From assembly GCA_036170035.1 (NCBI GenBank), contig JAVHOK010000047.1, forward strand, positions 1 to 33,255: a stretch of 33,255 bases of DNA, written 5' to 3'. Of the stretch, positions 1 to 33,255 are shown one piece after another. Numbering within the stretch: the first letter of the stretch is position 1; each line of letters begins with the position of its first letter. This DNA is from Minisyncoccota bacterium. Lineage in GTDB: Bacteria > Patescibacteriota > Minisyncoccia > UBA6257 > JAGOQP01. The notes beneath the pieces are model-generated. The model was given only the letters and a program-made list of their open reading frames with translations. It was not told the DNA's origin and did no database searches. The position numbers and the translations under genes are program-made.

Positions 1-88
1 GCGGAAAGGGAGAGATTCGAACTCTCGGTGCCATTGCTGGCACACAGTCTTTCCAGGACTGCCAGTTAAACCACTCCTGCACCTTTCC
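1..88 (-). tRNA. tRNA-Ser(GGA); discriminator G at 2, first C of CCA at 1, rest off-window
   Basis: The reverse complement folds as a type II tRNA. Acceptor GGAAAGG/CCTTTCC, U8, 3-bp D stem. Anticodon stem CAGTC/GACTG with loop CTGGAAA (anticodon GGA). Long variable arm GTGCC-AGCAAT-GGCAC. T arm GAGAG-TTCGAAT-CTCTC. Confidence 0.85.
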
Positions 89-146
89 GCTTTATGCGGG
101 ATTGCGATTTGTAGATAAATTTTATATGAATTTAAAATTTATACAA

Positions 147-190
147 ATTGGGAACAAGCCAAACGCACTAGACCACTATGCGACCTCTCC
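147..190 (-). pseudogene. tRNA 5'-half-like fragment (acceptor 5' strand, D arm, imperfect anticodon arm); no T arm or acceptor 3' strand
   Basis: Reverse complement reads GGAGAGG-TC-GCAT-AGTGGTCTA-GTGC-G-TTTGG-CTTGTTC-CCAAT. U8, A14, GG and A21 are conserved and the D stem has 4 bp. No CCTCTCC-like partner or GTTCGAATC-type T arm lies between 91 and 146. Confidence 0.4.
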
Positions 191-210
191 AGTTATTTTT
201 ATGTTGTTTT

Positions 211-239
211 ATATTAATTGAAACTTTCTGTTTTTACAA
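211..239 (-). promoter_or_regulatory. sigma70-type promoter on - strand (TTGTAA-17-TAATAT) reading into the tRNA relic and tRNA-Ser
   Basis: Plus-strand TTACAA at 234-239 and ATATTA at 211-216 give TTGTAA / 17-nt spacer / TAATAT on the - strand. Confidence 0.4.
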
Positions 240-257
240 GATTAGATTATTTTTTGA

Positions 258-286
258 TTGACATGTTAATAAAAAGGTTATATTTT
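258..286 (+). promoter_or_regulatory. sigma70-type promoter TTGACA-17-TATTTT for ORF 317
   Basis: TTGACA at 258-263, 17-nt spacer, TATTTT at 281-286. It sits back-to-back with the - strand promoter. Confidence 0.4.
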
Positions 287-316
287 TAAATCAGTTATTT
301 AAAAAAGGAGGGTAAA

Positions 317-772
317 ATGCCCGACGGTAATACAGCAAAAGTTTTAAGTTTCGTTGATTGGTCAGAATTGGTAACGGTTCCAGTAAGTATGAAGCCTCTT
401 AGTGAAATTTTGAGAATGTCTGGGCTAAGGTGTCTTGATTTAAACAGGTTTAATAATGTTCGTCATAGTATTCTTAAAGAAGATTTTTTCAAAATTTCTT
501 TTGCAAAAATTGTTTCATCAAAGACAAATATGGAACAACTTTGTTCAACCCTTTTTTGTTGTGGTCGTCGTCCGCCACTATTAAGAGAATTTATTTTGGC
601 TTACATGTATTATGCAAAAACATTTTCATCTCCAGCGTGGGTGTGTTTAACCCCTCTTCAAGAAGAAAATATTCTATATTTTCCAATTATTAATGAAAAT
701 AGAGATATTTTTTTTGTTCCGATGATTGGTAAGATACGGAAAGATTCTCTTTTTCCTGTTGTATGCATCTAA
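317..772 (+). CDS. hypothetical protein (151 aa), no recognisable family
   Basis: Intact ORF preceded by canonical AAGGAGG 5 nt before the ATG. Its own promoter lies upstream and a hairpin terminator downstream. Confidence 0.6.
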   Translation: MPDGNTAKVLSFVDWSELVTVPVSMKPLSEILRMSGLRCLDLNRFNNVRHSILKEDFFKISFAKIVSSKTNMEQLCSTLFCCGRRPPLLREFILAYMYYAKTFSSPAWVCLTPLQEENILYFPIINENRDIFFVPMIGKIRKDSLFPVVCI

Positions 773-826
773 CTTTTGATTTAAAATGTTTTTGGTATTT
801 TGTGGTAGTATTTTTTTATAAATATT

Positions 827-854
827 GAGCGTCTATGATAGACGCTCTTTCTTT
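827..854 (+). terminator. intrinsic terminator
   Basis: GAGCGTCTA-tga-TAGACGCTC forms a 9-bp stem, followed by TTTCTTT. Confidence 0.75.
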
Positions 855-864
855 AAATTTAATT

Positions 865-893
865 TTGATAATAGATTTAAGATGTTGTATAAT
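865..893 (+). promoter_or_regulatory. sigma70-type promoter TTGATA-17-TATAAT
   Basis: TTGATA at 865-870, exact 17-nt spacer, consensus TATAAT at 888-893. This is 20 nt upstream of the ATG at 913. Confidence 0.55.
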
Positions 894-912
894 TTAGTTA
901 ATGTATTTATAA

Positions 913-1218
913 ATGAAAAAAAATTGCGAAATAAATCAAGAAATAGATTTACATGGATTTTGGCCAGGAGTTACCTCAAAAGAAATTTGTGATTATATCT
1001 TAGAAGAGACTCTTAATTTTAAGAAAGATAATGTTCGTTATGCGAGATATATAATCGGCAAAGGAGAAAATTCAAAAAATGGTCCAGTTGTTTCCGAAAT
1101 TGCAATTTTATTTTTAGAAAATCTAGTGCAGGGAGAAATTATAAAAAGTTATCAATACGAAAAAAATATTTTTAATAATACAGTTAATAAAGGTGCGGTA
1201 ATAGTTAAATTATTTTAA
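913..1218 (+). CDS. stand-alone Smr-domain protein (101 aa)
   Basis: The IDLHG motif near the N-terminus and the IIGKGENS motif match the Smr (MutS2 C-terminal / SmrA-SmrB) nuclease domain pattern. Confidence 0.7.
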   Translation: MKKNCEINQEIDLHGFWPGVTSKEICDYILEETLNFKKDNVRYARYIIGKGENSKNGPVVSEIAILFLENLVQGEIIKSYQYEKNIFNNTVNKGAVIVKLF

Positions 1219-1222
1219 TAAA

Positions 1223-1594
1223 ATGAGTTTTGAACAAATAAATATAACCCCAGAATCTGAATTTGACCAAGTGGAATATAAGTTAGAAGATTTATTAGAA
1301 GATGTAAAAAATAGTCCAGAAAAATGTTTTGGAGATTTTTGGTCTTTTTTTGATAAAGAAATTAGTGATGTTAATTTATCTGATGACGAGAAAAATGAGA
1401 TTTGTAAAATAGCCGAATCGGTATTAGAAAGTAGGACAGAAATTTTGGAAGAATTTTTGAGTGGGGCAGTTATAGACAAAGATGGAGATGATTTTTCTAG
1501 TAGTCAGATAGTTCAAGATTCGTCATATCCTCTTTTGCTTAGATTAGAAGAAAAAATATCAGCCGACCAAGCTCTTCATCAAGAAACATTGTAA
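1223..1594 (+). CDS. highly acidic hypothetical protein (123 aa)
   Basis: ORF starts 4 nt after the Smr gene stop. By my count 32 D/E versus 10 K/R. No family recognised. Confidence 0.6.
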   Translation: MSFEQINITPESEFDQVEYKLEDLLEDVKNSPEKCFGDFWSFFDKEISDVNLSDDEKNEICKIAESVLESRTEILEEFLSGAVIDKDGDDFSSSQIVQDSSYPLLLRLEEKISADQALHQETL

Positions 1595-1601
1595 AAAATG
1601 T

Positions 1602-2006
1602 ATGAGAAAAAATAATTGGCAGCAATGGTATAGCGCGCTTATCAAACCAGAATGGACTCCTTCTGGACAAGTGATTGGAATAATTTGGTCAATTTTATAT
1701 CCCTTGATAATTTTTAGTTTTTTCTATGTTGCTTATAAAACTTTTAAACATCAAATTCCTTGGTATATTTTTTTGGTTTTTATTATAAATATTGTTGCTA
1801 ATTTATTATTTACCACGATTCAGTTTGGTTGGAAAAATCTTCCGTTAGCAAGCGTAGATATATTGATAGTTTTGGTGACAATTATTTTACAAATGATTTT
1901 AATTTATCCTTATTCAAAGATCGTCGCCTTTTTACAGGTGCCGTATCTTGTTTGGGTTTCTACGGCTTCTTATTCACAACTTTACTTAAGTATTTTTAAT
2001 CGCTAG
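1602..2006 (+). CDS. tspO: TspO/MBR family (tryptophan-rich sensory protein), short form
   Basis: WYSALIKPEWTPSGQVIGIIWSILYPL matches the TspO signature WY..L.KP.w.P....W..LY. Four hydrophobic helices follow. The usual first TM helix appears absent. Confidence 0.7.
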   Translation: MRKNNWQQWYSALIKPEWTPSGQVIGIIWSILYPLIIFSFFYVAYKTFKHQIPWYIFLVFIINIVANLLFTTIQFGWKNLPLASVDILIVLVTIILQMILIYPYSKIVAFLQVPYLVWVSTASYSQLYLSIFNR

Positions 2007-2495
2007 TTATTTAATTAGAATAAAAACAATAAGAACAACAATAATTTGAGTAATTATTCCTGGGAGAGGTTTATTTTTCCAATTTATCTTTGTATGAAAA
2101 TTGTTATGAATTTTATGAATTAAAACAAGGGGTTGTTTTTTAAACTTCATATAAACGAGTTGCAGGGCATCGGGCATTATTCCTCCAATAGCTCCAGAAA
2201 ATAATAATGGAAGAGAGGCGAAATTTTTATCCCAAAAGAATATTAGGGTGATTAATAAACCCAAAGCAATATCTCTAAAGATTCTTAAAAGATCGTAGTA
2301 AAAATTTTTACCAATATATAAATTTTCTGTTTTTCCGTCTTCCGATTTCTCATAAGATAACAATTTATAATCCCAATGAGGGATAGCATCTAAAACATAG
2401 TGACTTAAAAATCCAACAAAAAATCCCAAAATGGGGTTTGTGGTTACTAAAGATGCAACTCCTGCTCCAACAATTGAGTGTGTGGCTAAAATCAT
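2007..2495 (-). CDS. membrane-bound metal-dependent hydrolase-like protein (YdjM/DUF457-like)
   Basis: Polytopic membrane protein with HS..G near the N-terminus and the HYVLDAIPHWDY motif. I prefer the start at 2495 (MILATHS) because the upstream ATG at 2531 lies inside the predicted -10 box. Confidence 0.5.
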   Translation of the reverse strand: MILATHSIVGAGVASLVTTNPILGFFVGFLSHYVLDAIPHWDYKLLSYEKSEDGKTENLYIGKNFYYDLLRIFRDIALGLLITLIFFWDKNFASLPLLFSGAIGGIMPDALQLVYMKFKKQPLVLIHKIHNNFHTKINWKNKPLPGIITQIIVVLIVFILIK

Positions 2496-2512
2496 AATTT
2501 TTTTAAACTGTA

Positions 2513-2541
2513 TTGAAAACAATATTATCATATACTATAAT
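2513..2541 (+). promoter_or_regulatory. sigma70-type promoter TTGAAA-17-TATAAT for lemA
   Basis: TTGAAA at 2513-2518, 17-nt spacer, TATAAT at 2536-2541. The predicted TSS is downstream of the tracked ATG at 2544, which supports the 2574 start. Confidence 0.5.
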
Positions 2542-2549
2542 TAATGCAA
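2522..2549 (-). promoter_or_regulatory. candidate - strand promoter TTGCAT-16-TAATAT for the hydrolase-like gene
   Basis: Plus-strand ATGCAA at 2544-2549 and ATATTA at 2522-2527. Confidence 0.35.
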
Positions 2550-2573
2550 TTAATAAATATCCTAAACAAAAAT

Positions 2574-3128
2574 ATGAAAAAAGGTACTATTATTATTTTG
2601 GCGGTTGTTGTTTTGTTGGTTTTGTATGGAGTTGTTATGTACAATTCATTAGTGGCAAAGAATGAGGAAGTAGACAACCAATGGGCAAAAGTTGAAACAC
2701 AATACCAGAGGAGATTTGATCTTATTCCAAATTTAGTTGAAACGGTTAAAGGAGCAATGAAACAAGAACAAGATGTTTTTGGAAAGATAGCTGATGCAAG
2801 AACAAAATATGCTGGAGCAAAAACAGTTGATGAAAAAGCAGTAGCAGCGTCAGAAGTAGAGGGTGCTTTTGCAAGATTATTGGTGGTGATGGAAAATTAT
2901 CCTCAATTAAAATCAATTGATGTAGTTCTTTCTTTGAAAGATGAATTAGCAGGAACAGAAAACAGAGTGAGCGTTGAGAGAACTAGATTTAATGATACGG
3001 TTAAGGAGATGAATGTATCAGTTAAAAAATTCCCAACTAATTTATTTGCTTCTCTTTTTGGGTTTGGAGAAAGAAGTTATTTTCAGGCAGTGGTTGGTTC
3101 AGAAGAAGTTCCAAAAGTAAACTTCTAA
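2574..3128 (+). CDS. lemA: LemA family protein
   Basis: N-terminal TM helix followed by YNSLV...QW..VE.QYQRRFDLIPNLVETVKG...E..VF, the LemA signature. Confidence 0.85.
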   Translation: MKKGTIIILAVVVLLVLYGVVMYNSLVAKNEEVDNQWAKVETQYQRRFDLIPNLVETVKGAMKQEQDVFGKIADARTKYAGAKTVDEKAVAASEVEGAFARLLVVMENYPQLKSIDVVLSLKDELAGTENRVSVERTRFNDTVKEMNVSVKKFPTNLFASLFGFGERSYFQAVVGSEEVPKVNF

Positions 3129-3134
3129 TAAAAA

Positions 3135-4055
3135 ATGTTTGGTAAAAAAATAATATTATTTATATCAATTGCACTGCTCCTTGTTTTAGGGGCGGTGTTT
3201 GCATTTGCTTATGAAAATCCCGGGAAGCCAACTAATTATGTAACTGATTTTGCAGGAGTATTAAACAATGAACAAATAAATTTACTTAGTTTAAAACTTA
3301 GAGAGTATCAAGAAAAAACAACTAATCAGGTTTTTGTAGTTGTAATAAAATCTTTGGATGGTGATTATATTGAAAATTATGCTGTTAATCTTTTTAAAGA
3401 TTGGGGGATTGGTCAAAAAGGAATTGATAATGGTGTTTTGTTACTTTTGGCAATGGATGAAAAAGAAATGAGAATAGAAGTTGGATATGGTCTAGAACCG
3501 TATTTAATTGATTCTCAGGCGGGAACAATTATTAGAGAAAACATAGCCCCTTATTTTAAAGATGGTAAATATTATGAAGGAATTAATGCTGGTGTAGATA
3601 AAATTATTTCTAAAATTGGGGAAACGCCTTTTAATCTTGATGAATCAAATAAATTAAGAGAAACAACAAGAGGAAAGTTTAATATTTTTGATTTAATTTT
3701 TTTCTTTCCGTTTGTTTTTATTATTTTAGTTAGAATACTAGGGAAAACTAAATCGTGGTGGTTGGGAGGAGTTTTAGGAGGAGTGATTGGAGTGATTTTT
3801 GGTTTAGTAAAAGCCTCTTTAATTATAGGAGCTATTTCTTCGGCTGTTTTTATTGGATTTGGACTTATTTTTGATTATTTATTATCTAGAGCCGGAGAAA
3901 GTGCTAGAAGTAAAGGGGATAAACCATGGTGGGATAAAAATAATCATAATGGAGGTGGAGGATTTTTTGGAGGAGGATTTGGTGGGGGAAGTGGTGGTTT
4001 TGGTGGAGGCGGGGGAGGATTTTCTGGTGGAGGAGGGTCAAGTGGAAGATGGTAG
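3135..4055 (+). CDS. TPM-domain (YgcG-like) membrane protein with Gly-rich C-terminus
   Basis: Signal/TM segment, then a TPM-like core (VTDFAGVL...Q.VVV...L.G..IE.YA..LF..WGIG....DNGVLLL.A....MRIEVGYGLE), TM helices and a GGGFGGG tail. It sits immediately after lemA, the classic pairing. Confidence 0.8.
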   Translation: MFGKKIILFISIALLLVLGAVFAFAYENPGKPTNYVTDFAGVLNNEQINLLSLKLREYQEKTTNQVFVVVIKSLDGDYIENYAVNLFKDWGIGQKGIDNGVLLLLAMDEKEMRIEVGYGLEPYLIDSQAGTIIRENIAPYFKDGKYYEGINAGVDKIISKIGETPFNLDESNKLRETTRGKFNIFDLIFFFPFVFIILVRILGKTKSWWLGGVLGGVIGVIFGLVKASLIIGAISSAVFIGFGLIFDYLLSRAGESARSKGDKPWWDKNNHNGGGGFFGGGFGGGSGGFGGGGGGFSGGGGSSGRW

Positions 4056-4059
4056 AGTC

Positions 4060-4094
4060 AACTAACAGCTAACGACTAACTACTTACAACAAAG
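4060..4094 (+). repeat. heptamer array copy A: AACTAAC AGCTAAC GACTAAC TACTTAC + AACAAAG
   Basis: Read directly from the sequence. Begins 4 nt after the TAG stop at 4053-4055. Confidence 0.8.
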
Positions 4095-4207
4095 ACATGA
4101 ATTATGATTCTAATATCCTCTTGCGTTAAAACTACGGAAGGACACAGTGCGAATCTTATGCTAATATAGCTAATTGCAAATAAAATAAGATGTGTAAAGT
4201 GTATCGT

Positions 4208-4900
4208 ATGAAGAAATTTGAGACAAAAAAATATTCTGTAGAAGAGGTGGTAAAAGAATTGAAAAAATATACCAATAAGAAAAATATTGCCGGGATGGTA
4301 AGATTTGGAATTAGAGGAAAAAATATTTTGGGTGGTCCCGATATTCCAACGCTAAGAAAAATTGGTAAGGAAATTAAAATTAATCATAAATTGGCTTTGG
4401 AGCTTTGGAAGTCGGGGATACACGAGGCAAGAATTCTTTGCTCTTATATAGATGACCCCAAATTAGTAACATCTTCACAGATGGATAAATGGGCAAAAGA
4501 TTTTGAATCGTGGGATGTTTGTGATCAGATGTGTAGCAATCTTTTTGATAAAACCGAATTTGTTTTGGATAAAATTAATAAATGGACTAAAGATAAAAGA
4601 GAGTTTGTGAGAAGGGCGGGTTTTGTTTTAATGGCAACTTCGGCGGTGCATAATAAAAAAGTTTCTGATAAATTTTTTGTAAACTTTTTTCCTTTGTTGG
4701 AAAAATACTGCGTAGATGAAAGAAATTTTGTAAAAAAGGCGGTTAATTGGGCTATTAGACAAATTGGGAAAAGAAACAAAAATTTAAGGAAGAGAGCCAT
4801 AGTCTTTTCAAAAAAATTATTAAAATTAGATTCTAAAAGTGCCAAATGGATAGCTGGGGATGCAATCAGGGAATTGTCAGAACATATTTTTAGACAATAG
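4208..4900 (+). CDS. DNA alkylation repair protein (AlkD-like HEAT-repeat family)
   Basis: Pattern VRFGI......G...P.LRKIGKEI..NH.LALELW.SGIHEARIL, followed by W..DF.SWD.CD, resembles the DNA alkylation repair enzyme family. Start chosen at MKKFETKK; 4190 is an alternative. Confidence 0.65.
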   Translation: MKKFETKKYSVEEVVKELKKYTNKKNIAGMVRFGIRGKNILGGPDIPTLRKIGKEIKINHKLALELWKSGIHEARILCSYIDDPKLVTSSQMDKWAKDFESWDVCDQMCSNLFDKTEFVLDKINKWTKDKREFVRRAGFVLMATSAVHNKKVSDKFFVNFFPLLEKYCVDERNFVKKAVNWAIRQIGKRNKNLRKRAIVFSKKLLKLDSKSAKWIAGDAIRELSEHIFRQ

Positions 4901-4946
4901 ATATTTTAAAAAATAAAAAGGTCGCTTTTTTAAAAACAAAATATTT

Positions 4947-5126
4947 ATGGATAAATTTTGTAAGACATGTGGCGGGTCAGTAGATGGATATAAATGTATT
5001 AACTGTGACGCAGAATTTGAATCTATAAAAGAAGATCATTCTTGTGGGGTGGATGGGTTTTATCTTAAATGTGAAGGTTGTGGACAGGTGGAGACAGAAT
5101 GTTCTTGTGTGGATGAAAATGAATAG
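4947..5126 (+). CDS. untracked small Cys-rich protein (59 aa), probable zinc-ribbon/metal-binding
   Basis: My translation: MDKFCKTCGGSVDGYKCINCDAEFESIKEDHSCGVDGFYLKCEGCGQVETECSCVDENE*. It has three CxxC pairs plus CxC. Start context is tatttATGg like neighbouring genes, and a hairpin follows. Confidence 0.5.
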   Translation: MDKFCKTCGGSVDGYKCINCDAEFESIKEDHSCGVDGFYLKCEGCGQVETECSCVDENE

Positions 5127-5141
5127 GGTTTATTTGCGCAG

Positions 5142-5179
5142 ACAAAATCCTCTTTAATATTAGTTAGGGAGGATTTTGT
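5142..5179 (+). terminator. hairpin after the Cys-rich ORF (possible terminator, no clean T-tract)
   Basis: ACAAAATCCTC (5142-5152) pairs with GAGGATTTTGT (5169-5179) around a 16-nt loop. Confidence 0.35.
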
Positions 5180-5229
5180 AATTAATCCAAAAGGCGACTA
5201 TACTTAAAGAATTATTTATCAAAACTTAT

Positions 5230-6381
5230 ATGTATTTACTTAATATTGTTCGTCGTTATAAGAATATATTTAAAAGCGAAAAAAAGCATTTGCTTAGGGT
5301 TATTATCAATAAAAAAAACCTTGAAGAAAATATAAGTTTTTTTAAGAGTATTTTTTCTAAACATCAATTGTCGGTGGTTTTAAAGAGTAATGCTTATGGG
5401 CATGGACTTAAAGAGATGGGATCTCTTTTGGATAAAGATGATAGGGTTAATTTTTTTGTGGTAGATAATATAATTGAAGCCAAAACATTGCGTGATTATG
5501 GGATAAAAAAAGCTATTATAATAATTGGATATATACCCAAGGGTGTAATTGAAGAGTTGAAGAGTATAAAAAATGTTATTTTAGTAATAAATTCTTTTGA
5601 ACAAGCAAAATACATTGCTGAGGAAATAAAATTTAAGTTAAAAGTTCATTTGAAAGTAGATACGGGCATGAATAGACAGGGAATGAGTTTTGATGAATTG
5701 AGGAATGCGATTGAAATTTTGAAAGATAGAAAAAATATTAATGTTGATGGACTAATGTCTCATTTGGCAGATGCGGATAATCAGGATGATACTTCTACTC
5801 AAATACAAATTAAGCGATGGCAAGATGCAATGAATATTTTTCGACATTATTATGTAGGTGGGATTCATCATTTTTCGGCAACGGCTGGGACAAAATATAT
5901 TTCGCAAACTCCAAGCAATTTAATTCGCGTAGGAATAGGGGCTTATGGATTTGATACAACTGCTGATAAAAGATTAAAGGTAAAGCCTGTTCTTTCTTTT
6001 ATGGCCAAGGTGGTGAATATAAAAAGGTTAAAAAAAGGAGAGGATGTTGGATATAATTTTACTTATAAAGCTCCAAGAGATATGACAATCGCCGTTGTGC
6101 CATGTGGATATTATGAAGGAATTCCAAGATCAATGAGTAATAAGGGGGTAATGTATTATCAAAATGTTTCTTTGCCAATTTTAGGAAGAATTAGCATGAA
6201 TTTAACTATTCTTGATATTACAGCTGTTGATGATAGGATAGGAATTGAAGATGAAATTGAGGTTTATTCTAATGATCCTCAAAAAGATAATTCTATTGAA
6301 AATGTCGCTAAAATATGTGATACAATACCGTATGAAATTATGGTGAGGATTAATAGTGGAATTAGGAGATTTGTAGAATGA
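5230..6381 (+). CDS. alr: alanine racemase
   Basis: PLP-lysine motif LKSNAYGHG, MSHLADAD and the PCGYYEG region. Confidence 0.85.
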   Translation: MYLLNIVRRYKNIFKSEKKHLLRVIINKKNLEENISFFKSIFSKHQLSVVLKSNAYGHGLKEMGSLLDKDDRVNFFVVDNIIEAKTLRDYGIKKAIIIIGYIPKGVIEELKSIKNVILVINSFEQAKYIAEEIKFKLKVHLKVDTGMNRQGMSFDELRNAIEILKDRKNINVDGLMSHLADADNQDDTSTQIQIKRWQDAMNIFRHYYVGGIHHFSATAGTKYISQTPSNLIRVGIGAYGFDTTADKRLKVKPVLSFMAKVVNIKRLKKGEDVGYNFTYKAPRDMTIAVVPCGYYEGIPRSMSNKGVMYYQNVSLPILGRISMNLTILDITAVDDRIGIEDEIEVYSNDPQKDNSIENVAKICDTIPYEIMVRINSGIRRFVE

Positions 6382-6400
6382 AAATGACTTTTGATTATAT

Positions 6401-8146
6401 ATGGAACCAATTAAGGAAATAAAAGAAAAATTAGATATTGTAGATGTGGTTAAGGACTATATTCAGCTTTTTCCGGCTGGAAAGAATTTCAAAGCTGTTT
6501 GTCCTTTTCACAAAGAAAAAACTCCATCTTTTATAATTTCTCCCGATAGACAAACATGGCATTGTTTCGGTTCGTGTAATGAAGGAGGAGATGTGATTTC
6601 TTTTGTGATGAAGTATGAGAATCTTGAATTTTATGAGGCGCTAAAAATGTTGGCTGAAAGAGCGGGGGTGGAGCTAAAATCAATTTCGCCTTCTGGACAA
6701 AAAGAATTTGGAATTTTATATGATATAAATTTGGCGTCGGTGGAATTTTATAAAGATCAATTAGTGCCCCATCAAGAAGCGAGGGATTATCTTGAAGAAA
6801 GAGGCATAAAAAAAGAAACGATAGATGATTTTGAAATTGGTTTTGCTCCAACAGATAGAGATGCGTTAATTTTATACTTAGTTAATAGAGGTTACGAAAT
6901 TCAAGATGTTGAAAGAGCAGGGCTTTGTTTTAAAACAGAGAGAGGAACTTATATGGATAGATTTAGAGGAAGATTAATGTTTCCTCTTTATAATACATTT
7001 GGTAAAGTAGTTGGGTTTTCTGGAAGAATTTTACCTCAATATGATGATGGAAAAAGTGGTAAATATGTAAATAGTCCAGAAACTTTGATTTTTAACAAAT
7101 CAAAAACATTATACGGTTTTCATAAATCAAAGTCTTACATTAAAGAAGCAAAGCAAGTTTTATTTGTGGAGGGGCAAATGGATTTTTTGATGCTTTATCA
7201 AGATGGTGTAAAAAATGTGATTGCGACATCAGGAACAGCTTTAACAAATCATCATTTGGAAATTTTGAAGAAAGTTTGTGATACGGCTGTTTTTGCTTTT
7301 GATAGCGATGAAGCCGGTTTGTCAGCCATAGAGAGAGCGATTGATATGGCGCATACTATGGATTTAAATGTAAAAGCGTTTACTTTAGAAGATGCCAAAG
7401 ATCCAGCTGAATATATAGTTAAAAATCCTGGACAGATTGATAGATTAATTAGACATAATTCTTTGTCGGCCTTTGATTTTTATTACCAAAGATTGATTGA
7501 AAAAAATGATTCGGATAATTTAAAGATAAAATTGAGATCTTTTTTGTCTAAAATATTACACATCGCCAGTCCAATAGAAAGAAGTTCTTGGGTAAGAAAA
7601 ATTGCGGAAAAAATTGGAATGGCCGAAAGAGTTATTTACGAAGAGATGGAAATGTTTAAAGGAGTTAAAAAAGCTAGTGTTGTTGTTGATAATAAAAATG
7701 ATGAAAATAAAACAAATGACTTAAAGGATTCTGTGAAACAAGTAAAATCTCGCGTTCAAAGAATTGCGATGGATATTTTTATATTAACTATGATTGATCG
7801 TCAAAACGTTGGTTTAATTGAAGATTATAAAAATTATTTTCCGCAACCATTTGATAGTTTACTCGGCTTTATGTTAGAAGATAAAAAACCAGTAGAATTA
7901 TCAGAGTCAGATAATATTTTTTCTTATTTGGAAATGAAAGCTTCGTTAAAACATGGTCAAATAGAGCAAGAAAAAATTCCTATGGAAATAAGTTTTCTTC
8001 TTAAAGAATTAAAAAGAGAATACTTGAAAGACAGAAAACAAGAATTATTATCTGAAATAAAAAAATCGGAGCAAAATAATAGTCCTGATAAAATTGGAGC
8101 GCTACTTAAAGAATTTGACGAAATAGTAAAATTAATAGATAATTAG
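6401..8146 (+). CDS. dnaG: DNA primase
   Basis: Zinc-binding CPFHKEKTPSF...WHCFGC-type motif and Toprim motifs EG.MD and FDSDEAG. Confidence 0.9.
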   Translation: MEPIKEIKEKLDIVDVVKDYIQLFPAGKNFKAVCPFHKEKTPSFIISPDRQTWHCFGSCNEGGDVISFVMKYENLEFYEALKMLAERAGVELKSISPSGQKEFGILYDINLASVEFYKDQLVPHQEARDYLEERGIKKETIDDFEIGFAPTDRDALILYLVNRGYEIQDVERAGLCFKTERGTYMDRFRGRLMFPLYNTFGKVVGFSGRILPQYDDGKSGKYVNSPETLIFNKSKTLYGFHKSKSYIKEAKQVLFVEGQMDFLMLYQDGVKNVIATSGTALTNHHLEILKKVCDTAVFAFDSDEAGLSAIERAIDMAHTMDLNVKAFTLEDAKDPAEYIVKNPGQIDRLIRHNSLSAFDFYYQRLIEKNDSDNLKIKLRSFLSKILHIASPIERSSWVRKIAEKIGMAERVIYEEMEMFKGVKKASVVVDNKNDENKTNDLKDSVKQVKSRVQRIAMDIFILTMIDRQNVGLIEDYKNYFPQPFDSLLGFMLEDKKPVELSESDNIFSYLEMKASLKHGQIEQEKIPMEISFLLKELKREYLKDRKQELLSEIKKSEQNNSPDKIGALLKEFDEIVKLIDN

Positions 8147-8169
8147 GCCAATAATCTTTTCCTTAATAT

Positions 8170-9522
8170 ATGAAAAAAATACTCAAGAAGAAAATCGCCA
8201 AAAAACAGGCAAAACGGGCAAAAAGAAATCATAAGGCCATAAAAAAGAACAAACCGAAGGTAAAGAAAATAAAGAAGGTGGCTAAAAAAATTCTTATTAA
8301 AAAAAAGAAGAAAGTTGTAAAAAAGGCTAAAAAAATAAAAAAAAATAAAAAAACTTCTAAAAAAGGAGTAGTTAAATCTGGAAAGAAAAAAGATATCAAA
8401 AACGACAACCTTAGAAAACCACCAGTGGCCATAGAGTTACCCAAAATAAATTCTAAATTTTTTGATCAGTCACAAATTGAGGAGTTAATAGAGAGGGGAA
8501 AATCAAGAGGTTTTGTAACTGATTCTGAGATTATTTCTGTTTTTCCTCAAATTGAAAAAGATATAGAGGTTTTAGAACAAGTTTATACTTATTTAGATGC
8601 TAGTAATATTAAAGTAATTGAAGTTGGACAATTAATAGAAACGGAAGTTAATGAGGTCTCTCAAAAAGAAATTGATCGTTTAGATACAAGTGATTTACCC
8701 GATGCGGTTCAACTCTACCTTAAATCTATTGGAAGAACAGCTCTTTTAAGTGGACAAGAAGAAAAAGATCTAGCCAAAAGGGCAGAAAAAAATGACGAAG
8801 AAGCAAGGCATAAATTAATACAAGCAAACTTAAGATTGGTAGTTTCTATTGCTAAGCATTATGTAAATAGAAGTGTTAATTTGAGTATTTTGGATTTAAT
8901 ACAAGAAGGAAACATTGGACTTTCTCGTGCTGTGGATAAATTTGATTATAGAAAAGGATTTAAATTTTCTACTTATGCGACCTGGTGGATTAGACAGGCG
9001 ATTACTAGAGCTTTAGCTGATCAATCAAGAACAATTCGTATTCCAGTCCATATGGTAGAAACAATTTCAAAATATACCCAAGTTAAAAGAAGATTGGCTC
9101 AAGAATTAGGAAGAGATCCTTTAGCGGAAGAAATTGCGATTGAAATGAATATTGGAGTTGATAAAATTAGACACATTCAAGAAATCTCACAAGAAGTGCT
9201 TTCTTTGGAATCACCCGTGGGAGATGATGATGAGAGTTCTACTTTGTCAGAGTTTATTAAAGATGAAAAGGGAATGACTCCAGATCAGATGACTTCGCAT
9301 ACTCTTTTACATGAAAAAATTGTTGAAATTATGGAAGATTTAGCACCAAGAGAAAGAGAGATTATTTCGATGCGTTTTGGTTTGATAGATGGAGTGCCTC
9401 ATACTTTGGAAGATGTTGGAAAGAGATTCGGAGTAACTCGTGAGCGCATTAGACAAATTGAAGCTAAGGCCTTGGAGAAAATGAAAGATCATGAGAAATC
9501 AAAAGCATTGGAAGAATACTAA
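8170..9522 (+). CDS. rpoD: RNA polymerase sigma-70 family primary sigma factor with poly-Lys N-terminus
   Basis: Region 2 ([37 protein letters not shown]), IRIPVHM, and region 4 ([19 protein letters not shown]). Located directly after dnaG. Confidence 0.9.
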
Positions 9523-9524
9523 AT

Positions 9525-9558
9525 GACTAACAACTTACGACTAACGACCCACAACAAG
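9525..9558 (+). repeat. heptamer array copy B: GACTAAC AACTTAC GACTAAC GACCCAC + AACAAG
   Basis: Read directly from the sequence. Begins 2 nt after the rpoD TAA. Confidence 0.8.
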
Positions 9559-9567
9559 AAATATTTT

Positions 9568-9596
9568 TTGCATTTTATTTCAAAAAAGTATAGTAT
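9568..9596 (+). promoter_or_regulatory. candidate alaS promoter TTGCAT-17-TAGTAT overlapping the terminator hairpin
   Basis: TTGCAT at 9568-9573, 17-nt spacer, TAGTAT at 9591-9596. Confidence 0.3.
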
Positions 9597-9617
9597 ATGA
9601 CTATACTTTTTTGTTTT
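9582..9617 (+). terminator. intrinsic (bidirectional-looking) terminator after rpoD
   Basis: AAAAAAGTATAGT-atatg-ACTATACTTTTTT forms a perfect 13-bp stem, followed by GTTTT. Confidence 0.7.
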
Positions 9618-9624
9618 ACATAAG

Positions 9625-11439
9625 ATGACATTATTTAATAAAACCAGAGAAGATTTTTTAGAGTTTTTTAAAAAGAGAGGGCATAAAATTGTGCCTTCGT
9701 CTTCTTTAATACCCGATGATCCTTCGGTGCTTTTGACAACGGCAGGAATGCAACAATTCAAAAAATATTATACGGGTGAATTAAATCCTCAGTCTGATTT
9801 TGGATCAAACAGAACAACGACATTGCAAAAATGTTTTAGAACAAGCGACATAGAAGAAGTTGGAGATGATACTCATTTGACATTTTTTGAGATGATGGGA
9901 AATTTTTCTTTTGGTCCGGTTGGGTCTGATGATCCTACAGATTTTAGTTTAAGTGGCTATTTTAAGAGATCAGCAATTGTTTGGGCTTATGAATTTATAA
10001 CAAATACATTAGAAATATCTCCAGAAAGAATTTATGTGACTGTTTTTGAAGGAGACAATCAAACGCCAACTGATAAAGAATCTTATGCAATTTGGAAAAA
10101 CGAAATTGGACTTTCGGAAGATAAGATTAAAAGTGGTAAAAGAGAGGATAATTTCTGGGGTCCAACGGGCGTTGAGGGTCCATGTGGTCCAACTACAGAA
10201 ATATATGTGGATAATGTTGAAGTTTGGAATTTGGTTTTCAATGAATACTACAAGACGCGGATCAACGCAGATGAGGACAACGCGGATCAACGCGGAAAAT
10301 ATGTAAAAGTAAAAAATCCCGGAATTGATACTGGAATGGGGTTTGAAAGATTGTTGGTGATGTTAGAGGGAGTAAAAAATGTTTTTGAGACAAGCGCTTT
10401 TTCTTCTATAATTTCTGAAATAAAAAAATCAGCTGTTAAATCTTCGGAAAGAGAGGTAAGAATTTTAGCTGATCATATTAGATCGTCAGCTTTTTTGATC
10501 GCTGATGGCATTAGGCCTTCTAATAAAGAAGCTGGTTATGTTTTAAGGAGATTACTGAGAAGGATTATCGCGATAAAAATAAAAAATGATATTCATTCGG
10601 ATGTATTTCAAATTGGTTTTGAACAAGTTAAAAATTTCTTTGGGAAATATTATCCGGAGTTAAATAATGAAAAAGAAATTTTATCTGTTTGGAATGATGA
10701 GTTTGAAAAGTTTCAAGAAAGTATCGCCAAGGGAATGAAAGAGGTTACTAAATATCAAAAGATTACCGGCAAAGAAGCTTTTTATATTTATGAATCTTTC
10801 GGACTTCCGTATGAATTGATTTTAGAATTGGCTGTTCCAGAATCTATCAAAGATTTAAATAGAGAAGACTTTGAAAATGAATATAAAAAGCATCAAGAAA
10901 TTTCAAGAGCAGGGATAGCTAATAAATTTGGAGGACATGGACTAGTTTTAGATACAGGTGAATTAAAAGCAGGTAGCAATGAAGAGTTAGCGAGAGTAAT
11001 TAAAATGCATACAGCTACTCATTTACTTCAATGGTCTTTGAGAAAAAATATAGATTTAAATATAAAACAAATGGGATCAGATATAAATCCGCAAAGATTA
11101 AGATTTGATTTTAATTTTGATAGAAAACTAACTCCAGAAGAAATCAAAACAGTGGAATTGGATATTAATCGAGTTATTCAAAAAGATTTACCTGTTTATT
11201 TTAAAGAGATGCCCAAAGAAGAGGCTTTGTTAGTAGGAGCTTTATCATTTTTTAGACAAAAATATCCAGATATAGTTAAGATATATTTTATAGGATCGGA
11301 AACAAATGGAGGAATTGTGAGCACTGAATTTTGTGGCGGTCCTCATGTTAATCATACGCTTGAAATTGGTAGCTTTAAAATTACGAAAGAAGAATCAGTA
11401 GCTAAGGGAATAAGACGAATTAGAGCAACAATTGGATAA
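9625..11439 (+). CDS. alaS: alanine--tRNA ligase, short form (604 aa, no C-Ala domain)
   Basis: FFKKRGHKIVPSSSLIPDDPSVLLTTAGMQQFK, IDTGMGFERL, and editing-domain motifs HTATHLL and CGGPHV near the C-terminus. Confidence 0.9.
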   Translation: MTLFNKTREDFLEFFKKRGHKIVPSSSLIPDDPSVLLTTAGMQQFKKYYTGELNPQSDFGSNRTTTLQKCFRTSDIEEVGDDTHLTFFEMMGNFSFGPVGSDDPTDFSLSGYFKRSAIVWAYEFITNTLEISPERIYVTVFEGDNQTPTDKESYAIWKNEIGLSEDKIKSGKREDNFWGPTGVEGPCGPTTEIYVDNVEVWNLVFNEYYKTRINADEDNADQRGKYVKVKNPGIDTGMGFERLLVMLEGVKNVFETSAFSSIISEIKKSAVKSSEREVRILADHIRSSAFLIADGIRPSNKEAGYVLRRLLRRIIAIKIKNDIHSDVFQIGFEQVKNFFGKYYPELNNEKEILSVWNDEFEKFQESIAKGMKEVTKYQKITGKEAFYIYESFGLPYELILELAVPESIKDLNREDFENEYKKHQEISRAGIANKFGGHGLVLDTGELKAGSNEELARVIKMHTATHLLQWSLRKNIDLNIKQMGSDINPQRLRFDFNFDRKLTPEEIKTVELDINRVIQKDLPVYFKEMPKEEALLVGALSFFRQKYPDIVKIYFIGSETNGGIVSTEFCGGPHVNHTLEIGSFKITKEESVAKGIRRIRATIG

Positions 11440-11443
11440 AAAA

Positions 11444-12658
11444 ATGAAAAATATTATAGAAAAAATAAAAAATTGGATTTCACAATTTTATAATAAAAAA
11501 AGATTTCTTTATTTCACAATTCTTTCCAATGGATTGGTTGTGGTAAAAAAAATAATTTATACATCAGAAAATAAACAATGGAAATTTCTATCAGAAAGAA
11601 ATCTAGGAGAGTTTTTGGAAAAAGATTTTTTTCAACAAAAGGTAAATAGAATGTTTTTCAAATTTTTATTCTTTCCATTTAAATATCAGGTAATTATTAA
11701 TATTCCTCATTCCTATTGTCGTTCTAAGTATTTTCAGATTAATCACAAAAGAAACTCTTCTAAATCTCCTATAAGCGAAGGAGAAATGACTCTTATTTTT
11801 TCAAATTATTTATTAAAACTTTTGGATTCAAACAAAAAAGAAGTTTTGGAAAAAAATGGATTTGACGAATTAAATATTCTTTTAGTAGATCATAAAGTAA
11901 TTGATTCATCTATTGACGGAAAAAGATTTTTTCCTCAATCTGAGTTGGTAATGGATAGTTTGGGTAAGGATTTGAAGATTGGTATGGTACATACATTCTT
12001 GTATCGTCCAATTTCTAGTGGATTTAATAAGATGTTACCAAGTCGAGCAAAAGTTTGGGGATATTTTGAAGATGGTTTTAACTTGCCACTGGGGCTTCAC
12101 CTTAATTATCAAAACGATCCTAAAACAAAAAATAAAAAATCTTTGTTTGCGATTGTAAAAGAAGAAGAGACTCATATTTATCAAGATAACTTAAATGAAA
12201 TAAAATTTTTTGATACTTTCGGTTTTGGATATAAAAATATATACAATGCTTTAAATAACGCATTAGGAATTCAATATGAAGAGTTTTTTATTTTGTTACA
12301 AAAGTTAGCTAAGCAAGACATGTCACCAAGTACAATGATGCATATACTAAGAATTATTGAGGTGGAATTACAGAGATTATATAATGGATTGTTGTTGTTT
12401 AAAAAAGAATTTGGATCTTTGTCTATTTATCTTGATGCCGGGCCTTTGACAGAGATTTTGAGAAATCACAAAAGATTTTCTCCGATGTTAATTTGTGATG
12501 AATGGAAAATGGAATCTTCAGACGATTTTAATGGTTTAAATATTTCTAAAAATAATATTGCTGATTTGATGTATGGCTCTTTGTCAAAAAGTAATATTTT
12601 AAATTCTCTTTCGGCTAAACATATTAGATGGCTTATCCCTTATAATATAAATTCTTAA
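11444..12658 (+). CDS. hypothetical protein; possibly a degenerate actin-fold (FtsA/PilM-like) protein
   Basis: Intact 404-408 aa ORF; the alternative ATG at 11432 overlaps the alaS stop. The segment FGFGYKNIYNALNNALGIQYEEFFILLQKLAKQ loosely resembles the FtsA/PilM GG..it.dIa..l......AE.lK region. The phosphate-binding DxG motifs are not conserved. Confidence 0.55.
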   Translation: MKNIIEKIKNWISQFYNKKRFLYFTILSNGLVVVKKIIYTSENKQWKFLSERNLGEFLEKDFFQQKVNRMFFKFLFFPFKYQVIINIPHSYCRSKYFQINHKRNSSKSPISEGEMTLIFSNYLLKLLDSNKKEVLEKNGFDELNILLVDHKVIDSSIDGKRFFPQSELVMDSLGKDLKIGMVHTFLYRPISSGFNKMLPSRAKVWGYFEDGFNLPLGLHLNYQNDPKTKNKKSLFAIVKEEETHIYQDNLNEIKFFDTFGFGYKNIYNALNNALGIQYEEFFILLQKLAKQDMSPSTMMHILRIIEVELQRLYNGLLLFKKEFGSLSIYLDAGPLTEILRNHKRFSPMLICDEWKMESSDDFNGLNISKNNIADLMYGSLSKSNILNSLSAKHIRWLIPYNINS

Positions 12659-12668
12659 AGATTTTTAT

Positions 12669-12697
12669 TTGATGAAAAGAATAAATTAAGTTATAAT
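12669..12697 (+). promoter_or_regulatory. sigma70-type promoter TTGATG-17-TATAAT
   Basis: TTGATG at 12669-12674, 17-nt spacer, TATAAT at 12692-12697. This is 39 nt upstream of the ATG at 12736. Confidence 0.5.
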
Positions 12698-12735
12698 GTT
12701 TTAAATAAGCAAAACAACATTCGCATTTAAAAAAT

Positions 12736-14142
12736 ATGACAGCCAAAGTTACAAAGAAAAAAATAGTTAAGGTCGTAGACATTGTTGCTTCCGGAACAAA
12801 AATCAGAAAAATTCCTACTCGTAAAATAGACGAGGATTTTTCTATTGATAAAATAAAATCAGAAACCATCAAAGAATTTGAAAAGCCTATTGACCATAAT
12901 AATTGGGCCAGGAAAGAAGATGAATATAATAAAACTAATATTGTAAATGAGGAAATAATAAATTCCTCAAGAGTTTCTAGAGAGAGAATGAGTGGAAAGA
13001 AAAAATTTTATCTTTTTTCTGGTGGTTTAATCACTTTAGCTATTTTGCTTTTCTTATTTAGTTCAATTCTTCCAAGAGTTGATATTAAAGTTGTCACAAA
13101 GAAAGTTCAAGCTGAATATTCGAAAGATGTGGTTGTATCAAAAGACTCTTCGTCTATTGATTTGGATTTAGTTAAAATTCCAGGAGAAATTTTAACTAAA
13201 AAAAATAGTACTGTGATTAAGGTGGCTTCTTCTGGAAAAAAATATATAGAACAAAGAGCAACAGGGAAAATTACTATTTTTAATGCTTATAGTATAGCTC
13301 CGCAATCTTTGGTGGCTAATACAAGATTTGAAACTCCAGACGGGAAAACATATAGAATTGTAGAGAGAATTGTTATTCCGGGGGCAAAGAAGGTGGGCGA
13401 TCAATTAGAGCCCTCAATGATTGATGTTAAAGTGGTGGCTGATAAAGCTGGTCCAAATTATAATATTGGACCGGTAGCTAAATTTACAATTCCAGGTTTT
13501 GCGAGTTCGGATAAGTTTAAGGGATTTTATGCATCTTCCGATTCTCCTATGAGTGGTGGATTTATTGGTGAAGGAGCAATGGTATCTGATGCTGATATAG
13601 AAAAAGCAAAAAAAGATGCGCAAGATAAATTAAGAGACGCAATTATTGCTCAAATGAAAATAGATATTGCCCAAGACCCTTCTTTAAAAATATTGGACGG
13701 GGCTCAAAAGTTTACAATTAGTAAAGAAAATGTTGACCCAACAGTTGATGAATCTGGACAATTTTCTATTTCTTTAGAAGGAGAATTATCAGCAATGGTT
13801 TTTAAAGAAGCGGACGCAGTTAATATTTTAAGAGAGCTGTATATAAAAGAAAATAAATTAGACGAGGATTTAAAAGAAAAAGATTTTCAAATTAGTTATT
13901 TAAATCCCGTAGTTGATTGGCAAAATGGAAAGATGACCTTGCCAGTTACTTACAAAGCAACTCTTTGGATTCCATTTAATACAGAAGAAATGAAAAACAG
14001 TATAACTGGCTTTGATGACATTAAACTGAAACAAAGCGTTCTAGATGCTAAAGGAATAGATAAGGTAAATGTTATGTTTTGGCCGTTTTATGTAAACAGT
14101 GTTCCTAATAAAATAAGCAAGATAAATATTACAGTCGAATGA
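12736..14142 (+). CDS. hypothetical single-pass membrane protein (468 aa) with a large extracytoplasmic domain
   Basis: Lys-rich ~90-aa N-terminal region, one TM helix (FYLFSGGLITLAILLFLFSSILP), then a ~350-aa beta-rich region. No family assigned with confidence. Confidence 0.6.
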   Translation: MTAKVTKKKIVKVVDIVASGTKIRKIPTRKIDEDFSIDKIKSETIKEFEKPIDHNNWARKEDEYNKTNIVNEEIINSSRVSRERMSGKKKFYLFSGGLITLAILLFLFSSILPRVDIKVVTKKVQAEYSKDVVVSKDSSSIDLDLVKIPGEILTKKNSTVIKVASSGKKYIEQRATGKITIFNAYSIAPQSLVANTRFETPDGKTYRIVERIVIPGAKKVGDQLEPSMIDVKVVADKAGPNYNIGPVAKFTIPGFASSDKFKGFYASSDSPMSGGFIGEGAMVSDADIEKAKKDAQDKLRDAIIAQMKIDIAQDPSLKILDGAQKFTISKENVDPTVDESGQFSISLEGELSAMVFKEADAVNILRELYIKENKLDEDLKEKDFQISYLNPVVDWQNGKMTLPVTYKATLWIPFNTEEMKNSITGFDDIKLKQSVLDAKGIDKVNVMFWPFYVNSVPNKISKINITVE

Positions 14143-14156
14143 TTTATTCTCGTTTC

Positions 14157-14177
14157 AACTTATTGCTAATTACTATT
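14157..14177 (+). repeat. decayed heptamer array copy D: AACTTAT TGCTAAT TACTATT
   Basis: Period-7 CT register matches copies A-C, with C-to-T changes at the unit ends. Begins 14 nt after the TGA stop at 14140-14142. Confidence 0.35.
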
Positions 14178-14235
14178 TAGGAGTTGTTTTTTAATTGTTT
14201 TAGTTTATAAAAACTTAAGATTTATTGTAGGGGGG

Positions 14236-14264
14236 TTGACTTTTTTGGAGATATTTTCTATTAT
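14236..14264 (+). promoter_or_regulatory. sigma70-type promoter TTGACT-17-TATTAT ahead of infA
   Basis: TTGACT at 14236-14241, 17-nt spacer, TATTAT at 14259-14264. TATAAT overlaps at 14262-14267. Confidence 0.55.
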
Positions 14265-14277
14265 AATCATCACATTA

Positions 14278-14490
14278 ATGGCAATAAAAGAACAAGAAAA
14301 ATTAATAGACGGTTTGGTTGTTGAAGCCCTACCTTCTACTCTTTTTAGGATTCAAACAGCAAGCGAAATAATTCTCGCTCATTTATCTGGTAAAATGAGA
14401 TTGCATCATATAAAGGTTATGCCAGGGGATAAAGTTTTACTAAAACTTAGCCCTGATGGAACGAGGGGAATTATTACAAGAAGAATATAA
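14278..14490 (+). CDS. infA: translation initiation factor IF-1
   Basis: GLVVEALPSTLFRI......ILAHLSGKMR...IKV.PGDKV.L.LSP.D..RG.I..R matches IF-1. The tracked N-terminal extension from 14236 covers the promoter, so I chose the start at MAIKEQ. Confidence 0.85.
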   Translation: MAIKEQEKLIDGLVVEALPSTLFRIQTASEIILAHLSGKMRLHHIKVMPGDKVLLKLSPDGTRGIITRRI

Positions 14491-14493
14491 ATT

Positions 14494-14607
14494 ATGAAAG
14501 TAAGATCATCCGTAAAAAAAATTTGTAAAAGTTGTAAAACAGTCAGAAGATTTGGCCGTGTTTATGTTATCTGTAAAAACGTGAAACATAAGCAAAGACA
14601 AGGATAA
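14494..14607 (+). CDS. rpmJ: 50S ribosomal protein L36 (untracked, 37 aa)
   Basis: My translation: [37 protein letters not shown]. Confidence 0.85.
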
Positions 14608-14639
14608 TTATTAATAAAATAAAATTAATTTAAACATTT

Positions 14640-15023
14640 ATGCGTTTATTGGGTGTTAACATTCCGGACAACAAAAGAATTGACGTCTCACTGACGTATT
14701 TTTATGGTATTGGAGGAAAATTGGCCGAAACAATCTGCGAGAAAACAAAAATTGATCCTACAAAGAAAGCTAAGGATTTAACCCCTGACGAATTAAGTAA
14801 GATTAAGGAGTTTGTTGAAAAAAATTATAAAATAGAAGGAGAACTAAGAACCATTGTTAGATCAAATATTACCCTTTTAAAAGATATTGGTTCTTATAAA
14901 GGAGCCAGACATTCAAGAAAATTGCCAGTTCATGGACAAAGAACAAAAACAAATTCAAGAACTGTCCGTGGTAATGTCAGAAAAACGGCTGGTAGTGGAA
15001 AGCGTAAAGTTGATCTTAAATAA
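14640..15023 (+). CDS. rpsM: 30S ribosomal protein S13
   Basis: MRLLGVNIPDNKRI...LTYFYGIG and the C-terminal GQRTKTN.RT.RG motif. Confidence 0.9.
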   Translation: MRLLGVNIPDNKRIDVSLTYFYGIGGKLAETICEKTKIDPTKKAKDLTPDELSKIKEFVEKNYKIEGELRTIVRSNITLLKDIGSYKGARHSRKLPVHGQRTKTNSRTVRGNVRKTAGSGKRKVDLK

Positions 15024-15046
15024 TTCATCTATATAAATAAAATAAA

Positions 15047-15490
15047 ATGGGAAAGAAAAAAGTAATACAAAAATCTGGTGATACAAAAGAAACTACTTCT
15101 GGCACTGAAGGTGTTGTTGCTCAAAAAACCTCTTCTTCAAAAAAGATAGAAACAGGTTTTGTTTATGTTAATGCCTCATATAATAATACTCTTGTGACAG
15201 TGACTGATATGTCTGGTAATGTTGTGGCCTGGTCATCTTCTGGAAGTATGGGATTTACTGGTCCTAAAAAGGCTACCCCTTTTGCTTCTGCAAAAGTAGC
15301 AATGGCTGTAATAGAAAAGATCAAAAAATCTGGCCCTTTTAATATTCACGTGGTTGTTAAAGGAGTTGGAAGTGGAAGAGATTCTGCTATTAGAACATTC
15401 GCGGGACAAGGATTTAATATTATTTCTATTAAAGATGCTACTCCAATTCCACACAATGGTCCAAAACCTCCAAAAGTTAGAAGAGTTTAA
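15047..15490 (+). CDS. rpsK: 30S ribosomal protein S11 (with N-terminal extension)
   Basis: YVNASYNNTLVTVTDMSGNVVAWSSSGSMGFTGPKKATPFA and a PHNG...PK.RRV end. Confidence 0.9.
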   Translation: MGKKKVIQKSGDTKETTSGTEGVVAQKTSSSKKIETGFVYVNASYNNTLVTVTDMSGNVVAWSSSGSMGFTGPKKATPFASAKVAMAVIEKIKKSGPFNIHVVVKGVGSGRDSAIRTFAGQGFNIISIKDATPIPHNGPKPPKVRRV

Positions 15491-15500
15491 TATCTAAAAT

Positions 15501-16121
15501 ATGCATTTAATCAAATCAAAAGAAAAAAAAGAAAGATCATTACAATCAAACCTTGGTTTAAAGGCTTATCGTTCTGCATCTCCAAAATCTGGTATGAACA
15601 AAAGAGGAACAAGACCAGGGGAACACGGAGGTAAATTTTCAAGAGCCGGGTCTGAGTTTAAAACTCAATTAATGGAAAAACAAAGGATTAAGTTTTCTTA
15701 TGGATTATCAGAAAAGCAAATTAAAACTATTTTTAAAAAAGCTCTTGCTAGTAAAAAATCCGTCACCAATTTTATTTTAAGAAAATTAGAGACAAGACTT
15801 GATAATGTTACTTTTAAGCTTGGTTATGCTCCTTCTAGAATTATGGGAAGACAACTTATTTCGCATGGTCATTTTTTAGTGAATGGAAGAAAAGTTAATG
15901 TTCCTTCTTTTGAAGTTAAAGTTGGAGACATAATTACTGTTAAAGAAAAAAGTCAAAAAATAAATTTATTTAAAGAGATTCCAACCACATTAAAGGGTGC
16001 TCCTCAAGAAAGTTGGCTGAGTAGAGATGTGGCAAAATTTGAGGGGACTATGAAAAGTGTTCCTGAAAATATTGAACTACCATTTAATATTAACTTGGTC
16101 GTGGACTATTATTCTCGTTAA
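15501..16121 (+). CDS. rpsD: 30S ribosomal protein S4 (Cys-less form)
   Basis: PGEHG, QLMEKQRIKFSYGLSEKQ and the S4 domain RLDNV.F.LGYA.SR..GRQLISHGHFLVNGRKVN.PS. Confidence 0.9.
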   Translation: MHLIKSKEKKERSLQSNLGLKAYRSASPKSGMNKRGTRPGEHGGKFSRAGSEFKTQLMEKQRIKFSYGLSEKQIKTIFKKALASKKSVTNFILRKLETRLDNVTFKLGYAPSRIMGRQLISHGHFLVNGRKVNVPSFEVKVGDIITVKEKSQKINLFKEIPTTLKGAPQESWLSRDVAKFEGTMKSVPENIELPFNINLVVDYYSR

Positions 16122-16159
16122 TCTTAATAGATTAATGAGTGGTTATTATTTAAAATATT

Positions 16160-16939
16160 ATGGAATATAATTTCTTAAGCAAAAATGTATCAATAAAAAC
16201 AGTCAAAGAGACTGAGTCTAATGGTGTTTTTGAGATTTCCGGTCTTTATACAGGTTACGGAGTAACAATTGGAAATGCTTTTAGAAGAATATTACTTTCT
16301 TCTCTTCCGGGAGCAGCAATTACTCAAGTTAAAATAAAAAGCGTTAAACATGAGTTTTCAACAATTGACGGTGTTTTAGAAGATGTGATTGATATTACAC
16401 TTAATCTTAAAAAAATTAAGTTTAAATTTTTTGCTGATGAACCACAAGTTTTAACTCTGAAAACCAAAGGACAAGGAGAAGTATATGCAAAAGAAATTAA
16501 GGCAAATTCTCAAGTTGAGTTAATGACTCCAGATGTACTAATTGCTACTTTGACCTCAAAAACTGCAGAGTTAGATATGGAAATAACGGTTGAAAAGGGT
16601 CTTGGATATTCTCCAGCTGAGAGTCGTAGATTGGAAAAACTTCCAATTGGAAGTATAGCGATAGATGCCGTTTTTACACCTGTTACAATGGTTAATTATG
16701 AGATTGAAAATATGAGAGTTGGAGAAAGAACTGATTTTAATAAATTAATTCTTACGATTGAAACCGATGGAACAATTACTCCATCTAGCGCTTTGCATAA
16801 AGCCTCTAATATTTTAAAAGATCATATTGAAGTCATCTCTAGCATTGATGTTAAAGCTTCTCAAATAGAAAAAGAAAAAATTTCTGAAAAGGAAGAAAAG
16901 CCAACTACCAAAACAAAGAAGACAACAAAGAAAAAATAA
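16160..16939 (+). CDS. rpoA: RNA polymerase alpha subunit, N-terminal domain only (259 aa) with Lys-rich tail
   Basis: GYGVTIGNAFRRILLSSLPGAAIT, then the dimerisation/insert domain. The protein ends ...KEEKPTTKTKKTTKKK. rplQ starts 4 nt later, so no alpha-CTD is encoded here. Confidence 0.85.
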   Translation: MEYNFLSKNVSIKTVKETESNGVFEISGLYTGYGVTIGNAFRRILLSSLPGAAITQVKIKSVKHEFSTIDGVLEDVIDITLNLKKIKFKFFADEPQVLTLKTKGQGEVYAKEIKANSQVELMTPDVLIATLTSKTAELDMEITVEKGLGYSPAESRRLEKLPIGSIAIDAVFTPVTMVNYEIENMRVGERTDFNKLILTIETDGTITPSSALHKASNILKDHIEVISSIDVKASQIEKEKISEKEEKPTTKTKKTTKKK

Positions 16940-16942
16940 AAT

Positions 16943-17293
16943 ATGAGACATCAAAAGAAAGGAAAAAAATTCCATAGGAAAACTGGTCAAAGAAAGGCAT
17001 TTATGAAATCGCTTTCTTCCAATGTTATTTTAAAGAATAAAATAACTACTACAGAAACCAGAGCCAAAGCGGTTAAAAGTGCCGTTGAAAAATTGGTGAC
17101 TTTAGCAAAAAAACAAAACTTAAATGCATTGAGGTTATTATTGGCGAGACTTAATAAAAAAGCTGCTTTGAAACTTTATAATGATATTGCTCCAAAATAT
17201 AAAGATAAAAAGGGCGGATATTTAAGAGTGATTAAGATGACAAAGCCTAGAAAAGGCGATAGTGCTCCTATGGCTTTTATAGAGTTTGTTTAA
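16943..17293 (+). CDS. rplQ: 50S ribosomal protein L17
   Basis: MRHQKKGKKF.RK..QRKA, TTETRAK, and the GGYLRVIK....RKGDSAPMAFIEFV end. Confidence 0.9.
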   Translation: MRHQKKGKKFHRKTGQRKAFMKSLSSNVILKNKITTTETRAKAVKSAVEKLVTLAKKQNLNALRLLLARLNKKAALKLYNDIAPKYKDKKGGYLRVIKMTKPRKGDSAPMAFIEFV

Positions 17294-17298
17294 TTAAA

Positions 17299-17511
17299 AT
17301 GACTTTATTTACCAAGATAAAAAAATATTTACAGACAGAAAATGCTTGTGTTATTTCAAAAAATAAGATTCCAGAATTTGTTGTTCTTAGATGGGAGACA
17401 TATCAGAATCTCATTTCTTCTGTAGAAAATATGTCAGTGGCAAAGAAAATGATAGAGGAAGAACAAAGTGATGGAGAATATGATATTGACATTAACAAGA
17501 TTCCCGTTTAA
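17299..17511 (+). CDS. small Phd/YefM-antitoxin-like protein (70 aa)
   Basis: ENACVISKNKIPEFVVLRWETYQNL resembles the Phd/YefM core (P..ItrnG.p.aVl.s.eeY..L). An acidic C-terminal tail follows. Confidence 0.45.
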   Translation: MTLFTKIKKYLQTENACVISKNKIPEFVVLRWETYQNLISSVENMSVAKKMIEEEQSDGEYDIDINKIPV

Positions 17512-17554
17512 TATTAAAAATACTTAATATAAATTAAAATTAATAAAAATAAAT

Positions 17555-18754
17555 ATGGCAGAAAAAGAAAAATTTGAACGCACAAAGCCACATATTAACG
17601 TTGGAACGATTGGACACGTTGATCATGGAAAGACTACATTGACTGCGGCTATCACCCACGTTCTAAAATTGAAGGGGTGGATTTCAAAAGAAGAAGGAGT
17701 TAATAATATTGATAATGCTCCCGAGGAAAAAGCTCGTGGGATTACAATTGCTCTTCATCATTCAGAATATGAAACAGAGAAGAGGCACTATGCTCATATT
17801 GATGCTCCTGGACACGCTGATTATATTAAAAACATGATCACTGGAGCTGCTCAAATGGATGGAGCTATTTTAGTTGTGGCTGCTACCGATGGACCTATGC
17901 CTCAAACTAGAGAACACATTCTTTTGGCTCGTCAAGTTGGCGTTCCAAAAATTATTGTTTTCCTAAACAAAGTTGATCAAGTTTCCGATCCAGAACTTAT
18001 TGATTTAGTTGAATCAGAAGTTAGAGAACTTTTAACAAAATATGAATTTCCTGGAGATACAACTCCTATTATTCGTGGTTCAGCTCTTAAGGCTTTAGAA
18101 ACCACATCAGCTGATTCTCCTGAGGCCGCTCCTATATTGGAACTTGTAAAAGCTTTAGATGAATATATTACAGAGCCAGTTCGTGAAACAGATAAACCAT
18201 TTCTTATGCCAATTGAAGATATTTTTTCAATTGAAGGAAGAGGAACCGTTGTAACTGGTAAAGTGGAGCGTGGAATTATTAAAATCAACGAAGAAATTGA
18301 AGTTGTGGGATTACGACCAACGGTTAAAACCGTTGTAACTGGTATTGAAATGTTTCAGAAGCTTCTTGATGAAGGAAGAGCCGGAGACAATATTGGTATT
18401 TTGTTACGCGGTCTTAAAAAGGAAGATGTTGAGCGTGGACAAGTTATTGCTAAACCAGGGACTATTACTCCTCATACAGATTTTGAAGCAGAAGTTTATG
18501 TTCTTACTAAAGAAGAAGGAGGAAGACACACCCCATTCTTTAAAGGATATAAACCACAGTTTTATTTAAAAACTACCGATGTAACCGGAGAAGTTATTCT
18601 TCCAGAAGGAGTTGAAATGGTTATGCCTGGAGATACCGTTAAAATCACAGCTAAACTTATTTCTCCAATTGCTTTAGAAGAAAAACAGAAATTTACTATT
18701 CGCGAAGGAGGGAAAACAGTTGGAGCTGGTGTTATTTCGAAGATCATAAAATAA
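17555..18754 (+). CDS. tuf: elongation factor Tu
   Basis: [22 protein letters not shown] and the rest are near-canonical EF-Tu. Confidence 0.95.
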
Positions 18755-18793
18755 GTAATATTGTCTAAGTAATTTTCGGTTAAGGAAAATAAT

Positions 18794-19123
18794 ATGTCCA
18801 CAAAAAAGGAAGTAGAAAAAAATAGAATAAGGTTGAAGATTAAATCATACGATCATAGATTGATTGATACATCTACAAAACAGATTATTGATACGGCTGT
18901 TCGTAATGGCGCAGAGGTAATTGGACCAATTCCTCTTCCAACAGAGATGCGAAAATATACCGTTAATCGATCAACTTTTGTTCACAAAAATTCCAGAGAT
19001 CAATTTGAAATGCGTATTCATAAGAGATTGATTGAGATTTTAAATCCTGGTCAAAAAATTGTTGAATCGCTTTCAAATTTAAGTTTGCCTTCTGGAGTGG
19101 ATATTGAAATAAAACTTATTTAA
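18794..19123 (+). CDS. rpsJ: 30S ribosomal protein S10
   Basis: [14 protein letters not shown]...GPIPLPT....[22 protein letters not shown]. Confidence 0.9.
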
Positions 19124-19139
19124 ATTTAAACAAATAAAA

Positions 19140-19168
19140 ATTACCCCTGATATTCGGGGTAATTTTTT
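19140..19168 (+). terminator. intrinsic terminator immediately after rpsJ
   Basis: ATTACCCC-tgatattc-GGGGTAAT followed by TTTTT. Confidence 0.8.
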
Positions 19169-19260
19169 ACTTATTTTTTGAAATGTTTTGATGATATGTA
19201 TTGGTTTTTGTTAAATAATAACCTAATCAATTAAACGGCTGTTATTAACACATCAGAGTG

Positions 19261-19289
19261 TTGACATTATATATTTTTTTTGCTACATT
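19261..19289 (+). promoter_or_regulatory. candidate promoter TTGACA-17-TACATT for the rplC operon
   Basis: Consensus TTGACA at 19261-19266, 17-nt spacer, weak -10 TACATT at 19284-19289. Confidence 0.4.
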
Positions 19290-19328
19290 TAATAGCACTA
19301 TCACATTCAAAAAAAGTTTAGGAATGTG

Positions 19329-19349
19329 AGACAGTATATATTACTGTCT
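19329..19349 (+). promoter_or_regulatory. 8-bp hairpin in the rplC 5' leader
   Basis: AGACAGTA-tatat-TACTGTCT, 37 nt upstream of the rplC ATG. Confidence 0.35.
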
Positions 19350-19385
19350 AGTTCTGTTGTAAAAAAATCAAATACAAATTTTTTT

Positions 19386-19994
19386 ATGTCATTTATAATT
19401 GGAAAAAAAGTTAAAATGGATAGAGTTTGGAACGAAAAGGGAGTTCCAGTGCCCGTAACTATTATTAATGCCGGGCCAGTTGTTGTTACTCAAATTAAAT
19501 CACAAGAAAAAGATGGATATAAAGCTATTCAAGTTGGATATGATCAATCCATTAAAAAAATAACAAAATCATTAGCCGGACATTTTAAAGATAATGGTAA
19601 GTTTAGATATACTCGTGAATTTAAAAATTCATTAGATAAGGAATATGTTGTAGGAGAATCTATTGATGTCTCCACTTTTGTTGTTGGAGATAAATTAAGA
19701 GTAACAGGGTTTGAAAAAGGAAGAGGATTTCAAGGTGTTGTAAAAAGACATGGGTTTCATGGAGGACCAAAAACTCATGGTCAAAAAAATAGACATAGAG
19801 CTCCTGGTTCATTAGGACCAACTGCTCCTCAGCGTGTTGTTCCAGGAAAGAAAATGGCTGGAAGAATGGGAAATGATAAAGTAACATTAAGAAATGTAAA
19901 AGTAGTTTCCGTTGATAAAGAAAATAATATTATAGCCATCAAAGGACAAGCTCCTGGAAGTAGAAAGGGTATATTGTTAATAGAAAAAATGTAA
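19386..19994 (+). CDS. rplC: 50S ribosomal protein L3
   Basis: MSFIIGKKVKMDRVWNEKGVPVPVTII and FQGVVKRHGF.GGP.THG. Start chosen at MSFIIGKK rather than the tracked 19326. Confidence 0.9.
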   Translation: MSFIIGKKVKMDRVWNEKGVPVPVTIINAGPVVVTQIKSQEKDGYKAIQVGYDQSIKKITKSLAGHFKDNGKFRYTREFKNSLDKEYVVGESIDVSTFVVGDKLRVTGFEKGRGFQGVVKRHGFHGGPKTHGQKNRHRAPGSLGPTAPQRVVPGKKMAGRMGNDKVTLRNVKVVSVDKENNIIAIKGQAPGSRKGILLIEKM

Positions 19995-19999
19995 ATAAT

Positions 20000-20647
20000 A
20001 TGATTCAAGTTGATGTAAAAAATTTAGAAGGAAAAGAAATTGATAAAATGGAGATTCCAGACTCTATGTTTGGCGTAGAATGGAATCCAGAGCTTGTTCA
20101 TCAAGCTGTTGTTGCGCAACAAGCTAATAGTCGTAATATTATAGCTCATGCAAAGACAAGAGCTGAGGTAAGAGGTGGTGGGAAAAAACCTTGGAAACAA
20201 AAAGGTACAGGACGCGCTAGACATGGATCTATTAGATCTCCGCTTTGGATTGGTGGAGGTGCAACCCATGGACCATTGAAGGAGAAAGTTTATGCTAAAA
20301 AAATAAATAAAAAAATGAAACAAGGGGCGATATTTTCAGCCTTGTCAAGACAATTTAGCGAAGGGAGAGTTTTAATTATTGATAAAATTTCATCAGATTT
20401 AAAAACAAAATCAGTCGTTGGTAAAATTAAAGGAGTTATTACAAACAAAGAAAGTGCTATGTTTGTCTTTGCCAACGAAAACAAAACAACGCAGAAAGTC
20501 GTAAGGAACATTTCTAAAATAACTTGGTGTGGTCCTTTTTCTTTAAATATTGTTGATATATTAAGACCCAAAAAGATTTTAATTGAGAAAGATGCTATTG
20601 CTCAAATTGCTAGTCATTATAAATTAGCCAATAAGACAAAGAAATAA
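20000..20647 (+). CDS. rplD: 50S ribosomal protein L4
   Basis: GGGKKPWKQKGTGRARHGSIRSPLWIGGGATHGP. Confidence 0.9.
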   Translation: MIQVDVKNLEGKEIDKMEIPDSMFGVEWNPELVHQAVVAQQANSRNIIAHAKTRAEVRGGGKKPWKQKGTGRARHGSIRSPLWIGGGATHGPLKEKVYAKKINKKMKQGAIFSALSRQFSEGRVLIIDKISSDLKTKSVVGKIKGVITNKESAMFVFANENKTTQKVVRNISKITWCGPFSLNIVDILRPKKILIEKDAIAQIASHYKLANKTKK

Positions 20648-20648
20648 T

Positions 20649-21026
20649 ATGGCCATTTTTAAGAAATCAAAAAAAGAGGTTGAGCAAAAACCAGAAAAGA
20701 TAGAAAAAATTTCAGTGGATGATAAAAAAGAAGCCATTATTTTTAATTTTAAAAATAATCCTATTGTTAGACCTCATATTACTGAAAAATCTTTAAGAGG
20801 GGAGGAAATTGGACAATACGTTTTTATTGTAAGAAAAGATACCACTAAGAAAGAAGTTGCTCAAAGTATTTCAAAAATGCACAAAGTAACAGTTGAAAAA
20901 GTCAGAATGATAAGACAAGAAAAACCATTAACTGGTTTTAGAGGAAAAAGTAAGAGAGATATTATTACAAAAAAAGCTATTGTGACATTAAAAAAGGGTG
21001 ATAAAATTGATAGCGGAGTAAAATAA
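20649..21026 (+). CDS. rplW: 50S ribosomal protein L23 (with N-terminal extension)
   Basis: IVRPHITEKS......YVFIV.KD.TKKEV...I.KMHKV.VEKV core. Confidence 0.85.
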   Translation: MAIFKKSKKEVEQKPEKIEKISVDDKKEAIIFNFKNNPIVRPHITEKSLRGEEIGQYVFIVRKDTTKKEVAQSISKMHKVTVEKVRMIRQEKPLTGFRGKSKRDIITKKAIVTLKKGDKIDSGVK

Positions 21027-21046
21027 GTATTTTATAATAAAGTTTT

Positions 21047-21868
21047 ATGAAAAAATATAATCCAACAACACCATCAAGAAGACATATGACGACTGTAGAT
21101 CAGGACGTTATTTCTGATGTTGCTCCTTTAAAAACCCTTACTCAAAAATTAAAAACTGCTGCTGGAAGAAATAATCAAGGAAGAATAACAACTCGTCATC
21201 AAGGAGGTGGAAATAAGAAAATGTATCGATTGGTTGATTTTAAACAACGCGAATTTGATATTCCGGCAACTGTTGAAACTATTGAATATGATCCTTATAG
21301 AACAGGTTTTATAGCAAAAATTATTTATCAAAACGGAAAGAGAAGTTATATTTTAGCTTCTTCTAATATGAAGGCAGGAGATAAAATTATAACAGCTGAA
21401 AAAGCTCCATTGACCGAGGGAAACAGAATGAAAATTCTGAATATTCCTATTGGAACTATGGTGCATAATGTTGAAATTACTCCTGGAAAAGGGGGACAAA
21501 TAGCTAAGTCAGCTGGAGCTTATACACAAATTTTAGCTCACGATGATAGATATACAACATTAAAAATGCCCTCTGGGGAAGTTAGAAAGGTTCTTTGGGA
21601 TAGTTTAGCTTCTATTGGTCAGGTTTCTAACGCTGAATATTCTTTGACTACAATTGGAAAAGCTGGAAGATCAAGATGGTTAGGTATTAGACCAACTGTT
21701 AGAGGATCAGCTATGAATCCTGTTGACCACCCATACGGAGGAGGAGAAGGAAAACAAAAGAGAGGAACTAGAAAACCAAAAACTGCTTGGGGTAAAGTCA
21801 CCGGAGGAAGAAAAACAAGAAATAAAAAGAAGTGGTCAGGGAATCTAATTGTTAAAAGAAGAAAATAA
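21047..21868 (+). CDS. rplB: 50S ribosomal protein L2
   Basis: [31 protein letters not shown] and [17 protein letters not shown]. Confidence 0.95.
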
Positions 21869-21872
21869 AATT

Positions 21873-22172
21873 ATGTCAAGAAGTTCAAAAAAGGGTCCAT
21901 ACATTGACCAAAACATTACAAAAAAGATAGAAAAACAAAAACCAGAAGCTGGGCCTATTAAAACATGGGCAAGAGCATCAGAAATTTCTCCAGAAATGGT
22001 TGGTTACATCTTTTTAGTTCACAATGGCAAAGATTTTATTTCCGTTAGAGTGACAGAAGAAATGATTGGTCACAAACTTGGAGAATTTTCTTTAACGAGA
22101 AAATTTGTTAAACATGGAGGTAAGATGCAAAAAGAATTAGAAAAAACAACAGCCCCTGCTCCTAAAAAATAA
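21873..22172 (+). CDS. rpsS: 30S ribosomal protein S19
   Basis: [12 protein letters not shown]...VHNGK.F..V.VTEEM.GHKLGEF..TR.F. Start at 21873, not the tracked 21849, which overlaps rplB. Confidence 0.9.
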
Positions 22173-22192
22173 AAATTTGGATAATTAAGAAT

Positions 22193-22804
22193 ATGGCAAA
22201 AGAATTTAAAAAAATTAAAAAGGATCAAAATGAGAAACAGGTTGCAACTGCTACTTTGAGATACCTAAGAATGTCTCCAAGAAAAGTTAGACTAGTCGCG
22301 ACAATGATTAAAGGTAAGAGTGCCAATGATGCACAAGCTCAATTAATGATGCACAATCGTAGAGCTTCTGGTCCTATTTTAAAACTTTTAAATTCAGCCA
22401 TTGCTAATTCTAAACAAAAAAAAATGAACTTAGATAGTTTATTTATATCATCAATTCAAGTTGATAAAGGACCAGTGTTAAAACGCTGGATGCCTAGAGC
22501 TCAAGGAAGAGCTACGCCCATTCATAAATTTACCAGTCACATTATTTTGGAACTATCTATAAAAGAAGGAGGCAAAAAACCAAAATTTGTAACCGAAATT
22601 AAAAAAGCTAAGAAAGATGGTAAACGTGATCACGAGCATCATGAGCATGAACATGAGGTAGAAAAAGAACCTATCAAAAAGCAGACCCAAAAAAGCGTGG
22701 TTGTTAAAGAAAAACAATTAGAATCAAAGACGGAAGTTAAAAAAGACGCTCAGACACAAGATAAAGGATTTATGAAAAAAGTGTTTAGAAGAAAATCAAT
22801 TTAA
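22193..22804 (+). CDS. rplV: 50S ribosomal protein L22 with ~85-aa His/Lys-rich C-terminal extension
   Basis: LRYLRMSPRKVRLVATMIKGKSANDAQAQL...RA.GRATPI.K.TSHI core, then ...KRDHEHHEHEHEVEKE... to residue 203. Confidence 0.9.
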   Translation: MAKEFKKIKKDQNEKQVATATLRYLRMSPRKVRLVATMIKGKSANDAQAQLMMHNRRASGPILKLLNSAIANSKQKKMNLDSLFISSIQVDKGPVLKRWMPRAQGRATPIHKFTSHIILELSIKEGGKKPKFVTEIKKAKKDGKRDHEHHEHEHEVEKEPIKKQTQKSVVVKEKQLESKTEVKKDAQTQDKGFMKKVFRRKSI

Positions 22805-22826
22805 AATCAAGCTATCATTAAATAAT

Positions 22827-23501
22827 ATGGGACAAAAAATTAAACCAACGGCATTAAGAATGGGAATAACAAAGGACTGGGTATCAAAATGGTTACCCAA
22901 GAACTTTAAGTTTGGAATCGGTCTTGCAGAGGACGTGATTTTGCGTTCCGTTATAGAAAAAAAGATAGCTCTTGCTGGAATTGATTCTATTATTATTGAA
23001 AAGACCGCCAATAATTTTAAAATTATTGTTAAAGTCGCTAAACCGGGACTTGTGATTGGAAGGGGCGGAAAAGGAATAGAAGAGTTGACCTCTTTATTAG
23101 AATTAAAAATTGCTCAATTTAGAAAAGACAAAAAAATTGCCGAGAAAGTAATTTTGAGTCTTTCTATTGAAGAAGTGAAAAGATACGAAGTTTCAGCTGC
23201 TGTGACTGCTCAACAAATTGCTTGGGATATAGAAAAGCGTTTGCCTTTTAGAAGAACAATGAAAAGATATATTGAGAGAATTATGCAGAACAGAGATATT
23301 AAAGGTATCAAGATTAAAATGTCTGGAAGATTAGATGGATCTGAAATTGCTCGCTCTGAGCATCTTTCTTCGGGAAGTTTGCCTTTACAAACATTGAGGG
23401 CAGATATTGATTACGCTCAAGGAACTGCTTTTACAACATATGGAACAATTGGAATAAAAGTCTGGATATATAAGGGACAAATATTTAAGAATAAGAAATA
23501 A
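22827..23501 (+). CDS. rpsC: 30S ribosomal protein S3
   Basis: MGQKIKPTALRMGITKDW.SKW and the KH domain GLVIGRGGKGIEEL. Confidence 0.9.
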   Translation: MGQKIKPTALRMGITKDWVSKWLPKNFKFGIGLAEDVILRSVIEKKIALAGIDSIIIEKTANNFKIIVKVAKPGLVIGRGGKGIEELTSLLELKIAQFRKDKKIAEKVILSLSIEEVKRYEVSAAVTAQQIAWDIEKRLPFRRTMKRYIERIMQNRDIKGIKIKMSGRLDGSEIARSEHLSSGSLPLQTLRADIDYAQGTAFTTYGTIGIKVWIYKGQIFKNKK

Positions 23502-23512
23502 TATAGATTTTT

Positions 23513-23923
23513 ATGTTACAGCCAAAGAAAACAAAACACAGAAAAGGTCAGAAAGGAAGATCAAGAAAAAGATCTGTTGAAACCAGAGGAACAACATTAG
23601 CCTTTGGTAGTTTTGGTTTAAAAGCTATGAGTATGGCTTATGTTAATTCAAAACAGATTGAGGCTGTAAGAAAAACAATCGCTCATTTTACTAAAAGAGG
23701 AGGAAAGGTTTGGATAAGAATTTTCCCTGATAAACCAATTACACAAAGACCGCCAGAACTTACTATGGGGGGAGGAAAGGGATCTGTTGATCATTATGTG
23801 TTTCCTGTCAAACCGGGGAGAATGTTGTTTGAAATAGATGGAGTCTCAAGAGAGATAGCTATGGAGGCTTTAAGAAAAGCAGGATTCAAATTACCAGTCA
23901 AAACTAAAATTGTTGAAAGATAA
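23513..23923 (+). CDS. rplP: 50S ribosomal protein L16
   Basis: [15 protein letters not shown]...G..L.FG.FGLKA...ITQRP.E..MG.GKG. Confidence 0.9.
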
Positions 23924-23928
23924 AAACA

Positions 23929-23957
23929 TTGACAGAAAGAAATATTTTACTTAGAAT
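23929..23957 (+). promoter_or_regulatory. candidate internal promoter TTGACA-17-TAGAAT between rplP and rpmC
   Basis: TTGACA at 23929-23934, 17-nt spacer, TAGAAT at 23952-23957, inside a 54-nt gap. Confidence 0.4.
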
Positions 23958-23977
23958 AAAAGACCGCATAAATTAAT

Positions 23978-24178
23978 ATGAAACAGGAATATCTAAAAGA
24001 ATTAAAAAATAAATCAAATGAGCAATTAGCTACGCTTTTGATTTCTTTGAAAGAAAAAAAGTCTCAGATTGAATATGATATGCGTGCAGGAAAAAAGTTA
24101 GATGTTAATGCTCTTAGAAAGACAAAAAAAGAGATTGCGGTAATATTAACTCTTTTAAATCATCAATATGGAAAATAA
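23978..24178 (+). CDS. rpmC: 50S ribosomal protein L29
   Basis: Size, position and helical Lys-rich sequence (LKNKSNEQL...L...K........) are typical of L29. Confidence 0.8.
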
Positions 24179-24488
24179 AGTCAAACAAAATAAAAAAAGA
24201 AGACTAGAAGGAGATGTGGTCTCTGATTCAATGAATAAAACTCGTGTTGTTGAGATTGTTAGATTTAAACAGCACCCCATCTATCTGAAGTTTTTTAAAG
24301 TTTCAACAAAATTTAAAGCCCATGATGAAAAGAATGAGTTTGTTAAAGGGGATAGGGTGATAATAGAAGAAACTCGACCAATTTCCAAAGATAAAAAATG
24401 GAAGATTGTTGAAAAAATCGGTCATAATGAAATCGTAATTAAAGAGTCGGAAACATTGGAAAAAATTAAAGAAGAAACAAAAGAATAA
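24168..24488 (+). CDS. rpsQ: 30S ribosomal protein S17
   Basis: [21 protein letters not shown]......K..AHDE.N....[14 protein letters not shown]. Overlaps rpmC by 11 nt. Confidence 0.85.
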
Positions 24489-24511
24489 ATTTAAATATTT
24501 ACTAAAATAGT

Positions 24512-24880
24512 ATGATTCAAGAAAGAGCCATTTTAAAAGTAGCTGATAATTCTGGAGCGAAAATTATTCGTTGTTTTAGAGTACTTGGGGCAACCAGAAG
24601 ACGTTATGCTCAAATAGGGGATGTTATTGTTGCCTCTGTTCAAGTCGCTGAACCAAGAAAATCAGTTGCTAAAAAAGATATAATTAGAGCTGTTATTGTC
24701 AGACAAAGAAAAACTATGGCTCGTAAAGATGGATCTTATGTAAAATTTGATGAAAATGCCGCGGTAATTATTGATGCAAAAAAAGATCCAAAAGGAACTA
24801 GAATCTTTGGACCTATTCCAAGAGAAATAAAAGAAATGGGCTATGAAAAGATTTTTACTATGGCTGAAGAAATTGTTTAG
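24512..24880 (+). CDS. rplN: 50S ribosomal protein L14
   Basis: MIQERAILKVADNSGAK...C..VLG and the GP.PRE end. Confidence 0.95.
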   Translation: MIQERAILKVADNSGAKIIRCFRVLGATRRRYAQIGDVIVASVQVAEPRKSVAKKDIIRAVIVRQRKTMARKDGSYVKFDENAAVIIDAKKDPKGTRIFGPIPREIKEMGYEKIFTMAEEIV

Positions 24881-24905
24881 AGATTAATTACGACAAATAT
24901 TTTTT

Positions 24906-25223
24906 ATGATTAAACTAAAGATAAAAAAAGGAGATTTAATTACCGTCATCAAAGGCAAAGACAATAATAAGACGGGTAAAATTTTAAAAGTCTTTCCAGA
25001 AACTGGCCGTATTTTAGTTGAGGGCATCAATCTCTATAAAAAAAATGTTAAACCAAAGAAACAAGGAGAAAAAGGACAGATTATTTCGGTTCCTAGATCT
25101 ATCAATATTTCCAATGTCCAATTAGTTTGCCCTTCTTGTGGTATAAAAACTAGAGTTGGTTATATTATTTCTGAAAAAAAAGAAAAAAACAGAATTTGTC
25201 GTAAATGTAAGGCAAGTATTTAA
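24906..25223 (+). CDS. rplX: 50S ribosomal protein L24 (with C-terminal CxxC...CxxC)
   Basis: KOW motif IKKGDLITVIKGKDNNKTGKILKV, then CPSCGIKTRVGY...RICRKCK. Confidence 0.9.
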   Translation: MIKLKIKKGDLITVIKGKDNNKTGKILKVFPETGRILVEGINLYKKNVKPKKQGEKGQIISVPRSINISNVQLVCPSCGIKTRVGYIISEKKEKNRICRKCKASI

Positions 25224-25234
25224 AAAATAAGATT

Positions 25235-25807
25235 ATGACGCTTAAAGAACAGTATCAAAAAAATATTATTCCAGAATTAGAAAAAGAGTTTGGAATAAAT
25301 AATAAGCATAATGTGCCGTGTCTATCTAAGGTGGTTGTTAATATTGGTCTTGGGAGAAAATCTCAGTTGGCCAATTTTACTGATAAATTATTGCCAGCTA
25401 TTATTAAAGAATTATCTTTAATAGTTGGACAAGCGCCATCGCAAAGATTAGCCAAAAAATCAATTGCTGGTTTTAAATTAAGAGAGGGGCAACTTGTTGG
25501 TTTAATGGTAACATTGCGTGGAAATAGAATGTATGAGTTTGTTGATAAGTTGGTTAAAATCGTTTATCCGCGCGTTAGAGATTTTAAAGGAGTAGACTTG
25601 AAAAATGTTGACAAAAACGGTAATCTAAACCTGGGCTTTAGAGAGAATGTTGTCTTTCCTGAGATAGTTTCTGATCAATCTACTGCCGATTTTGGTCTTC
25701 AGGTGACGTTGGTAACCAAGGCAAAAAATCGTGACCAGGCTGTTGCTTTGTATAATAAGATAGGATTTCTTTTTAAAAAACCAAAAATTGCAAAAAAAAT
25801 AAAATAA
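25235..25807 (+). CDS. rplE: 50S ribosomal protein L5
   Basis: [27 protein letters not shown] and DF.G......D..GN.NLG..E...FPE. Confidence 0.9.
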
Positions 25808-25808
25808 A

Positions 25809-25994
25809 ATGGCTAAAACATCAGTAATCGCGAGAGCGAAGAAAACCCCTAAATATGTCACAAGAAAAATAAGAAGATGTTTCCGATGCGGAAGGAGGCA
25901 TGGTTATTTGCGTGATTTTGATTTATGCAGAATTTGTTTTAGAGAGATGGCTTCAAAGGGCGAGATTCCGGGAATAAAGAAGTCGTCTTGGTAA
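25809..25994 (+). CDS. rpsN: 30S ribosomal protein S14, type Z (61 aa, zinc form)
   Basis: MAKTS.IA......KY..R...[28 protein letters not shown]. Confidence 0.9.
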
Positions 25995-26009
25995 GTTTGA
26001 ATAAAAAAT

Positions 26010-26390
26010 ATGTATATAGATTTATTAAATCAGATTAAAAATGCTCAGAAGGTTAATACTCAAAAAATTAAGTATCCTTTTTCTAAAATGGATGAGGCGG
26101 TTTTGGATACTTTGGTAGAAGATAAATATATTGCAGGATTTGAAAAAAAAGGGAAAAACCCGAAAAAATATTTTGAAATTAGTCTTTTATATATCAATAA
26201 CCTAGGAGCTATAAGCGGTTTAAAAATTTACAGCAAACCATCTAACAAAGTTTATAAAAAATCAACAGAAATCAGAAGAGTCAAGCAGGGTTATGGAAAA
26301 GCTATTTTTTCTACTTCCAGTGGTATAATGGATGGAGATAAAGCTAGAAAAGAAAATGTCGGAGGTCAATTATTGTTTACAATTTGGTAA
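26010..26390 (+). CDS. rpsH: 30S ribosomal protein S8
   Basis: D.L..I.NA, then S.PS..VY and G..I.STS.G.M....AR...VGG.LL..IW. Confidence 0.85.
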   Translation: MYIDLLNQIKNAQKVNTQKIKYPFSKMDEAVLDTLVEDKYIAGFEKKGKNPKKYFEISLLYINNLGAISGLKIYSKPSNKVYKKSTEIRRVKQGYGKAIFSTSSGIMDGDKARKENVGGQLLFTIW

Positions 26391-26398
26391 AAAAAGAT

Positions 26399-26941
26399 AT
26401 GTCAAAATTAGGAGCAAAACCAATTATAATACCAGCTGGAACCGAAATTAAGTTTGAAGATCATAAGATAAATGTTTCTGGTCCAAAAGGAAATATTATA
26501 GTCCCTAAACTGGACCAGATTGAGGTAACAATTTCGGGAAGTGAGGTAACTTTACAACCAAGTGGAGACAATCAACAAACAAGAATGAATTGGGGAACTA
26601 TGCATTCTTTGATTTGTAATGCTATTGATGGTGTTAATACCGGTTATATAAAAAAACTTGAGTTAGAGGGAGTTGGTTATAAGGTTTCTCTAGAAGGCAA
26701 GGAACTTGTCTTGAAAGTTGGTTTTTCTCATTTAGTTAGATTTCCTATCCCAGAAGGAATAACGGTAGTGGTTGAAAAAAATAAAATTTCTGTTTCGGGA
26801 ATTGAAAAACAACAAGTTGGTCAAGTTGCTGCTAATATAAGAAAAATCAAAAAACCAGAACCATATCTTGGAAAAGGAATTAGATATGAAGGAGAGGTTG
26901 TTAGAAGAAAAGCTGGGAAAAAAGCAGGAACAGCTAAATAA
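26399..26941 (+). CDS. rplF: 50S ribosomal protein L6
   Basis: SKLGAKPIIIP.G......H.I.V.GPKG, LEL.GVGYK and KPEPY.GKGIRY.GE.V.RKAGK. Confidence 0.9.
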   Translation: MSKLGAKPIIIPAGTEIKFEDHKINVSGPKGNIIVPKLDQIEVTISGSEVTLQPSGDNQQTRMNWGTMHSLICNAIDGVNTGYIKKLELEGVGYKVSLEGKELVLKVGFSHLVRFPIPEGITVVVEKNKISVSGIEKQQVGQVAANIRKIKKPEPYLGKGIRYEGEVVRRKAGKKAGTAK

Positions 26942-26962
26942 TTAGACGGCAAAATCAAGAAT

Positions 26963-27307
26963 ATGAAAAAGCAAAAAGCATTAAATATTAAAAGAGAAAA
27001 AAGAGCGACTAGAGTAAGAGCCAAAATGACTGGCACTGCAGAAAAGCCTCGTCTTTCTATACACAAAACTAATCAGTATGTTTATGTGCAACTTATTGAT
27101 GACGCCGCTCAGAAAACAATTGTAAGTGTTTCTTCTTTTAGTAAAGATAAGAAAAAAAATGATGTCGCTGTTCTTGGAGAAAAAATTGCCAAATTGGCCG
27201 TTGAAAAAAATATAAAACTAGCTGTTGCTGATCGTGGTATGTATAAATATCATGGTGAAGTTAAAAAAATTATTGAATCAGCTAGAGCAAACGGTCTTAA
27301 AATATAA
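26963..27307 (+). CDS. rplR: 50S ribosomal protein L18
   Basis: R.RVRAK..GTAEKPRLSIHK.N..VYVQLIDD and DRG.YKYHG.VK...E.AR..GLKI. Confidence 0.9.
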   Translation: MKKQKALNIKREKRATRVRAKMTGTAEKPRLSIHKTNQYVYVQLIDDAAQKTIVSVSSFSKDKKKNDVAVLGEKIAKLAVEKNIKLAVADRGMYKYHGEVKKIIESARANGLKI

Positions 27308-27312
27308 AAATT

Positions 27313-27792
27313 ATGATGCAAAAACCTCAGTATAAATCTCGTGGGAAAAATTTTCCAGTTAAAAGTGAATACAAAGATAAAACAATTGACTTGAGGAGAG
27401 TTTCTCGTGTCGTTTCTGGTGGAAAGAGATTTACATTTAGGTGTACTCTTGTTATTGGAAATGAAAAGGGAACTGTTGGAGTGGGTATTGCTAAAGGCCT
27501 TGATGTTGCTCAAGCAATAGATAAAGCCAAGAATGATGCAAAGAAAAATCTTTTTATTGTGCCTTTGAAAGGAACAACTATTTCTCATGAAGTTGAAGCA
27601 AAATTCAGCGCTGCTAAAGTTATAATTAAACCAGCTCAAAAAGGAGCCGGTCTTAAAGCGGGAGGATCTGTTCGTACAGTTTTATTGATGACTGGCATAA
27701 AAGATGCTTCGGCTAAATGTTTAGGAAGAACAAAAAATAAACTAACAAATGCTTTGGCAACCGTAGAAGCATTAAAACAACTTAAGAAATAA
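27313..27792 (+). CDS. rpsE: 30S ribosomal protein S5
   Basis: RVSRVV.GGKRF.FR..LV.GN..G.VG.G.AKG..V..AI.KA and the GAGLKAGG.VR region. Confidence 0.9.
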   Translation: MMQKPQYKSRGKNFPVKSEYKDKTIDLRRVSRVVSGGKRFTFRCTLVIGNEKGTVGVGIAKGLDVAQAIDKAKNDAKKNLFIVPLKGTTISHEVEAKFSAAKVIIKPAQKGAGLKAGGSVRTVLLMTGIKDASAKCLGRTKNKLTNALATVEALKQLKK

Positions 27793-27805
27793 GATTTTTA
27801 TAAAT

Positions 27806-28225
27806 ATGAACTTACACGAATTAAAATCAAAAAACCAAAGCAAAGATAAAAAAAGAGTAGGAAGAGGTGGAAAAAGAGGAACTTACTCTGGCCGCGGTCA
27901 AAAGGGTCAACATTCTCGTGCTGGAAGAAAAGTGCGTCCAGCGATGAGAGATGTTCTTATTAGAACGCCAAAAAGGCGTGGTTATGCCAACAAAAGAAAA
28001 TCACCATTTTTATTAACCATTTCTCTTAATCGTTTAGAAAAAATTAAAGCAGAGAAGATAAATTTGGCTTTTCTGATAGAAAATAAAATTGTTAGAAAAA
28101 GTGTTAAATTAGTTAAAGTTGTTGCTGGAAAAAAAGAATTAACTTCTGTTTTACATTTAGAGGGAATAAAAACAACTAAAACAGCTAAAATTCAAATAGA
28201 AAAAGCTGGCGGATCTGTAGCATAA
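27806..28225 (+). CDS. rplO: 50S ribosomal protein L15
   Basis: L..LK.......K.KKRVGRGGKRGTYSGRGQKGQ.SRAG. It follows rpsE directly, with no L30 gene between them. Confidence 0.9.
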   Translation: MNLHELKSKNQSKDKKRVGRGGKRGTYSGRGQKGQHSRAGRKVRPAMRDVLIRTPKRRGYANKRKSPFLLTISLNRLEKIKAEKINLAFLIENKIVRKSVKLVKVVAGKKELTSVLHLEGIKTTKTAKIQIEKAGGSVA

Positions 28226-28233
28226 AAATTTTT

Positions 28234-29505
28234 ATGTCAAAAATACTTCAACTATTTAAAATTAAAGACTTAAGGATTAAAATTTTTATTGTTCTTTTTT
28301 GGTTGGTTATTTTTAGATTATTGGCGGCTATTCCTATTCCAGATGTTGATATAGTTCGTTTAAAAAATTTGTTTTCTTCTAACCAACTACTTGGTTTTTT
28401 GAATATTTTTTCTGGGGGAGGTCTTTCTAATTTATCTATTGTTATGCTTGGAGTAGGACCTTATATTACCGCTACTATCATAATGCAACTTTTGACGATG
28501 ATTTTCCCTAATCTAAAAAAGTTATATTACGAAGAGGGTGCGATTGGAAGAGCTAAATTCAATAGAATTTCTAAATACTTAACGGTTCCACTTTCTTTTT
28601 TACAGGCCTATGGTTTTTTGAATCTTTTGGCATCTCAAGGAGTTTTGCCTCATCTTGGGGCCTTGATGATTTTAAAAGATGCTTTAATTATTACTGGTGG
28701 ATCTATGCTAATGGTTTGGATTGGTGATGTAATTGGTGAGCAAAAAATTGGGAATGGAATTTCGTTGATAATTTTTGCAGGTATCGTTAGTGGTATTCCA
28801 ACATCTATCCAAAGATTGATATTATCTTTTGATGCTTCAACTCTTATTACATATCTTGTTTTTGCCGTTGTCGCTATTTTTGTTATTTATGGAGTGGTTT
28901 ATGTTAATGAAGGAGAAAGAAAAGTTCCGATTATGTATGCCAAAAGAGTTAGAGGAACAAAGATGTATGGAGGAGCTTCAAGTTATTTACCTTTGAAGGT
29001 TAACCAAGCTGGAGTTATTCCAATTATTTTTGCAATTTCAATTATGTTATTCCCTCAGTTTTTTGCTCAAGCATTGGCTATTTTTTCAAAAGATATTTCT
29101 ATAAAAGCAATTGGATGGGTGAATTCTTTTATGAATAATCAGATTATATATACCATCTTTTATTTCTTTTTAGTTGTTGTATTTACTTATCTTTATACCG
29201 CCATTACCTTCGATCCAAAAGAAATATCTAAAAATATGCAGAGAGCGGGAGGATTTATTTTGGGAATAAGACCAGGAGAATCAACGACGGCCTATCTTTC
29301 AAATATTATATCCAGAATCACTCTTTGGGGAGCTGTTTTCTTGGGAGCAATTGCTATTTTGCCAAACTTAACTAGGATGGTAACTGGTATTTCTATTTTG
29401 ACCATCGGAGGTACAGCGCTTCTAATTGTTGTCTCTGTAGCTTTGGAAGTTTTAAGACAAATAAATTCTCAATTAATAATGAGAGAATATGAGGGGTTTG
29501 AGTAG
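28234..29505 (+). CDS. secY: preprotein translocase subunit SecY
   Basis: Ten-TM protein with LGV.PYITA.IIMQLL, G...I.E..GNGISLIIFAGIV and PLK.N.AGVIP.IFA. Confidence 0.95.
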   Translation: MSKILQLFKIKDLRIKIFIVLFWLVIFRLLAAIPIPDVDIVRLKNLFSSNQLLGFLNIFSGGGLSNLSIVMLGVGPYITATIIMQLLTMIFPNLKKLYYEEGAIGRAKFNRISKYLTVPLSFLQAYGFLNLLASQGVLPHLGALMILKDALIITGGSMLMVWIGDVIGEQKIGNGISLIIFAGIVSGIPTSIQRLILSFDASTLITYLVFAVVAIFVIYGVVYVNEGERKVPIMYAKRVRGTKMYGGASSYLPLKVNQAGVIPIIFAISIMLFPQFFAQALAIFSKDISIKAIGWVNSFMNNQIIYTIFYFFLVVVFTYLYTAITFDPKEISKNMQRAGGFILGIRPGESTTAYLSNIISRITLWGAVFLGAIAILPNLTRMVTGISILTIGGTALLIVVSVALEVLRQINSQLIMREYEGFE

Positions 29506-29509
29506 AAAT

Positions 29510-29545
29510 AACTTACAACTAACTACTTACGACCAACAACAAAAG
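29510..29545 (+). repeat. heptamer array copy C: AACTTAC AACTAAC TACTTAC GACCAAC + AACAAAAG
   Basis: Read directly from the sequence. Begins 4 nt after the secY TAG. Confidence 0.8.
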
Positions 29546-29580
29546 GGAAATAGATTCAAAATTAAGAGAAAATATCAATA

Positions 29581-29617
29581 AAAAATCATCTTTCGGCTTT
29601 GCTCAGGATGATTTTTT
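29581..29617 (+). terminator. hairpin terminator downstream of secY
   Basis: AAAAATCATC (29581-29590) pairs with GATGATTTTT (29607-29616) around a 16-nt loop; the right arm ends in a T-run. Confidence 0.5.
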
Positions 29618-29679
29618 GGTATGTATGGTAAAGTTTTTTGCACTTTAAAATAATAGCTAAATACTATATAATTTAATTA

Positions 29680-30375
29680 ATGAATAAAAACATAAATAAT
29701 AAAAAAGCTGTTGTTATTTTTGGTGCTCCGGGATCAGGTAAGGGAACTCAGGCAAATTTAGTGGCGGGTAAATTAGATATTTTTCATCTTGATACGGGTA
29801 AGTTTTTGGAGCAATTAGTAAATGATCCAGCTAATAAAAATAACAAAGAGATACAGAAAGAAAAAAAATTATTTAATACGGGTATATTACTTACTCCAGC
29901 GTTTGTTTTAAAATTTATTGCAAAAAAGGTAAATAAAATAGCAAGTTTAGGAAGTGGGGTAGTCCTTTCCGGTTCTCCAAGAACTTATTTTGAAGCATTT
30001 GGAGACAAAAATAATGTAGGATTAGTTGAAACATTGGAGAAGCTTTATGGCAAAAATAATGTTGAATACATGTTGCTTGATGTGAGTTCTGATCAATCAA
30101 TGCAGAGAAATAGTAATAGGCTTTTATGTTCTTCTTGCGGAACTCAGCTTTTGAGTGTTTTTAAGGTAAAATACGAAAGATGTCCTTTTTGTGGAGGGGT
30201 ATTAAGAACGAGAACATTAGATAAGCCAGAGGTGATTAAGATTCGTTTAGTTGAGTATGCTCAAAGGACAGAGCCAATTATTAAAGAATTAAAAAAAAGA
30301 GGATGCAAAATAAATAAAATAAAAGCCGATAAATTGCCTTATGAGGTATTTAATATGCTAATTAAAAAGATTTAA
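29680..30375 (+). CDS. adk: adenylate kinase (zinc-lid form)
   Basis: P-loop FGAPGSGKGTQA and lid CSSCG...CPFCGG. Confidence 0.85.
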   Translation: MNKNINNKKAVVIFGAPGSGKGTQANLVAGKLDIFHLDTGKFLEQLVNDPANKNNKEIQKEKKLFNTGILLTPAFVLKFIAKKVNKIASLGSGVVLSGSPRTYFEAFGDKNNVGLVETLEKLYGKNNVEYMLLDVSSDQSMQRNSNRLLCSSCGTQLLSVFKVKYERCPFCGGVLRTRTLDKPEVIKIRLVEYAQRTEPIIKELKKRGCKINKIKADKLPYEVFNMLIKKI

Positions 30376-31133
30376 TGATTTATATAAAATCAGAAGATGA
30401 AATAAAAGTTCTTCGGGAATCTGGGAAAATTTTAAAATTCATTCTGGATGAATTAAAAAAAATTGCTGGCGTGGGAGCAAATTTAATTGATTTGGAAAAA
30501 AAGACTCAAGAACTATTAAAACAAAAAAATGCTCAGGCGGCTTTTTTGGGTTATCAGCCAGAAGGAGCGGACTATGCTTATCCAGCGGCAATTTGTGTCT
30601 CTGTTAATGATGTGGTAGTTCATGGCGTCCCATTAAATTATATTCTTAAATCTGGAGATGTTTTAAAAATAGATATGGGAGTTATTTTTAAGGGTTTGAT
30701 TAGTGATTCGGCCATAACTATAATAATAGGTAAGAGTTCTCCAAAAGTTAGAAAACTGCTTGATTCTACAAAAAAAGCCTTAGAAGAAGCAATTAAAGTT
30801 TGTAAAATCGGAAAAACGATTGGTGACATTGGATATGTAATAGAAAAACAAGCGAAGAAAGATGGATTTAAAGTTTTAAAAGGTCTAACTGGTCATGGTG
30901 TGGGCTATGAGGTTCATGAAGATCCCGTAGTTTTTAATTATGGTCATAAATCTAGTGGATTAAAATTAAAAGAAGGAATGGTAATTGCGATTGAGCCAAT
31001 GTTTTCAATTGGATCAGAGGGAATTGTTCAAAATAAAGACGAGAGCTATTCCTCGGCAGATAGAAGTTTGACAGCTCATTTTGAACACACAATAGCGATT
31101 ACAAAAAATGGTCCGATAGTTTTAACAGAATAA
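30375..31133 (+). CDS. map: type I methionine aminopeptidase
   Basis: VHG.P, D.G, GHG.G, IEPM and EHT metal-ligand pattern. Its ATG overlaps the adk stop. Confidence 0.9.
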   Translation: MIYIKSEDEIKVLRESGKILKFILDELKKIAGVGANLIDLEKKTQELLKQKNAQAAFLGYQPEGADYAYPAAICVSVNDVVVHGVPLNYILKSGDVLKIDMGVIFKGLISDSAITIIIGKSSPKVRKLLDSTKKALEEAIKVCKIGKTIGDIGYVIEKQAKKDGFKVLKGLTGHGVGYEVHEDPVVFNYGHKSSGLKLKEGMVIAIEPMFSIGSEGIVQNKDESYSSADRSLTAHFEHTIAITKNGPIVLTE

Positions 31134-31164
31134 TTATATTTAATTTTAAAATTTGCATAAATAT

Positions 31165-32457
31165 ATGAACATTGGACAGTCTTTGTATGATCAAATATCT
31201 TCTTTGAATTTACCATCTTTTTCATACTTATTTTTAGATATCCTTCAAAAAATTGAACTGAAAGATTTTTTTGATATTTTTTTAACATCGGCCTTTCTAT
31301 TTATTTTTTTCTATGTATTTAAAAAAACAAGAGTAATCCCAATTATATCTTCAATTTTTTTGATTATTTTTTTGATTTACGGTTTGTCGTATTGGCTAAA
31401 TTTGTATACAACATTAACTCTTATAAAATTAATATTGGGAAGTATAATTGTTATTAGTGCAATTGTTTTTCAAAAAGAAATAAGAAGATTTTTTGAAATA
31501 GTAAATGTTTCAAAAATAAGAAAGCAGATTGAAAATAGAGGGGTGGCGACAGAAACAGTTTTGGGTGGATTGTCTGAGGTTATTGTTCATACTTTGGGCG
31601 TGATGACACAAAGAAAAATTGGAGCGTTGATTATCATTCCTCAAAACGAATCTGTAGATTCGTTGGTAACTGGAGGATTTAGTCTAGACGGCAAAGTTTC
31701 AGAGCCACTTTTATTGAGTATTTTTGATACATCTTCTCCTGGACATGATGGGGCAATTATTTTGGAAAAAGATATTATAAAAAAATTTGGGGTATTTCTT
31801 CCATTATCAGAAAAAGATGATGCAGAAGAATTAAAAAAGGTAGGGACTAGACATAGAGCAGCTTTGGGATTGTCAGAGAGAACGGATGCGATTGTGATTG
31901 TGGTTTCGGAAGAGAGAGGGACAATATCTATTGCTAAAGATGGAAAATTAAAAATTATTGAAAACAACAAAAAACTTATTAATTTTCTAGATGAAATATT
32001 TGGATTTAATCTAGAGCAGACGAAACATTCTAAAAAATCTTTTTGGGGCATTTTTGAATTTTTAGGGAAGAATATCAAACAAATTATTTTATCTTTATTT
32101 TTGGGCTGTGGTTTATGGCTTTTAATTAGTTATTCAAATTCTTCTGTTATTCAAAAAACTTATGATGTATCCGTGGCTTTTAATAGTAACAATGAGACGG
32201 TTTTAGTAGAAAACATAAAACCCGCACAAGTATCTTTGGTATTTTTAGGAAAAGAGAGTGATTTTCAATTTGTTAATCAAAATGAGGTAAGAGTAATTAT
32301 TGATTTAAATAGTTTGGAATTATCAGCATCAACCTCTCCCTACCATTCTTATGTGCTAAAAGATTCTAATGTAAAATATCCATCTAATATTTCTCTTAAA
32401 AAAATAGAGCCATCAATTATAAATTTTAAAATATCGCAAAATAATTTTAAAAAATAA
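31165..32457 (+). CDS. cdaA: diadenylate cyclase CdaA fused to a TM helix and one YbbR-like domain
   Basis: Three N-terminal TM helices. DAC motifs GALIII, HDGAIIL and GTRHRAALGLSERTDAIVIVVSEERGTIS. Then a TM helix (IILSLFLGCGLWLLISY) and a YbbR-like segment (V.V.F......V....P..V.L.F.G......V....V..IIDL). The start could be 31153. Confidence 0.8.
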   Translation: MNIGQSLYDQISSLNLPSFSYLFLDILQKIELKDFFDIFLTSAFLFIFFYVFKKTRVIPIISSIFLIIFLIYGLSYWLNLYTTLTLIKLILGSIIVISAIVFQKEIRRFFEIVNVSKIRKQIENRGVATETVLGGLSEVIVHTLGVMTQRKIGALIIIPQNESVDSLVTGGFSLDGKVSEPLLLSIFDTSSPGHDGAIILEKDIIKKFGVFLPLSEKDDAEELKKVGTRHRAALGLSERTDAIVIVVSEERGTISIAKDGKLKIIENNKKLINFLDEIFGFNLEQTKHSKKSFWGIFEFLGKNIKQIILSLFLGCGLWLLISYSNSSVIQKTYDVSVAFNSNNETVLVENIKPAQVSLVFLGKESDFQFVNQNEVRVIIDLNSLELSASTSPYHSYVLKDSNVKYPSNISLKKIEPSIINFKISQNNFKK

Positions 32458-32460
32458 AAT

Positions 32461-33213
32461 ATGAAAAACAATGCAGTTATTAATTCGCCCGTTTATTTAT
32501 CAGTAATTGTTCCAGCTTACAACGAAGCTAAAAGAATATCTTTAACATTAATAGACATAGACAAACATTTGTCAGGAGCGTCATTTTCTTATGAGATTAT
32601 TGTTGTGGACAATCGTTCATCTGATAATACTAAAGAAGTAATAAGTAGATTTGTTCCAATAATAAAGAATCTTAAAATGATTGAATGTAAGGTAAGGGGA
32701 AAGGGAGCGGCGGTAAAAAAGGGTATGTTAGAAGCCGTTGGACAAATAAGATTATTTACCGATGCTGATAACTCAACATCAATAGATCATTTTATGAAAA
32801 TGAAGCATTATTTTGATGAGGGCTATGATGTCGTGATTGCTTCTAGAGATCTTCCCGGTTCAATTATGGAGCCCCCACAGCCTGCCTATAAAAGATTATT
32901 AGGGGATATGGGAAATTTGTTTATACAATTTATGCTTCTTAGTGGGATTAAAGATACTCAATGTGGTTTTAAGGCTTTTACTGATAAGTCAGCAATTAAA
33001 GTATTTCCTTTGTCTGATATTGTTGGTTGGGCTTTTGATATTGAAATATTGTCTTTAGCTAAAGAGAATGGATATAAAATAAAAGAGATTCCCGTTAGAT
33101 GGGTAAATAATCCTTTTTCTCATGTTAAAATAACTGCTTATTTAGAAGTTTTGTTGGAGGTTATAAGAATAAAATTCAGAATGATTACTGGATATTATAA
33201 AAAGAATAGATAG
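32461..33213 (+). CDS. family 2 glycosyltransferase (polyprenyl-phosphate sugar transferase-like)
   Basis: LSVIVPAYNEAKRI, DN.S.D.T, TDADNS and QCGFKAF motifs. Confidence 0.8.
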   Translation: MKNNAVINSPVYLSVIVPAYNEAKRISLTLIDIDKHLSGASFSYEIIVVDNRSSDNTKEVISRFVPIIKNLKMIECKVRGKGAAVKKGMLEAVGQIRLFTDADNSTSIDHFMKMKHYFDEGYDVVIASRDLPGSIMEPPQPAYKRLLGDMGNLFIQFMLLSGIKDTQCGFKAFTDKSAIKVFPLSDIVGWAFDIEILSLAKENGYKIKEIPVRWVNNPFSHVKITAYLEVLLEVIRIKFRMITGYYKKNR

Positions 33214-33216
33214 AAG

Positions 33217-33255
33217 GTAAAAAGTATTAAGTAGAAAGTAAAAAGTGACAGACAA
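33217..33255 (+). repeat. purine-type heptamer array E: GTAAAAA GTATTAA GTAGAAA GTAAAAA GTGACAG + ACAA (runs to window end)
   Basis: Read directly from the sequence. Begins 3 nt after the TAG stop at 33211-33213. Confidence 0.65.

Follow-up and report, generated by a model that had tools for sequence, protein, structure and literature searches.

The window analysed here, a stretch of 33,255 nucleotides with a G+C content of 31%, was assigned to the Paceibacterota, within the CPR/Patescibacteria, using its SecY and RpoD sequences. Three short tracts, referred to as copies A, B and C, lie on its plus strand just behind the stop codons of a TPM_phosphatase gene, the primary sigma factor gene rpoD and secY, at gaps of 4, 2 and 4 nt (Table 1). 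The tracts were re-read and matched the sequences given in the initial annotation exactly. They share the architecture RACTWAC x4 + AACAA, with a consensus of (T)RACTWAC x4 + AACAA over approximately 33 nt, and in copy C the first unit is fused to a second in-frame TAA two codons past the secY TAG. Pairwise identity among the three copies is 26–27 of 33 positions (79–82%), and the next start codon is found 95 nt from copy A, 65 nt from copy B and 135 nt from copy C.

Both strands of the window were scanned with the full 32-nt degenerate pattern, which returned three matches, copies A, B and C, compared with none in 100 dinucleotide-preserving shuffles. A shorter two-unit pattern gave nine matches against 1.5 expected, eight of them within the three copies. 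The tracts are thus a genuine dispersed family that is strand-specific and placed just behind stops, as had been claimed. TRF reported a period of 7 with 4.6 copies at copy A (4059–4090), and each tract contains four head-to-tail units and a cap, where at least three 7-nt units define a heptanucleotide tandem repeat. The sequence of copy C was recovered unchanged in 10 independent assemblies and that of copy B in six, while copy A was found in two with a single SNP (AGCTAAC to AACTAAC) that replaces the odd unit, indicating that the tracts are not assembly artefacts. No unit-number polymorphism between samples was seen among these two, six and 10 assemblies of copies A, B and C.

Table 1. Positions of the heptad tracts, adjoining genes and neighbouring signals in the window.
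Feature	Position	Strand	Details
TPM_phosphatase gene, upstream of copy A	3135–4055		TAG at 4053–4055
Copy A	4060–4094	+	AACTAAC AGCTAAC GACTAAC TACTTAC AACAAAG; spacer AGTC, 4 nt past TPM_phosphatase TAG
Sigma-70 gene (rpoD, primary sigma factor), upstream of copy B	8170–9522		TAA at 9520–9522
Copy B	9525–9559	+	GACTAAC AACTTAC GACTAAC GACCCAC AACAAGA; spacer AT, 2 nt past sigma-70 TAA
Intrinsic terminator	9581–9613	+	21 nt 3' of copy B; 14-bp stem and U tract; ordinary sequence, no heptads
Putative decayed copy	14157–14177	+	AACTTAT TGCTAAT TACTATT; period-7 signal 0.55
secY, upstream of copy C	28234–29505		TAG at 29503–29505
Copy C	29510–29544	+	AACTTAC AACTAAC TACTTAC GACCAAC AACAAAA; spacer AAAT, 4 nt past secY TAG
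Hairpin and U tract	~29580–29619	+	35 nt 3' of copy C; AAAAAATCATC...GATGATTTTTT
GT2 gene, upstream of GTAAAAA array	32461–33213		
Period-7 array	33217–33251	+	GTAAAAA x ~4.3, ending ...CAGACAA; TRF; 3 nt past GT2 stop

Composition, folding and neighbouring signals

The base composition of the tracts differs from that of the strand background, with a C content of 26–31% against 12% and a G content of 3–11% against 19%. This corresponds to 9–11 C and 1–3 G per 33 nt, and the C excess stops where the 33-nt tract stops. All three copies were unpaired in the predicted minimum-free-energy folds and contain no ATG, GTG or TTG, in agreement with the earlier description of the arrays as C-enriched, G-poor and lacking self-complementarity.

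Copy B is followed by an intrinsic terminator, and the hairpin and U tract predicted behind copy C is likely to be an intrinsic terminator ahead of the adk promoter. Predicted folds and a terminator search gave no recognisable terminator hairpin downstream of copy A. Because copies B and C each precede a hairpin and U tract, the arrays do not stand in for terminators, and the view that transcription units end in either an array or a hairpin terminator has to be abandoned. A complementary G/T arm for the tracts was absent from the window, where the sole minus-strand near-match falls within a gene, so a hairpin reading does not apply locally.

Comparison of the window and 12 related loci with Rfam returned only tRNA and rRNA at the gathering threshold, and at E ≤ 10 the sole match around copy A was a chance snoRNA. 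No gene for a RAYT (IS200/IS605-like) or other transposase was found in the window. TRF and a repeat search gave no interspaced repeat array there; the heptad units are contiguous with one 33-nt tract per locus, which is not the organisation of a CRISPR or TIGR-type guide array.

Heptad arrays across CPR genomes

The scan was extended beyond the window, as the initial annotation had proposed, and members of the family turned up among relatives as well as in many further CPR genomes. The strict pattern, for which we estimate approximately 0.1 chance matches in 596 Gb, was found in at least 118 stretches of species-representative genomes, while a version excluding longer arrays matched 69 stretches of JGI metagenomes. 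The strict pattern gave zero matches in 2.9 million viral contigs. Two groups could be distinguished among the matches listed. The first consists of long near-perfect (CTAACAA)n arrays in cyanobacteria, Bacteroidota and a few others, frequently just 5' of start codons, and these represent heptamer repeats as already described (PMC4679880; bioRxiv 10.1101/2022.06.06.494920). The second, found in CPR genomes, has four imperfect units that are rich in CTTAC and CTAAC with R at the first position, and its hosts are Saccharibacteria, Moran-, Yanofsky-, Lipton-, Sungii- and Berkelbacteria and Parcubacteria, with the consensus recurring also in Paceibacteria. A search of a limited literature collection gave no publication that deals with CPR heptad repeats or with CTAACAA or CTTACAA units.

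The period and length of the arrays were examined in CPR loci. TRF analysis of 246 kb assigned period 7 to 62 of approximately 104 arrays with at least 2.8 copies, and a unit-agnostic detector of our own, applied to motif-ascertained CPR loci, gave 59 period-7 arrays compared with just 1–10 arrays for each of the periods 5, 6, 8, 9 and 10. The array length in these motif-ascertained loci peaked at 4.0–4.5 units (34 of 59) with only three of 59 arrays reaching five units or more, and is therefore not the open-ended distribution of heptanucleotide simple-sequence repeats (SSRs). The unit families include AACTWAC/GTTGTAA, GGAATTA/TAATTCA, AAATTCG/TTTCGGA, GTAAAAA and GAATGTG, often as adjacent inverted pairs.

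Many of the CPR arrays are one arm of a hairpin. A G/T-rich complementary arm was present within 130 nt downstream of 17 of the 46 four-unit arrays of CTTAC type and upstream of two, while for the CTAAC-only arrays, which are mostly cyanobacterial, the complementary arm was downstream in one case and upstream in seven. This opposite arm order suggests selection at the RNA level. The paired arms form long interrupted hairpins that are significantly more stable than those of shuffled sequences (z = -3.3 to -5.9), and about 60% of CPR-type arrays are solo arrays with no partner arm, like the window copies.

In loci with unambiguous gene context, the distance from a stop to the start of the A/C arm is 0–6 nt, as seen for the window copies and for loci L129, L013, L040, L073, L077 and L069, and the G/T arm borders on either a convergent stop or the start of the following gene. 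A spacing of 0–6 nt is far commoner than free placement in a 100–170-nt spacer would allow. A TAA or TGA directly precedes the first CTWAC in 31 of 88 arrays. About half of the copies have a T ahead of the first RA, which creates such a TAA or TGA. With crude ORF calling over all phyla, stop adjacency showed a weak bias (16 sense against 11 antisense), clear stop anchoring being confined to CPR loci with good gene context. A downstream terminator was detected behind four of 29 solo arrays using a crude detector, which did not exceed the antisense control, indicating that stop, array and terminator do not form a general architecture.

Turnover at orthologous junctions and copies within genes

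Orthologous junctions were compared between the window and its relatives. In a sister lineage with 95% identical RpoD and the same gene order, copies A and B are missing. In their place an AAAnTTn heptad repeat, approximately 70 nt long and not present in the window, lies directly past both the TPM and the rpoD stop, opening with the A/T-type heptads AAATTTT AAAGTTT AAAATCC AAAATTG AAAATTA, and one of its two copies is longer than the other by a single 7-nt unit. At these junctions, then, the place behind the stop has been kept, although its sequence family has been exchanged over a short evolutionary distance. The secY junction was examined in relatives with SecY identities of 74–82%: L131 and L132 have a secY-adk spacer of just 3–9 nt, L129 carries a GAATGTG x3.7 array and then a terminator, and L203 has AGTAAAA-type heptads and then a terminator. 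Neither the five relatives compared at secY nor the sister lineage, whose contig ends within secY and which was compared at rpoD and TPM, has the tract at the orthologous site. The single genome of L129 holds four heptad unit families, and CTGAC units occur in this relative.

Two further period-7 candidates had been listed for the window. The purine-type array behind the GT2 gene is a real period-7 array, although its unit family is distinct from RACTWAC. Family membership of the putative decayed copy is doubtful from sequence comparison, as the surrounding spacer can be aligned with that of the sister lineage and the same stretch is G/T-rich there and contains no A/C array. Its fold was no better than that of shuffled sequences (z = +0.98), giving no indication of a hidden hairpin.

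Copies were also identified within genes. In-frame arrays encoding peptides of the type N-LQLTTYNLQQ are present in genes for ArgRS (L077, L088), a ValRS-like synthetase (L089), HemK (L024) and TsaD (L114), and two heptad hairpins lie within the 23S rRNA gene of L106 (MAG HSP1.bin6), where they extend helix tips. The ArgRS segment between PMEIA and xPGYIN is 21 amino acids long in most homologues and in the array-bearing protein, so the array caused no net insertion. The corresponding codons are (AACTTAC)x4 + AACAA in L077, (AAATTAC)x4 + AAACT in L205 and a decayed period-7 sequence in L206. All ArgRS units have changed together, which points to copying at the DNA level in a 7-nt register. The ArgRS segment is a hot spot in which other repeat-derived peptides occur too. 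The initial annotation had missed the hairpin 5'-arm form in other CPR genomes, the copies in protein genes and 23S rRNA, and the lack of conservation of the loci in the sister lineage.

Possible origin and role of the modules

Copies A, B and C belong to a kind of short heptanucleotide-repeat module that occurs throughout the Patescibacteria and is widespread and barely studied. The modules consist of 7-nt units in approximately 4–4.5 copies, fall into several unit families and turn over quickly, with loci being replaced between close relatives. Change affects all units of an array together or amounts to a single unit. The copies occupy sites that tolerate an extra G-poor tract, namely behind stops, at 23S rRNA helix tips and in variable surface segments of proteins. 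The explanation that we tentatively favour, with a probability of about 0.45, is a composite in which heptad modules arise by slippage-type events at the DNA level at permissive sites, and are represented in the window by solo A/C arms that form unstructured 3'-UTR spacers.

The modules would be created and homogenised by DNA copying in a 7-nt register, for which slipped-strand mispairing, template switching and ectopic conversion are candidate processes, and a dedicated sequence-specific reader would not be necessary. In the TPM, rpoD and secY transcripts the window copies are expected to make up the initial ~35 nt of the 3' UTR, where the nearly A/C-only tracts, with no self-pairing and no start codon, would be single-stranded, ahead of terminators in the case of B and C. 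Such tracts may persist because they are unable to pair, start translation or disturb neighbouring signals. They would be the solo form of an A/C arm, loop and G/U arm seen in many other CPR genomes, in which the paired hairpin appears to fill stop-to-start or stop-to-stop spacers and is a plausible terminator, stabiliser or processing site. The A/C-first order could allow a long hairpin to zip co-transcriptionally without rival structures, which would suit a terminator or stabiliser. In this window the role of the copies is probably at most that of a passive structure-free spacer or insulator, and perhaps there is none.

Cyanobacterial STRR heptamers are a related kind of repeat. Direct repeats of TAACTGA occur in Beggiatoaceae, cyanobacteria and Bacteroidetes, with a reader protein only postulated (MacGregor, 2015, PMC4679880), and heptamer repeats of Nostoc are found upstream of recF and recO (bioRxiv 10.1101/2022.06.06.494920). 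The window copies resemble these three in forming short sets of 2–6 A-rich heptamers in untranslated regions, with AACTGAT compared with AACTAAC as the unit, while differing from the TAACTGA repeats in having the unit RACTWAC. The known repeats lie mainly just 5' of starts and are often long perfect arrays, whereas the window copies have four imperfect units, lie behind stops and are 65–135 nt from the next start. The hairpin arm order at cyanobacterial-type loci is opposite to that in CPR.

More generally, heptanucleotide repeats are the most abundant class of long simple-sequence repeats in most prokaryotic genomes and have been ascribed to polymerase slippage, according to the account of Mrazek et al. 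(2007) given in PMC4679880. As far as such long 7-nt SSRs are described there and in PMC4692102, the CPR arrays share with them head-to-tail 7-nt units and a mostly intergenic position; period 7 is by far the commonest in CPR, and relatives show a one-unit indel and concerted unit change. Unlike these SSRs, the CPR arrays peak at ~4–4.5 units, have imperfect units and, as far as copies A, B and C show, no unit-number polymorphism between samples, and they are stop-anchored with a fixed AACAA cap, often with a complementary arm. The statement that the arrays match no described repeat family holds for REP, BIME, ERIC, CRISPR, attC and Rfam families, but overlooked the bacterial heptanucleotide tandem repeats. 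The CPR form differs from the known heptamer repeats in its fixed size, imperfect units, stop anchor, A/C-first hairpins and copies in rRNA and proteins.

Several observations count against the composite explanation. Plain slippage predicts geometric array lengths and polymorphism of unit number, in contrast to the length peak at ~4–4.5 units and the lack of observed variation. Among the units of one copy only R and W vary, a pattern that resembles constraint. Further difficulties are the stop anchoring, the arm order and the fact that, at the two junctions compared, each sister genome has a unit family to itself. Nothing in the composite explains the stop anchoring, the arm order, the genome-specific families, the sharp size peak or why no variation in unit number was seen, which keeps both a protein-binding platform and a mobile element in contention.

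A protein-binding platform is unlikely. In this model the 3' UTR, or alternatively single-stranded DNA, would present a periodic series of sites, with one RACTWAC heptad read by each protomer or domain of an oligomeric or multi-domain nucleic-acid-binding protein. Cold-shock-domain, KH or S1-domain proteins are candidates, and the protein would govern termination, the decay of mRNA or the release of ribosomes. A platform would be consistent with a unit number fixed at four, a conserved cap, variation restricted to the R and W positions, and tracts that are anchored to stops and single-stranded in predicted folds, and one consensus recurs across Saccharibacteria, Moran-, Yanofsky-, Lipton-, Berkel- and Paceibacteria among the matches listed. 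S1, Csp or CsrA-type readers have been proposed by MacGregor for the TAACTGA repeats (PMC4679880). Judging from the sister genomes, one unit family per genome at two junctions is what co-evolution of site and reader predicts; either a reader acting in trans that evolves along with its sites or a mechanism based on a master copy would account for it. The platform is weakened, however, because orthologous junctions in close relatives hold unrelated heptad units. Several families are found per genome (RACTWAC and GTAAAAA in the window, four in L129), the copies in coding regions and 23S rRNA would make no sense for a 3'-UTR reader, and the analysis yielded no candidate protein.

It is likewise unlikely that Patescibacteria carry a self-renewing module of ~31–33 nt, 7-nt-periodic and with a genome-specific unit, which is put at stop-proximal sites by a dedicated copier or a co-evolving reader. 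The copier would be a master template or an enzyme of reverse transcriptase, primase or integrase type, and the modules would build the long A/C and G/U hairpins between genes and, in these reduced genomes, give rise to insertions in protein loops as well as to expansion segments of rRNA.

REP, BIME and REPIN sequences are short dispersed repeats located behind stops at operon ends, often as inverted pairs forming hairpins, and Rickettsia palindromic elements can lie in frame within protein-coding genes and also within RNA genes. The heptad tracts share the niche behind stops with these elements, and the CPR copies also occur in proteins, in rRNA and as inverted pairs. A miniature non-autonomous mobile element is a further candidate. 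It would be REP/REPIN- or MITE-like, be moved in trans by an enzyme and favour TAA- or TGA-proximal targets, its full form being an A/C arm, loop and G/T arm of which the window copies would be half-elements. The dispersed copies of discrete size, the common inverted-arm forms in CPR (17 of 46), the difference in presence between sister lineages and the copies in protein loops and rRNA are compatible with such an element, as are the hot spot in ArgRS and the sister-lineage contigs that break close to the junctions. Unlike REP, BIME and REPIN sequences, the window copies have no dyad symmetry, are only ~80% alike and have 7-nt-periodic arms, and we know of no RAYT-type gene for heptad tracts. 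Flanks and loop are not shared within a genome, a target-site duplication is not evident, the ArgRS copy adds no length and the concerted unit change at that fixed site fits in-situ copying better than re-insertion. Taken with the lack of a transposase nearby in the window and of the pattern in the viral contigs, a mobile element is considered distinctly improbable.

A rut-like loading site for Rho and factor-dependent termination, suggested in the initial annotation, is poorly supported and very unlikely. The tracts resemble rut sites in having more C than G, in being unstructured and in lying right behind the translated region, and copy A has no recognisable intrinsic terminator. The primary site of Rho binds YC dinucleotides, and rut sites carry multiple YC over ~60–80 nt, whereas the tracts are just 33 nt long and contain 0 (A), 2 (B) and 1 (C) YC compared with 2 expected from the background, which is no excess. 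Strong intrinsic terminators lie 21–35 nt past two of the three copies, purine-type heptad arrays are found at the same position in relatives, and related arrays are abundant in cyanobacteria among the matches listed, a group that to our knowledge lacks Rho.

The least probable role, also proposed earlier, is an all-frame back-up stop cassette for read-through or frameshifted ribosomes. In its favour, period 7 moves the TAA into another frame with each unit, all three plus frames are closed within 21 nt in copy A, copy C has its second in-frame TAA, and the GTAAAAA and TGTGA families also have one stop per unit. The claim is nevertheless true of copy A alone, since B closes two frames and C only one. 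Arrays made solely of CTTAC units lack stops on the sense strand and are read as protein within genes, and about half of random heptamers would hold a stop at 31% G+C (estimated from base frequencies). Further roles that were considered and set aside are primase initiation sites (CTA/TTA on the lagging-strand template), DNA uptake sequences, heptad operators of the omega-type ribbon-helix-helix kind and ring binding as in HutP or TRAP.

The composite explanation, in which the heptad modules are produced by DNA copying at permissive sites, bears on annotation as well as on genome evolution. In-frame peptides of the LQLTTYN type and rRNA inserts in CPR bins can derive from repeats and should be interpreted with caution. 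Much of bacterial diversity belongs to the CPR/Patescibacteria, whose transcript ends and compact-spacer evolution are almost uncharted. If the pattern holds genome-wide, one type of 7-nt-periodic module would explain much of the intergenic DNA, many inter-gene hairpins and some insertions in 23S rRNA and essential proteins. It would also give a handle on how small genomes make new non-coding structure, on whether a reader or copying machinery exists, and on a puzzle dating from 2007, the preference of bacteria for repeats of 7 nt.

Heptad arrays inside ArgRS and 23S rRNA genes

Head-to-tail 7-nt units were found within coding and structural RNA sequence in loci outside the window. The same 11 codons of ArgRS were occupied in three Moranbacteria lineages by (AACTTAC)x4 followed by AACAA (L077), by (AAATTAC)x4 followed by AAACT (L205), or by a decayed heptad array (L206). 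In other homologues this variable segment contained insertions of up to 59 aa (e.g. ...CHSERSEESL...), which look repeat-derived. The 23S rRNA gene of L106 contained two hairpins of approximately 70–90 nt each, with arms reading GACUGAC GACCAAC GACUUAC ... / ...GUUGUUAGUUGUUAGUCGUAAG. Both extended the tips of helices; in the cmscan alignment one appears as an 88-nt insertion and the other as an insertion of >70 nt.

Locations of repeats and associated features
Feature	Location	Strand	Context
Heptad arrays in ArgRS N-terminal domain	L077:1022-1054; L088; L205:3180-3211; L206		
Two heptad-arm hairpins in 23S rRNA gene	L106:7100-8000	minus	MAG 'bacterium HSP1.bin6'
Purine-type period-7 arrays	window 33217-33251 (GTAAAAA); L129:11280-11305 (GAATGTG); L203:8758-8800 (AGTAAAA)		
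Two intrinsic terminators	window 827-847 and 19136-19167		
tRNA-Ser(GGA) gene	window 1-88	minus	at window edge
Dispersed A/T-rich repeat, ~70 nt	L207:5369-5440 and L208:2047-2116		sister lineage (95% RpoD identity)
Additional gene (332 aa) in the rpoD–alaS interval	L207:5541-6539		sister lineage

Purine-type arrays, terminators and window genes

The purine-type arrays of the window, L129 and L203 directly adjoin stop codons on the 3' side, and those of L129 and L203 have secY upstream and a terminator hairpin downstream. The two operon ends of the window that carry no heptad array are the sites of the two intrinsic terminators, both of which appear bidirectional, with A and T tracts flanking the stem on each side.

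The plus strand of the window has a strong skew (G 19% vs C 12%). Its minus strand carries very few features, among them the tRNA-Ser(GGA) gene. A long Gly-rich tail (GGGFFGGGFGGGSGGFGGGGGGFSGGGGSSGRW; 3853-4052) forms the C-terminus of the TPM-domain protein. Between the DNA-alkylation-repair gene and alr lies a small ORF of 59 aa (4947-5126) with many CxxC motifs (CKTCGG...CINCD...CEGCG...CSC). Gene calls for the sister lineage and for other assemblies likewise place a gene of this length here.

Repeats and contig ends in the sister lineage

In the sister lineage the stop codons of TPM and rpoD are each followed by a copy of a repeat of approximately 70 nt, which begins with AAAnTTn heptads and ends in a promoter-like TATAAAT region. 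One copy is a single 7-nt unit longer than the other, and the window has no copy. The extra gene between rpoD and alaS consists mostly of eight 75-nt (25-aa) tandem repeats and has no counterpart in the window. The sister-lineage contigs L212 (ENA ERZ27293400 k141_487108), L208 and L209 end within or just past secY, or approximately 200–370 nt past rpoD. These ends coincide with junctions bearing dispersed repeats, and repeat-induced assembly breaks would explain why the contigs stop there.
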